From Anaerolineales bacterium (GTDB lineage Bacteria > Chloroflexota > Anaerolineae > Anaerolineales > UBA6663), in NCBI GenBank assembly GCA_035291605.1, contig DATDRS010000172.1, forward strand, positions 1 through 58,579: a DNA stretch of 58,579 nt, given 5' to 3'. The notes under the pieces are model-generated. The model ran no database searches, was not told where the DNA came from, and worked only from the letters and a program-made list of their open reading frames with translations. This document shows positions 1 to 58,579 of the stretch, in pieces (positions within the stretch are counted from its first letter, which is position 1; each line of letters opens with the position of its first letter). The position numbers and the translations under genes are program-made.

Positions 1-119
1 ATTGATTGGCAGACGATACTCAAGTTCTCCAGCGCTCAGGCTGTGCCCATCCTGGGTTTACTAGGGACTAGCGAGTCGGTCGTCAAACTGGTGGAGTCTC
101 TCGTGGCGTCAACCGCAAG

Positions 120-938
120 ATGATAGAACTCCGCGATTCAATGCCGATGACAGAGTCAACGCCCCCGTTTCCGTGGCCGCCGAGACTCTCGGCCATCATC
201 GCCGTGCTCGGGTTAATCGTTTGGCCGGGAAGCAGGATGCAGGCGAACGCCGCGAACGGAATGACAAGCGAGAAGACGCTGCCCCTCAGCACAACGGTAA
301 TCCTCTATGACGGCTCACTGGGCGGCCTGCCCAACACACAGGGGATGCTTTACCAGACTTCCTCACTCGAAGTAACGGAGAGTTTCGCCAATGGCGCGAC
401 CACACTCGACACGACTGCCCAGCGGAGCGACCACGCGGGTTACTTCCCTGTTCTGGCGCCTACCCTCGACCGCGCGGTCGGCTACCTGGTCAATTTCACT
501 GCGCAGGTCATTACCGAGACCCACGTGAGCAATGACCGCGCCGGTTTCAGCCTCATCGTCCTCAGCAGCGACAAGCAAGGCATCGAGTTGGGGTTTTGGA
601 CCGACGAGATCTGGGCGCAGGAGGATGGGACGGCCGAGCCGCCCTCTGGCACACTGTTCACCCACGCCGAGGGGGCCGTGTTTGATACGGCAACCGGCCT
701 GATTACTTACACGTTGACCGTGCTGGGGGATACCTACACGCTCTCGGCGGCCAGTTTGCCGATTTTGAGCGGCCCGCTCCGCGATTACACTCCTTTTACC
801 GGCCCGATTGACCCCTACGAGATCCCGAACTTCATTTTCCTCGGTGACGACACCTCCTCCGCCAGGGCGGCGATCAGACTGTCGTTCGTCTCCGTCGCGA
901 CGATGAACAGGGTGTACCTGCCGCTGATCCAGAGATGA
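120..938 (+). CDS. hypothetical exported or membrane-anchored protein
   Basis: 272-aa ORF with an N-terminal hydrophobic segment (RLSAIIAVLGLIVWPG). No catalytic motif recognised. Its stop overlaps the next start (ATGA at 935-938). Confidence 0.45.
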   Translation: MIELRDSMPMTESTPPFPWPPRLSAIIAVLGLIVWPGSRMQANAANGMTSEKTLPLSTTVILYDGSLGGLPNTQGMLYQTSSLEVTESFANGATTLDTTAQRSDHAGYFPVLAPTLDRAVGYLVNFTAQVITETHVSNDRAGFSLIVLSSDKQGIELGFWTDEIWAQEDGTAEPPSGTLFTHAEGAVFDTATGLITYTLTVLGDTYTLSAASLPILSGPLRDYTPFTGPIDPYEIPNFIFLGDDTSSARAAIRLSFVSVATMNRVYLPLIQR

Positions 939-1579
939 AAAAAGCCAAGTTACCTACCGAATCTTTCAACCAACAAGAACTCAAAGTGCTGTCGCGGCTC
1001 GACAGCCCGGCCCGGATTCAAGCCTTCCTGGACACGTTGACCTACAGCGACGAGGAGCGCTATCGCTGTCCCCGAACGGTTTTGCACGACCGCAAGGCGC
1101 ACTGCTTCGACGGGGCGATCTTCGCGGCGGCGGTTTTGCGGAATCTGGGCTGCCCGCCGCTCATCCTGGATCTGCTGCCCGACGACCGAGACGACGATCA
1201 CCTGCTGGCGCTGTACAAGGCGCACGGCTGCTGGGGCGCGGTGGCGAAGTCCAACTTCGCCGGGCTGCGTTTTCGCGAGCCGGTGTACCGCGCTCTGCGG
1301 GAACTCGTGATGTCCTACTTCGAGGTCTACTATAATGTCGCGCGCGAGAAAACGCTGCGCGCCTATACGGTCCCCCTGAACCTGGCTGCCTTCGACCATC
1401 TCAACTGGATGACCAGGGACGAGCCATTGGATGCCATCGCGCTTCGGCTGGACGAGATCCGCAAATACTCCGTCGTCACCAAACAGATGGCCGCCGGGCT
1501 GTCCCCGGTAGACGAGCGATCGTACCGGGCCGGGTTGGCCGGCGCCAACCCAAAGGGCCTGTATCGCCCGCCGAAGTAG
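935..1579 (+). CDS. transglutaminase-like (papain-fold) domain protein
   Basis: 214 aa. The Cys-containing core 'RKAHCFDGAIFAAAVLRNLGCP' followed by 'DDHLLALY' resembles the Cys-His-Asp transglutaminase-like fold. Assignment is by eye only. Confidence 0.5.
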   Translation: MKKAKLPTESFNQQELKVLSRLDSPARIQAFLDTLTYSDEERYRCPRTVLHDRKAHCFDGAIFAAAVLRNLGCPPLILDLLPDDRDDDHLLALYKAHGCWGAVAKSNFAGLRFREPVYRALRELVMSYFEVYYNVAREKTLRAYTVPLNLAAFDHLNWMTRDEPLDAIALRLDEIRKYSVVTKQMAAGLSPVDERSYRAGLAGANPKGLYRPPK

Positions 1580-1655
1580 GTCATGTGTTTAGCGTGATAC
1601 CCTTTGTGCTGCCGCCAGCGTCACGCGACAGGCTTAACTTACGATTGCTGATTAC

Positions 1656-2720
1656 ATGGAGGCCATCATGCGTCTCGCGAACATGATTCAAGCGGTGGAT
1701 GCGCACGCCTGCGGCGAGCACGGACGCGTGATCGTGGGCGGGGTGCTGGACGTCCCCGGCGACACGATGTTCGACAAGATGACCTACCTGCGAACGCGCG
1801 CCGACGGCTTGCGCCGGCGGATGCTGCGCGAGCCGCGCGGCTACCCGGCGGCGAACTGCAATCTCATCCTCGCCCCTACCCGGCCCGAAGCTGACGCCGG
1901 CTTCGTCATCATGGAGCAGGTGGAATATCCGGGCATGTCCGGCACGAACACCATCTGCGTCGCCACCGTCCTGCTCGAAACCGGCATGGTGCCGATGCAA
2001 GAGCCGGTCACCGAGCTGACGCTCGAAGCGCCCGCGGGGTTGATCCGCGTGCGCGCCGAGTGCGCCAACGGCAAGGTCAACAGCGTCACCTTCCAGAACG
2101 TCCCCGCCTTCGCCGCCTACCTGGACAGGAAAATCGAGGTCCCACACCTCGGCGCGGTGACGGTGGACGTGGCCTACGGCGGCATGTTCTACGTCATCGC
2201 CGAGGCCGCGCCTTTCGGCCTGCGCCTGACGCCTGACGAGGGGCGCGACATCGTGCGCATCAGCGAGATGATCAAAGCCGCGGCGCAGGAACAACTGCCG
2301 GTGGTTCACCCTGAGCAGCCCGGTTTTGCGGGCGTGACGATCGCCGAGCTATCCGGTCCTGCCTCACGCCCCGACGCGCACCTGAAGAACGCCGTGACCG
2401 TCTCGACCGGCAAACTCGACTGGGATCGTCCCGCTACGTGGACCGGCGCGATTGACCGCTCGCCGTGCGGCACCGGCACGTGCGCCAAAATGGCGGCGCT
2501 CTACGCGAAGGGCCGACTCAAATTGAATGAGGACTTCCGGCACGAAGGCATCCTGGGGACGGTGTTCACCGGGAGGCTGATCGGCGAAACGAAGGTGGGC
2601 CAGTACCCGGCGGTGATCCCCACCCTCGCCGGGCAGGCGTGGATTACCGGCTTCAGCAGTTACGTGGTTGACCCGGACGACCCATTCCCGGAGGGATTCA
2701 CCGTGGGTGATATCTGGTGA
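1656..2720 (+). CDS. proline racemase superfamily enzyme (4-hydroxyproline epimerase / 3-hydroxyproline dehydratase-like)
   Basis: 354 aa. Contains 'DAHACGEHGRVIVGG', a first catalytic loop 'EYPGMSGTNTICV' (Ser where ProR/4HypE carry Cys) and a second loop 'DRSPCGTGTCAKMAAL'. The true start could be the Met at 1668. Confidence 0.85.
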   Translation: MEAIMRLANMIQAVDAHACGEHGRVIVGGVLDVPGDTMFDKMTYLRTRADGLRRRMLREPRGYPAANCNLILAPTRPEADAGFVIMEQVEYPGMSGTNTICVATVLLETGMVPMQEPVTELTLEAPAGLIRVRAECANGKVNSVTFQNVPAFAAYLDRKIEVPHLGAVTVDVAYGGMFYVIAEAAPFGLRLTPDEGRDIVRISEMIKAAAQEQLPVVHPEQPGFAGVTIAELSGPASRPDAHLKNAVTVSTGKLDWDRPATWTGAIDRSPCGTGTCAKMAALYAKGRLKLNEDFRHEGILGTVFTGRLIGETKVGQYPAVIPTLAGQAWITGFSSYVVDPDDPFPEGFTVGDIW

Positions 2721-2729
2721 TGGCGTTGA

Positions 2730-3470
2730 CTACTTCAACCCCCACCAGGCCCAGGCAGCCATCAGCGCCGCCTCCAGGATCGCGCCGCCGCCGACGAAGA
2801 CAAATGCATCCTGCCAGAACTTCACTGGAAACAGGCGGATGAGCGAGTCCGACCACAGGAACAGCCACGTGTCGCCCTCGAAGAAGACCTGGTGAAACTG
2901 CGTGAAGAAGGTGTTGAAGTTGATCAGCAGATAGGCGACGATGGCGACGAGGACGAAGACCGTGATGCCTGATCCGTTGAGCAGGCCCGCCCGCAGGGCC
3001 GTTTTCTCCCCGGCGTAATACAGCGCCCCGACCGACAGCGCAGCCAGCGCCGCCGCGATCACCCAGACCCACATCACGGCGCCGACGAGAATCTGCACGT
3101 CCACCATGTGCTTGATCTCGCGGTCGTTGTAAAAGTAGGCGCAGTCGCGCGGCGGCAGATAATAGGCGCACGACTCCGCCGGCGCCTGGGTATCCGGCGC
3201 GGAGATGCCGTCGTCGCCAAATCTCCACTCTCTGATCTCTCCCGCACCCGGCCGGCTCAAAATGTAGTCCACGGAGCGCTTCGCCCAGAACGACCGCTGC
3301 GCCTTAGTGAAACCGTAAGGGTCGGGCGGGAAGTTGGACATCCCATACTCGATGCCCGGGAAGGTGTGCGTCATCAGCAGGCGCACGTTGGTGAGCGCCA
3401 GCGCGAGGGGGATGCAGACGGCGAGGGCGATGCGCAGCGTGAGGAGGAGAGAAGAGGGCATGGGTTTCAT
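2730..3470 (-). CDS. integral membrane protein, TIGR01906/DUF1461-like
   Basis: 246 aa with several hydrophobic helices and a periplasmic-looking region ('FPGIEYGMSNFPPDPYGFTKAQR'). Its ATG overlaps the stop of the upstream gene (ATGA at 3467-3470). Confidence 0.5.
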   Translation of the reverse strand: MKPMPSSLLLTLRIALAVCIPLALALTNVRLLMTHTFPGIEYGMSNFPPDPYGFTKAQRSFWAKRSVDYILSRPGAGEIREWRFGDDGISAPDTQAPAESCAYYLPPRDCAYFYNDREIKHMVDVQILVGAVMWVWVIAAALAALSVGALYYAGEKTALRAGLLNGSGITVFVLVAIVAYLLINFNTFFTQFHQVFFEGDTWLFLWSDSLIRLFPVKFWQDAFVFVGGGAILEAALMAAWAWWGLK

Positions 3471-5020
3471 TGAGACTCCAAGACTTGATAGATGCTCCCG
3501 CTCAGGATAAAGCGGATCACGATTGAGTTCGTCAACTGCTCCACCGGAGCCACGTCGTCGGTGAAGACGATGTTCGAGGCGGGCGTGGCTTGGAGGTTCT
3601 GTAGAGTGCGGAGGAGGACGCTCTTGAGGAAGAGCGGCGCGTCGGCGCCCAGCCCTGTCAGGTTGTCGTGCAGGTTGCCCGCGCGCGTCGGCTGGACGGT
3701 GGCAAAGACGACGCTGTTGAACGTGTCGGGCACGTCCACCACGTACACGGAGGGGAAGACGCTTTGCAGCGTGCCGACCATCGCCTCAATCAAACGGCGG
3801 TCGCTGAAGGTGCGGCCCACGTTGATGACCAGCGCGCCGTCGTCGGTCAGGTGCGCGCGGGCCTCGGCAAAGAACTCCCTCGTCGTCAGGTGCCAGGGGA
3901 TGTAGGGCAGGCGGTAAGCGTCCACGCCGACGACCGAGTAACGCTTGCCGGAGCGGCTCAGCGCCCAGCGCCCATCCTGCACGACGACGTTCAGGTTCGG
4001 CTCGGTCATGTCGAAATACGCGCGCCCCACGGCGACGATGCCGGGGTCAATCTCAAAGCCGTCAATGGGGATGGCGCCGTAAACCGCGGTGTATTGCTTG
4101 GCAATCGTCCCGGCGGCGAGGCCCACCAATGCCAGGCTGTGCACGTCGCCGGGGGTGTGCGGGGACGGGTTGAAATAGGGTGCGGCGAGGAAGTAGTCCC
4201 ACGTGCCGAAGGTTTCGAGCTGGCGCGGGTGGTACATAGAATGAATGCCCTGTCCCTCGTTGAGCAGGAGGTAGCGCGTCTCGCCGCGCTGGACGACCTG
4301 GATGTAGTTGTACTCGGACTCGGTCTCGTAGAGGAGGCCTTCGACAGGTTTGATCGAGCCGGTCAGGGCGAGGAAAGAGGACAAGACCAGCGCCAGCGGC
4401 ATCCAGAGCGTGAGCAGGGCGCGCCGGGGAGACTCGCGCCACAGGCCGATCAATGCCACCAGCAGCAGCGCGCCCGCGAAAACCAGGAAGGTGCGTGCAG
4501 TGCCGATGGTCGGGATCAGCCACAGGGTCGGCGCGAAAGTCCCGACGATCGAGCCAAGCGTCGAGATCGCGTACATCTGCCCGGAGACGCGCCCGGCCTG
4601 CGCCGAGTCGGAGAGGGCCAGGCGGATGGCGAAGGGCGAGATGCAGCCCAAGAGCGTGACCGGCGCGGCGAACAGGACGAGCACGGCGAAGAACGACCCG
4701 GCCATCACGGCGGCGTCGAAGTTCTCGACGGCTTTGGCGGCAAAACGCAGGACGGGATGGGCGACCGCCGGGACGAGGCCGGCTGTGAACGCGGCCCACG
4801 CGAGGAGCCGGTAGAACGTGCGCAGGGAGGGCGAGCGGTCGGCCCAGCGCCCGCCGAGGAAGTAGCCCGCAGTGAGATAGACGAGCATGAGGCCGATGAT
4901 GTTGGCCCAGACGAGGTTGCTCGTGCCGAAGACGATGCCGAGCAAACGCGAGGCCGAGACTTCGACGGCCAGGGAGGTCATCCCGGCGGTGAAGACGGCG
5001 AGAGAGAGATAGGATTTCAT
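3467..5020 (-). CDS. fused polytopic membrane / spermidine-synthase-like (class I methyltransferase fold) protein
   Basis: 517 aa. The N-terminal ~200 aa are multi-pass membrane. The C-terminal part has 'LALVGLAAGT', 'GFEIDPGIVAVGRAYF' and 'VVGVDAY', typical of the spermidine synthase family. Confidence 0.75.
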   Translation of the reverse strand: MKSYLSLAVFTAGMTSLAVEVSASRLLGIVFGTSNLVWANIIGLMLVYLTAGYFLGGRWADRSPSLRTFYRLLAWAAFTAGLVPAVAHPVLRFAAKAVENFDAAVMAGSFFAVLVLFAAPVTLLGCISPFAIRLALSDSAQAGRVSGQMYAISTLGSIVGTFAPTLWLIPTIGTARTFLVFAGALLLVALIGLWRESPRRALLTLWMPLALVLSSFLALTGSIKPVEGLLYETESEYNYIQVVQRGETRYLLLNEGQGIHSMYHPRQLETFGTWDYFLAAPYFNPSPHTPGDVHSLALVGLAAGTIAKQYTAVYGAIPIDGFEIDPGIVAVGRAYFDMTEPNLNVVVQDGRWALSRSGKRYSVVGVDAYRLPYIPWHLTTREFFAEARAHLTDDGALVINVGRTFSDRRLIEAMVGTLQSVFPSVYVVDVPDTFNSVVFATVQPTRAGNLHDNLTGLGADAPLFLKSVLLRTLQNLQATPASNIVFTDDVAPVEQLTNSIVIRFILSGSIYQVLESQ

Positions 5021-5154
5021 GAATTAGACGAGGAACTCAGAACGAGGCCTGGAAAACTTGCGGGCCGCCCAGAAGGCGAGCGCGGCAAGAGCCAGCTTGG
5101 TGATGGCAAGGCAAGAGTACCGCAGAGGCGGGTCAATTGTGGAAAGCCACCGCC

Positions 5155-6447
5155 TCAACCGGTATCGTAATGCCGCGCCATCCACGAGCCGACGGTGAGG
5201 GCTGAGGCGAGGTCGTCGCCATTGTTCACCTGGTAGGCCGAGATGCCCACTGCCCAGAGCGCGCCCACCAGCTCCGCGTTGTCGTGCACGCCGCCGAAGC
5301 TGGCCGGGTTCAGGACGACCGCCGCCATGCGCAGCCCCCGGCGTTTGAGCGCCTGCGCCGCGATCACCCAGCGCATGTCCCAGGAAGACGTGATCAAAAT
5401 GACTGAGGCGCCACGAGGCATCTGATCGGACTCGATCGCCAGCGCATCGTGAAAGCGCATCTTGCCCCGCGAACGGAAGACGGCCAGCGTTTCGAGCAGC
5501 TTGGTCAATTGGCGCTCGCCGCGATCTGGCTGGGTGACCTCGCGCGATTGGCCGTAAGCCACCAGCCCCACCGAACGGCCGCGCCGGATGAAAAACTGGG
5601 CGAGTGAGGCGGCAATCGTCACGCCATATTCCTCGGTGCTGGGCGGCAGGGTCACGACCCGATCCTGCCAGGCGGTCCACAGGGCCTCGTCGGCGCTCAG
5701 GACAGGCGTGGGCAGCGGCTTCGCGGCCTGCGCCGCCTCGTCGCCGTCGAGGAACAACCAGATGTCTGACAGCGGGTCAAGCTCGAACTCTTTGACGATC
5801 AGCCGGTCCCGCCGGGCGGTGGAGGGCCAGTGAATGCGGTTGAACGAGTCGCCCGGCGCGTAATCGCGCACGCCGGCTGCATTGGCGGTCACGTAGTGGG
5901 TGCGGCGGCGCAGCGCGTCGCCGCCGGAGAGCGTGCCCAACGGCAGCGTGAAATCGCGCAAGTCAACCGTCGCAGGGTAGATGACGACGTGCGTGGTCTG
6001 CGGGATATGGCGGGTGACCTGGAAGAGGCCGAAGGGGTCGCCCGAGGTCAACGCGAGCGGGCCCAGGCGAAAGCGCCCGCGCTGGCGGCAGATGGTGCGG
6101 ACGACCCAGGCGCGCTCGCTGCGCGGCCCCAGCGACATGACGACGAGGCTGGCCTCGTGGCCCGGCAGATTCGAATGGTCGCGCACCTCCAGCCACAGCT
6201 TGGGCATGCGGCTTGTGTTCCGCACCGTCAGGCGCTCTTCGAGCGGGCGGCCCACCTGGGCGCGCAGAGCGCGCGTGTGGCGCAAAAGGCGAATCCCCCG
6301 CAGTCCGGTCCACGTCCAGAGCACCGCCACGACGATCAACGTGAGCCACACGTAAAACAAATTGAAGAACAGGTCACGGCCGGTGACGATGGCGCCGACG
6401 AGGCAGGCGGCGAGGAGCAGAAAGACGATGAGGCGACGGGAAGTCAT
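5155..6447 (-). CDS. DUF58 domain protein (MoxR partner, vWA-like)
   Basis: 430 aa. Two N-terminal TM helices and the DUF58 signature 'YAPGDSFNRIHWPSTARRDRLIVKEFE'. Lies directly downstream of a MoxR ATPase gene. Confidence 0.85.
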   Translation of the reverse strand: MTSRRLIVFLLLAACLVGAIVTGRDLFFNLFYVWLTLIVVAVLWTWTGLRGIRLLRHTRALRAQVGRPLEERLTVRNTSRMPKLWLEVRDHSNLPGHEASLVVMSLGPRSERAWVVRTICRQRGRFRLGPLALTSGDPFGLFQVTRHIPQTTHVVIYPATVDLRDFTLPLGTLSGGDALRRRTHYVTANAAGVRDYAPGDSFNRIHWPSTARRDRLIVKEFELDPLSDIWLFLDGDEAAQAAKPLPTPVLSADEALWTAWQDRVVTLPPSTEEYGVTIAASLAQFFIRRGRSVGLVAYGQSREVTQPDRGERQLTKLLETLAVFRSRGKMRFHDALAIESDQMPRGASVILITSSWDMRWVIAAQALKRRGLRMAAVVLNPASFGGVHDNAELVGALWAVGISAYQVNNGDDLASALTVGSWMARHYDTG

Positions 6448-6522
6448 GGGGCAAATGGCAGCCAGCGGTTGGCTTATGGCCTATGGCGCGGGGCAGACAT
6501 CGGAGGCGCCATCAGCGGAACG

Positions 6523-7590
6523 CTATGCTCTGCGGAGCGCGCTCCCGCCCGGGACGGGCACGCTGGCGAGGATATCCTTGATGACCGAGCGGGCGCTCAC
6601 ATCCTTAATGCGCGCCGCCGGGCCGATGATGATGCGATGGGCCAGCGCGGCCTCGGCCAGCGCTTTGACGTCGTCGGGGATCACGTAATCGCGCCCGTTG
6701 AGGGCCGCGCGGGCCTGCGCGGTCCGGAACAGCGCCAGGCTGCCGCGTGGGCTGGCGCCAAGATATACGTCCGTATGCTTGCGCGTCTGGGCCACGATTT
6801 CGACCAGATAGCTCTTGATCAGCGGGTCCACATAGACCTTACGGACTTCCTGCTGGGCTGCCAGCAAGTCTTCGACCTGAACCACTTTCTCCAGGCGATC
6901 AATCGGGTGCGCAAATTGCTGCCGGTCGAGGACGTTGATCTCCTCAGTCGCCGAGGGATAGCCGAGCGAGAGGCGCAGGAGGAACCGGTCGAGCTGGGCC
7001 TCAGGCAGAGGAAAGGTGCCCTCGTATTCAATCGGGTTCTGCGTGGCGAGCACCATGAAGGGCGCCGGGAGGCGATGCGTCACGCCGTCCACCGTCACCT
7101 GTTTTTCTTCCATCGCCTCGAGCAAAGCCGCCTGCGTCTTGGGCGTGGCGCGGTTGATTTCATCGGCCAGCACAATCTGGGCCATGATGGGGCCGGGGCG
7201 GAATTCGAACTCACGCGTCAGCTGGTTGAAGATGGAGACGCCCGTCACATCGCTGGGCAGCATGTCGGGCGTAAATTGAAGGCGGTTGAACGTGGTGCCG
7301 ATGGACCGCGCCAGCGCCTTGGCCAGCATGGTTTTGCCGACCCCGGGCACGTCTTCGATGAGCAAGTGTCCCTGGCATAACAGGCCCACGACCGTCAACT
7401 GCACTTCGTGAGTTTTGCCGACAATCACCTTCTCGACGTTCACAACCAGGCGGTCGGCAACTGACTTGATGCTCGCCAGCGACATGCTTTCGCTCGCGGT
7501 TTTGCCGTCGGGCGGCGGGTTTTCAGGAAGCGCCTGGGCAACCCTCTCGCTCCCAGACCGACTTCGATCCTTGTTGAGGCTCGTGCTCAT
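6523..7590 (-). CDS. MoxR-family AAA+ ATPase
   Basis: 355 aa. Walker A '[15 protein letters not shown]', Walker B/sensor '[23 protein letters not shown]', and a typical MoxR C-terminal lid. Confidence 0.9.
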
Positions 7591-7671
7591 GCTCTGCTCC
7601 TGTCATGCCTGAAGAATGGGGAAGTGAGTGCTGATCGCACCCGTGTATTACGCCGCGTCATGCCGGTCGGT

Positions 7672-8412
7672 TCAAAACTGAAACCGGGCGCGGCGGTAAT
7701 CGCGCATCCGCCGGTAGGTCAGCCGGGCGACGGTGTACAGGGCCTTGAAAATCTCGGTCTGCGAAATCTTGGAAGCTCCCATCGTCCGGTCGTGAAAAAG
7801 AATCGGCGCCTCGGCCACACGCCAGCCGCGCTGCTCGACCAGGAACAGCATCTCGATCAGGAACGAATAGCCGGACGAGAAGATGCGGTCGAGCGGGATA
7901 GAGTCTAACACAGCCCGGCGATACAGGCGGAAACCCGCCGTGACATCGCCGGCTTTGAGGCCCAACGCCAGATGCGCGACGAGGTTGGCCGTCCGGCTGA
8001 GCAGACGGCGAAGCCAAGGCGAATCCACCGCCCCGCCCCCCGGCGCGTAGCGCGACCCAATGACCAGGTCGGCCGAGGCGCTGCGCGCGAGCATCTCCGG
8101 AATGTAGCGGGGATGGTGCGAGAAATCGGCGTCCATGGTGAGGAGGTAATCGGCGCCCAACGCGAAGGCGCGCCGGAAGCCCGCGAGGTAGGCCGTGCCC
8201 AACCCAAGCTTTCCCGCGCGGTGGATCACCTCCACCCGCCCCGGGTGCTCCGCCGCGAACCGGTCGGCGAGGCCGCCGGTGCCATCCGGGGAATTGTCGT
8301 CCACAATCAGCACGCGAAGATCACACGGCAGAGCCAACAGCTCGGGGATGAGACGAGCGACATTCTCCAGTTCATTATACGTGGGCAGAATGACAAAAAT
8401 GGACAAGGTCAT
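7672..8412 (-). CDS. GT2 polyprenol-phosphate sugar synthase (polyprenol monophosphomannose synthase / CsbB-like)
   Basis: 246 aa. Contains '[11 protein letters not shown]', 'VDDNSPDGT' and the DXD motif 'MDADFSH'. Soluble GT2 of the Ppm1/DPM1 type. Last gene of the co-directional membrane-glycosylation operon. Confidence 0.85.
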
Positions 8413-8432
8413 TATCGCTCAGGGCTGTCTAC

Positions 8433-9572
8433 TCAAGGGATACGCAGATAGAGAGGCAGGTAGGCCAGTCCCGCAAGCCAGAACAGGGAGTACGTCAGCG
8501 CCCGCTTAGATTTGAGGTGGCCGCCGAAGAGAATGGAAGCCAGCACCAACCCGACCGCCAGGCGGGTCATGGCGAGCGGCTCCCGAAAAGTCGAAGACGG
8601 TGTGAACGGAATAAAACCGGCGTGCGCCGCGAGGGCCAGAACGGGCGGTGAAAAGTCGCCCGCCCACAATTGCTTCACTGAAGCCGCGATCCCCCCGAGA
8701 CTGGGCAGCACCGCCAGCGGGACGAGGATCACGGCCAGGATGCCCAGCGCGGCCAGGCTGATCTCGCCGATGCGCCACAACCCCATATAGGGGATCCACT
8801 CGAAGGGCGTGCCAAGGTAGCCGCCGGCGCCGAAGCCAAAACGACCAAACCACTGAAGCAGGAGGAACTGGAAAAGCGCAAAGGGTAGGAGTGAGACCGC
8901 AAAGGGGAGCCACGCTGAGCGCGGGCGGGGGCGCAGCGGCGTAGTGAAAGAGGCGGCTAGGCCGGAAGCCAGATAGGCCGCCAGAAAAACCCCGGCTGTC
9001 TCTTTGGCAAACATGGCTAACCCCAGCCACAGGGCAGACAGCCACAGGCGGTTGCGCTGGTGCGCCAGCGCGGCGCAGGCGACGAGGGTGTAACACAACG
9101 GCTCGTTCAGGTCCAGCCGCACGGCCATCACCAGGCCGGCCCACAGGCCGTAGGAGAGCGCATACCAGCGGCTGACGCCCTGCAAAACCAAGATGCGCTC
9201 CAGGAGAAAGGTCCCGGCGATCTGAGCCGCAAAATTGACCAGGACGAGCGTCCAGGGAACCAGGCCGGGCAGGCCAAAGGCGAACACGCGAGCCAGGAGA
9301 GGGTAGAGGATACGCTGATAACGATAAGCAGGAATATCCAGCTGCGCCGCCACAGAGGCCGGGTCCGGGTCGAGCGCAATGAGATAGGCAAACTGGCCGT
9401 CGTAGCCCAATTTCTCGCCCAGAGGCTGGCCGTCTCGGAAGCCGCCGCCAAGATAGACGAAAACCAACGGATCACCGCCAGCGCGAGCCAGGATGGAGCC
9501 GAGGTAAGCGCCAAGAAACAGGGCGACGATCAGCGTCGGGGTAAACCAGCGAGGGAGAGTCAGCTGAGACAA
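8433..9572 (-). CDS. polytopic membrane protein, GT-C-like (GT87/PIG-V-like by eye)
   Basis: 379 aa and very hydrophobic (10 or more helices). 25-nt gap to the upstream YfhO-like gene and 20-nt gap to the GT2 gene. Confidence 0.45.
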   Translation of the reverse strand: MSQLTLPRWFTPTLIVALFLGAYLGSILARAGGDPLVFVYLGGGFRDGQPLGEKLGYDGQFAYLIALDPDPASVAAQLDIPAYRYQRILYPLLARVFAFGLPGLVPWTLVLVNFAAQIAGTFLLERILVLQGVSRWYALSYGLWAGLVMAVRLDLNEPLCYTLVACAALAHQRNRLWLSALWLGLAMFAKETAGVFLAAYLASGLAASFTTPLRPRPRSAWLPFAVSLLPFALFQFLLLQWFGRFGFGAGGYLGTPFEWIPYMGLWRIGEISLAALGILAVILVPLAVLPSLGGIAASVKQLWAGDFSPPVLALAAHAGFIPFTPSSTFREPLAMTRLAVGLVLASILFGGHLKSKRALTYSLFWLAGLAYLPLYLRIP

Positions 9573-9597
9573 GGAGTATCCGTAACCGGCCGGAGAC

Positions 9598-12090
9598 TTA
9601 TGCGCTGCGCCGCCAAAGCCAGAGGGCAGCTACGCTCAGGATCAGCCAACTGGCAATGCTGATCCACAGGCCGACGTAAAACGAACGCGGCGCATAGCGG
9701 AATTCAAGTGTATGGTTGCCTGCCTCGGCCGGGACAGCACGGAAGGCGTAGTCAGCGTGCAGGAGCTTGGCGGGCTGTCCATCCACGAACACACACCAGC
9801 CCGGATAATAAGCATCCGAGAGGACAACCCAACCTGGCTGCTCCAACGAGGCGGTGATTGTAACGACGTTGGGAGAGGGTGTCAAAGAAACGCGGGAGCA
9901 CGGGGACGCGGGAGTGACGCCCGGATCGTCGGCCTCGAGGAGGACTTCCGAGGCCGGGTCGAAATTTGCATGGGCAAGGGCCGCCCGAGCGGCCTCGGCG
10001 TCCGCGACAATGCGGGCCGTATACACGACCCGGACGCGGCGAGGTTCGCCGGGGACGCGGTAAAACGTCGTTGCGCTCCCCTGCGCGATAGGCTCGAGGT
10101 CCAGGGGAACACTGCTCACGACGACGGCTACGTCCATGAGGCGCAGGAGATTGAGCGAGCGGGTGGCGCTGATGACTTCGACGAGTCCCGTGTAACGCGC
10201 GTTGAGGAGGGGGTCGAAGTTGCTCGCGGAGTATAGGCCGTCGAGCAAGGATACGTTGGGCAATTGCGACTCGCGGACGGCGTGAGCGAATTCCGGCGGG
10301 CCAAAGCTGGTGAAGGAGAGATAGCGCTCGAATTTGACGTTATACTCGTCGTCGGGGAACTGGAAGAGACGATGATCGCCGACGGCGGCTCTGAGGATCG
10401 CGCCGGAGGCGGTCGGCGCGCGATAGAGGTCGGGCGGCGCGCCGGGATTGAGGCCGTACCCGGCAAAAAGGAGGTCGGCGCAGAGGAAGAGGGCGACGGC
10501 GAGCTGCCACCACGTCGTAGACGAGTGCGCTGGCGCGCCGGTCATTTTGGGCTTGAGGAGCGAGAGGCTCGCGGCGATCAAAAGGCCGAAGCCACACAGG
10601 GCGACGGCGCGCGCCACGGTGTGCAGCTGCTGCATGAGTTTACCCGTCGCCGGCAGGGCGAGATCGGCGAATGCGCCGACGAGGACGATGGACACTGCCC
10701 CTGCCGCGCCCAGGCGCGTCCAATAGAGGGCTCGGCGCTGCGGCGGTTCCCAGCGGTCTGCGGCGAGGCCGGCGAGGAGCGCCAGCGCAAACACGAACCA
10801 AATCATCATGCGCGCCGGGGCCTGAAAGAGATTGAAGGTCGGTACGTATTTGTAGAAAAAGGGGAAGATTGGCGTGTTGCGCCCAAGGGCAAGGAGTAGG
10901 GCGGCGAGGAGGGTGAGAGTAAGAAAGTATACGAGCGCGCGGGCGTGCCCATGTCCAGGTGTGGATGACGGAGGGTCAGCCTGATCGGGTGACAGGGCGG
11001 CGGGGTGAAGGGGCGCCCGCGCAGTCCGGCGGTGGTAGCCGGAGAGGATGGTTTGGGAGATCAGACTGACAGCCAGGAGGAAAGGCAGGAGGCCCACGTA
11101 GACCGCGTCCTCCCAGTAGTTGCCGTAGCCGTAGAACCAGCCTCGCGCCGGGTTGCCGAGGAGATCGGGCGCGAGCAGGGTGAGCACGCGCCACGGCGAG
11201 AAGGAATACGTAACGACAAATTCATACTCCGCCGATGCGGCGCGCGAGGATTGCTGCAGCAGCTCGGCGGTGGGCAGGAGCTGGAGGGCGGCGAGGAGTA
11301 AGGCAAACGCGACCGCCAGGCCGACGAGCAGCAGCGGAGACAGAAATGTGACGGGGCGCTGGGATGTCCGGGGGAGTGGGTACGTGCGTAAGTGGGTGAT
11401 CACTCTCCACAGAACCCACGCGATCAGGAGGAGCAGGGTATACCACGCCGTTTGGGCGTGACCGGCCAGGAGCTGAAGGGAGAGGCAAAGGGAGAGCAGA
11501 AGAGCGCGTTTGAGGAGATTAGAGCTTAGAGATTGGGGGGAGAGAAGCCGGTCTCCAGCCCAGATGATCCACGGCAGCCAGGCGGCGGCGGCGTTAATGC
11601 TGATGAACCCAGCGCGGGCGACGAGATATTGCGATGCCCCGAAAGCCAGACCGGCCACAACCTGCCCCAAGGAGCGCAACCCCAGAGCGCGGGAAAGCGT
11701 GACCATCCCGGTCCCGGCCCAGATGAGGTGCAGGGCGGCCAGCCAGCCAAGCGAATAGTCGAGGGGCAGGAGCAGCGAAATCCAGTTGGGCGGGTAGAAA
11801 ACCGCCGACTGATGATTGGCGATGAGCGGTGCGCCGTTGCCGAGATACGGATTCCACAAGGGCAGGTGGCCGGAGCGAATGGCGTCGAGCGCGAACCGCC
11901 GCCACGGGTAGAACTGGAGAAGCGGCGTGCCCCAGTACATGACCTGCCGGCCTAGAAGGAAGGGCGCGAAGAGAAGCAGGGGTGTGAGAGTGACAAAGAG
12001 GTAGGGCCAGTCACGCTTCAAGTTGAACCATTGAAAGGGTGACCACGTGCCAGGGCGCGGGGAGGAGGCAGCCTCAGGAGGCCTATTCAC
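9598..12090 (-). CDS. YfhO-family GT-C membrane glycosyltransferase (paralog 1)
   Basis: The 1026-aa ORF is trimmed to a GTG at 12090, which overlaps the TGA of the upstream gene (GTGA, 12087-12090). Conserved 'GHLPLWNPYLGNGAPL..FYPPNW' and YfhO-type C-terminus 'YYPGWCVFVDGQPAKLL..GNHTLEFRYAP'. Paralogous to 13664-15799. Confidence 0.7.
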   Translation of the reverse strand: MNRPPEAASSPRPGTWSPFQWFNLKRDWPYLFVTLTPLLLFAPFLLGRQVMYWGTPLLQFYPWRRFALDAIRSGHLPLWNPYLGNGAPLIANHQSAVFYPPNWISLLLPLDYSLGWLAALHLIWAGTGMVTLSRALGLRSLGQVVAGLAFGASQYLVARAGFISINAAAAWLPWIIWAGDRLLSPQSLSSNLLKRALLLSLCLSLQLLAGHAQTAWYTLLLLIAWVLWRVITHLRTYPLPRTSQRPVTFLSPLLLVGLAVAFALLLAALQLLPTAELLQQSSRAASAEYEFVVTYSFSPWRVLTLLAPDLLGNPARGWFYGYGNYWEDAVYVGLLPFLLAVSLISQTILSGYHRRTARAPLHPAALSPDQADPPSSTPGHGHARALVYFLTLTLLAALLLALGRNTPIFPFFYKYVPTFNLFQAPARMMIWFVFALALLAGLAADRWEPPQRRALYWTRLGAAGAVSIVLVGAFADLALPATGKLMQQLHTVARAVALCGFGLLIAASLSLLKPKMTGAPAHSSTTWWQLAVALFLCADLLFAGYGLNPGAPPDLYRAPTASGAILRAAVGDHRLFQFPDDEYNVKFERYLSFTSFGPPEFAHAVRESQLPNVSLLDGLYSASNFDPLLNARYTGLVEVISATRSLNLLRLMDVAVVVSSVPLDLEPIAQGSATTFYRVPGEPRRVRVVYTARIVADAEAARAALAHANFDPASEVLLEADDPGVTPASPCSRVSLTPSPNVVTITASLEQPGWVVLSDAYYPGWCVFVDGQPAKLLHADYAFRAVPAEAGNHTLEFRYAPRSFYVGLWISIASWLILSVAALWLWRRSA
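11514..11534 (-). repeat. in-frame heptamer array (AATCTCT-type on the coding strand) inside YfhO paralog 1
   Basis: The plus strand reads GGAGATT AGAGCTT AGAGATT. The coding strand reads CAATCTCTAAGCTCTAATCTC, translated 'PQSLSSNL'. Confidence 0.6.
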
Positions 12091-13682
12091 GGAATAGCGG
12101 TGTAGATCGAATAATCCCCGGCAGAAAATTGCCAGCGAAGGTAATCCGCGGCCTCCGGGTTGAAATCGCCGAGGGCGCGTTCGGGCGGGCCGAAGATGAC
12201 ATAGGCGATGCGTCCATCCGCCAGCAAAGCGCGGCGCTCCGACTCGCTGGTCGCCGACTGGTAGAACGCAGCGACGCGCGGTTCTTTGGCGGCGAGGAAC
12301 ACCGTCTCCGGCCCATGGCCGATGTAGGCGACCAGCGGGGTGTAGGCCGGGAGAGCGTTGCCTGTGGTAAACGAACTGAGCACAACCTGTCCCGGTTGAG
12401 CGTGATCGGCCAGCCAGGCGAAAGCGGCAAGTTTGTCGGCCGGATGGAAAACCGGCTCGGCCAGTTGCCGCGCGGCGCCCAGCCCTCCCACCCACAGCAT
12501 GGCCGAGGTCGGCAGGGCCAGGACGAAAACCGGGAGCAGCATCCAGCGCCGGAAGCGGCGCAAGCTGACTGTCAGGCCCAGCACCGCCAGCGTGACTAAG
12601 GGCAATTGAAAGCCCTCGACCAACCGGCGCTGCGTCGAAACCGGCGCATAGATGAGGAAGGGAACCGCCAGCGCCCACCCGCCGACGAAGTGCGCAAGAC
12701 TAGGATGGCGGCGCGCGAGGACGCGCCAGCCCAGGATCGCCGGGAGCAGCCAGACACCGTAACCAAAGAGATAATGGAGGGGATGCGGTGATGGCAAAAT
12801 GTTTTGCGCCCCCCATTGCCTTACAAGCGGGTCGGCGAAGAACACATAGATGGTGTAGAGCACAAGCGGGGAGGAAAGCGACACACCGAGGAGAAAGGTA
12901 CTGAGCCATGCGCGATGCGGGATAGGTGACGCGTGACGTGTGGAGGGTAAGACGTGGCGGCGCAAGGGCATCCGTTGTGCCATAGCGGTATGCGCGGCCA
13001 TCACAGCCCACGCGACGAGAACAAAGAGCGGTTGGATGAATCCCAGGCCCAGCAGGGCCAACCCGGCGAGCACGCCCCGGCCGCGCAGGTAGGCCAGCAG
13101 ACCGAGCAGAAAAAAACAACGCGCGGCGGCAAGGTGGGGCAGCGTATAAAGGATGAGAAAAGTGTAAGCTTCGGGCGAATAGAAATCCACGGGGAGCGAG
13201 TTAAACAGATTCCCCTGGCCCACAAGGACGAGCAGCCAGCCGAGGCCGCCGCCCAGCGCAACCAGCCCCAGCGCCAAACGGCGTTGACGGACATGGGGCA
13301 GAAACTCGGACAAGAACAGGTAGGAGACGAGGAGGAGGGTAAAACCGAAAACAATGCGCGCGAGGTGATAAGCCGCTGCTTGCGCGTCGTGATCCGGCCC
13401 GGCTAGCTTCCCGAGCAGGAGGTAAAAGGAGTAGATCAAGACCCCGCGCTGCGGCTCCGACGAGTAGGGCAGAGTGAACAACCACGCGCCGCGCGCCCCC
13501 TGCGCCATCTTGGCGATATACGAGTTGCCATCTTCCACGGCGATGAGAAAACCGCTGAAGCGCCAGGTGCCCGTCTGAGACGCAAAGCCCACCAGGTAAG
13601 GCGCCGAGGTCAGCGCCATCACCACTGCCGCAAATCCCGCCGCCCACAGCCCTTCGCGCCGTGTTATTTTCCCCATCGCCAC
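12087..13682 (-). CDS. polytopic membrane protein of unknown family (paralog of 15789-17393)
   Basis: 531 aa. Shared motif 'DGNSYIAKMAQGARGAWLFTLPYSSEP' and a shared C-terminal soluble tail with the 15789-17393 product. Start overlaps the stop of the upstream gene by 19 nt. Confidence 0.55.
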   Translation of the reverse strand: MAMGKITRREGLWAAGFAAVVMALTSAPYLVGFASQTGTWRFSGFLIAVEDGNSYIAKMAQGARGAWLFTLPYSSEPQRGVLIYSFYLLLGKLAGPDHDAQAAAYHLARIVFGFTLLLVSYLFLSEFLPHVRQRRLALGLVALGGGLGWLLVLVGQGNLFNSLPVDFYSPEAYTFLILYTLPHLAAARCFFLLGLLAYLRGRGVLAGLALLGLGFIQPLFVLVAWAVMAAHTAMAQRMPLRRHVLPSTRHASPIPHRAWLSTFLLGVSLSSPLVLYTIYVFFADPLVRQWGAQNILPSPHPLHYLFGYGVWLLPAILGWRVLARRHPSLAHFVGGWALAVPFLIYAPVSTQRRLVEGFQLPLVTLAVLGLTVSLRRFRRWMLLPVFVLALPTSAMLWVGGLGAARQLAEPVFHPADKLAAFAWLADHAQPGQVVLSSFTTGNALPAYTPLVAYIGHGPETVFLAAKEPRVAAFYQSATSESERRALLADGRIAYVIFGPPERALGDFNPEAADYLRWQFSAGDYSIYTAIP

Positions 13683-15799
13683 AATCCGATCAGCGCGATC
13701 AAACCCAGCAAAGAAATCGCCGCGCCCACGTACACCGTCAGCGGATGAAACTCAAAGATGACCTCGTGCTCGCCCGATGCCAGGACGACGCTTCGCAAGA
13801 GGCCTCCCGCCATCTCAATGGGTTGACCGACCCCATCCACCCACACCTGCCAGCCGGGGTATATGACCTCGCTGAGGATGAGCCGTCCCGGCCCTGCGGC
13901 GCGAAGCTCAACGCGATTCGGGGACAAGAATTGAATCTCGGCCCGATCCGCCTCGACCCCGGCTAGAGAAGTTGCAGGTGAGTTATTGAGAGAGACTTCG
14001 GACGCGGGCGTTATCACCCCCGCCCGCGCGACCGCCTGGACATTCTCGTACACCCGCGTGCGCCCATAGATTTGCGCGAGGCTCAACCCAGGCGCGGTCA
14101 GCGGAAATTCAGCGGCGACGTATTTCACGTTGAGGAGACCTAACAGCCTCGCGTCCGGCGCAGCCTCGGCGTTGGCCGTGGCTAAGTCAACCGGGGCTTC
14201 GGGAGTCTCCGCCTCGAAGGCGGGGAGAGTGACGCTGTAGCTAGAAGCGTGAACGCCGCTGGCGGATTCGATGAACTTCACTGAGGCGGCTAACTGGAGC
14301 GGATTGACGCCATCCACGTGCTGCAAGCCGTCTCCGGGGGGGAGGCTGTAGGAGGGCGAATAGACGCGAAACAGGCCGGGCTGCGCGGCAATCCACTCGG
14401 CGGCGGGCACGCGGGCAGGCCGGGGGCGGGCGACGAGGAGCGTGCTGTCTACGCGGAGGAGATCGAGGGCGGTGAGGAGGCAGAGGAGAGGCAACAGGTA
14501 GGAGACAAAGTATGTCAGCGAGGGGCGTGCATAGCGCTGGGCAAGGCGAGGCAGGAGATCAGAGATTAGAGATTGCGCGCCGTGGGCGGCGAGGAGGCAC
14601 ACGCCAAAAGCAACGATGAACCAGGCGCGCGGAGGAACGCGGAGGAACCCGAGGCCGGGGAGCAGGCGAAACAGGAGCGGGAAGAAGCCGAAGTTAGCCC
14701 CAAGTGAAAAAGCGACGGCGCAGAGCACTACGGCGGCCCAAAACAGCTTTCCCCGGCTGAGGCCGAGAAACGAGAGCAGTAAAGGGACCACTCCGAGATA
14801 GGTCATCCATTCGTAAAAGCCGCCGAGGTCAGGGATGACGAGGCCAAGAAGATAAGGGTAAGGAGGCAGCGAGAGCACCGCGGCCTCGGCCAGGGTGAGC
14901 GCGCTGCGGTTAGAGTAGCTAAGGAACTCGGCCAGCGGGAGCGCGAGGACGGCGCTGAGGGAAAGGAAAATGCCGCCGAAAGCAAGCGCCGGCCCAACGG
15001 CAAAGAATAGACGGGTGGATTGCTTTGTCGCTTCGCTCCTCGCAATGACGTTTGTCAACGGCCGGGGTGGCGGACCGCTGTGCGCGAGCACTCTCGAGAG
15101 TAACACAAGCCAATACGCTGCGCCCAGCCCTCCCGCATAAAATGCCCAGCGCACGTCAGCGAGGAAGATGAGGGCGAGGGAAGCTCCCGCTAAAGCGCCG
15201 TGCTTCAGCCCGCCGCCGCTCGCAGCGCGTTTGACGGCCAACATGAGCCACGGCGTCCACGAGACCGCGCAGACGAGCGAGACGTGTCCTGCGCCGAGGT
15301 GGGCGATTAGCTTGGGCGTGCCGCAAAAGGCGAGGCCGCCGAGGAACGCCGGGCCGGGCGGCAAACCCTCGTCGCGCAAAAGACGATAGAGGCCGTAACC
15401 CGCCCAGGCCACATGCAGCGCGAGAAGAAGATTAAAAGCAAAAGGCAGAGGCAGGCTTCCCACCAGCAGCAGCCAGCCGGGCGGATACCACATGCCGGCG
15501 AGCGGATCGGCGGCGAAAGGCTGCCCGGCAAACATTTGCGCGTTCCAGAGGGGGAGCTGCCCATAGCGCGCGAGCGAGTCGCGCACGTACTCGGCGTTGG
15601 GCAGATGGGTGATGAGCAAATCGGTGAACTCGGATTTCGGCGGAAAAGCAATGAAATTGGGATGGAGACTGAGAGGCCACAGATAAAGAAGCGCCAGGAG
15701 GAAGAAAGAAGGAAGGATCAACCGGGTGACGAGTGACGGGCGGCGGGCGGCAGGCGGCGATATGCGATCCCCCATACGCGATAAGCGATCAGCGCCCAT
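13664..15799 (-). CDS. YfhO-family GT-C membrane glycosyltransferase (paralog 2)
   Basis: The 755-aa ORF is trimmed to the ATG at 15799, which has GAGG 9 nt upstream. The ATG at 15775 is an alternative. Contains 'GQLPLWNAQMFAGQPF..WYPPGW' and the C-terminus 'IYPGWQVWVDGVGQPIE..GEHEVIFEFHP'. Confidence 0.7.
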   Translation of the reverse strand: MGADRLSRMGDRISPPAARRPSLVTRLILPSFFLLALLYLWPLSLHPNFIAFPPKSEFTDLLITHLPNAEYVRDSLARYGQLPLWNAQMFAGQPFAADPLAGMWYPPGWLLLVGSLPLPFAFNLLLALHVAWAGYGLYRLLRDEGLPPGPAFLGGLAFCGTPKLIAHLGAGHVSLVCAVSWTPWLMLAVKRAASGGGLKHGALAGASLALIFLADVRWAFYAGGLGAAYWLVLLSRVLAHSGPPPRPLTNVIARSEATKQSTRLFFAVGPALAFGGIFLSLSAVLALPLAEFLSYSNRSALTLAEAAVLSLPPYPYLLGLVIPDLGGFYEWMTYLGVVPLLLSFLGLSRGKLFWAAVVLCAVAFSLGANFGFFPLLFRLLPGLGFLRVPPRAWFIVAFGVCLLAAHGAQSLISDLLPRLAQRYARPSLTYFVSYLLPLLCLLTALDLLRVDSTLLVARPRPARVPAAEWIAAQPGLFRVYSPSYSLPPGDGLQHVDGVNPLQLAASVKFIESASGVHASSYSVTLPAFEAETPEAPVDLATANAEAAPDARLLGLLNVKYVAAEFPLTAPGLSLAQIYGRTRVYENVQAVARAGVITPASEVSLNNSPATSLAGVEADRAEIQFLSPNRVELRAAGPGRLILSEVIYPGWQVWVDGVGQPIEMAGGLLRSVVLASGEHEVIFEFHPLTVYVGAAISLLGLIALIGLWRWGK
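14554..14574 (-). repeat. in-frame heptamer array (AATCTCT-type on the coding strand) inside YfhO paralog 2
   Basis: The plus strand reads GGAGATC AGAGATT AGAGATT. The coding strand reads CAATCTCTAATCTCTGATCTC, translated 'AQSLISDL'. It sits at a different relative position than in paralog 1. Confidence 0.6.
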
Positions 15800-17393
15800 A
15801 GATGACGACCTCGCCCTGCTGAAAGACCACGCGCCAGCCAGCCAACTGGGGCAGGGATCCCAACCTGGCTTCGCGGGGGCCGTAGAAGACATAGTCCACG
15901 GGATATGCCGTGAAGAAGGTCTCCGGCGCAATCCGCCCGCCGTAGAAATCCTCGACAGCCTGCTTCTGCGCTTTCGCGTCTATCGTCTCAAAATCGTGCC
16001 CGTAGATGACGCGCGCGTCGGTGCGAGCGGGGATGAACAACCCGGTCGCCGGCCCGGCGAGGACGAGTGACCCCGGCGCGGCGTTCGCCTCCAGCCATGC
16101 CATCGCCGCCGCCTCCTCGCGGGCGAGGAAAATCTCGGGCGCGTGTTTCTGAATAGCGACGAAAGTCGAGAGACCGATGAGCAGGTTGCCGGTCAGCGCC
16201 CCGATGGCGAACAGACCTAATACCAGAAGTCGTCCCAGGCGGGCCAGGCGCGGCCAAATCACATCGCCGAACCCGATGCCGGCCAGAAGGCTGATCGGCA
16301 TCCACAAGCCCAGTGAGAGGCGGCGCTGCAGCGCAAAAGGGGCGTAGAGCGCCAGCACCGTCAGGCCGAACCAGAAGAGCAGAAGCACATCGTGCGGCCA
16401 GCGCCGCCGCAGGGCCAGGTTGATCCCGGGCAGCGCGAGGAGGAGCGGCAGGCCGCCCGAGATCAGCGCATCCCAGGTGGGAGGCGAGGGCGTGAGGTTT
16501 TGCGCGTTCCAGACGCGCAACACCGGATGTGCGGCCGCAATCCAGTAATCGTAGATTAACCACGGGAGTGCGAAGGCTGCCACTACCAAGGGCGGGAGGA
16601 GATCTATCCAGATCAGGGTGTGGCTTGAGGTAATGCGCCACAGCGTCAACGCGCCAAGCACGAGACCAACCGTGATCAGGGCTAACGGCTGGGTCTGAGC
16701 CATGAGGGTCACGGCCACCGCGGTCAAGGTGAGCCGCCGCGCCGAAGGGGGTGAATCCGCGAGGCCAGGGAGAGTCCACTCAAAGACCCATAACATGAGG
16801 GCGGCTGTGATACAAAAATGGGAACTGGCAAAGAGGGAGAGGAAAGGAATCAGCTCTGCCACCCACAGATCGGAAGTGACGACGCCTGGAGGTTCGGGCA
16901 GCCAGGGGAACAGTGTACGCAGGATAAAATAGAGCCAGCCGAGGCCAGAGGTGAGCGAGAAGAACAGCCAGACGGCGAGGCGGCGAGGCGGCTCAAAGAA
17001 GCGAGCCACGAAGTGATAGGCGCTGAGGAGCAGGGCCAGGCCGCCGAGGGCGCGCACGAGGTGATAAACCAGCTCGATGCCTGCGCCGGTCCAGCGCGCG
17101 ATGTGGCCGAGAGACAGATAATAGGTGTAGATGAAGACACCGGGGCCAGGCTGCGCGGTATACGGCAGGGTGAACAGCCATTCGCCGCGCCAGCCCTCGC
17201 GCATCTTGGCGAGATACGAGGCGCCGTCAATCGGATTGAACAGGATGCCGCCAAAGACGTGCGAGGTTGGCGTCGCGTAAGCCAGCCAATACAGGGAATT
17301 AATGCCGAGCAGAATCAGCGTGGAAAGAACGACGACGCGCCCCCATTCGGCAGGGCGGATGTGCGCAGCAGCGGGGAGATCCGATAATTGCAT
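15789..17393 (-). CDS. polytopic membrane protein of unknown family (paralog of 12087-13682)
   Basis: Contains 'DGASYLAKMREGWRGEWLFTLPYTAQP'. Start placed at Met24 of the ORF (ATG 17393) to leave room for the divergent promoter. The ORF-track start 17462 is the alternative. Confidence 0.55.
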   Translation of the reverse strand: MQLSDLPAAAHIRPAEWGRVVVLSTLILLGINSLYWLAYATPTSHVFGGILFNPIDGASYLAKMREGWRGEWLFTLPYTAQPGPGVFIYTYYLSLGHIARWTGAGIELVYHLVRALGGLALLLSAYHFVARFFEPPRRLAVWLFFSLTSGLGWLYFILRTLFPWLPEPPGVVTSDLWVAELIPFLSLFASSHFCITAALMLWVFEWTLPGLADSPPSARRLTLTAVAVTLMAQTQPLALITVGLVLGALTLWRITSSHTLIWIDLLPPLVVAAFALPWLIYDYWIAAAHPVLRVWNAQNLTPSPPTWDALISGGLPLLLALPGINLALRRRWPHDVLLLFWFGLTVLALYAPFALQRRLSLGLWMPISLLAGIGFGDVIWPRLARLGRLLVLGLFAIGALTGNLLIGLSTFVAIQKHAPEIFLAREEAAAMAWLEANAAPGSLVLAGPATGLFIPARTDARVIYGHDFETIDAKAQKQAVEDFYGGRIAPETFFTAYPVDYVFYGPREARLGSLPQLAGWRVVFQQGEVVIYGR

Positions 17394-17445
17394 CGGGTGT
17401 ATTGTACACGGATCACACAGACGGAGATGCAGGCGGCGCGAGGAC

Positions 17446-17474
17446 TTGGGGTTTTCGCGCATCTTGCCTATAAT
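17446..17474 (+). promoter_or_regulatory. sigma70-like promoter, near-leaderless for the zinc-ribbon gene
   Basis: TTGGGG (17446-17451), 17-nt spacer, TATAAT (17469-17474). The ATG at 17483 lies only 8 nt after the -10 and no SD is possible. Confidence 0.4.
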
Positions 17475-17482
17475 CCCCGACT

Positions 17483-18184
17483 ATGAGTCGGGTCAGCGCG
17501 CTTTTTCGGTTGCAGGAAATTGACCTGGAGCTTGACGCCCATGCCGCGCGGCTGCGCAGGATCGAGGCCGAAATGGGCGATAGCCCGGTGGTCCGCGCGG
17601 CCCAGCGCAAAATCGTCGAGGCCGAAGCCCAGATTGACACGGCGCACGTCGGCCTGCGCGCCGGCGAGCAGGATATTCAGGCGCTCAGTGAAAAAATCGC
17701 CGAGGTCGAGGAGCAGTTGTACGGCGGCAGGGTCACCAACACGAAGGAACTGCAAGACCTGCAGAGGGATGTGGAATCCCTCCAGCGCCGCCGGGGGGCG
17801 CTGGAGGAAAAACATCTCGAGGCGCTCATCAAAGTCGAAAGCGTCGAGGCGGAACTGGCCGCGCTCAACGCCCAGCTGTCACAGGTCGAGGACCAGGCGG
17901 CTCAGGTCAACACCTATCTCGTCGCCGAACGAGAAAAGTTGAGGGGGCGGATGGCCCGGCTGGAAGATGAGCGGGAAGCCGCGCTGGTGTCCGTGCCCGC
18001 CGGAGACTGGGAAGTGTATGACCGTCTGCGCCAGGCCAAGAAGGGCCGGGCCGTGACGCGCCTCGAAGAGGGCGTGTGCGGCGCCTGCGGCGTCGCGCCG
18101 TCCTCCTCCCAGCTTCAAATTGCGCGACAGGGCAGCGAACTGATGCGCTGCCCCAACTGCGAGAGGATCATCTACGCGGAATAA
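17483..18184 (+). CDS. coiled-coil C4 zinc-ribbon protein (COG1579/DUF164-like)
   Basis: 233 aa. A long heptad-rich helical region and the C-terminal 'CGACGV..(20 aa)..CPNCERIIY' zinc ribbon. Confidence 0.75.
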   Translation: MSRVSALFRLQEIDLELDAHAARLRRIEAEMGDSPVVRAAQRKIVEAEAQIDTAHVGLRAGEQDIQALSEKIAEVEEQLYGGRVTNTKELQDLQRDVESLQRRRGALEEKHLEALIKVESVEAELAALNAQLSQVEDQAAQVNTYLVAEREKLRGRMARLEDEREAALVSVPAGDWEVYDRLRQAKKGRAVTRLEEGVCGACGVAPSSSQLQIARQGSELMRCPNCERIIYAE

Positions 18185-18186
18185 TT

Positions 18187-20622
18187 ATGCGCCTGCCTCC
18201 TATTCCCCCCATTGACGCCTTTTCGTTCTGGCTCGGCTTTGCCTCGGCTGCATTCATCTTCCTGTTGCTCTACTGGTTCCAGCGGCCGCTGCGCCTCGCG
18301 CGCCAGATACTGTCCGAGCTGTTCCAACACCTGCGCGAGGCCCTCACCGCCGGGACCGAGAAACGGCTCCGCGAGGACACGCTGCGCTTCGCGCAGACCG
18401 CGCACCTCGCCGGGACGGTCTTTGCACTGAACGAAATTCTGCTCCCGCCGCGACTGCTGTATCCCGAGCCGGCGCTTGACCCCACGACTCCCCCGCCCGA
18501 CGAGGACCTGGCTGCCATCATTCCCATCATCCCCGAATGGCCGGACCTGGCCGGAATTTACCACGCGCCCACGTTGGGCGTGGAGGAAGTTTTCGCGAAG
18601 GACGCCAACATCATGGTCATCGGCGGGCCGGGAGGGGGCAAGTCCACGCTCCTCGCCCACCTGGCCACGCGGGCCGCGCAGGACGACGAAAAACTGTTCC
18701 CCGGCGGCGTCACGCCGATCTTCGTCCACGCGGGCGACCTCGAACTGCCCAGGCCGCCCAAAGCCGATGTCGCCCAGCCGCTCATCGCCGCGGCGCTGGC
18801 GCGCGTCTCGACGCTCACGGCCTCGCAATTGCCCCAGCATCTGCGCGGGCGGCTGAAAAACTATAAGTGCGCCATCCTCATTGACGGCCTGGATGAACTG
18901 CCGCCCGCGCAGATCGCGCCGATCGCCAGCTGGCTTGAGGAGTTTCAGAGGGAATACAAACATCACCGCCTCATCGTCGCCGCCGGGCTGTGGGGTTACG
19001 GCCCGCTCGTGAGTCTCGGCCTGGCGCCGATCATGATCGCGCCGTGGAACGCGGACGATTACCGGGAACTGATCCAGAAGTGGACGACTGCGTGGGATCA
19101 GGCTATCCGTGCGCGCCGGAAGAAAGCCGCCGGGCCAGGTGAGGTGGACCTGACCATCATGCGAGGTTGGCTCGCGAACGGCAACCAGGGCCGCACCATT
19201 TTCGAGATCACACTCAAAATATGGGCGGCGCTGGCGGGCGATACGCGCGGCAGCCGACCGGTAGACTGGCTCGAGGCCTACCTCCTGCGGCACAACCTGA
19301 AGCCCACCAGCCTCGCCGCGCTCGCACAAATGGCCACGGCGATGCTCAGCCAGCAGGAATATCTGGGCCTCCTGCGCAAGGAAGCGGCCGCGATCGGCGA
19401 TACTGCGCTTAAGGGACCGGACGGAAAATCCGAGATGGATAGCGACGATTTCCTCGACGGCCTGATCGCGCGGCGCTTGCTGGCGAAGCACGCGAAAGAC
19501 CGGGTGAGTTTCGCGCACGGCCTGACGGCGGCCTACTGCACCGCCCAGCGCCTGGCCGCCGAACCGGATACGATCCTCGGCGCCTCATCCGCTTGGGCGC
19601 GAGCGCTGTACTTCTTCGCCGCGCTGGGGGACCTGACCTCGGCGGCAGGTCGCAACCTGACGCAAGCCGCCGACCTCATGCAGAGCGAGTTGCTCGCCTG
19701 CGCTTTGTGGCTGCGCGACTCCCCGGCCAACGCCCGCTGGCGCGCCGAGGTGTTCAAGCGCCTGGCCCGGTTGATGCTGGACCCCAACCAGCCTGAGAAC
19801 CTGCGCCTGCGCGGGCTTACGGGCCTGGCGGCTTCCAACGACCCGGCGGTGGTTGCATTGTTCAAGCAAGCCCTTGCCAGCCCGGACCCCTTCAGCCGCC
19901 GGCTGGCGACGCTGGGCCTGGGCGCGCTGGGCGATGGGAGCCTCGTCCCGCAGTTAGTCGCGCTCTTCGCTGACCCGTACCTCGACGTGCGCTGGGCGGC
20001 GGCGCTGGCGCTCACCCACATCGGAACCGATCAGGCGATTGACGGCCTGGCGCAGGGACTGGTGCAGGGCGACGACGCGCTCAAACAGGCCTGCGCCCAG
20101 GCCATCGCGCGAAACGCGGAGGTCGGCCCCGAGCTGCTCAAGGAAGCCATCGCTCACGAAGACCTCGCCGTGCGCCGCGCGGCCCTCTTCGGCCTGGCCG
20201 ATCTCAAGACGGATTGGGCGCTCAAACAGATCGAGGACGTGCAGACCAAGGAGCAGCAGTGGATTGTCCGCAACGCGGCGGTCTCGATGATCGAGCGGCT
20301 GAAAAGCCCCAGCCAGGTCACGCTCCAACCCTACGCGCCGCCCGAATCGCAGGGCTGGCTGGTGGCGTGGGCCGCCAGCAAGGGCACGGGCGTGCCGCCG
20401 GGCAAAGGCGCGATTGACCTGCTTAACCGGGCGCTGACGGAAGGCGAGGAGCGCGTCCGCCTCGCGGCGGCGCAATCGCTGGGCCGCCTCGGCGAACCGA
20501 CGGCCGCGCGCGAGCTCTACGCCGCGCTGCGCGATCCCGCCCCCCTCATCCGCGACGCCGCCTTCCGCGCCCTCGCCCACATGGCCGCCCTCGCCGGGCA
20601 AAAACTGGCCGCGCCGGTCTGA
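18187..20622 (+). CDS. membrane-anchored NACHT-type STAND NTPase with C-terminal HEAT (PBS-lyase-like) repeats
   Basis: Trimmed to the ATG at 18187, 2 nt after the upstream TAA. TM helix 'FWLGFASAAFIFLLLYWF'. Walker A 'VIGGPGGGKSTLLAHL'. Walker B 'CAILIDGLDEL'. Repeated 'D..VR.AAA.ALG..G' HEAT units in the last ~300 aa. Confidence 0.7.
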   Translation: MRLPPIPPIDAFSFWLGFASAAFIFLLLYWFQRPLRLARQILSELFQHLREALTAGTEKRLREDTLRFAQTAHLAGTVFALNEILLPPRLLYPEPALDPTTPPPDEDLAAIIPIIPEWPDLAGIYHAPTLGVEEVFAKDANIMVIGGPGGGKSTLLAHLATRAAQDDEKLFPGGVTPIFVHAGDLELPRPPKADVAQPLIAAALARVSTLTASQLPQHLRGRLKNYKCAILIDGLDELPPAQIAPIASWLEEFQREYKHHRLIVAAGLWGYGPLVSLGLAPIMIAPWNADDYRELIQKWTTAWDQAIRARRKKAAGPGEVDLTIMRGWLANGNQGRTIFEITLKIWAALAGDTRGSRPVDWLEAYLLRHNLKPTSLAALAQMATAMLSQQEYLGLLRKEAAAIGDTALKGPDGKSEMDSDDFLDGLIARRLLAKHAKDRVSFAHGLTAAYCTAQRLAAEPDTILGASSAWARALYFFAALGDLTSAAGRNLTQAADLMQSELLACALWLRDSPANARWRAEVFKRLARLMLDPNQPENLRLRGLTGLAASNDPAVVALFKQALASPDPFSRRLATLGLGALGDGSLVPQLVALFADPYLDVRWAAALALTHIGTDQAIDGLAQGLVQGDDALKQACAQAIARNAEVGPELLKEAIAHEDLAVRRAALFGLADLKTDWALKQIEDVQTKEQQWIVRNAAVSMIERLKSPSQVTLQPYAPPESQGWLVAWAASKGTGVPPGKGAIDLLNRALTEGEERVRLAAAQSLGRLGEPTAARELYAALRDPAPLIRDAAFRALAHMAALAGQKLAAPV

Positions 20623-20660
20623 GAGGAGGAACTCTTAATCGCTGACGCCAGGTGACTGAA

Positions 20661-20685
20661 GGCGCTGATATTGCCTCTCAGCGCC
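20661..20685 (+). terminator. hairpin downstream of the NACHT gene (no U-tract)
   Basis: GGCGCTGA (20661-20668) pairs with TCAGCGCC (20678-20685), with a 9-nt loop. Not followed by a T run, so terminator function is uncertain. Confidence 0.25.
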
Positions 20686-20764
20686 ACCGAGTCTCGTCAA
20701 CGCCTCAGCGATCCCCGCTTGCCCCGTCCCCCGCAGACGACTATACTTCAACTCAGGGTAATCA

Positions 20765-21229
20765 TTGATGGCCGATGGCGAATCCCTGCGGCGTGTGTAT
20801 CTGGACGTTTGTGCCTTATCGCGCCCATTCGACGACCAGACTCAGGCGCGCATCCGGCTTGAAACAGATGCTGTACAACTCATCTTGAGCAATGCCCGGC
20901 AGGGTAAACTTCACCTCATCACGTCGGCGGCTCACACTGTTGAGATTGCCGCAATAGATGAAGCTGAAGAACGCAACACGCTCGAACGATGGCTGAACGA
21001 ACTCGGCCACCGCCCACGCGTCAATTTGCGCAAAGCACGCCAGCGCGCTGAAGAATTGATGCGGATGAAGATTGGCCCAGCGGACGCGGCTCACATCGCC
21101 TCTGCCGAACAGGCCGAGGCCGATTTCGTTACAGTAGACGACCGACTGCTAAAGCAGGCTCAACGCGGCAGCCTTTCCGTCTGGGCAGGAACGCCCCTGC
21201 AATATTGCGAGAAGGAAAACCTGAAATGA
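20765..21229 (+). CDS. PIN-domain ribonuclease toxin
   Basis: 154 aa. PIN acidic residues lie in 'VYLDVCAL', 'ETDAV', 'PADAAHIASAE' and 'FVTVDDRLLK'. The stop overlaps the start of a small downstream ORF (ATGA at 21226-21229). Confidence 0.7.
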   Translation: MMADGESLRRVYLDVCALSRPFDDQTQARIRLETDAVQLILSNARQGKLHLITSAAHTVEIAAIDEAEERNTLERWLNELGHRPRVNLRKARQRAEELMRMKIGPADAAHIASAEQAEADFVTVDDRLLKQAQRGSLSVWAGTPLQYCEKENLK

Positions 21230-21435
21230 AGACGACCCGCTACTTGACCGAGGAAGAACTGATTGAACGTGGGGTGGAAGCCCTGATGAAGGCTCTCGGC
21301 CCAGTCGAAACCGCGCGCTTCCTCAACTTACGCAGCGCCCGACGACTCGAGTCGGTCAAGCGCCATCGGCGCTGGCAGGCCAGACTGAACAAGAAACAGT
21401 TCTTTGACCAGGTGTTCGGAGGCTTTTCCCGATGA
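21226..21435 (+). CDS. small putative cognate antitoxin of the PIN protein
   Basis: 69 aa from the ATG at 21226 ('MKTTRYLTEEELIERGVEALMKALGPVETARFL'). Translationally coupled to the PIN gene. Function is inferred from position only. Confidence 0.45.
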   Translation: MKTTRYLTEEELIERGVEALMKALGPVETARFLNLRSARRLESVKRHRRWQARLNKKQFFDQVFGGFSR

Positions 21436-21511
21436 ACGACGGCTTACTGCTTACGCCGCTGAATTGATTGAAGCCGAAGAGTTCCACCCATTGCCGACTC
21501 CGGCGGCCTAG
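21422..21511 (+). pseudogene. DUF433-like antitoxin, C-terminal remnant
   Basis: This frame reads 'AFPDERRLTAYAAELIEAEEFHPLPTPAA*', like the '..YP.LT.EDI.AALAYAAEL...' tail of DUF433 proteins. It has no N-terminal part and no start. It ends 2 nt before the DUF5615-like ATG. Confidence 0.35.
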
Positions 21512-21513
21512 CC

Positions 21514-21600
21514 ATGCGCTCTCTGATAGACGCCGACCTGCCGCGTTCTGCGGCTGACGTCGTGCGCCGTCACGGTCATGTGATTGACCTAACCCCGCTG
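21514..21600 (+). pseudogene. DUF5615-like (PIN-like) toxin, N-terminal remnant
   Basis: 'MRSLIDADLPRSAADVVRRHGHVIDLTPL' matches the characteristic DUF5615 N-terminus ('M..L.DENLP....L...GH.V'). Similarity stops near 21600, where G+C drops. The rest of the 108-aa ORF looks like noise. Confidence 0.45.
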
Positions 21601-21659
21601 ACTTGTCTCTCCATCTCAGCGCCTCACTCCCTTTCAACGTCTCAGCGGTTCAAACCCAT

Positions 21660-21688
21660 TTGCCTCGCCCGCCGCGCGTGGCTATATT
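21660..21688 (+). promoter_or_regulatory. candidate sigma70-like promoter upstream of the reverse transcriptase
   Basis: TTGCCT (21660-21665), 17-nt spacer, TATATT (21683-21688). A second TATAAAAT lies at about 21699. It would give a leader of about 85-90 nt before the ATG at 21779 (SD-like AGGGG 7 nt upstream). Confidence 0.35.
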
Positions 21689-21778
21689 TCGGAAACAGTA
21701 TAAAATTGGCTTCTGCTCGCACGCACATCCTTACTCGTTGTAGATGGCCATATCAGGGTCACCTACAAAGGGGTTCAT

Positions 21779-23329
21779 ATGGAGCAACTCAAGCCAGAGT
21801 CTTTGGATTGGGCACTTACACACATACAGAGATTTGGTGACACAGATATTTTTCCTGTGCCATTTGAATACGAGGCGATTAAGCATAGTTGGAGTGGCCT
21901 CAGAGATAAGTTGGCAACAATAGACATAGCCGCTTATGAATGTCGCTCTCTACATAGGACACTTGTCCCTAAACCTAAGGGGGGCTATCGGGTTGCTATC
22001 CAACTTGACCCAATAGATGCCCTGATTTACACAGCTTCAATCTACGAGGCAGCGGATGTAATTGAAAAACAGAGAATTCCAGCAGAACAGAAGGTCGCCT
22101 GTTCTTACCGAGTTCAACCTGATGCCAAAGGACAATTATTCAGGACAACAAATGGGTGGAACGATTATCATGAGAAATCCCAATTGCTGGCCGAGTCAGG
22201 AAAATACAACTTTGTCGTTGTAGCTGATATTGCCGATTTCTATAATCAAATAAGCCATCACAGAATTGAAAATGCATTGGAGATAGCGGGTGTAACCCCA
22301 TCCCGAGCCAAGAGCATTGAACGCTTCTTGGGAAACCTGACTGCCCTCCAATCTCGAGGAGTGCCGGTAGGCCCAACAGGCTCGATAGTATTGGCCGAGG
22401 CCTGTTTGAGTGACGTGGACTTATTCTTACTCCGAAAAGGGTATACTCACACTCGTTATGTGGACGATTTCCGAATATTTTGCATCTCCCGCAGTCAAGC
22501 CTATTCAGCCTTGCATGACCTCTCTGAGTATCTTTATACAGCCCATAGGTTAGCCCTTCAATCAGACAAGACAAAACCCTTGCCAGTAGAAAGCTTTCTC
22601 GAAGAGGAGCTATTCGACCCGCAAAAAGTGGAAGAGCAGAGAAAGAGGGATAAAATCAACGAAACTCTTGAGGCGATCTTCTTGTCGACGGGATACGTGA
22701 TTACTGAAGATGACCTACCGCTGGTAGACATACAGCATGTTGTTCGAGAAAATCTCGTGGAATTATTTGCGGGTTGCTTATCAACCTTACCCCTACCACA
22801 AGGGCTTGCTCGTTATCTGCTTAGAAGAGGAGCAATACTGCGAACAGCTGTTTTGCAGGAGTTCGTTCTGAATAATCTTGAGGTCTTGTCCCCAGTATTT
22901 AGAGATGCCATGCTGTACCTACTAAGAACCTCACAAGCCAAGACCGCCACAAGGATTGGAAGCGCTCTGATCCATTTTGCAAAGACGTCAGACTTAGCAT
23001 TTCTCCCATATCTTCGCATGTGGTTGTTGCACATACTAACGGAGAAATTTGCCATTGAATTTGGGCCCTCGATCACAGAACTGTGTGAAAACACAGGTGA
23101 TAAACTTCGCGTTCGTCCTCGAGCTCTACTTGCCCGAGAGTTGCATCACATAGATTGGGTTCGCGTAGAAAAGGAAACATGGAACAACTATGGTTCGTGG
23201 GACAAGAGAGCTATCATCTGGTCAGCGAGGATATTACCCGAGGATGAGAGAAAATACTGGCTAAAAAACGTTGCAGGCGCTGGAGACCTGCTGGACGCAG
23301 CGGTAGCTAAAGCCGCAGCTGAATTGTAG
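21779..23329 (+). CDS. stand-alone reverse transcriptase, Abi/UG (defence-associated RT)-like, with helical C-terminal domain
   Basis: 516 aa. RT motifs: 'LVPKPKGGYRVAIQLDPIDALIY', 'VVVADIADFYNQISHHRI', 'GVPVGPTGSIVLAEACLSDVD', 'RYVDDFRIF' (YVDD at 22457-22468) and 'LALQSDKTK'. The C-terminal ~250 aa are Leu-rich and helical. G+C is much lower than in the flanks. Confidence 0.85.
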   Translation: MEQLKPESLDWALTHIQRFGDTDIFPVPFEYEAIKHSWSGLRDKLATIDIAAYECRSLHRTLVPKPKGGYRVAIQLDPIDALIYTASIYEAADVIEKQRIPAEQKVACSYRVQPDAKGQLFRTTNGWNDYHEKSQLLAESGKYNFVVVADIADFYNQISHHRIENALEIAGVTPSRAKSIERFLGNLTALQSRGVPVGPTGSIVLAEACLSDVDLFLLRKGYTHTRYVDDFRIFCISRSQAYSALHDLSEYLYTAHRLALQSDKTKPLPVESFLEEELFDPQKVEEQRKRDKINETLEAIFLSTGYVITEDDLPLVDIQHVVRENLVELFAGCLSTLPLPQGLARYLLRRGAILRTAVLQEFVLNNLEVLSPVFRDAMLYLLRTSQAKTATRIGSALIHFAKTSDLAFLPYLRMWLLHILTEKFAIEFGPSITELCENTGDKLRVRPRALLARELHHIDWVRVEKETWNNYGSWDKRAIIWSARILPEDERKYWLKNVAGAGDLLDAAVAKAAAEL

Positions 23330-23341
23330 GTAAGCCTCTAT

Positions 23342-23470
23342 TTCCTCGCCTACACAACTTTCGCCACGAAGACGGAATTCGCTTTCAGCCCATCTATATT
23401 TGCCATAGTCGGTCCCAATGGAAGCGGCAAGTTAAATTTAGTAGATGCGGTGCGCTGGGGCTTGGCGAGC
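23342..23470 (+). pseudogene. SMC/ABC-type ATPase N-terminal (Walker A) fragment
   Basis: Reads '[41 protein letters not shown]'. Compare the SMC N-terminus 'GFKSFA.K....[24 protein letters not shown]'. It has no start codon. It is in the same frame as, and immediately after, the RT stop. Similarity ends near 23465, where G+C rises. Confidence 0.5.
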
Positions 23471-23551
23471 AATCCTTCGGCCTGCTCGCCAGGCCCTGCG
23501 CCAAATGCACCCCATGGGCCCATCGAATTGGCGCATGGTGAGACTCATTGT

Positions 23552-24796
23552 ATGATTCTCGCTATGCCTAAGAGACGAGAAAGGCGCGCTGCGCCCACAC
23601 ATGATCGCCGCCCCGAGGCGTCCCCACAGGTTGACGGCGCGCCGGCCACGGTTCTGGTCGTGGACGACGAGCCGCACAACCTCGAGGTGGTGACGCATTT
23701 TCTGGAAGCCGAGGGCTTCCAGGTGGTCACGGCGGAGGACGGCGAGCAGGCCCTCGCCGTGGCGACGGGCGCGGCCCCGGACGTGATCCTGCTCGACGTG
23801 ATCATGCCTGCCCCCGACGGCTTCGAGGTCTGCCGCCGCCTCAAGGCCGACCCGGCGACGGTTTTTATCCCCATCGTCATCCTCACCGCGCTGAAGAGCA
23901 CTAAAGATCGCATCACCGGCGCGGCCGCCGGCGCCGACGATTTTCTCTCCAAGCCGTTTGACCACGTCGAGCTGGTGACGCGCGTCAGATCGCTGGTGCG
24001 CGTCAAGCGCCTCCACGATCAGGTTGAGGCCTACAGCCGGGAGCTGGAAATCCGCGTCGCCGAGCGCACGGCTGAGCTGCAGCAGGCGTTGACGCAGCTC
24101 CAGGAGTTCGACCGGCTCAAGTCGGAGTTCATCGCCAACGTCTCGCACGAACTGCGCACGCCGCTCCTGCACGTGAAAGGCTACCTGGACCTGCTGGCCA
24201 ATGGCGCGCTGGGCGCCGTAACGGCGGAACAGCTGCAGGGGGCTGCCATCGCACAGGAGGCGGCGAGCCAACTGGACCGTGGGGTGCAGGATATCGTGGA
24301 TTTCCGCGATTTTGGGGACCGGCGCTTCCATTTTGAACGAGTGGCCGTTGCGGATGCCGCTCAGGCGGCCAGGGAGGCGATCACGCCGTTTGCGGCGCGC
24401 CGGGGGGTGACGGTGACGCTAACGCTGCCGCCGGACCTGCCGCCGGTTTGGGCCGACCGCGCGGCGGTGGCGCGTGTGCTGCGCCATTTGCTCGACAACG
24501 CGGTGAAGTTCAGCCCTTCGGGCGGTGTGGTGCGGGTGATCGGCGAGGAACGAGAGGGCAGCGTCCGGATTGCCGTGCTCGATCACGGTGAGGGCATCCC
24601 CCCGGAGAAACTCGACCGCATCTTCGATCTCTTTTACCAGGCCGACGGCTCGACGACCCGCCGGGCGGGCGGCCTGGGACTGGGGCTGGCGCTCGTCAAA
24701 ATGCTGCTCGACGCCCACGCGGCTCACCTACAGGTCGAGAGCGAAGTCGGTCGGGGCAGCACGTTTTATTTTGACCTGTCGGCCGCCGCGCCGTGA
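23552..24796 (+). CDS. hybrid response-regulator receiver / histidine kinase (soluble)
   Basis: Start trimmed to the ATG at 23552. Receiver '[27 protein letters not shown]'. H-box 'SHELRTPL'. N-box '[10 protein letters not shown]'. G-boxes 'DHGEGIP' and '[10 protein letters not shown]'. Confidence 0.85.
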
Positions 24797-24870
24797 AAGG
24801 GAAAAGTCCTGGGCAGAACGCCCGATGAATGGGATGAGTAGAGACGTTCCGCGGCTAAAGCCCAGAATAG

Positions 24871-26085
24871 CTATTGGGGGGCCTCGCTCTTCCGCCGGGT
24901 TTCGCGCAGTTGCCCCAGGTGAACCCGGTCGTGATCGAGAATCCAGCCGACAATCTCGGCGAGGTGGGTGGGGCCGAAATAGGCGTGCCGCGCCGGGCGG
25001 GCCCATACGGCCTCGGGCTGCCCGGTGAGAAAAGCGTATAGCTCCTTGCGCGCGGCGATGAAGCCCTGCGAGGCCTCCGGTCCGGATTCGGATTGATAGT
25101 TCCGCTCAGCCGCCCACGGGTCGGCGTCAATGCCGACGAGGAAAGGGTTCTCGGAGTCGACGACGGTCTGGAGGCGCGGGAGGTGAATCTCGCGATCCAC
25201 GTCGCGCAGGTGGCAGGCAATTTCCACGAGTGACCACTCGGCCTCGGCCGGCCGGGAATGCCAGGCGGCCTCCGTCAGGCCTTCCAGCGCGCCCAGCGCC
25301 GCCGCCAGGCTCCCCATCAAAAGGTAGGGCAGCGCCGTCGCCGGGGCAGGGGGCATGGCGAGAGTCGGAAGGGCCGTCTGCGCCCACTCCAGGAACGTAT
25401 CCAGGTCACCGATGCCGGTGGGGTGCAGCCGGGTGCGGGAGACATCTGGCACGGCGCTTCCCGGAGGCGCGATCCAGAATTGCGCGACGCCAAGCTCCGC
25501 CGCCGGGACGATGTCGTCGCTCCAGTCGTTGCCGACGACGAGCACTTCCTCCGTCCGCCTCCCCAGGTGCGCCAGGATTTCGGCGAAGTATTCCGGGTGC
25601 GGCTTGGCGAAATGGCTGTTCTCGTAACTGGTGATGCGCGCGTAGGGAAAATCGTCAATCCCCGCCCAGCGCAGGCGTTCCTGAATAGCCGAGAGCGGGA
25701 AGAGCGGCGTCGTGGCGATGACGACCTGGTAGCCCTGCGCGAAGGCCCACTCCATCACGGCGCGCGCGGCGGGGAGGCGCGCGGTCAACCCGCGCAGTTC
25801 GGTGAAGCCGGTCCTGTAGAAGGTCTCGATGCGCGGCCGCCAGGCTTCCGCCTCCCAGCCGAGGGCGGGGTAAAAGCGGTCGGCAAAGACTGAGTCTAGA
25901 ACCCGTGCCGGGTCGGCGTTGGCGAGCATGGCGCGCGTGCCGGTGAGCAGCTCGGCGATGAATTGTTCCGGGCGGACGTCGGCGGCGAAATGCCGCGTCA
26001 GCCGGTCAAAGTAGGCCGGGACGAATATCCCCAAATCGTTGCCCAGCAAGGTGTCGTCGAGGTCGAAGAGCAGGGCGCTGATCAT
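24871..26085 (-). CDS. HAD-superfamily hydrolase fused to a DinB-like domain
   Basis: 404 aa. HAD motif I 'LLFDLDDTLL'. The C-terminal four-helix DinB-type region has His-rich motifs ('IACHLRDVDREIH', 'ILDHDRVHLGQL'). Confidence 0.7.
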   Translation of the reverse strand: MISALLFDLDDTLLGNDLGIFVPAYFDRLTRHFAADVRPEQFIAELLTGTRAMLANADPARVLDSVFADRFYPALGWEAEAWRPRIETFYRTGFTELRGLTARLPAARAVMEWAFAQGYQVVIATTPLFPLSAIQERLRWAGIDDFPYARITSYENSHFAKPHPEYFAEILAHLGRRTEEVLVVGNDWSDDIVPAAELGVAQFWIAPPGSAVPDVSRTRLHPTGIGDLDTFLEWAQTALPTLAMPPAPATALPYLLMGSLAAALGALEGLTEAAWHSRPAEAEWSLVEIACHLRDVDREIHLPRLQTVVDSENPFLVGIDADPWAAERNYQSESGPEASQGFIAARKELYAFLTGQPEAVWARPARHAYFGPTHLAEIVGWILDHDRVHLGQLRETRRKSEAPQ

Positions 26086-26126
26086 GCGGGGCGAGGCGCG
26101 GGGGCGGGAGGAGGCCGGGAGTCTGG

Positions 26127-26453
26127 CTACTCGTCCACCTGGAGCTTAATTTCGTGGCAATGCCCGCAGCCCACTTCGGGTTCGGGCACGTCGGCGAGCG
26201 TTTTCGTGCAGGTGGCCGAGACGGCTACTTTGCGCCCCAGCCCGACCCATGTTTTGGCGACGCGCGCTTCCAGCACCAGGTGCGGACAGGCGTTGGCCCG
26301 GACGATTTTAGGGACCGGACAGTCGCGGCACAGCCCGGGCGTCCACTTCTCACTCGCCGCATTGAGCGCGATCAGACGGCACTCTTCGTGGTTGCGTCCG
26401 CGATAATAGTTCGCGTAGAAGAACTTGCACTCGAAGCCGGCGGGGGTGCGCAT
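26127..26453 (-). CDS. small Cys-rich hypothetical protein
   Basis: 108 aa with 9 Cys, including 'CRDCP' and 'GCGHCHE'. Co-directional with efp and 29 nt downstream of it. Confidence 0.4.
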   Translation of the reverse strand: MRTPAGFECKFFYANYYRGRNHEECRLIALNAASEKWTPGLCRDCPVPKIVRANACPHLVLEARVAKTWVGLGRKVAVSATCTKTLADVPEPEVGCGHCHEIKLQVDE

Positions 26454-26482
26454 GGGAAGCGGGCGCGACGCACTGGGCTGGG

Positions 26483-27040
26483 TCAGGCGCGGGTCAGGTA
26501 CTGCCCGGTCTCGGTGTTCACCCGGATCGTGTCGCCCACGTTGACGAAGAGGGGGACCTGGACCCTCAGCCCGGTCTCGGTGGTGACCATCTTGTTCGCG
26601 CCGGTGGCGGTGTCGCCTCTGACGGCCACTTCGGCCTCGACGACCCGGAGGTCAACCGCGGCGGGCAGTTCGACGTCGATCGGCTGGTCCTGGTAGAAGG
26701 TCAATTTGACTTCCAGGTTCTCTTTGAGGAAGCTCACGTTTTCGCCCAGCGTCTCGGCGCTCAACGGCGTCTGCTCGTACGTCTCGGTGTCCATGAAATA
26801 ATAGAAGTGGCCGTCGGTGTAGATATACTGGGCGATGTGGTGGTCGAGCCGGATGTCCTGCACCCGGTCGCCGGACTGGAAGGTGCGCTCGGTGTTGACG
26901 CCCGTCTTGAGGTTGACCAGCCGGGTGCGGATGGTGGCGTTCCCCCGTCCAGGCTTGTTGTGGGAATAGTCCAGTACTTTGTAGAGCTGGCCGTCGAGCT
27001 CGAAGGTCACGCCTTTGCGAAGAGCATTCACGTCAATCAT
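26483..27040 (-). CDS. efp: translation elongation factor P
   Basis: Trimmed to the ATG at 27040 (AAGGAAG SD upstream). Starts 'MIDVNALRKGVTFELDGQLYKVLDYSHNKPGRGNATIRTRLVNLKTG'. Typical three-domain EF-P length (185 aa). Confidence 0.9.
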   Translation of the reverse strand: MIDVNALRKGVTFELDGQLYKVLDYSHNKPGRGNATIRTRLVNLKTGVNTERTFQSGDRVQDIRLDHHIAQYIYTDGHFYYFMDTETYEQTPLSAETLGENVSFLKENLEVKLTFYQDQPIDVELPAAVDLRVVEAEVAVRGDTATGANKMVTTETGLRVQVPLFVNVGDTIRVNTETGQYLTRA

Positions 27041-27153
27041 GTCAAAACTTCCTTTCAGTGACCCCCCCGATTCAACAAACGGCGCAGGCTGAGTTGGACG
27101 GCCTGCGCACGCGGAGACATACGGAAGGTCAGGCGCGATTATAACGGTATCTC

Positions 27154-29961
27154 TCATCCGCCGTCAATCCACTTGGCCGCCAGCGCGGGCAGTTGGGCCA
27201 GCGGGCCGATCTTCCGCGTGCAGGCGGGCAGCGAGTCGTAGAAGATGCGGCCATATTGTTTGGTGAGCATCCGCCGGTCGAAGATGACGACCACGCCCCG
27301 GTCGCTCTTGGAGCGGATGAGCCGCCCGAAGCCCTGCCGGAACTTGAGCACCGCCTCCGGCACGGTGTATTCGTCGAAGGGGCGCTCGAACGTCTCGGCG
27401 CGGGCGGCGACGATCGGGTCAGACGGGACGTCGAAGGGGAGCTTGACAATGACGAGCACGGAGAGCGCCTCGCCCGGCACGTCCACGCCCTCCCAGAAGC
27501 TCTTGGTGCCAAGCAGCACACCGCCGTCCGAGCTTTTGAACGAGGCGAGCAGCGTGGTGCGCGACGCGCCGTCCGACTGGTCGTACACCTCAATCCCGGC
27601 GCGGACGAGCGGGTCGCGGATGGCCTGGGCCGTCTGCTTGAGCTGGGCGTAGGAGGTGAACAGCACAAGCGCGCGGCCCCGCGTGGCCGTGCACAGTTTG
27701 ACGAGGCCATGCTCGACCGCTTTCTGGTGTCCGGCCCTGTCCATCGGCTCGGGGATGTCGTTGACAAGGTAGAGCAGGGTGGAAGTCTCGTAGTCGAAGG
27801 GCGAGCCGACGGCCATCTCGTCGGCCTCGTCGGCGTTCAGGCGGCCTTTGATGTAGTGGAAGTCGCCCGCCGTCGTCAGCGTGGCGGAGGTCATCACGAC
27901 CGACTCCTTCGCGTGCCACAGGTATTTCTGCACCAGCGGGCCGACGTGCAGCGGCGCGGCGCGGAGCGAGGCGCGCTCGCCGTCGGACTTCACCTGCGCC
28001 CAGTAGATCGTCAGCGGGTCGGGCTTGAAGACCAGGCCGGTGACTTTCTGGACGATGTCGTCGCAGCGGCGGCTCGCCGCGTTCGCCGCCGAAGCCAGGT
28101 CTTCGCGCTCGGGGATGTCAAAGTCCTCCAGTTCGTCCAGCCCTGCGCCGAGGTGATACAGGGACTTCGCGACGGCGGTCAGCGTTTCGCCCAACTGCTC
28201 CCACTGGATTTCGATGTGCGCCCAGGGCGGCAGAGTGCGCGTGGCCGGGATGATGCGCTCGGTTTGGCCGTATTCGCTGACGGGCTGCCCCTCGCGCAAC
28301 TCTTCCATGAAGGCCGCCACGGCTTCGAAGAATTGGCGCGTGATGGCGAGCGCCGTGGTCGCGTGATCGTAAGCGTTGTTCACCTCCGCGTCGAGCGCGG
28401 CGTATGCGTCCGGCGGGAGCGCGTCGCGCGTGTTCGCGAGTATCTGCCCCAGCAGGCCGGCGTTTGGGCCGCCCAGGTCTTTCAACTGACGTTCCAGGTC
28501 CGGTCGGCTCAACTCGAAGCTCAGGCCATCGGTCGTCGCGGCTTCGAGGTGGTGGGCCTCGTCCACCACCAGATAGCGGTATTCCGGGAGGACGCGGTTC
28601 TCGGCGGCAATGTCCGCGAGCAGGAGCGCGTGGTTGACGATGACGATGTGCGCGGCCTCGGCCGCCCGGTGGGCGCGGTAAAACGGGCAGACGCCGCCCA
28701 TCTTCGACTGGCACATATCGGCCGTGCAGCCTTCGTCCTCCGCCGACAGCCGCAGCCAGGCGCCGCGCTCATTGGGGCCGAGCGAGAGTTCGGTGGTCTC
28801 GCCCGTCTCTTCCATCTGGCGCAGCCACACCAGCACTTTCGCCAGCACGCGCATCTCTTCGGGCGTCTTCGGGCGGTGGCGGCGCAGGTTGTCGAGGCGG
28901 CGCGGGCAGAGATAGTTGCTGCGGCCCTTGAGCACCGTCGCGCGGAAGTCAACGCCCAGCGTGGCTTGCAAGTCAGGGATGTCTTTATGGATGAGCTGGT
29001 CCTGCAGGTTGATGGTGTTGGTTGAGACGATTACGCGCTCGTTGTTTTGCGTGGCCCAGTACGCTGCCGGGATGAGGTAAGCCAGGCTCTTCCCGGTTCC
29101 CGTTCCGGCTTCCGCCATCAAATGCCGCCCTTCGGAGAACGCGCGGGCCACGACGCGCAGCATTTCCACCTGCTCGGAGCGGTGCTCGTAATTGGGGAAA
29201 TGCCTGGAGAACGACCCGCCCGGCTCCAGCACCGCCGCGAGCTCGTCCACGTCGAGCGGCGTTAGTGCGGCCTTGCGCTGCAGCGGGCGCTCGTCCCGCC
29301 CTGACTCGCCGAACAGCGGACCAACCGCGCCCCGACGCGCCTTGCGCGCCCCTACTCTTTCTTTCGCGCGCGCCCGCAGGGCCTCCTCGAAGATCAGCCC
29401 CGCGCCCCAGGTGATCTCCTCGCCCAGCTGGACGATCTCGGCCAGCAAATCGAGGGGCAATTCCATCGCCTTGTGGACGAGCGCGCGATAGACTTCCATC
29501 GTCACGCGGCAATCCACGCTGGCGCGGTGCATGGTGCCCGGCGGGGTGAGCACGCCGATTTCTCTGGCTAACGCCCCCAGATTGTAGCGTACGGCGGTGG
29601 GCAGGAGGACCGAAGCCAGATCCAGCGTGTCGAGCGCGTCGTTGTAACGGAGCGCGCGTTTAGCGCGGAGAAAATCCAGGTCAAAACTCACATTGTGCCC
29701 GAGGACGGGCGCCTCGCCGACGAACTCTTCCAGTTCCGGAAGCACTGCGCTGATCGGCGGGGCTTTGACCAGCATCGCATCCGTGATGCCGGTGAGCTGG
29801 GTGATGTGCAGCGGGACTTTGCGCCCCGGATTGATGAGCGTGGAAAACTCTGCCTCGACCCGGTCGCCTCTGAACCGGATCGCGCCGATCTCGATGATGG
29901 CGTCACGGCCCGACTCGAGGCCGGTGGTTTCGAGGTCGAGGGCGACGAGGGTCTTGGCCAT
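27154..29961 (-). CDS. dinG: bifunctional DnaQ-like 3'-5' exonuclease / DinG-family ATP-dependent helicase
   Basis: 935 aa. Exonuclease motif 'ALDLETTGL'. Helicase motif I 'AEAGTGTGKSLAYL'. DEAH box 'VVDEAHHLE'. Fe-S Cys cluster region 'CTADMCQSKMGGVCPFY'. Confidence 0.9.
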   Translation of the reverse strand: MAKTLVALDLETTGLESGRDAIIEIGAIRFRGDRVEAEFSTLINPGRKVPLHITQLTGITDAMLVKAPPISAVLPELEEFVGEAPVLGHNVSFDLDFLRAKRALRYNDALDTLDLASVLLPTAVRYNLGALAREIGVLTPPGTMHRASVDCRVTMEVYRALVHKAMELPLDLLAEIVQLGEEITWGAGLIFEEALRARAKERVGARKARRGAVGPLFGESGRDERPLQRKAALTPLDVDELAAVLEPGGSFSRHFPNYEHRSEQVEMLRVVARAFSEGRHLMAEAGTGTGKSLAYLIPAAYWATQNNERVIVSTNTINLQDQLIHKDIPDLQATLGVDFRATVLKGRSNYLCPRRLDNLRRHRPKTPEEMRVLAKVLVWLRQMEETGETTELSLGPNERGAWLRLSAEDEGCTADMCQSKMGGVCPFYRAHRAAEAAHIVIVNHALLLADIAAENRVLPEYRYLVVDEAHHLEAATTDGLSFELSRPDLERQLKDLGGPNAGLLGQILANTRDALPPDAYAALDAEVNNAYDHATTALAITRQFFEAVAAFMEELREGQPVSEYGQTERIIPATRTLPPWAHIEIQWEQLGETLTAVAKSLYHLGAGLDELEDFDIPEREDLASAANAASRRCDDIVQKVTGLVFKPDPLTIYWAQVKSDGERASLRAAPLHVGPLVQKYLWHAKESVVMTSATLTTAGDFHYIKGRLNADEADEMAVGSPFDYETSTLLYLVNDIPEPMDRAGHQKAVEHGLVKLCTATRGRALVLFTSYAQLKQTAQAIRDPLVRAGIEVYDQSDGASRTTLLASFKSSDGGVLLGTKSFWEGVDVPGEALSVLVIVKLPFDVPSDPIVAARAETFERPFDEYTVPEAVLKFRQGFGRLIRSKSDRGVVVIFDRRMLTKQYGRIFYDSLPACTRKIGPLAQLPALAAKWIDGG

Positions 29962-30115
29962 AGAGGATGAAGACGCAGAGATTGCTTCGCAGGATGAATT
30001 GTGTGGAAGGCAGGCGGATTATATCATGTGCGCGTTGGGCGCGACCCTCGCCCCCATTGCGAAAAGCGTATGGTATCATTCCCGCCCGCAGACGCCAAAT
30101 CGCGCCGGAGATCGT

Positions 30116-31594
30116 ATGTCAATCCAGACTCCAGAGTGGGTGAAAGACGCCATCTTCTACCAGATCTTCCCCGACCGGTTCGCCAGGAGCGACCAGCTCG
30201 AAAAGCCGCGCCATCTCGAACCCTGGGACGCCCCGCCCTCGACTTACGGCTACAAGGGCGGCGACCTGCTTGGCGTCGTCGAGCACCTGGACCACATTCA
30301 AGACCTCGGCGCGACGGCGATCTACTTCTGCCCGATCTTTCAGTCGGCCAGCAATCACCGCTACCACACTCACGACTACTATCAGGTGGACCCGCTGCTC
30401 GGCGGCAACGAGGCCTTCCTGATCCTGCTGAACGAGGCCCACCGGCGCGGGATGAAAATTATCCTGGATGGGGTGTTCAACCACGCCTCGCGCGGCTTCT
30501 TTTACTTCAACGATATCCTGGAGAATGGGCGGCACTCTCCCTACCTTGATTGGTTCAACGTGGACGAATATCCGCCGAACGCCTACGACCTGATGCGCCC
30601 GCCGGGCTACGCAGCCTGGTGGGGTCTGCACGCCCTCCCCAAGTTCAACAGCGACAATCCGCAGGCGCGCGAGTATCTCATGCGCGTGGCCGAGCATTGG
30701 CTCCGCCTCGGCATTGACGGCTGGCGGCTGGACGTGCCGGGCGAGATTAAGACCGAAGGGTTCTGGGAAGAGTTCCGGCGCAGGGTCAAGGCCATCAACC
30801 CGGAGGCTTACATCGTCGGCGAAATCTGGGAGGCCGCCGTGCCTTTTCTGCGGGGCGACCGCTTCGACGCAGTGATGAACTATCCCTTTGCCGAGGCGAC
30901 GCTGGCCTTCTGTGGCGGCGCGCGCATCAACCCGAAGATGGCAGAGGGCAAGGGCTACAACCCGGCTAGGCGCCTCGACGCCAAAGGCTACGGGGACCGG
31001 ATCGAATGGCTGCTCGGCTTGTACCCGTGGGAGATCCAGCTCGCCCAGCTCAACCTGCTCGACAGCCACGACGCCGCGCGCGCGATCACACTCGCGGGCG
31101 GAGATGCGCCGACCGTCCACCTCGCCACGCTGCTGATGATGACCTACCCCGGCGCGCCGAGCATCTACTACGGCGACGAGATCGGCCTGGAGGGCGGGCT
31201 GCCCGATCCCGACACACGCCGCCCGTTCCCCTGGGACAGGCCGCAAGCGTGGAAGCGCGACGTCCTGGCCTATCACCAGGAACTCGCCACCCTCCGCAAG
31301 GCGCACCCGGCCCTGCGGCGCGGGACCTATCACCGCCTGCACGCGGACGCAGAGCGCGACGTTTACGCCTTTGGGCGGAAGCTGAGCGACGAGGTGATGC
31401 TCGTGGCCGTCAACGTCGCCGAGCACGCGCGGTCAGCCCATATTCCACTTGACGATCTGCTGGCCGAGGGGGCGACGCTGAAAACGCTCTACGGCGGGAC
31501 GGACCATCATCAGGTCGCCCACAAAAAGCTCCGGGTCATGCTGAAGCCCCGGAGTGGGGTCGTCCTGCGCGCCAGCGGCTCAACTGCGCAATGA
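30116..31594 (+). CDS. GH13 alpha-amylase-family glycosidase (neopullulanase/cyclomaltodextrinase-like)
   Basis: Trimmed to the ATG at 30116. Contains 'DAIFYQIFPDRF', 'DGVFNH', 'GWRLDVPGEI', 'VGEIWE' and 'LLDSHDAAR' (GH13 regions I-IV). The 3' end overlaps the convergent epimerase gene by 15 nt. Confidence 0.9.
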   Translation: MSIQTPEWVKDAIFYQIFPDRFARSDQLEKPRHLEPWDAPPSTYGYKGGDLLGVVEHLDHIQDLGATAIYFCPIFQSASNHRYHTHDYYQVDPLLGGNEAFLILLNEAHRRGMKIILDGVFNHASRGFFYFNDILENGRHSPYLDWFNVDEYPPNAYDLMRPPGYAAWWGLHALPKFNSDNPQAREYLMRVAEHWLRLGIDGWRLDVPGEIKTEGFWEEFRRRVKAINPEAYIVGEIWEAAVPFLRGDRFDAVMNYPFAEATLAFCGGARINPKMAEGKGYNPARRLDAKGYGDRIEWLLGLYPWEIQLAQLNLLDSHDAARAITLAGGDAPTVHLATLLMMTYPGAPSIYYGDEIGLEGGLPDPDTRRPFPWDRPQAWKRDVLAYHQELATLRKAHPALRRGTYHRLHADAERDVYAFGRKLSDEVMLVAVNVAEHARSAHIPLDDLLAEGATLKTLYGGTDHHQVAHKKLRVMLKPRSGVVLRASGSTAQ

Positions 31595-32515
31595 CCGGAA
31601 ACGGGGATCGTTAGCCAGCGTCAGCCGCAAGCCCTCGGCGAGGCTGACTCTGGGACGGAAATTCAACTTCTTTTCGGCGAGGGAGAGGTCGGCGCACATG
31701 CGGGAGACGCCCCCGCTCTCCGCCTTGCTGAAAATCGGCTCCACGCGCGCCCTGGTCGCGTCGGCCACCAGGCGAGACAAGTCTTTGACGCTGGTCCCCC
31801 GCCCGCTGCCGACGTTGATCACCTGGCGGTCCACCGTCTGCGCCGTCGCAGCCGCCGTCATGGCCTCGATCACGTCGTCAACATAGACGTAGTCGCGAGT
31901 CTGAGAGCCGTCGCCGTACGCCACCAGCGATCCGCCCGCGAGCGCCTGCCGGAGGAAGCGAGGGATCACCGGGCCGTGCGAGGCCGGGAGGGGCTGCCCC
32001 GGCCCGTAGGCGTTGAAGACCCGCAGGGCTACCGTCTCGATGCCCCACAGCGCGCCGATGGTGCGCACGTAATACTCCGCCGCGAGCTTGCTCACCGCAT
32101 ACGGGCTGCGCGGGTTGGGCGGGAGCGCCTCGTGCAGCGGTTGGGTGGCCTGCTCGCCGTACACCGCCCCGGACGACACGAGGATCACCCGGCGCACTCC
32201 CGCGTCGCGCATCGCCTCCATCACGCTCACCGTCCCGCCCACGTTCACCGCGTTATATTCGCGCGGATACAGCACCGATTCGGGGACCGAGACGCGCGCC
32301 GCGAGATGGTACACGCACTCCACGTCGTGCAGCAGCGTCCACAACTTGGGCCGGTCGTTCACGTCGCCGCGCGTGAACAGCACCTGAGGCGAGAGCCGCG
32401 CGGGGTCTCCGGCCGAGAGATCGTCCAGGCCGCGCACCGAATGCCCGGTCCGCGCCAAATGATTCGCCAGCGCCGATCCCAGAAAACCCGCCGCTCCTGT
32501 CACGAGAAAATTCAT
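31580..32515 (-). CDS. NAD-dependent sugar epimerase/dehydratase (GalE-like SDR)
   Basis: 311 aa. Rossmann motif 'VTGAAGFLGSAL' and catalytic 'YAVSK'. Confidence 0.85.
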   Translation of the reverse strand: MNFLVTGAAGFLGSALANHLARTGHSVRGLDDLSAGDPARLSPQVLFTRGDVNDRPKLWTLLHDVECVYHLAARVSVPESVLYPREYNAVNVGGTVSVMEAMRDAGVRRVILVSSGAVYGEQATQPLHEALPPNPRSPYAVSKLAAEYYVRTIGALWGIETVALRVFNAYGPGQPLPASHGPVIPRFLRQALAGGSLVAYGDGSQTRDYVYVDDVIEAMTAAATAQTVDRQVINVGSGRGTSVKDLSRLVADATRARVEPIFSKAESGGVSRMCADLSLAEKKLNFRPRVSLAEGLRLTLANDPRFRSLRS

Positions 32516-32602
32516 ACGCAGTGCTCAAATGAAGAATGGGGGACAAGATTATAGCATGGGCGCTGCCCAGCAGATTTCGAATGCGGAGTGACTTTCGCTC
32601 GA

Positions 32603-32632
32603 TTGTGATTCATCGCCCAATCAGAGTATGAT
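32603..32632 (+). promoter_or_regulatory. sigma70-like promoter, near-leaderless
   Basis: TTGTGA (32603-32608), 18-nt spacer, TATGAT (32627-32632). The ATG at 32639 follows after 6 nt, with no SD. Confidence 0.35.
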
Positions 32633-32638
32633 GCGCCC

Positions 32639-33931
32639 ATGTCCCGTTGGATTCGCATCGGCGACCTCGCCCTGACGTATCTGGGTTGGGGAGTCTTCGC
32701 GCTGGCGCTGGCCTTCATCCTGGCCAAAGACGCCTCGGTCGCGCTCGACACGCCCGCCCGCGTGCGCGCCTACATTCGCGCGGTCGAGTTTGATTTCGTG
32801 GACTGGACGCTCGACGCGCTCGGCTTCAAGGCCCGCCAGTCAAGCGTGGACGAGCAGGCGTTCCTCTCCAACAGCGACCAGACGCGCCGGGTGCGCGACT
32901 ATTTCGATCTGATCTTCCGGCTGGAAGGCGTGCGGCGCGAGATCGAGAAGCAGTACGCCGACCCGGCGGTGAAAGACCCCGCCGCCGAGACGGCCGGGCT
33001 GCGCGCGATGGAAGCCGACCTCCGCGCCCAGGCGGGGAAACTGCAACCCCTCGCGGAATCCATCCTCCAGGAGCAGATCTCGGTCATCCTCGCCGAGCAG
33101 GGGCTGGTCCTCGGTGGCCAGCCGGTCCCCCCCGTGTCATTTCATTTCACTGCGCTGCCCTACGCGCTGATCGTCTCCCCGCGCGCGGCGATCCGGCAGG
33201 ACGCCAACCTGGACGTGAGCGGCGACCTGACGCTCGAGCAACAGGTGGCGCTCGAGGAGCGCGTCGCGCGCGAACTGGACGTGTCCACACTCATCGTCGG
33301 GCTGGGCGGCATCGGCACTTACCCGACGATGGTGCTGCAGCACAGCGACCTCAACTGGATTGTCTCGGTGACCGCGCACGAATGGACGCACAACTACCTG
33401 ACGCTGCACCCGTTGGGCCTCAACTACGAGACTTCGCCCGAGCTGCGCACGATGAACGAGACGACCGCCGAGATTGTCGGCGATGAAATCGGGGCGATGG
33501 TGATGAAGCGGTATTATCCTGACCTTGCGTCCCCGCCGTCCCCGTTTCGAAACCTCCTGCGGCGCGAGCAACCCGCCGGGCAGACTCGGCGCGCGCCGGA
33601 CTTCGAGTTCCGGACGGAGATGCGCGCCACGCGCGTCCGGGTGGACGAGTTACTGGCGCAGGGCAAAGCGCCGGAGGCCGAGGCTTACATGGAAGAGCGC
33701 CGCAAGTTCTTCTGGGATCACGGCTATCAGATCCGCAGGCTTAACCAGGCCTACTTCGCCTTTTACGGGGCGTACGCGGCAGACGGGGGCGCGCCGGGCG
33801 CGGACCCGGTCGGCCCGGCGGTGCGCCTGCTCCGCCGCCGCAGCCCGAACCTCAAGTATTTTCTGGACACTATGGCGTGGTTTACGAGCTTTGAGCAGCT
33901 GAAGGGAGTTTTGGGACTTAGTAATCAGTGA
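32639..33931 (+). CDS. membrane-anchored hypothetical protein with HExxH motif (putative Zn-metallopeptidase)
   Basis: 430 aa. N-terminal TM 'LTYLGWGVFALALAFILA'. 'VTAHEWTHNYL' is the only catalytic-looking motif. Confidence 0.4.
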   Translation: MSRWIRIGDLALTYLGWGVFALALAFILAKDASVALDTPARVRAYIRAVEFDFVDWTLDALGFKARQSSVDEQAFLSNSDQTRRVRDYFDLIFRLEGVRREIEKQYADPAVKDPAAETAGLRAMEADLRAQAGKLQPLAESILQEQISVILAEQGLVLGGQPVPPVSFHFTALPYALIVSPRAAIRQDANLDVSGDLTLEQQVALEERVARELDVSTLIVGLGGIGTYPTMVLQHSDLNWIVSVTAHEWTHNYLTLHPLGLNYETSPELRTMNETTAEIVGDEIGAMVMKRYYPDLASPPSPFRNLLRREQPAGQTRRAPDFEFRTEMRATRVRVDELLAQGKAPEAEAYMEERRKFFWDHGYQIRRLNQAYFAFYGAYAADGGAPGADPVGPAVRLLRRRSPNLKYFLDTMAWFTSFEQLKGVLGLSNQ

Positions 33932-33966
33932 TCAGTAAGCAGTGAGCGCCTGATCACTGATTACTA
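33919..33966. terminator. 17-bp perfect hairpin between convergent genes (bidirectional terminator candidate) built from heptamer repeats
   Basis: TAGTAATCAGTGATCAG (33919-33935) pairs with CTGATCACTGATTACTA (33950-33966), with a 14-nt loop. The left arm overlaps the last codons and TGA stop (33929-33931) of the + gene, and the hairpin ends 10 nt before the stop of the - gene (33977). Confidence 0.55.
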
Positions 33967-33976
33967 TCACTGTCCT

Positions 33977-35101
33977 CTACCACGCGCTCAAAATCCCCGC
34001 GAGCAGCGCCGCGCGTTGCGGCAGGCTGGCGACGACGACGTGCTCCCGCTCCGAGTGCGCGCCGTTGCCCAGCGCCCCAAGGCCATCCAAAACCGGGATG
34101 CCGAGCGGGGCCACGAAGTTCGCATCCGACCCGCCGCCAGTTCCTCCTTCCCCAATTTTCATCCCCAGGGTCGCCGCAATCGCCTGCGCTTTTTTGAAAG
34201 TCGTCATCATCCGCTCGTCGCGCGGCATGGGCGGGCGGTTGAGGCCGCCTTTCACCTCCAGCGAAGTCCCCGGCAGCACGGGGGTGAGCGCGCGCATCCA
34301 TTGGGTGATGCGCTCCGCTTCCTCCGGGGTCATCACGCGCATGTCCACGCGAACACGAGCCTCGTCCGGCACCACGTTCGGGCGCGAGCCGCCGCCGATG
34401 ACGCCGACGTTGACCGTCGTGCCTCTTTCGTAGTCGGTGAGCTTCTGCACTGCGAGGACGTGGTGGGCGATCTCCTCAATCGCGTTCCGCCCGGTCTCGT
34501 GGTTCGTCCCCGCGTGGGCCGCCTTGCCGCGCGCGACGATCTCGAAATCGCCCACACCCTTGCGCCACGTCTTAAGCGAGCCGTCGGGCAGGCACGGCTC
34601 GAGACACAGCGCCAGCGCCGCTTTTTTCGCCAGCCGTTCGATGACTGCGCGGGAATAAGTGCTGCGGGTTTCCTCGTCCGAGGTGAACAGGGTTGTGATC
34701 GGGCGCGCAGGCCACTCGCCTATGTCTTTGAACGCGGCCAACACGGTCAACGCCAGCGCGATGCTGGCCTTCATGTCCACCACGCCCGGCCCCATCACTT
34801 TGTCGTTCACTTCCCGCCAGGGTTGGCGGGCCAGCGTGCCCAGGCCAAACACCGTATCCATGTGGCACAAAACCAGGAGGCCCTCTTCGCCCTCGCCCCA
34901 CTGGCCGATGACGTTGTCGCCGACGGCGGTCTGCGCGTCAATCGTCACCGCCGCCCCGAGGCGGCCCAACTCCCCGGCGACGACAGCCCCGAGCCGGTCC
35001 ACCGCCGCCTTGTCGGTGGACGGCGATTCAATTTCGACCAGGCGTTTGAGCAGGGCGACCATCTCGCCCGTTCGACCGGCAAAATCAGTGATTGAGAGCA
35101 T
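33977..35101 (-). CDS. M20-family metallopeptidase (carboxypeptidase G2/ArgE-like)
   Basis: 374 aa. Contains 'LVLCHMDTV', 'GVVDMKASIA' and 'FTSDEETRS', the typical M20 metal ligands. Confidence 0.85.
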   Translation of the reverse strand: MLSITDFAGRTGEMVALLKRLVEIESPSTDKAAVDRLGAVVAGELGRLGAAVTIDAQTAVGDNVIGQWGEGEEGLLVLCHMDTVFGLGTLARQPWREVNDKVMGPGVVDMKASIALALTVLAAFKDIGEWPARPITTLFTSDEETRSTYSRAVIERLAKKAALALCLEPCLPDGSLKTWRKGVGDFEIVARGKAAHAGTNHETGRNAIEEIAHHVLAVQKLTDYERGTTVNVGVIGGGSRPNVVPDEARVRVDMRVMTPEEAERITQWMRALTPVLPGTSLEVKGGLNRPPMPRDERMMTTFKKAQAIAATLGMKIGEGGTGGGSDANFVAPLGIPVLDGLGALGNGAHSEREHVVVASLPQRAALLAGILSAW

Positions 35102-35124
35102 GGTCTAGCCTCCAGGAGCCGAAC

Positions 35125-35895
35125 TTATTCAAGTACATAACGCGGATAAGTCTGCTTGGCGCGCTCGGCTTCGCGCAGGTCAATCTCGACGGTGACGAAG
35201 GCGCGCTCGCGCGAGGTCAGGCCCAACACCTGACCATCCGGGCCGACGATCCAGCCTTGCCCGCCCAGGTCGGCCGCGCGCCCGGCGGGGTTGACGTGAT
35301 TGGAGGACAGGCAGAACGCGCCCGAGGCAATCGCCGCTACGCGCCCGCCCGTCAGCCACTTCTCGACCGTCCCCTTCTCGGTCGCGCGCGGGTTGGCGAT
35401 GATATGCGCGCCCGCCCTGCCGTAAGCCCTGGCGCGTTCCATGAACCAGAGATCGGTGCAAATCTGAAAGCCGATTTTCGCGCCGTTGCTCTCGATGGGG
35501 GTGAACTGGCCGTCGCCACGCTGATACCACGACGCCTCCCAAAACCCATCTTCGTCCGGCAGATAGTATTTGACGTGGGCCGCGCGGTAGCCCACCCCCG
35601 CCTCCCAGACGAAACCCTCGTTGAGCCGCTTCTCGCCGCGGTTCACGGGGCGCGAGCCGAGGACAACCGCCGGCGCGAGTTCCAGTAAATGCGCCTGCCA
35701 GGCGTCATGCGCGGCGATCAGCGCCTCCCAGATCGCCCGGTCGAATCGCCGCCGCCACGCGAACCAGGGGTAAAAGGGCATTTCGGGCAGGAGCACGAGG
35801 TCGCTGGCCTCCGCCCGGACGTGCGCCGCGAGCCGCTCCCAGTCGCGCGCAAACTCCTCCGCGTCGTCGCCCAATTCGCAAACGGTGACTTTCAT
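35125..35895 (-). CDS. carbon-nitrogen hydrolase (nitrilase superfamily)
   Basis: Trimmed to the ATG at 35895 ('MKVTVCELGDD'). Glu-Lys-Cys triad context 'LLPEMPF' .. 'IGFQICTDLWF'. Confidence 0.8.
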   Translation of the reverse strand: MKVTVCELGDDAEEFARDWERLAAHVRAEASDLVLLPEMPFYPWFAWRRRFDRAIWEALIAAHDAWQAHLLELAPAVVLGSRPVNRGEKRLNEGFVWEAGVGYRAAHVKYYLPDEDGFWEASWYQRGDGQFTPIESNGAKIGFQICTDLWFMERARAYGRAGAHIIANPRATEKGTVEKWLTGGRVAAIASGAFCLSSNHVNPAGRAADLGGQGWIVGPDGQVLGLTSRERAFVTVEIDLREAERAKQTYPRYVLE

Positions 35896-35938
35896 ACGGA
35901 ACAAAAACAACACCGCCCCTACGCGGCGGTGTTTCTCA

Positions 35939-36027
35939 GGCGGAGAGGGCGGGATTTGAACCCGCGATGGTGTAACCCATACGCGCTTTCCAGACGCGCG
36001 CCATAGGCCAGACTAGGCGACCTCTCC
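35939..36027 (-). tRNA. tRNA-Ser (anticodon GGA)
   Basis: Hand-folded cloverleaf. Acceptor GGAGAGG/CCTCTCC. Anticodon stem CGCGT/GCGCG with loop CTGGAAA. Long variable arm ATGG-GTTACA-CCAT. T-arm GCGGG-TTCAAAT-CCCGC. Discriminator G plus encoded CC. Confidence 0.85.
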
Positions 36028-36050
36028 GGGCGAGCGAGATTATACCACGC

Positions 36051-37388
36051 CTATCCCGGGAACATCGTCTCCAGTAGTTCCGGGGCGTACCGCGCGGCCA
36101 TGTCCGACGAGATCGAGCTGCTCCTGCAGATCTCCGCGTAGAGCTGCGCCGAACGGCGCGGGGAGCGGGCGAGCGTCTCCGTGTCCAGCGCATACAAGCC
36201 GAAGCGGTGCGTCCAGCCGCGCTCCCACTCGAAGTTGTCCACCAGCGACCAGTAAAAGTAGCCGCGCACGCCCCAGTTGAAGTTCACCGCCTTCCACAAC
36301 TCGCGCAGGTGCGTCAGGATGTAGCGCGGGCGCATTCTGTCCGCCGCGTCGCCTACCCCATTTTCGGTGACGTAGATAGGCAGCCCCTGCATACAGGCCC
36401 ACTTGAGCGCCTGGTAGAAACCGGGGGGATAAGCGGCTGTCCACTGGCCCTCGTCATCCGGCTCCGCATCCGGCGGAAACGAGCGGCGCGTGAACAACTC
36501 ACCTGGGTTGGTCAGGTCAAACCGCGCCAGCTCGGCGGTGTAGTAGTTGAGGCCAAAATAATCCTGCGTCCCTTTCGCTTGTGGGACCCGGACGGAGGGG
36601 CCAAGCGCCTGCCGCAGTCTGCCAGTCTGGATGGCGTCGGGGAACAGGCCGCTGAAAAGGTTGAACTGCGTCCGCGCCGCCCAGGCGTCCGGCCCAAAGC
36701 CCGGATGCGCCGGCTCGATGGGGCGGACGTGGATCGCCAGGCCGACGCGCGCATCCGGCTGCAATGCATGAATGGCATGGTACGCCGCCGCGTGCGCCTT
36801 CAGGATGTTCTGCGCGACTTGCGGGACCAGCCGCAGATCGTGTTTACCCGGCGGCCAGAGGCCTTTCAGCCACCCAAACATGAGGTAGACGTTCGGCTCG
36901 TTGATCGTGCACCACAGGCGCACGTGCTCGCCCAGCGCCTTCACCACTTTGCGCGTGTACCGCTCAAACAGCGTCACGGCCTCGCCCGTTTCCCAGGCAG
37001 CCCGCTCGGCGACCCACCGCGGATTGACGAAGTGATGGAGCGTGACGAGCGGCTCGAGGCCGCGCTCGCGCAGGCCCAGGATCATCTGACGGTAATGATC
37101 GAGCGCATCCTCGTCCCAGCGCGCGGGGGTCGGCTCGACGCGGCTCCACTCCACGGACATCCGCAGCGCGGCGTGCCCGTCCCCGGCAGCACGGTCAAAA
37201 TCCTCGCGCCAGCGCCGGCCCTCCCACCAATCGCACGCCCGCGCGGACTTGTGCCCCTGCGCGATGCGCCCCACCCCCTGCTCCCACTCCCACCAGTCAG
37301 TATTCAGGCTGTTGCCCTCGACCTGATAACCGGCCGTCGCCGTCCCCCACAGGAAGCTTGGCGGAAAAGAATGTGTGGCTTCAGCCAT
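36051..37388 (-). CDS. GH1 beta-glucosidase
   Basis: 445 aa. Contains 'FLWGTATAGYQVEG', acid/base 'TINEPNVY' and nucleophile 'YVTENGV'. Confidence 0.9.
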   Translation of the reverse strand: MAEATHSFPPSFLWGTATAGYQVEGNSLNTDWWEWEQGVGRIAQGHKSARACDWWEGRRWREDFDRAAGDGHAALRMSVEWSRVEPTPARWDEDALDHYRQMILGLRERGLEPLVTLHHFVNPRWVAERAAWETGEAVTLFERYTRKVVKALGEHVRLWCTINEPNVYLMFGWLKGLWPPGKHDLRLVPQVAQNILKAHAAAYHAIHALQPDARVGLAIHVRPIEPAHPGFGPDAWAARTQFNLFSGLFPDAIQTGRLRQALGPSVRVPQAKGTQDYFGLNYYTAELARFDLTNPGELFTRRSFPPDAEPDDEGQWTAAYPPGFYQALKWACMQGLPIYVTENGVGDAADRMRPRYILTHLRELWKAVNFNWGVRGYFYWSLVDNFEWERGWTHRFGLYALDTETLARSPRRSAQLYAEICRSSSISSDMAARYAPELLETMFPG

Positions 37389-37389
37389 T

Positions 37390-37445
37390 CAGTCGTCAGT
37401 AGACAGTCGCCAGTAGACAGAAGTTCCGCTATCAGCTATCTGCTA
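37390..37445. repeat. degenerate heptamer tandem array (CAGTNGN x5, then TCNGCTA x3)
   Basis: Reads CAGTCGT CAGTAGA CAGTCGC CAGTAGA CAGAAGT TCCGCTA TCAGCTA TCTGCTA. Fills the 54-nt spacer between the GNAT stop and the GH1 start. Confidence 0.7.
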
Positions 37446-38165
37446 CCCACTCACCGCCTGTCCCACATACTCCCTCAAGCCTGTGTCTCTGAACCCCACC
37501 GCCTCCGTCAGCCGGATGGAAGCCTCGTTGGATTCGGCGACGACGTAGAGCGGCGTGCGCCCGGAGTTGAGGACCGTCCCGACCACCGACGCGACGACTG
37601 AGCGCCCCCAGCCTCGGCCGCGCGCCGCCGGATCGGTGTAGACAAAAATCTCGGCGAACGAGGGTGATTGCCAGTTCACGCCCGCCACGGCGCCCACGCC
37701 CCCAGCCGTGCGGATTTCGCAGCGCGGCGCGCCGTCGGCGCCCGTGCTCGTCACCGCCAGCGCATTGATGTCGGGTTGATAATGCCGGGGGTCGAGGCGG
37801 TAAACGCGATGCAGTTCGACGTCGGTCAGGACGAGATGCTTGTTCGCCCAGCCCGCCAGGGCGACGGGGATGGTCAGGTACATCGGCCTCCCGGGCGGCA
37901 GCCCCACCTGGAAAAGCGCCTGGGCCGCCGCCTCCGTCAGGGCGCGGAACGTCACGAGCGGACGGAATAAATCCATCCCGGTCCGCGCGCGCACCAGAAA
38001 ACCATCCGCGCGATCCAGCACATCGCCTGTATGAACAAACAGCTCGGCGCGCTGCGGCGGGTAGTGAAAAGCGTAATACGTCGCCAGCGCATCGGCGGGG
38101 GAACGCTCGTCCAACAGGGGTCGAATGCTGGCCCGGAGGGTCTCGCGCGAGGCAGGCGCGGTCAT
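37443..38165 (-). CDS. GNAT-family N-acetyltransferase
   Basis: 240 aa. The C-terminal half has an acetyl-CoA-binding-like 'IFVYTDPAARGRGWGRSVVASVV'. Confidence 0.55.
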   Translation of the reverse strand: MTAPASRETLRASIRPLLDERSPADALATYYAFHYPPQRAELFVHTGDVLDRADGFLVRARTGMDLFRPLVTFRALTEAAAQALFQVGLPPGRPMYLTIPVALAGWANKHLVLTDVELHRVYRLDPRHYQPDINALAVTSTGADGAPRCEIRTAGGVGAVAGVNWQSPSFAEIFVYTDPAARGRGWGRSVVASVVGTVLNSGRTPLYVVAESNEASIRLTEAVGFRDTGLREYVGQAVSG

Positions 38166-38302
38166 GGCAGGCAGTATAGCATGAGTCCGATGTGACGAGT
38201 TGCCCCCTCAAAATATGACATATCCCACTAGCAAGATGACATTCTGCGTCTATGCTATCAGAGAGAAAGTGTTGTCACCTTTGTAGAGGCAGATTGGCCA
38301 CA

Positions 38303-39091
38303 ATGGCCGACGCAGTCAACCACTCCGAACTCAGCGTGCTGGCGGTTACACAGGGCCAGTGGGGGGAACGCATTGCCGACTATGTAGGCCGTCATCCTCC
38401 ACCTTCGTGGACTGTTCACCGCTGGGCCGCGCCGCGCGCGCTTCCCCTCGTCGTGGACGACCCGGCGGATTATCTGCCGCGCGCCCTGCCCGCGGTGGAT
38501 CTCATCCTCGCGCTGGGCGACACGCCAGCCGTGGCCCAACTGATCCCGGACGTCGTCCGCCTGACCGGTGCGAAGTCGGTCATCGCGCCGATTGACCGGA
38601 ATGAAAGCCTGCCGCCGGGACTCGTCGCGCAGCTCCGCCGCTGGCTCGCGGACCTGGGCGCGGTCGCGGTCTTCCCCAAGCCGTTCTGCTCGCTCACCGA
38701 AACCACGTACAACCGGCCGCCCATCGTCGAGCAGTACGACGATCCGCGCATCCGGCGCTTTGCCGCCGCGTTCGGCGCGCCGCGCTTTGAAGTCAGGGTG
38801 AACGGCGACCGCCGCATTGAGGGCGTGAAAGTGGGGCGCGGCTCGGCCTGCGGCTGCGCCGATTTTGTGGCGCAGGGGTTGCCGGGCTGCCCGGTAGACG
38901 AGGCCGAACACGAGGCCGGGATGCTGCACCACCACTACCCCTGCCTCGCCAGCATGAACCAGGATGCGGATTACCAGGACACGCTGATGCACGTCTCCGG
39001 CCACCTCCTGCGCGAAGCGGTGAAAAAGGAAATCAAAGACTATCTTGAACCGGCGCCATACCTGAGGCCGGAGGGGAGGGCGGATGGATAG
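38303..39091 (+). CDS. DUF166-like protein (COG1810)
   Basis: Start placed at the ATG at 38303. 'LAVTQGQWGERIADYV', 'AVDLILALGDTPAV', 'PKPFCSLTE' and 'CGCADF' resemble the DUF166 family by eye. Lies directly upstream of cooS/acsB. Confidence 0.45.
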   Translation: MADAVNHSELSVLAVTQGQWGERIADYVGRHPPPSWTVHRWAAPRALPLVVDDPADYLPRALPAVDLILALGDTPAVAQLIPDVVRLTGAKSVIAPIDRNESLPPGLVAQLRRWLADLGAVAVFPKPFCSLTETTYNRPPIVEQYDDPRIRRFAAAFGAPRFEVRVNGDRRIEGVKVGRGSACGCADFVAQGLPGCPVDEAEHEAGMLHHHYPCLASMNQDADYQDTLMHVSGHLLREAVKKEIKDYLEPAPYLRPEGRADG

Positions 39092-39095
39092 GGGG

Positions 39096-39178
39096 AAATC
39101 CCGAACTCCAAATCCTAAATCTCAAATCTCTCGCGTCTCATCTCACTCTTTAACTTGGTACCTGATTCTCAATTCTCA
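39096..39178. repeat. degenerate heptamer tandem array (AAATCTC-type) in the cooS leader
   Basis: Reads AAATCCC GAACTCC AAATCCT AAATCTC AAATCTC TCGCGTC TCATCTC ACTCTTT (39096-39151), then ATTCTCA ATTCTCA (39165-39178). Lies between the DUF166 stop and the cooS SD (GCAGGAGG). Confidence 0.7.
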
Positions 39179-39198
39179 CTCCGCCGCAGGAGGCTCAC

Positions 39199-41187
39199 AT
39201 GGCAAAGACTCGCACCAATCCGCAACGCAGCATTGATCCCGCAGCGCAGCAAATGCTCATTCGCGCCGAGGAACTCGGCCTGGGCACAGCCTTCACCCGC
39301 GCCGAGGCGATGGCCGCCTGTCCGATCGGTATCGGCAATTCGGCCGGCATCTGCTGCAAGAACTGCTTCATGGGCCCGTGCCGCCTGACCAAAGAGGGCC
39401 AGGTCGGCGTGTGCGGCGCGACGGTGGAGACGATCGCGGCGCGCAACCTCGCCCGCGCCGTCGCCGCCGGCTCCGCCGCGCACTCGGACCACGGGCGCGA
39501 CGTGGCCTTCACGCTGCTCGCCGCCGCCGAGGGCCAGGCGCAGGGCTACGAGATCCGCGACCTCACCAAGCTGCTGGTGGTCGCGCGCAAGTTCGGCGTC
39601 CCCACCGAGAAGCGCACGGTCGAAGACATCGCGAAGGACGTGGCGCACAAAGCCATTGCGCAGTTCGGCCAGCAGACCGGCGAATTGATCTACGTCAAGA
39701 CCGCGCCGAAGAAGCGGCAGGAGCTCTGGCGCAAGTATGGCGTCGTCCCGCGCGGGATTGACCGCGAGGTGGTGGACGTGCTGCACCGCACGCACATGGG
39801 CGACGACCAGGAGCCGGAGCACATCCTCAAGGGCGCCATCCGCTGCGCGCTCGCCGACGGCTGGGGCGGCTCGATGCTCGCCACCGACCTCTCCGACATC
39901 CTCTTCGGGACGCCCGCGCCGCGCGTGGGGCAGGTCAACCTCGGCGTGCTCAAAGACGACGAAGTCAACATCGTCCTGCACGGCCACGAGCCAACACTGT
40001 CCGAGATGATTGTCAGGGCGGCGAGCGAGCCGGAGATGATCGAGTACGCCAGGAGCAAGGGCGCGAAAGGCATCAACCTGGCCGGCATTTGCTGCACCTC
40101 GAATGAGATTCTGCTGCGGCAGGGCGTGCCCTCGGCCGGTAACTTCCTGCACCAGGAGCTGGCGCTGCTCACGGGCGCGGTCGAGGCGATGGTGGTGGAC
40201 GTGCAGTGCATCATGCAGGCCCTCCCCAACCTGGCCGCCAAGTTCCACACCAAGTTCATCACGACCTCGCCGAAGGTGAAGATCACGGGCGGGATGCACA
40301 TCGAGTTCGACGAGCACAAGGCGCTCGATCAGGCGCGCGAGATCGTGAAGATCGCGATTGACAACTATCCCAATCGCGGCGCGATCACCATCCCGGCGAT
40401 CACCAACGACATCATCCCCGGCTTCTCGCAGGAGTACATCAACTACATGCTCGGCGGCACGTACCGCGCCTCGTTCCGCCCGCTCAACGACGCCATCATG
40501 TCTGGGCGCATCCGGGGCGTGGCCGCGGACGTGGGCTGCAACAACCCGCGCACCACGCAGGACAAGACGCACGAGTTTCTGGTGCGCGAACTGCTGAAGA
40601 AAGACGTGCTCGTCGTGCAGACCGGATGCGGCGCGCTGGCCGCCGCGAAGTACGGCTACTCGGTCGGCGAGGCCGCCCTGGAATATGCGGGGCCGGGCCT
40701 GCGCGAGGTGTGCGAGGCGACCGGGATGCCGCCCGTGCTGCACATGGGGTCGTGCGTGGACAACACCCGCATCCTCACCGTGCTCACGCAGATGGCGCAG
40801 GAAGGCGGCCTGGGCGACGACATCTCCGACATCCCCGCCGTGGGCCTCGCGCCGGAGTGGATGAGCGAGAAGGCGCTCGCTATCGGCGTGTACGCGGCGG
40901 CCTCGGGCGCGTATGTCATCTTCGGGATTGACTCGCCCGTTGGCGCGTCCGACGAGGTCGTGCGCGTGATGACCGAGACGTGGGAGAAAGTCCTCGGCGG
41001 CAAGATGGAGTTCGTCACCAGCGACGAGGAGATGCTGCAGAAGACGCTCGCGCACATTGACGCCAAACGCGCCGCGCTCGGCCTGCCCGCCTACGACCCA
41101 AAGCGCTTCGGGCGCAGCGGCGACTGGCGCGTGCTTGAGGTGTATGAGCGCCAGGAGGCGTCGGCTGAAGCGCTGTATGGAGGGTAA
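39199..41187 (+). CDS. cooS: anaerobic Ni-Fe-S carbon monoxide dehydrogenase catalytic subunit
   Basis: 662 aa. N-terminal cluster motifs 'CPIGIGNSAGICCKNCFMGPCRL..GVCGA' and typical CooS/AcsA length and composition. Confidence 0.9.
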   Translation: MAKTRTNPQRSIDPAAQQMLIRAEELGLGTAFTRAEAMAACPIGIGNSAGICCKNCFMGPCRLTKEGQVGVCGATVETIAARNLARAVAAGSAAHSDHGRDVAFTLLAAAEGQAQGYEIRDLTKLLVVARKFGVPTEKRTVEDIAKDVAHKAIAQFGQQTGELIYVKTAPKKRQELWRKYGVVPRGIDREVVDVLHRTHMGDDQEPEHILKGAIRCALADGWGGSMLATDLSDILFGTPAPRVGQVNLGVLKDDEVNIVLHGHEPTLSEMIVRAASEPEMIEYARSKGAKGINLAGICCTSNEILLRQGVPSAGNFLHQELALLTGAVEAMVVDVQCIMQALPNLAAKFHTKFITTSPKVKITGGMHIEFDEHKALDQAREIVKIAIDNYPNRGAITIPAITNDIIPGFSQEYINYMLGGTYRASFRPLNDAIMSGRIRGVAADVGCNNPRTTQDKTHEFLVRELLKKDVLVVQTGCGALAAAKYGYSVGEAALEYAGPGLREVCEATGMPPVLHMGSCVDNTRILTVLTQMAQEGGLGDDISDIPAVGLAPEWMSEKALAIGVYAAASGAYVIFGIDSPVGASDEVVRVMTETWEKVLGGKMEFVTSDEEMLQKTLAHIDAKRAALGLPAYDPKRFGRSGDWRVLEVYERQEASAEALYGG

Positions 41188-41243
41188 GGCAGTGAGATCA
41201 ACCAACGTCGGCGAAGTAATTTTGAACTCACAGGAGTGACCCC

Positions 41244-43523
41244 ATGTCCCGATACATCGCAACCCGCGCCATCACTGGCGCACACCAGGTCGTCAACGAA
41301 TTCGAGGGCCTGCTGACCCAGGCGCTCACCGAAAAAGGGCCGGACACGCCCATTGCGTTCCCGAACACGGCGTACTACCTGCCCTTCATCCTCGGCATGA
41401 CCGGGCAGCCGGTCGAGAAACTCGGGGACCTGCAGCCTGTGCTCGACACCGCCAAAAAACTTCTGCACCCTGCGCCGCCTGACCGCCGTTGGACGCCCTA
41501 CCTGGGACAGACGCTCGACGCAGGGATGGCGACGCTGTTCGCGGAAGAGGGCATTGAGGCCGTGCGCTTCGCCTACGGCCACGAGCCGCAGAAACTGCCC
41601 GGCTTCCGGCTGGCGGGCGGCACCTCGTTCACCAACCCGGAGTTCGACAAAGATGGCGATGGCCACCTGAACGGGCCGATTGACGACATCCAGCTCCGGT
41701 CGTGGGGCATTCAACTCGTGGACGGACGCATGCCGGGGTTCGCGGCTATCGTCGGGTGCGCCAAGTCCAACGAGGTCGCGGTCAAAATCGTGCGGGAACT
41801 GCAGCGCCGCAACATCCTCACCTTCCTCTCCGGCAACGTCAACGGGCGGAGCATCATCCACCAGTTGATGGAAGAAGGCGTGGAGCTGGGCTACGACACT
41901 TACACCGTGCCCTTCGGCCTCGATACCTACAGCGCCATTTACGCCCTCGGCTTCGCCACGCGCTCGGCGCTCACCTTCGGCGGCCTCAAGGGCGGCATGG
42001 CGCGCGACATCCTGCTCTACAACAAGAACCGTGTGTTTGCCTTCGTGCTCGCGCTCGGCGAAGTGGACGACATCAAATACGCGACGGCGGCCGGCGCGAT
42101 CAGTTTCGGCTTCCCCGTCATCGCCGACACGGTCATCCCCGAGATTCTGCCGACGGGCGTGACGACTTACGAGCACGTGGTTTCGATGCCATTCAACGAG
42201 ATCGAGGGCAAGGACGACTTGGAGCGCGTGGAGAGGCTGGTGCAGAAGTGCATCGAGGTGCGCGGGGTCAAGATCAAGCTGACCGAAGTCCCCGTGCCGG
42301 TCCCTTACGGCTCGGCGTTCGAGGGCGAGGTCGTCCGCAAGAACGACATGCGCATCGAGTTCGGCGGCAAGCATTCGCGCTGCTTCGAGTATCTGCGGAT
42401 GCTGGACTTCGACGCGGTGGAGGACGGCAAGATCGCCGTCGTCGGCCCGGACTTTGCAGACCGGCCGCTGGGCGCGGCGATAGATCTGGGCGTCGTCGTG
42501 GACGTGGCCGGACGCAAGATGCAAAAAGATTTCGAGCCGGTGCTGGAGCGGCAGATCCACCACTTCGTCAACGGCGCGTCGGGCGTCCAGCACATCGGCC
42601 AGCGCGACATCGCCTGGATCCGCATCAGCCGGAACGCCGCCGACAAGGGCTTCAACCTGCGGCACTTCGGCGACATCCTGCACGCACGCTTCCATGCCGA
42701 CTTCGGCGCGATCGTGGACAAGGTGCAGGTGACGATCTACACCGACTCGGCCGAGATGGAGAAGTGGCTGGCGACGGCCCGCGCGGCTTACGACGAGCGC
42801 AACATCCGCCTCGGTAACATGACCGACGAGAGTGTGGAGGAGTTCTACTCGTGCACGCTGTGTCAGTCGTTCGCGCCGAACCACGTCTGCATTGTGACGC
42901 CGGAGCGCCTCGGGCTGTGCGGCGCGTACAACTGGCTCGACTGCAAGGCCTCGTACCAGATCAATCCCACTGGCCCGAACCAGCCCATCAAGAAGAGTTC
43001 GACGCTCGACCCGACGAAAGGCTACTGGCAAGGAACGGACGATTTCGTCGAAGGGGCGTCGCACCAGCAGGTGACCAACGTGGCGGTGTACTCCATTATG
43101 GAGAACCCGATGACGGCCTGCGGCTGCTTCGAGTGCATCGCCATGGTCATCCCCGAGGCCAACGGGGTCATGATCCTCAGCCGCGAGGACACGAGTATGT
43201 CTCCCGCCGGGATGACGTTCTCCACGCTCGCGGGCATGGCGGGCGGCGGTCTGCAGACCCCCGGCATCATGGGCCACGGCAAGTTCTACATCATCAGCCC
43301 CAAGTTCATCTCGGCAGACGGCGGCTTCAAGCGCGTGGTGTGGATGTCGTCCATCCTCAAAGAGCAAATGGCCGAGCAGCTCAGGAAGGTGGCCGAACGC
43401 GAGGGCGATCCCGACTTGGTTGACAAGATCTGCGACGAACGGATTTCAACGGATGTGGAAGGGTTGGTCGCCTACATCACGGAGAAGAACCACCCGGCGC
43501 TGAGCATGCCGCCGTTGCTGTAG
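41244..43523 (+). CDS. acsB: CO-methylating acetyl-CoA synthase (A-cluster subunit)
   Basis: 759 aa. Contains 'CTLCQSFAPNHVCIVTPERLGLCGAYNWLDCKA' and the A-cluster 'ACGCFEC' motif. Confidence 0.9.
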   Translation: MSRYIATRAITGAHQVVNEFEGLLTQALTEKGPDTPIAFPNTAYYLPFILGMTGQPVEKLGDLQPVLDTAKKLLHPAPPDRRWTPYLGQTLDAGMATLFAEEGIEAVRFAYGHEPQKLPGFRLAGGTSFTNPEFDKDGDGHLNGPIDDIQLRSWGIQLVDGRMPGFAAIVGCAKSNEVAVKIVRELQRRNILTFLSGNVNGRSIIHQLMEEGVELGYDTYTVPFGLDTYSAIYALGFATRSALTFGGLKGGMARDILLYNKNRVFAFVLALGEVDDIKYATAAGAISFGFPVIADTVIPEILPTGVTTYEHVVSMPFNEIEGKDDLERVERLVQKCIEVRGVKIKLTEVPVPVPYGSAFEGEVVRKNDMRIEFGGKHSRCFEYLRMLDFDAVEDGKIAVVGPDFADRPLGAAIDLGVVVDVAGRKMQKDFEPVLERQIHHFVNGASGVQHIGQRDIAWIRISRNAADKGFNLRHFGDILHARFHADFGAIVDKVQVTIYTDSAEMEKWLATARAAYDERNIRLGNMTDESVEEFYSCTLCQSFAPNHVCIVTPERLGLCGAYNWLDCKASYQINPTGPNQPIKKSSTLDPTKGYWQGTDDFVEGASHQQVTNVAVYSIMENPMTACGCFECIAMVIPEANGVMILSREDTSMSPAGMTFSTLAGMAGGGLQTPGIMGHGKFYIISPKFISADGGFKRVVWMSSILKEQMAEQLRKVAEREGDPDLVDKICDERISTDVEGLVAYITEKNHPALSMPPLL

Positions 43524-43592
43524 GATGGAGGACGGAGGACGGCAGACGGAGGACGAATGCTATCGTCCTCCGTCATGCGTCCTTCGTGATCC
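43523..43592. repeat. inverted heptamer arrays (GGACGGA-type) forming a 12-bp hairpin after acsB
   Basis: Reads GGATGGA GGACGGA GGACGGC AGACGGA GGACGAA, then GTCCTCC GTCATGC GTCCTTC GTGATCC. The perfect stem GACGGAGGACGA (43545-43556) pairs with TCGTCCTCCGTC (43563-43574), with a 6-nt loop. No U-tract. Confidence 0.65.
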
Positions 43593-43601
43593 TGTTCATC
43601 C

Positions 43602-44771
43602 ATGACCCCGGCCCGCCGTCGCTTTCGCCGCTTCGTGCTGTTTGGCGCTTTCAGCCTGTTCGGACTGTGCCTTACGGTCACCCTCCTTTCGGCGTTGAGC
43701 AACCGCGACCTGCCAACCGGCCCGGCGGTGCTGGACCGGCTCGACCCGCTGGACAAGGCCCGCCTGCAAGAGACTCTGCATCTGAAGCAGGCGTTAGGCG
43801 TCGTCGTCTGGCCGGGTTGGGGGCAAGCCGACATACCCATCATCTTGTGGAATAACCGGTATTCCTTTCTGATCGGCCTTGCCAACCCGCCTGCCGATTG
43901 GGAGAGAGTGCCGGACGATGATCTTGCGGGCCAGCCGTACTATCGGAAGCCCACTGTGAACTCGCAGAACTTTGCCGTGAGCGTGGCAGGTCAATGGGTT
44001 GCGAGCATGGCGACAAAATGGGAGACCGACAACTTCCTCATCTCCCAGTTCCGCAAAATGATGCCTGGCCCGCTCAAGCCGGTGTTCCCCTACCGGTTGT
44101 TGATCCAACCAAGCGAAGCGCAGATCTCCGGCGTGTTGCACGAGTCCTTCCACGTGTATCAGGCCGAAGCTGCTCCATCCTACTTTGAGGACGCAGAGAA
44201 CGCTTATCTGGACGAAACGCGCTATTGGACGGCGGACACGGCCATGCATGAGGCGTGGGCAACCGAGATCAATCTTCTGGCACGCGCCGTCGAGGCAAAG
44301 TCGAGCGGCGAGGCGGCGGAGCTGGCACACCAGTTCTTATCTCAACGCGACCAACGGCGGGCGGCGCACGGACTGGATGCGGCGCTGGTGGACTACGAGC
44401 GCCGGATCGAGTGGCTGGAAGGATTAGCCAAGTACATCGAACTCGCCATCTGGCGGGAGGCCTCGGCGAGTTCGGACTACGCCCCGCTGCCGGTTCTGAC
44501 TGACGACCCCGATTTCAAAAAATACGCCTCCTTCGCGCAACGCTGGTCACAGGAACTGGATCAGATGAAACGGCAGGCGACGCTCGAAGGCGACATCCGT
44601 TTTTATTACACCGGCATGGCTCAAGCCATGCTGCTGGACCAGCTGATGCCGGGCTGGAAAGCGCGTGCGCTGACCGAGTCGATGACAGTGGAAGATTTGC
44701 TGCGCGAGGCGCTGCAACAGCCTCATCCAATGGTCACCGCAAGTCGCGCACGCACCCGGCAAAGAAAATAG
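43602..44771 (+). CDS. membrane-anchored hypothetical protein with HExxH..E motif (putative gluzincin-like peptidase)
   Basis: 389 aa. N-terminal TM 'FVLFGAFSLFGLCLTVTLL'. Contains 'VLHESFHVYQ' and a downstream 'WLEGLAKY'. Confidence 0.4.
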   Translation: MTPARRRFRRFVLFGAFSLFGLCLTVTLLSALSNRDLPTGPAVLDRLDPLDKARLQETLHLKQALGVVVWPGWGQADIPIILWNNRYSFLIGLANPPADWERVPDDDLAGQPYYRKPTVNSQNFAVSVAGQWVASMATKWETDNFLISQFRKMMPGPLKPVFPYRLLIQPSEAQISGVLHESFHVYQAEAAPSYFEDAENAYLDETRYWTADTAMHEAWATEINLLARAVEAKSSGEAAELAHQFLSQRDQRRAAHGLDAALVDYERRIEWLEGLAKYIELAIWREASASSDYAPLPVLTDDPDFKKYASFAQRWSQELDQMKRQATLEGDIRFYYTGMAQAMLLDQLMPGWKARALTESMTVEDLLREALQQPHPMVTASRARTRQRK

Positions 44772-44824
44772 AGGCGCAGCATTGGTCGCGCTGGAGAGAT
44801 TCCCATGAAACATTTGGGAGAGGA

Positions 44825-45205
44825 ATGACGATGCTGCTCGTGCGCGACGTGATGACGATTGGCGTGCCGGTCTGTCGCGATACGGAAACGTGCGGTGCCG
44901 TGGCGGCGCGGTTGAATGGCGAGGCGGTGGTTGTATTAGATGAAGATGGGATGGCGTGCGGCTGGCTGACGCGGGAGCAGCTGCTGGCCGAGGATGCAAC
45001 GCGGCCCGTGGGCGCGGTGATGGACGAGGTCATCCCCACGGTGGCCCCTGACATCCCGGCGGAGGCAGCCGCGCAGTTGATGCTTGACCGCGAGGTGGAA
45101 TATCTATTCCTGATGCACGACTGGCCCGGCGAGCCGAGGCCATCAGCCATGATTTCACGGAAGGCCGCAGAGAAGCGGCTGAGGGAAAGCCATGAAACCC
45201 AGTGA
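44825..45205 (+). CDS. CBS-domain pair protein
   Basis: 126 aa. Two CBS-like units ('VRDVMTIGVPV..VVVLDEDGMACGWLTREQLL' and 'VMDEVIPTVAPD..'). Confidence 0.55.
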   Translation: MTMLLVRDVMTIGVPVCRDTETCGAVAARLNGEAVVVLDEDGMACGWLTREQLLAEDATRPVGAVMDEVIPTVAPDIPAEAAAQLMLDREVEYLFLMHDWPGEPRPSAMISRKAAEKRLRESHETQ

Positions 45206-45310
45206 CTTCTACATTCACCTCAATTAGAGTTGTTTTCTCAATCCTGCCGATTGCCCAATCTGGCAGCAGGTGGTTGGATTCGGCGCACTTTCCAGTTTGA
45301 CTGACAACCA

Positions 45311-45341
45311 GACCTTTAGGGTCTTCAAGACCCTAAAGGTC
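45311..45341. repeat. 31-nt perfect palindrome
   Basis: GACCTTTAGGGTCTT c AAGACCCTAAAGGTC, followed by TTTTCCTT. Lies 105 nt downstream of the CBS gene. Either a terminator with an unusually tight loop or a protein-binding site. Confidence 0.6.
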
Positions 45342-45411
45342 TTTTCCTTAAAGAGACCCGGCTGCGACATCACATTCCAAGAATCAGTCTGCAATCCGAC
45401 TTTCGCCTGAT

Positions 45412-45753
45412 GACGCGCCCCCTGGCTGCGCTACCTGCACTTCGCTCTTAGCCTGAGCCTGGTGCTGGTGCTCTTCTTCGCCTTTGACTACACCCGCGGC
45501 GCGGCGGGCCGCACGGCAGTGATCTGGTTCTTGATGCGAGAAATTGTGCCCGATGGACGTGCGCATCAGCGATTACGTCCTGAACGGCGAGCGCGTTCTG
45601 ACCACCGAGTGCAGCCTGTGCCAGACGTGCATCACCGTCTGCGCCCACGACGCGCTGAAACTGGGTTTTGGTTTCGACCTGGGCGGGAAAGACCTGCTTG
45701 CGGGAGCGCGCGCCGAAGATGGAGCGCGAGATGGCGGCAGCCGCAGTGCGTGA
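45412..45753 (+). pseudogene. NapH/MauN-type 4Fe-4S membrane protein, truncated and frameshifted remnant
   Basis: One frame reads the membrane segment 'WLRYLHFALSLSLVLVLFFAF..AVIWF'. The next frame continues 'CEKLCPMD..ECSLCQTCITVCAHDAL' (CxxLCP and CxxCxxCxxxC motifs). The frameshift is near 45528-45532 and there is no plausible N-terminus. Confidence 0.35.
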
Positions 45754-45784
45754 TTAAGAAGGATCAGGAGTGCTGATTTTTTTC

Positions 45785-45813
45785 TTGCCGCTTGTTGTTC
45801 CCTATGTTATTAT
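45785..45813 (+). promoter_or_regulatory. sigma70-like promoter with extended -10
   Basis: TTGCCG (45785-45790), 17-nt spacer containing TGT, TATTAT (45808-45813). Confidence 0.4.
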
Positions 45814-45873
45814 CTCGCCCGGCAGTATGCCTGCGCTGCGGGGCAAATGCATCTGATGCGACATTCTCGGGTG

Positions 45874-45917
45874 GGTGGGGAGGCGCCTCGCAAGAGGAGA
45901 CTCCCCGCCTTCTTTTT
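45874..45917 (+). terminator. intrinsic terminator-like hairpin inside the leader of the GH-like gene pair
   Basis: GGTGGGGAG (45874-45882) pairs with CTCCCCGCC (45901-45909). An inner CCTC-GCAA-GAGG tetraloop hairpin lies between them. TTCTTTTT (45910-45917) follows. Confidence 0.55.
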
Positions 45918-45972
45918 GGTGAAAGCGTCTGCCGATCGGCAGCGCTCGTATCGGTGGGGAGCGAGTTAACCT

Positions 45973-47247
45973 GTGAACCGTTATCCATTGTCTCCGACGC
46001 TTGTGCGTCGTGTCGTCAATCTCAGTCTCCTTCTCGCGCTCCTGTCAGGGTGCAAGTCTGCGCCAACGCCTGGCCCAGGGACTCCGCCGCCCGCCCTGAC
46101 GCAGACGCATGAGGCCGCGTTGACGGCGACGCCGGGCGCTCAGATCGCTTACCTGCCGCTCGTGGGCGCGGGAGGCGCTGCGCCCACATCCACGCCGGAA
46201 CCTTCGCCGTACCCCGCGCCTCCTACGCCTGAACTGCCTCCAACCCCGGCGCCTACGCCTACCTCCGCGTGGCCTGAGCCTCCCGCCGGCCTGACGACCA
46301 GCAAGCTGGGGCTGCACGTCGTCCGCAACGAAGACCCGTATATCATGGAATTCGTCCGGCACGCTCACCCGCGCGTGATGAAGGGGTTGGACGACGACGC
46401 TTGGTTGTCCGAGGTGAAAGCAGTTTCCCCGGACATCGTCACGGTCGGGCGTTTCGTCGGCGAGGAGGCCGATGTCCAGGAGCATTGGCCTGATACGACC
46501 GACCCGGTCGCGGCGGCGCGAGCCTATGTGGCTAGGTTTCTGGAACGATATCGGCTTAACTCAGGCGTGGACTACTGGGAAGGCTGGAACGAGTTTAATG
46601 CGGTCATACCGGAGCGTTGGACCTGGTTCGCCAAATTCGAAGCAGAGCGCGCGTGCCTGATGCAAGCGCATGGCTTGCGCGCCGCGGTGGGCGGTTTTCC
46701 AATGGGGACGCCGGAGTACAGTGCGATGGCGCTGTTCCTGCCCGCGCTGGAGGCGGCGCACCGGTGTGGAGGCATCTTCACGCTGCACGAAGGCGTCATG
46801 CCCACCATCGGCTGCGGCCTCGAGACCAACCGCCCTGGTATCATCCCCGGCGCGCCGGCGCTTTCGGTCCCGGCGGGGCCGATCATGATGCGCTACCGGT
46901 TCTGGTACGAAGTGTATCTCAAGCCGCGCGGCCTGGGCGACCTGCCGCTGGTCATCAGTGAGTTGGCGATTGGCGGCATTGATCCCAACTCTCCGTGCAA
47001 TGGCCCCGGGGGGGACTCTTGGAAAACGTATCAAGACTGGTGGGTTCAGCAAGGCGTCGGCCTGACCGGACCGGATGCTTACGTGAATGTGCTGGCCTGG
47101 TACGATTCGGAAATGCGCCGGGATCCGTATGTGATCGGCGCGACGATCTTCACCGCCGGCTCGGTGAGCGAGTATTTGGGCTGGACGGAATTTGACCTGC
47201 ATGATGTGCTCATCCCGCTGGCGCATTATGCGGTCAGCCAGCCATGA
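45973..47247 (+). CDS. exported lipoprotein, GH clan-A (TIM-barrel glycosidase)-like, paralog 1
   Basis: 424 aa with a GTG start. Lipobox 'LLALLSGC'. Pro/Thr-rich linker. 'YWEGWNEFN' (Asn-Glu acid/base-like) and 'LVISELAIGG' (nucleophile-like). ATGA overlap with paralog 2. Confidence 0.55.
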   Translation: MNRYPLSPTLVRRVVNLSLLLALLSGCKSAPTPGPGTPPPALTQTHEAALTATPGAQIAYLPLVGAGGAAPTSTPEPSPYPAPPTPELPPTPAPTPTSAWPEPPAGLTTSKLGLHVVRNEDPYIMEFVRHAHPRVMKGLDDDAWLSEVKAVSPDIVTVGRFVGEEADVQEHWPDTTDPVAAARAYVARFLERYRLNSGVDYWEGWNEFNAVIPERWTWFAKFEAERACLMQAHGLRAAVGGFPMGTPEYSAMALFLPALEAAHRCGGIFTLHEGVMPTIGCGLETNRPGIIPGAPALSVPAGPIMMRYRFWYEVYLKPRGLGDLPLVISELAIGGIDPNSPCNGPGGDSWKTYQDWWVQQGVGLTGPDAYVNVLAWYDSEMRRDPYVIGATIFTAGSVSEYLGWTEFDLHDVLIPLAHYAVSQP

Positions 47248-48665
47248 GGCCTTCTTTGGCCCTGACCCGCAGCCAGTTCCGGGCTCTCGTCGGCCTGGCG
47301 TTCGCCTTCGCGGGTATTCTGGCGGGATTGTCGCTGATCCTGCTGCCGACGCTGCCCGGCGCGCCGCCGGCCTCTCCGCCGACTTTGAGCGCTAATCCGC
47401 CCGATACTGAGCCGGCGGCAACACCCGCCTCCCCGGAGGGTTCGTCTGCTTTGACGTTAGCGAGCCAGGCGACGGCGACCGTGGCGCCAACTGCCGGCGC
47501 TGGTTTGATCGCCACCCAGCCGATTGTCCGTGAGACCGACGCGCCTCCCCGCGCCTCGCCATCGGCGCTGCCGATTTGGACCGCGACGCTCGCCGCCACG
47601 CTGCCGGTCACACCGATAGCCTCTGCCACAGCCGGGTTGAGCCTGACGCCAGCGAATCCCTCGCGGGCGCTGCCGGCCGGATGGCCGCAAACTTTCCCCG
47701 AGCTCACGGCGAGCAAGTTGAGCGTCCACGTGGTCCGCAACGAAGACCCGCAGGTGATGCAGATGGTGCGGCAGGCTCATCCACGCCTGATCAAGGCAGT
47801 AGATGATGTGGGCTGGCTGGCGGAGGTCAAGCAGGTTTCGCCTGGAACAATCATTATTGGGCGGTTTACCGACGTCAAAAGCGATACGCTGGAAGAGTGG
47901 ACGGAGACGAAAGATCCTCAGACGGCGGCGCGGGAATATGTCGCCGCTCACCTGGAGCGCTATCGCCGCAACCCGGCCGTGGACTTTTGGGAGGGCTGGA
48001 ATGAGTTTTCCGCGGTCCCGCCTGAGAGCTGGGTCTGGTTCGCTAGATTCGAAGCCGAGCGGGCCTGTCTGATGCAGGCGCACGGCCTGCGCGCCGCCGT
48101 GGGCGGCTTTCCGCCGGGGACGCCCGAATACGGTGAAATGGCGTTGTTTGCGCCCGCGCTGGAGGCGGCTCACCGCTGTGGAGGCATCTTCACGCTCCAC
48201 GAGGGCGTGATGCCCATCATTGGCTGCGGCGTCAGCGCGACCGACCCGGAGGTGCGCATCCCCGGCGCGCCGGATTTTCCGGGCGTCGCCGTGGGGTACA
48301 TGACCGTGCGTTATCGCTACTGGTACGAGGGCTTCCTCAAGCCTCGTGGGGTGGGCGATCTGCCGCTTGTCATCAGCGAGCTGGCGCTGGGCGGCTTTGT
48401 GGAGGATTCGCCGTGCAACGGGCCGGGCGGCGCGGACTGGAAGTCATTTCAGAAGTGGTGGGTGCAGCAGGGAGTGGCCGCAACCGGCCCGGAGGCCTAT
48501 ATGAAAGTGCTCGCATGGTACGATCAGTTGATGCGCGAAGACCCGTATGTTTTAGGCGCGACGATCTTCACCGCGGGAGCGATCAGCCCTGAATTGAACT
48601 GGAATGATTTTGACGTGCATGAGGTCCTGCCGCTTCTGACGGATCATCTCCTGCAGTCGAGGTGA
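47244..48665 (+). CDS. membrane-anchored GH clan-A-like protein, paralog 2
   Basis: 473 aa. TM anchor 'LVGLAFAFAGILAGLSLILL' and a longer Pro/Ala/Thr linker. Same 'FWEGWNEFS' and 'LVISELALGG' motifs. Collinear with paralog 1. Confidence 0.55.
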   Translation: MRPSLALTRSQFRALVGLAFAFAGILAGLSLILLPTLPGAPPASPPTLSANPPDTEPAATPASPEGSSALTLASQATATVAPTAGAGLIATQPIVRETDAPPRASPSALPIWTATLAATLPVTPIASATAGLSLTPANPSRALPAGWPQTFPELTASKLSVHVVRNEDPQVMQMVRQAHPRLIKAVDDVGWLAEVKQVSPGTIIIGRFTDVKSDTLEEWTETKDPQTAAREYVAAHLERYRRNPAVDFWEGWNEFSAVPPESWVWFARFEAERACLMQAHGLRAAVGGFPPGTPEYGEMALFAPALEAAHRCGGIFTLHEGVMPIIGCGVSATDPEVRIPGAPDFPGVAVGYMTVRYRYWYEGFLKPRGVGDLPLVISELALGGFVEDSPCNGPGGADWKSFQKWWVQQGVAATGPEAYMKVLAWYDQLMREDPYVLGATIFTAGAISPELNWNDFDVHEVLPLLTDHLLQSR

Positions 48666-48738
48666 GTGGAATTTGGAAAGGCCGGTCACGGATTTAGCGC
48701 AATCCACCCCGGCGTCGAGGCCCTCGGCGGCGGCTGAT

Positions 48739-52474
<3,736 letters not shown>

Positions 52475-52535
52475 ATGGAGCCACAATGGACATGCAGAGC
52501 ACGCAACTGACCTCCTGATTTTGCAGCACCTGCCT

Positions 52536-54527
52536 ATGCGCCTTTCCTCTCTCCTCAACCTCGGTCTCATCGCGGTCGGCGCAGCCGCCGCCATTCCCAC
52601 ACTCCTGCGCCGCCGCGAATGGGAACAATCCAATCAGCGCACCGGCATTGTCCTCGACTACGACGATGCTCTGTCCGTCTGCACCCGCGCGGCCATGCCC
52701 CTCGGCGAATTCCTTCAAGCGGCCAGGCGCCACGGCGCAACGCACCTGGCCTTGCCTGAATTGACTCTGAACCGTCTCATGCGTGAGGGCCGTGTGGTTA
52801 CCACCGTCCCCGCTGGCCCGATCTCAAGCCCGCCTCCCATTGGCGCATGGATTTACCTCGCCAGCCCCGAGCCGCCGCTCATCCAGCACCTGGTGCGCGA
52901 GTTTTCTGCGCGTTTGCCGTCTTCTCACGCGCACCTCTTATCCACCCCCCTCTCATCAATTTCCAATCTCCAATCTCCCCTCTCTAATCTCCAGCCTCCT
53001 CAAGTCCCTGCTGCCCATCTCCCTTGCACCCTGGCGCTCGCTGGCGACCTTCCGTCCCTCGGCGAGATCGGCCTCGGCTTCGAAACCGAGGTCACGGCGC
53101 AGGCCCTCCTCGCCGGCCTCGAACTTGTCCCGCGTCCCGTCGCGTATGCATGGCCCGAAGACCGCCTGATTGAGCGCACCATGATTCAAGTCGCGGGCCT
53201 TGGCGCTGCGGCGCGCATCGTGGCCTTCGACGGCGACATCATCCTCGGTCACGAAATGCATCTCGACACGACTGTGCGCTGCCTCGAAAACCTGCGCCTC
53301 ACCTTCGCCTACTTCTCCGAGACGCGCCACCAGAAAGGCGACTGGTTTATCGCCAAGCGCCTCGCGCCTAAAGGGCAGGTTATCCTCGCGCATTTCTTCA
53401 CCCCGGCCGCCCTGGCGCCTGAGGATTACCACTCGGCGGCGCATCATTGGGGTATGCTGGCCCACATGCGCGGCATCCGCTTGTGCTATATCAACGTCTT
53501 CCGCCGGATCCATGCCGCGGACCCGCTCGAATGCCTGAAATATCTCGAGCACGTCCGCAAAAACCTGGACGCCTTTGATGGGAAAACGACCCCGGCGATC
53601 CTCCCCGCTCCCGACCGCCAGGCGTTGGCCCTCACCGGACTCGCCTCGGCGGGAGCGGTTTCCCTGGCGGCCACGCGGACATTCGGTCTCCCCGAGCCGT
53701 CCGCACTGGCCCTCACCGCCGCGGCCGCAGCCGGCGCGGCTTCGCTGCCCTACCTTGACCGCCCGCGCGGCGAACTTGAGCAAGCCTATCCACCTTCCTA
53801 CGCGCCAAAACTTCTGGCGCTCGCCGGCGCCGCCGCCGCGCCTCTCGCCGCCGATGACTCGTTCACTGGCGCATTCGTCCACGCCGGAGTCGCCTCCGCC
53901 CTGGCCGCCCTCACCACCGGGCAGGACTATCAACTGCACATCGAAGAATACCGTTCCCTCAACGCCGATTTGTTCCTGCCACTTGCCGGCGTCCTTTTCC
54001 GCGAACTCGCCGGTTCTCCATCTCTAGGCTCTGATCTCCAATCCCCACACGGAGCGTCCAGTCTTCCATCTCCTGCCCTGCCGCTCTCCCTCACTGCCCT
54101 GGCGCTCATCTGGTACGTGGCCAATAAGCTCAACCTCGACCTGCTCGGCGCGCTCGACAAAGACCTGCCGGCCGGGCACACCCACCATCTCTCGGCGGCG
54201 CAGCGTTTCATGGGCGATGCACTCATCGCCCTCGGCCCGCGTCCGGCGCGCAAATGGGCTGGGTTGGGGCTGGCAGCCGTCACGGCCGCGCACGCTGTGC
54301 GGCGCAGGGGTGATCCTGACAGGGGCGCTCGCACGGATCGCCCTTACGAGGTTCTTGCCGCTGCGCTCCTCGGGGCCATCGGCAACGCTGTGATGCTCGC
54401 CGCCTTCCGCACACCGGAACGGCCTCTGGCGGAAACCGTGCCGACGGTTGGCAGGAGTTGGGCGTGGGGCGCTGCCCTGTCCTTGTTGCTGTGGTCGTGG
54501 AAAAAACAGACGGGGCCTGGATCATGA
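52536..54527 (+). CDS. membrane protein with N-terminal soluble domain (DUF5693-like by eye)
   Basis: Trimmed to the ATG at 52536 ('MRLSSLLNLGLIAVGAAAAI'). Upstream of a Wzx-like flippase. Contains two in-frame heptamer-repeat tracts. Confidence 0.4.
   Translation: MRLSSLLNLGLIAVGAAAAIPTLLRRREWEQSNQRTGIVLDYDDALSVCTRAAMPLGEFLQAARRHGATHLALPELTLNRLMREGRVVTTVPAGPISSPPPIGAWIYLASPEPPLIQHLVREFSARLPSSHAHLLSTPLSSISNLQSPLSNLQPPQVPAAHLPCTLALAGDLPSLGEIGLGFETEVTAQALLAGLELVPRPVAYAWPEDRLIERTMIQVAGLGAAARIVAFDGDIILGHEMHLDTTVRCLENLRLTFAYFSETRHQKGDWFIAKRLAPKGQVILAHFFTPAALAPEDYHSAAHHWGMLAHMRGIRLCYINVFRRIHAADPLECLKYLEHVRKNLDAFDGKTTPAILPAPDRQALALTGLASAGAVSLAATRTFGLPEPSALALTAAAAAGAASLPYLDRPRGELEQAYPPSYAPKLLALAGAAAAPLAADDSFTGAFVHAGVASALAALTTGQDYQLHIEEYRSLNADLFLPLAGVLFRELAGSPSLGSDLQSPHGASSLPSPALPLSLTALALIWYVANKLNLDLLGALDKDLPAGHTHHLSAAQRFMGDALIALGPRPARKWAGLGLAAVTAAHAVRRRGDPDRGARTDRPYEVLAAALLGAIGNAVMLAAFRTPERPLAETVPTVGRSWAWGAALSLLLWSWKKQTGPGS
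52941..53003 (+). repeat. in-frame heptamer tandem array (TCCAATC-type) inside a CDS
   Basis: Reads TCCACCC CCCTCTC ATCAATT TCCAATC TCCAATC TCCCCTC TCTAATC TCCAGCC TCCTCAA. Translated as '..STPLSSISNLQSPLSNLQPPQ..'. Confidence 0.7.
54014..54048 (+). repeat. in-frame heptamer tandem array (TCTCCAA-type) inside a CDS
   Basis: Reads TTCTCCA TCTCTAG GCTCTGA TCTCCAA TCCCCAC. Translated as '..GSPSLGSDLQSPHG..'. Confidence 0.6.
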
Positions 54528-54612
54528 ATTCGCAACCCCTACGCGCATTGAGTATTGCACATTGAGCATTGATTCTCCGGCTTCTCCCACCTCGCGCGCG
54601 GCAGCGCGCAAT

Positions 54613-56052
54613 ATGTCCGCCATTGCCTTCAATCAGGCGCCGCAGATCATCGGGGCCGTCGCCTACGTCGTCCTCATCCCGCGCACCCTGGGCGCTGACC
54701 TGTATGGGCAATTCGCGTTTGTCTTCGCCGTTTTTGCCGTCTTCCACATGCTGGGCGAACTGGGCTATCAGGAGGTCTTCAGCCGCTTTCTGCCCGAAGT
54801 GCGCCATCGCTCCGGCGAGGCCGGTATCCGCGCCATGGTCCGGGCGTTATTCGGGGTCAAACTTCTCGTCGGACTGGGGCTGGGGTTGGCAGCCGGGTTG
54901 GCCGCGCGCCTGCTGGGCGGCTGGATAACGCCGTGGCAGGCCGCGTTGATCGGGCTTTCGGTCACGGCGCGCGTGTGGACGATGGCTGCGTTTCCGCTCC
55001 TGCTTGGTCTCGGTGAGACGCTCAAGTGGACAGTGGAGGGGTCGTGGCGGCAAGTCGCCCTCACCCTCTTGCTTCTCGCTATCGTCCAGGCGCCATCCCT
55101 CACGCAGGTGCTGATCGCCATGGCGGTGGACGAAATCTTTTTTCTGCTGTTAGGGTGGTGGTGGGTGCGGGGCTGGCTTGGAAGTGGAAAACCAGAAGTC
55201 ATGAGTCAGTCGTCTGAGCCTCCGGTCTCTGACCTCCGGCCTCCGACTTCTGCTCTCTTGCGCTTCGGGTTCACTTTCTCCCTGGCCAACTTTGCGCTGG
55301 CCCTCATGTTTCGCGCGGCTCCGATTGTCGTCGAGAAACTCACCGCCTCGCATCTGGAAGTTGGGTTCTTTGATCTGGCCCAGGGCGGGCTTCTGCTACT
55401 GTACATTCTGCTCGGCCAGGTGGCCTACTCCTTTATGCCTCTTCTGACTCAACTGCGGCTCGAGGGCCGCCCGGCGGAGGTGGACCTGTGGCTGGGGCGC
55501 TTCGTGCGTTATGCCGGCATCCTGGTCGCGCTCGCCGCCGGGGGGATGTGGGCGGTGGCCGGGCCGATTGCGCCGTTCCTGTTTGGCGCGGGCTTTGCGC
55601 CGGCGGCGAACACCATTCGGGCGGTAGCGGTTGGGCTGCTGCCGCTGCCGGTGGCGTGGGCCTCAGTGATCTTGAGCGCAGTCGAGAAACGCCCGACCCA
55701 CATGGTCCGCGCTGCGCTCGCGGGGTTGGTGATCTTTCTGACGGGAGCGGCCGCCCTTCGGGTATACGCCTCCACCGGGATCGCGTTCGCGTTCGGGTTG
55801 GCGCTCGCGGGCTATGCGGTTGGATTCGGGAAAAATGCGGCGCGCGCCGTCCGAGCGGGCGGGGGGCGGTGGGGAATCACCGTTGGCGCCGCCGGCATTT
55901 TCCTCATCTTTCTTTTCCTCCCCTTACCGTCGCTCTGGTTGGCGTTGGGTTTCTGGGCCGCGGCCGCCGCCGTGTATACGCTTGCCATTTTGGGCTTGCG
56001 CGTCATCGCGTTCGACGAGATCAGGCAGATTGTGCGCGCGCTGCGCCGCTGA
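54613..56052 (+). CDS. polysaccharide/oligosaccharide flippase (Wzx-like, MOP superfamily)
   Basis: Trimmed to the ATG at 54613. 479 aa with about 12-14 TM helices and an N-terminus 'FNQAPQIIGAVAYVVLIPRTLGADLYGQFAF', typical of polysaccharide biosynthesis protein families. Confidence 0.6.
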   Translation: MSAIAFNQAPQIIGAVAYVVLIPRTLGADLYGQFAFVFAVFAVFHMLGELGYQEVFSRFLPEVRHRSGEAGIRAMVRALFGVKLLVGLGLGLAAGLAARLLGGWITPWQAALIGLSVTARVWTMAAFPLLLGLGETLKWTVEGSWRQVALTLLLLAIVQAPSLTQVLIAMAVDEIFFLLLGWWWVRGWLGSGKPEVMSQSSEPPVSDLRPPTSALLRFGFTFSLANFALALMFRAAPIVVEKLTASHLEVGFFDLAQGGLLLLYILLGQVAYSFMPLLTQLRLEGRPAEVDLWLGRFVRYAGILVALAAGGMWAVAGPIAPFLFGAGFAPAANTIRAVAVGLLPLPVAWASVILSAVEKRPTHMVRAALAGLVIFLTGAAALRVYASTGIAFAFGLALAGYAVGFGKNAARAVRAGGGRWGITVGAAGIFLIFLFLPLPSLWLALGFWAAAAAVYTLAILGLRVIAFDEIRQIVRALRR

Positions 56053-56095
56053 GATATAATCCGGCCACCGATCCGCCCGCCTTTGACTCGCTGCC

Positions 56096-57970
56096 ATGAC
56101 TTACACGCCACTCCCGCTCAACCGACTCTATCTATCCTACGCGCACTCCGATCCGACGTTTGGCGAGACGCCTGAGACCATTTTTTACGTCCGGCTGGCC
56201 GACGGGCGGCGCAGTATCATTCGTCAGTCCACCGTCACCGGGCTGGCACAGACGCTCACGACCGAGCCGATGCCGCGGGGAGGTGTGGGTTATGGCGGAG
56301 GGATTTATGCCGTGCGGGGTGATGTGCTGATGTATGCCGCCAAGGGCGGCACACTGCAAGGCATTGACTTGACCACGGGCGAACAATGGGCCGTTACTCC
56401 GGTCTACGAGGGCGTGGCCGCCCCAGCCATTTCGCCGTGCGGCAAATTCGTCGCGTTCCTGGGCGAGCAAGATGGAAAGTGCAACGTCCTGCTGACTGAG
56501 GTGCGCGGCCAGGCTTTGCCCATCAAGCTTTCGCGTGATCCGTGGTATGCCTTCAACCCGGCTTTCTCGCCGGATGGCTGCCTCATCGCGTGGCAGGAAT
56601 GGGAGGAGTTCGATATGCCGTGGGACGAGGCGCGACTGATTATCGCCCGCTTTGCCAAAGCGACCGGCGAGTGCGCGTCCAGTCACGAATTGCTGCCGTT
56701 GGAGATGGCAAACACGCTGGCGAAGCCGCACGTAAGCTATGCTTCGCCGCAGTTCAGTCCGGATAGCCAATACTTGGCGTATACGAGCGACGAAACGGGC
56801 TGGCGCTCGCTCTGGGTGGCTCGCGCCGATGGGACCAGGCCGACGCGCGTGAACACGGGCGAGGGCGAGATCGGGGGTCCTGACTGGGCCCCCAGCCTGA
56901 TCGCCATGCGCTGGAGCGGCGATGGCAAGACGATTTACACCGTGCGCCGCAAATGGAGCCAGGATTACCTCTTCCGCGTAGCGTGGCCGGAGAACAAAGC
57001 GGCTGAAATCCAGACCAACTGGACCGAGATGGATGCCCTGCACGTCCGCGGCGACCACCTGATTTTCGTCGGCGCCAATCCTTCCATGCCGCACGCCATC
57101 ATCACTTTCGATCCCAAAATCAGCAAAGAAGCCGCGCGGGCGACGAACAGCGTCGGACTGATTGATTCGGCCTCGCTCTCGGAGCCGGAAGTAATCTCCT
57201 GGGAGACCGTCGGCAAGATACAGACCTGGGGAATCTATTACCCGGCGGCGGGGCCGGAGGCCGGCCAGAATCCGCGTCCGCTCATCGTCCACATTCACGG
57301 CGGCCCGACGTCCGAAGTGCCTTTCACGTGGTATCCGCAGGCGCAGTACTTCGCCACGCGCGGCTGGCATTATTTGCTGGTCAACCATCGCGGCGGCACG
57401 GGGTATGGCCGGGCTTATCAGGATATGCTCAATGGCCAATGGGGCGTGGTGGATGTCGAGGACGCGCGCACGGGCGCAGAGCATCTCATCAACGTCGGGC
57501 TGGTGGATCCGAAGCGTTTAGTGGTCACTGGCGGCAGCGCCGGCGGCTACACGACGCTGATGGCGCTCACACACGACCCAGACTTCTGGACCGCGGGCGT
57601 GTCGTTATTTGGCATCGGCGATATGTACGAACTCAGGCAGGGAGCGCACCGGTTTGAAGTGAACTACGAGGTCGGAAGCCTGATCGGCAAATTGCCTGAG
57701 ACCGGGCCGCTGTGGAAAGAACGCTCACCCCTTTCGCATGTTCGGAACGTCCGTGCGCCCGTCCTGCTCTTTCACGGCAAAGAGGACAAGGCGGTGCCCT
57801 ACCAGCAGTCGGTGGATTTTGCCGAAGCAGTCAAGCGGCTAGGCGGCGTCGCAGAACTGGTGCTGTACGACGACGAAGGACATGGTTTTGTGAAGGAAGC
57901 CAATCGCCGCGACGTGATTGAGCGGATGGATAAGTTCCTGGACAAGTACGTCTTGTGTTTGCAGAGGTGA
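56096..57970 (+). CDS. S9-family serine peptidase (prolyl oligopeptidase/acylaminoacyl peptidase) with beta-propeller
   Basis: 624 aa. TolB-like propeller repeats ('PAFSPDG', 'PQFSPDS'). Catalytic 'GGSAGGY', with Asp and His in 'DKAVP' and 'DEGHGF'. Confidence 0.85.
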
Positions 57971-58579
57971 TCCTCGAAAAATGGCATTCTCCCCTCGGCG
58001 GCGAGTTCGTGACCGTGCCGGCCGGGCCGTTCATCTACGGGCCGGAGGAGACTTACGAGCGGCTGGCCCAGGCCCCGCCGCCCAGACCGCGCCAGACTAT
58101 CGAACTTGACGCGTTCCTCATCGCCGCCCGACCTGTGACTTACGCCGAGTGGAAATCGTTTTTGGACGAGACCGGCTTCCATTGGGGCGGGCGGTGGTGG
58201 GCAATTCGAAATGATCCGCGGTCAGGAGTTCCTTTCGGGGGACGGCGATACGCAACCGTCAAAGACTATCCCCCGGAGATGGCGAACTATCCGATAGTGG
58301 ACGTGAGCCAGGCCGAGGCGCTGACCTATTGTGAGTGGCTGTCGAAGAAAATCGGGCGCAAATGCGGGCTGCCGACGGAATTTCAATGGGAAAAGGCCGC
58401 GCGGGGTGCGGATGGCCGGACTTACCCTTGGGGCGAGACAAGGCCGAGGCCCGAAATTCAGTGGCAGCGGCGATTCCCGGTCGGGCCGGAGACCTATCTC
58501 TTCAGCCTGTTTGTCAAGCCCCGGCGCGAATGGGCGCGGGCCGGATGGTACTGGCGCAACGGGACGCCCGTGCCGGCTG
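57967..58579 (+). CDS. formylglycine-generating enzyme (SUMF1/FGE-sulfatase) family protein, 3'-truncated by window end
   Basis: Open frame from the GTG at 57967 (GTGA overlap with the S9 stop) to the window end. Contains '[11 protein letters not shown]', '[16 protein letters not shown]', '[22 protein letters not shown]'. Not in the ORF track because no stop is reached. Confidence 0.75.

Follow-up and report, generated by a model that had tools for sequence, protein, structure and literature searches.

The 58,579-nt stretch of DNA analysed here (the window; contig DATDRS010000172.1 of assembly GCA_035291605.1, Anaerolineales bacterium; all coordinates are in window numbering) carries a reverse transcriptase (RT) gene that is almost certainly DRT8/UG7, a Class 1 UG/Abi RT. 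The enzyme is unexceptional within this already described family and represents its partner-less variant. Taking all lines of evidence together, we lean towards a stand-alone DRT8 defence RT that was acquired horizontally and that, by analogy, would synthesize single-stranded DNA (ssDNA) in the manner of DRT4; an anti-phage role, considered by itself, is probable. DRT8 belongs to those DRT types that lack an established mechanism, and the stand-alone variant is its simplest form, a lone gene without ncRNA or partner.

Family assignment and protein architecture

The RT gene (21779..23329, + strand) is an intact ORF encoding 516 aa, identified by PADLOC Drt8 and Pfam RVT_1. The same ORF had been reported in an earlier note made from the sequence, and its ATG start codon agrees with the N-termini of homologues (MDxLxxxSLDWA in the homologue alignment). 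Residues 4-514 align with positions 2-490 of the 493-position Drt8 profile (E 1.4e-145, 484 bits). The next-best PADLOC profile is UG21 (161 bits), and the uncharacterised UG/Abi groups UG21, UG23, UG32, UG22, UG20 and UG19, for which a defence role is rated inconclusive (PMC9226505), score between 100 and 161 bits, no more than a third of the Drt8 value. A distant UG7 member (L093), with 36% identity to the window RT, scores 502 bits with the Drt8 model. The earlier note had recognized a UG/Abi (DRT-type) RT, which the full-length Drt8 match bears out, but considered the subtype unassignable by eye; the profile search that it proposed yields DRT8/UG7 over the full length at 484 bits.

DRT8 corresponds to UG7; its name and the demonstration of its anti-phage activity come from Mestre et al. 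2022 (NAR 50:6084; PMC9226505), and UG7 has a published stand-alone variant with 165 members (PMC9226505). Relatives of the window RT number in the hundreds across phyla, with 446 cluster representatives at E <= 1e-30. The gene had been put forward as the best candidate for an undescribed system; with hundreds of relatives, and with the family and its partner-less variant both published in 2022 (PMC9226505), this view does not hold, and since the RT belongs to a described family it is not to be pursued as a new system. No other sequence in the databases searched exceeds 65% identity to the window RT. Phage collections gave no RT match, and plasmid collections contained only ~30%-identical RTs, probably of other UG groups.

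It is extremely improbable that the window RT belongs to the retron, group II intron or DGR class, or that the insert is an assembly chimera. NCBIfam does return sub-threshold matches to a group II RT/maturase (57 bits) and a retron RT (29 bits); these weak scores arise because the RT fold is common to all, and both are far under the respective cut-offs (TIGR04416, 57 vs. 300; retron St85 model, 29 vs. 235). NCBIfam scores for the group II intron, retron and DGR classes, which the earlier note had named as contrary outcomes, are all far too low for their cut-offs. RVT_1 is the only Pfam domain in the 516-aa protein, with no maturase X or endonuclease domain, as had been noted for its tail. Rfam scans of the region detected no intron, retron or other RNA family, including no msr/msd and no group II intron RNA. 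A search for a DGR template/variable repeat pair in 21200-23800 recovered only short, chance-level repeats, and a DGR RT structure appears among the Foldseek results as a partial, lower-ranked match.

Judged from its conserved residues, the catalytic core is intact. The RT fingers/palm core (~residues 56-278; 21944..22612, + strand), delimited by invariant residues and by alignment to the DRT4/UG15 palm in a PDB profile search, contains the catalytic YVDD at codons 227-230 (22457-22468, + strand), exactly where the motif had been read previously. Family-wide invariant residues are K65, R71, D150, S192, G194, P196, G198, D214, R226, D229, D230 and K264. Conservation was assessed in alignments of 43 close relatives (A1) and 53 distant relatives (A2): D229 and D230 are invariant in both, so the motif's aspartates are retained among relatives near and far, while position 227 is Y in 100% of A1 and either Y or F in A2. 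Across the 53 A2 representatives (28-50% identity), invariance extends beyond D229/D230 to 13 further core residues. The remainder of the protein (~residues 281-516; 22619..23326, + strand) is predicted by AlphaFold and Foldseek to be an all-helical repeat domain, the alphaRep of Class 1 UG/Abi RTs (defined in PMC9226505). The AlphaFold model is confident (overall pLDDT 89), with helices only and mostly 90-97 in the C-terminal domain; a Leu-rich, all-helical C-terminus had been anticipated, and the last ~235 residues are modelled accordingly.

The foreign segment and its flanks

By its composition, the RT segment is foreign DNA acquired by horizontal transfer. The G+C content is 46% in a segment of ~1.9 kb and 65-70% in the surrounding DNA; the RT ORF itself is at 0.462, whereas the kinase gene downstream reaches 0.671 and the NACHT/HEAT gene upstream 0.679, so that the low-G+C insert described earlier is real. 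Its proposed horizontal origin is in line with this composition and with a synteny breakpoint relative to a related, more distant Anaerolineales genome (L125), in which the right-hand synteny is kept and the RT is absent. An assembly chimera was ruled out because the junctions recur in independent assemblies: one contig (L012) matches window positions 20828-27068 at 99.8%, 16 more contigs from other samples cross the left or both junctions, and both junctions are recovered at 99.8-100% identity in many independent metagenome assemblies.

Terminal repeats around the insert are limited to chance-level matches (<=13 nt), and no tRNA target site lies near it, the closest tRNA being 12 kb away. No empty insertion site was found in the population; wherever a contig includes the neighbouring PIN or antitoxin genes, the RT is there as well. 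These data are best explained if an uncultured, Anaerolineales-like Chloroflexota bacterium acquired the RT as a single-gene cassette of minimal size, with the RT now fixed at its site in the population.

On the left lies a short N-terminal gene remnant (MRSLIDADLPRSAADVVRRHGH; 21514..21590, + strand; G+C 0.62) from the host or from an earlier island; it is cut at the left junction and reads on as a chimeric 108-aa ORF (21514-21840). Pfam searches with the 108-aa ORF and with the 40-aa peptide of the remnant gave zero matches, these peptides being too short for an HMM call, and a permissive tblastn search for DUF5615/DUF433-like remnants returned only noise. Of the earlier description of a DUF5615-like fragment, the truncated N-terminus therefore stands, while the DUF5615 label is a resemblance without an HMM match. 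The non-coding leader of the cassette follows (21591..21778, + strand; 188 nt, G+C 0.527), with a promoter-like site from a promoter scan (TTGCCT-17-TATATT, 21660-21688) and a Shine-Dalgarno-like AAAGGGG (21767-21773).

On the right, a pseudogene fragment (23330..23499, + strand; G+C ~0.50) derived from the N-terminus of an SMC/RecF-type ATPase, with the Walker A sequence GPNGSGK, continues in frame directly after the RT stop. It has no start codon and carries a 1-nt deletion near 23465; when the missing base is restored, the peptide matches Pfam SMC_N (44.4 bits, E 1.7e-11). This agrees with the previous identification of an SMC-like P-loop fragment, although the fragment spans 23330-23499 and does not end near 23465 as had been stated. 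The right-hand limit of the foreign segment lies at this fragment, which is also the only element between the RT stop (23329) and the start of the host kinase (23552), with no gene in this interval. It was rejected as a relic of a DRT8 partner, as no homologue RT has such a neighbour.

The PIN toxin recorded as a neighbour matches PF01850 at 28.9 bits. The adjacent gene called a NACHT NTPase passes for AAA_22 and HEAT repeats, while NACHT itself is weak, at 24.6 bits vs. a Pfam cut-off of 26.7. In PADLOC, no defence system was called for this NACHT/HEAT protein or for the PIN pair.

Mechanism by analogy and flanking RNA

The best sequence matches in the PDB are DRT4/UG15 (4e-16), Abi-P2 (9e-15) and a chain of 9wy8 (2e-14), an entry named DRT6 by the fold search. 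Foldseek likewise ranks UG15/DRT4 (E 1e-12), DRT6 (TM 0.59/0.61), AbiA, Abi-P2 and AbiK as the best folds, with full-length alignments of ~540-600 columns to DRT4, DRT6, AbiA and AbiK; DRT9 ranks lower and DRT2/DRT3 fall outside the top 50. Identity to the closest characterised relatives is 13-18%, at TM ~0.5-0.6. DRT4 (UG15) and DRT6 (UG12) are the nearest solved structures by fold and have the same layout, being single-gene proteins of ~500-540 aa with an RT and an alphaRep. Both are protein-primed, template-independent ssDNA synthases encoded by a single gene (PMC12783706), and this synthesis is activated by phage T5 ORF55 (PMC12783706). They are nonetheless only 14-18% identical to the window RT, and DRT4 is a different family (NCBIfam Drt4, 72 bits vs. 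a cut-off of 450). AbiK, AbiA and Abi-P2, which have helical C-terminal domains and make untemplated, protein-primed ssDNA (PMC12783706), also resemble the window RT over the full length (Foldseek E 1e-10 to 1e-8), but they are more distant than DRT4 and DRT6, and AbiA has an extra domain.

Because its full-length fold is closest to DRT4, DRT6, AbiA, Abi-P2 and AbiK, we tentatively propose that the window RT carries out protein-primed, template-independent synthesis, a reading that is plausible but less than even. The enzyme would probably oligomerize, as in DRT4, DRT6, AbiK, AbiA and Abi-P2; a side chain of the protein would prime DNA synthesis, and ssDNA would be made without a nucleic-acid template. 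Build-up of ssDNA in the course of a phage infection could then halt either the cell or the phage (abortive infection), with the synthesized DNA or a nuclease from another locus serving as effector. This mechanism is pure analogy, since no biochemical or structural study of DRT8 was found: the literature yielded no publication on the DRT8/UG7 mechanism, and the PDB copy searched contains no DRT8 structure. A May 2026 review lists the DRT8 mechanism as not established (PMC13213688), in line with the earlier note's remark on template, product and effector.

The priming residue was sought among the tyrosines, of which Y380 (91%), Y155 (89%) and Y110 and Y306 (79% each) are the most conserved in UG7 and none is invariant. 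Tyr125, the priming residue of DRT4, is absolutely conserved in the DRT4 family and has no demonstrable equivalent in the window RT. Priming residues occupy different positions in each Abi enzyme and so do not transfer by homology; with none invariant and with published sites differing between relatives, assignment of a priming tyrosine by homology was rejected.

DRT2, DRT3 and DRT9 are also UG/Abi anti-phage RTs, but they require a conserved structured ncRNA beside the gene. It is fairly unlikely that the window RT is RNA-templated like DRT2, DRT3a and DRT9, with an effector cDNA, specific or repetitive, copied from an unrecognized ncRNA, from the RT mRNA itself, or from RNA of the host or a phage. 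The DRT3 RTs, which also have an alphaRep, use a structured ncRNA (PMC9226505; PMC13213688), so an alphaRep is not by itself a predictor of template independence; the lack of an invariant priming tyrosine, the presence of the 188-nt leader, and the up to ~145 nt that related subclades have in common downstream of the ORF all fit an RNA template. Against this, the leader is conserved in 0 of 70 homologues, based on BLAST of the flanks and inspection of the 70-nt upstream regions, and has no Rfam match; it folds no better than shuffled sequence (z-score -0.31). Flank conservation between related cassettes ends ~30-56 nt upstream and ~35-145 nt downstream of the ORF. In the window an unrelated pseudogene fragment directly follows the RT ORF, so no downstream RNA travelled with the RT. 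The profile scores for these systems are low (NCBIfam Drt2, 15 bits; Drt3a, 50 bits), and the core and fold are nearer to the template-independent enzymes than to DRT9, with DRT2 and DRT3 absent from the top fold matches. At the sequence level, the partner-less clade has no conserved flanking ncRNA, although a short or strongly diverged RNA might escape such searches.

Stand-alone architecture and population alleles

All ORFs within 2.5 kb of ~75 homologue RTs were clustered, tightly coupled downstream ORFs were compared at permissive thresholds, and 92 neighbour ORFs were batch-scanned against PADLOC. No neighbour family recurs in the ~75 loci beyond syntenic relatives, and the tightly coupled downstream ORFs of homologues are unrelated to each other. 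Many of the neighbours are defence genes, with no PADLOC family common to more than 4 of the 92; those listed, without a formal enrichment test, include BREX, CBASS cyclase, OLD, pAgo, type I R-M, DISARM/BREX-type helicases and mads. Homologue neighbourhoods are thus variable and defence-rich rather than conserved housekeeping surroundings, and the earlier observation that no effector gene accompanies the RT extends from its immediate neighbours to the ~75 loci. Several candidate partners were discarded: a 226-aa ORF (L009), a 317-aa ORF (L093) and a 205-aa ORF (L006) are singletons with no relative in the window (Pfam and PADLOC gave zero matches for the first two), and an OLD-family ATPase beside one homologue (L002) is a separate system.

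The UG7 family comprises a nuclease-associated and a stand-alone variant. The former shares the RT family and PADLOC model with the window RT, and L093 is a probable member, but it has an adjacent PD-(D/E)XK nuclease (cluster 17), whereas no such nuclease adjoins the window RT; its absence identifies the stand-alone variant and leaves UG7 membership unaffected. The published stand-alone variant (PMC9226505) matches the same profile and has ~515 aa, an RT core plus alphaRep, no associated gene and defence-gene surroundings; the window RT, in a high-G+C Chloroflexota host, shows no detectable difference from it. The ~75 loci, having neither a common partner gene nor a conserved flanking RNA, also correspond to this variant. 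The phage-protection data on UG7 concern the nuclease-associated variant only (PMC9226505), in which protection against T5 is RT-dependent and requires the nuclease active site (PMC9226505); for the partner-less variant, Mestre et al. suggest nucleases acting in trans (PMC9226505).

The intact form of the RT predominates and is carried by at least 12 contigs. Three substitution alleles were observed within the RT, two of which introduce stop codons (Y306* and S335*; 22696C>G and 22782C>A), and on another contig an IS-type (rve-transposase) element interrupts the RT gene after 23129. Cluster members of 378, 151 and 45 aa were dismissed as alleles, being contig-end artefacts or unrelated peptides. 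The stop-codon and IS-type alleles could also reflect a gene that has become dispensable. On such a reading, which we consider unlikely, DRT8 needs its PD-(D/E)XK nuclease, and the present copy either depends on a nuclease elsewhere or is a functionless, decaying passenger. The tested DRT8 does require the nuclease active site, and trans-acting nucleases have been suggested for the partner-less variant (PMC9226505); gene fragments lie on both sides of the RT, and Y306*, S335* and the rve-transposase truncation arose independently in the same population. The partner-less layout is, however, the rule in ~75 loci from many phyla, and the whole 516 aa, including the C-terminal domain, is strongly conserved, which argues for a self-sufficient, selected function. 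The majority status of the intact allele on at least 12 contigs also speaks against an orphaned gene, and DRT4 and DRT6 illustrate that single-gene RTs of like architecture can suffice. The analysis covered 58.6 kb of the host genome, which bears neither way on a trans nuclease.

Partner-less UG7 might also provide self-sufficient single-gene immunity through a chemistry unlike that of DRT4 and DRT6, which we regard as very unlikely. Priming would then use a residue other than tyrosine (e.g., S192, which is invariant, or S109, which is nearly so), or synthesis would be protein-templated or otherwise patterned, and the product would be costly to the host, so that loss-of-function alleles keep arising. 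As a source of natural population data, this RT copy offers a single fixed insertion site together with several knock-out alleles of independent origin; the two stop codons and the IS-type insertion all fall in the C-terminal domain.

Identity of the reverse transcriptase

The ORF at 21779..23329 (+ strand, ATG start) encodes a 516-aa reverse transcriptase (RT), exactly where the earlier note had placed it, with the YVDD motif at 22457-22468 (+; codons 227-230) and RVT_1 as its only Pfam domain. The UG/Abi profile search proposed in that note was run with PADLOC and identifies the protein as Drt8. The match is end-to-end (E 1.4e-145, 484 bits, residues 4-514 against profile positions 2-490 of 493), and the next profiles are UG21 (161 bits), followed by UG23, UG32, UG22, UG20 and UG19; Drt4 and Drt6 score 77 and 67 bits. 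Identities as Drt4 (NCBIfam, 72 bits; cut-off 450), group II RT/maturase (57 bits; cut-off 300), retron St85 (29 bits; cut-off 235) and AbiA (12 bits; cut-off 250) were rejected, all being far under the NCBIfam cut-offs.

Mestre et al. 2022 (PMC9226505) gave UG7 the name ‘DRT type 8’ once it had protected E. coli from T5 in an RT-dependent manner. It comprises two variants, congruent with phylogeny: one of 150 members with an adjacent PD-(D/E)XK nuclease, which is the variant tested and which requires the nuclease active site, and one of 165 members without an associated gene (PMC9226505). Given the full-length Drt8 match and this 2022 description of both variants, the subtype, which had been considered unassignable by eye, can be assigned, and the system, which had been put forward as undescribed, is already known. 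The window RT is a further member of the DRT8/UG7 family, in its published stand-alone form.

A word-indexed search recovered 824 relatives, the closest outside the same population being 65% identical; named sources are Trichocoleus, Chromobacterium, Vibrio cholerae, Methylobacter, Thalassotalea, Burkholderiaceae, Variovorax and a Chloroflexota MAG. An exhaustive search of 50%-identity cluster representatives gave 446 relatives at E ≤ 1e-30 and 1274 at E ≤ 1e-10. Y227, D229, D230 and ~65 other positions along the whole length are invariant in 43 close relatives, while K65, R71, E96, R99, D150, H161, S192, G194, P196, G198, D214, R226, D229, D230 and K264 are invariant in 53 representatives at 28-50% identity. 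The two aspartates of the YVDD motif, on whose conservation among relatives the earlier reading had depended, are thus retained in both sets.

Neighborhoods and flanking sequences of homologs

We collected 6 genome, 80 metagenome and 14 viral-contig loci, plus those of individual homologs, and clustered all ORFs of ≥80 aa within 2.5 kb of the RT at ~75 non-redundant loci. No neighbor family recurs beyond 3-4 syntenic relatives, which agrees with the original description of a stand-alone RT with no recognizable effector. Same-strand ORFs starting ≤200 nt downstream (ABC-2 permease, CBASS cyclase, HD protein, RtcB, dehydratase, HsdM) show no mutual relationship even at E = 5. In a batch PADLOC analysis, the 92 longest neighbor ORFs from 49 loci matched 354 defense models, among them pAgo with its REase partner, type I R-M subunits, BrxH/DrmD-type helicases and mads; none was common to more than 4 of the 92 ORFs. 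The RT adjoins an OLD nuclease, a CBASS cyclase and a PD-T4-6-like kinase in loci L002, L016 and L015, respectively, and in L009 it is inserted into a complete BREX operon, between the methyltransferase and BrxL genes. The neighborhood comparison that had been suggested thus places this RT clade among defense genes that vary from locus to locus, with no fixed partner, and for this reason we equate it with the published stand-alone variant.

In L009 (6001-8271; JGI Ga0568886_0002338), the 59%-identical RT lies between an N6_N4_Mtase-family methyltransferase gene and brxL, and is followed after 21 nt by a 226-aa ORF that has no Pfam or PADLOC match and no relative in other loci. This tightly coupled ORF, with a D...EAK motif, occurs only in L009 and locus L010, and could be a PD-(D/E)XK nuclease. 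The locus of a distant homolog (L093, 36% identity to the window RT) has a 317-aa ORF; neither this nor the 226-aa ORF has a family match or a relative in the window.

Nucleotide similarity among related cassettes covers only ~30-56 nt 5’ of the start and ~35-145 nt 3’ of the stop codon, and the window flanks match none of the homolog regions (70 upstream, 65 downstream). The 201-nt stretch at 21590-21790, which holds the 188-nt leader, folds at the level of shuffled sequence (z -0.31), and Rfam gives no match in the region, whether thresholds are permissive or gathering. In the window, an unrelated pseudogene fragment directly follows the RT stop codon; a downstream element was therefore not transferred with the gene. 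Taken together, these searches revealed no ncRNA accompanying the RT gene. In some stand-alone RT subclades a stretch of 108-145 nt 3’ of the stop is conserved (L044, L045, L053, L055; 132 nt in L037/L039), and could be a terminator or a small element that moves as part of the cassette; this stretch is missing from the window copy.

Predicted structure and mechanism

An AlphaFold model built from a 43-sequence alignment (mean pLDDT 89.0, pTM 0.85) predicts RT fingers and palm to ~residue 278, a long helix and short linker at ~305-314, and then only helices to the C-terminus. The all-helical C-terminal region described from the sequence is borne out by this prediction, and as modeled the RT has the alphaRep architecture (a C-terminal helical repeat domain) of Class 1 UG/Abi RTs. 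When PDB sequences were searched by profile, no DRT8 structure came up; the strongest matches are DRT4/UG15 (4e-16), Abi-P2 (9e-15) and a chain of entry 9wy8 (2e-14), which is DRT6 according to the fold search, followed by AbiK (4e-7). In Foldseek, UG15/DRT4 comes first (E 1e-12, TM 0.5-0.58) and is followed by DRT6 (TM 0.59/0.61), AbiA, Abi-P2 and AbiK, with alignments of ~450-600 columns in every case. DRT9 comes further down, and the top 50 include neither DRT2 nor DRT3.

The top fold matches are all protein-primed, template-independent ssDNA synthases (PMC12783706). DRT4 and DRT6 each consist of a single gene, and host exonucleases normally degrade the ssDNA they make; phage T5 ORF55 protects the ssDNA 3’ end, so that ssDNA accumulates during infection (PMC12783706). 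The mechanism we favor for stand-alone DRT8, by analogy, would likewise be protein-primed, template-independent ssDNA synthesis. We give this reading somewhat less than an even chance: the sequence identity behind the analogy is 13-18%, the DRT8 variant that was tested depends on its nuclease, RNA templates are used by other UG/Abi RTs with an alphaRep domain, and UG7 lacks an invariant tyrosine. The priming Tyr125 of DRT4 is absolutely conserved, whereas no tyrosine is invariant in the UG7 alignment (Y380, 91%; Y155, 89%; Y110, 79%; Y306, 79%). Published priming sites differ among AbiK, Abi-P2, AbiA and DRT4 (PMC12783706), and the priming residue of the window RT therefore cannot be assigned by homology. 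A May 2026 review lists DRT8 as ‘dedicated mechanism not yet established’ (PMC13213688), and our literature searches found no mechanistic study of it. The locus is of modest interest, as a tidy one-gene example of this DRT type.

Insert boundaries and population alleles

The reported drop in G+C is real. The RT ORF has a G+C of 0.462, its leader (21591-21778) 0.527 and the segment at 23330-23460 0.496, against 0.671 in the downstream kinase gene and 0.679 in the upstream NACHT/HEAT gene. These values delimit a foreign segment from ~21591 to ~23460-23499, roughly the 1.9 kb first estimated. It includes a promoter-like TTGCCT-17-TATATT at 21660-21688 (+; promoter scan) and a Shine-Dalgarno-like AAAGGGG 5 nt 5’ of the RT start codon (+). 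An assembly chimera as its origin is ruled out by JGI contig L012, which matches window 20828-27068 at 99.8% identity, by contig L011, which covers 20547-23377, and by 16 more contigs from ENA, JGI and Logan samples that repeat the region at 99.84-100%. A repeat search found no meaningful terminal repeats at the insert ends, and no tRNA was found close by. A 13-nt near-repeat, CGC(C/A)GCTGAATTG, in the left flank (21454-21466) and the 3’ end of the RT ORF (23314-23326) is probably meaningless, since chance alone would yield ~2 such pairs in 2.6 kb.

On the right, the RT stop codon is immediately followed, in the RT reading frame, by an N-terminal fragment of an SMC/RecF-type ATPase gene (23330-23499, +) that has no start codon and is frameshifted; 45 residues are readable before a 1-nt deletion and 10 after it. 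With the base restored, the 57-aa peptide matches Pfam SMC_N above cut-off (44.4 bits, E 1.7e-11), confirming the SMC-like P-loop fragment proposed earlier. It has a Walker A motif and intermediate G+C (0.50), and is probably a gene piece of the donor or of an earlier island that was carried along; no SMC-type gene lies beside the RT at homolog loci. A host hybrid histidine kinase gene starts at 23552. On the left, the peptide MRSLIDADLPRSAADVVRRHGH (21514 to ~21590) seems, from its sequence, to be the beginning of a small toxin-type gene that the junction has interrupted; neither this reading nor the DUF5615-like label it had received has HMM support. Gene callers join this remnant to part of the insert, giving a chimeric ORF of 108 aa with no family. 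Between the antitoxin gene and this truncated MRSLIDADLPR... ORF, a frame ending DERRLTAYAAELIEAEEFHPLPTPAA* (21401-21510), without HMM support, may encode the C-terminal end of a further small TA-type gene that has decayed.

Of the neighboring NACHT NTPase and PIN pair, the PIN toxin and its small partner stand; the protein directly upstream of them (18076-20622; 848-aa ORF, 811 aa by gene callers) has AAA_22 and HEAT matches in Pfam, with NACHT below cut-off. PADLOC recognizes neither this P-loop/HEAT protein as an Avs/STAND defense protein nor the PIN pair, so that what the window shows is a limited patch of accessory genes rather than a large defense island.

Named relatives of the flanking kinase are from Anaerolineales/Chloroflexota MAGs (57-67% identity), with metagenome relatives at up to 70%. 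A related genome, L125 (GCA_040961345.1), shares the right-hand synteny (kinase, HAD-DinB, 106-aa ORF, EF-P and, two ORFs beyond EF-P, a DinG-like helicase); trigger factor, ClpP and ClpX lie upstream of the kinase there, and RT, TA and NACHT/HEAT genes are absent. The RT therefore sits at a synteny breakpoint, in accessory DNA. Every contig with the flanking PIN or antitoxin gene also has the RT at the same position; the RT is fixed within the sampled population.

Among 18 contigs covering 20501-24900, the RT ORF has only two substitutions, both stop codons: Y306* (22696 C>G; L012) and S335* (22782 C>A; contig L117). The 90%-identity cluster confirms the 305-aa and 334-aa products and adds one conservative allele, I398V. 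Only 4.9% of possible single-base changes in the ORF create a stop, giving P ~0.007 for at least two stops among three substitution alleles. Contig L007 is identical to the window up to 23129 and then enters a high-G+C element with an rve-family DDE transposase, which truncates its RT to 455 aa (cut after codon ~451). Both stops and this junction fall within the C-terminal helical domain. The alleles suggest recurrent loss of RT function in the population, as expected for a costly abortive-infection gene, and may reflect recurrent selection against it; they may also be assembly noise, as they are single consensus sequences and L007 is possibly a chimeric assembly. Past the IS-type element, L007 (1804-3872) carries a DUF4386 gene of low G+C that the window does not have; this contig is therefore the product of an IS-mediated rearrangement or else a chimera assembled across a repeated element.
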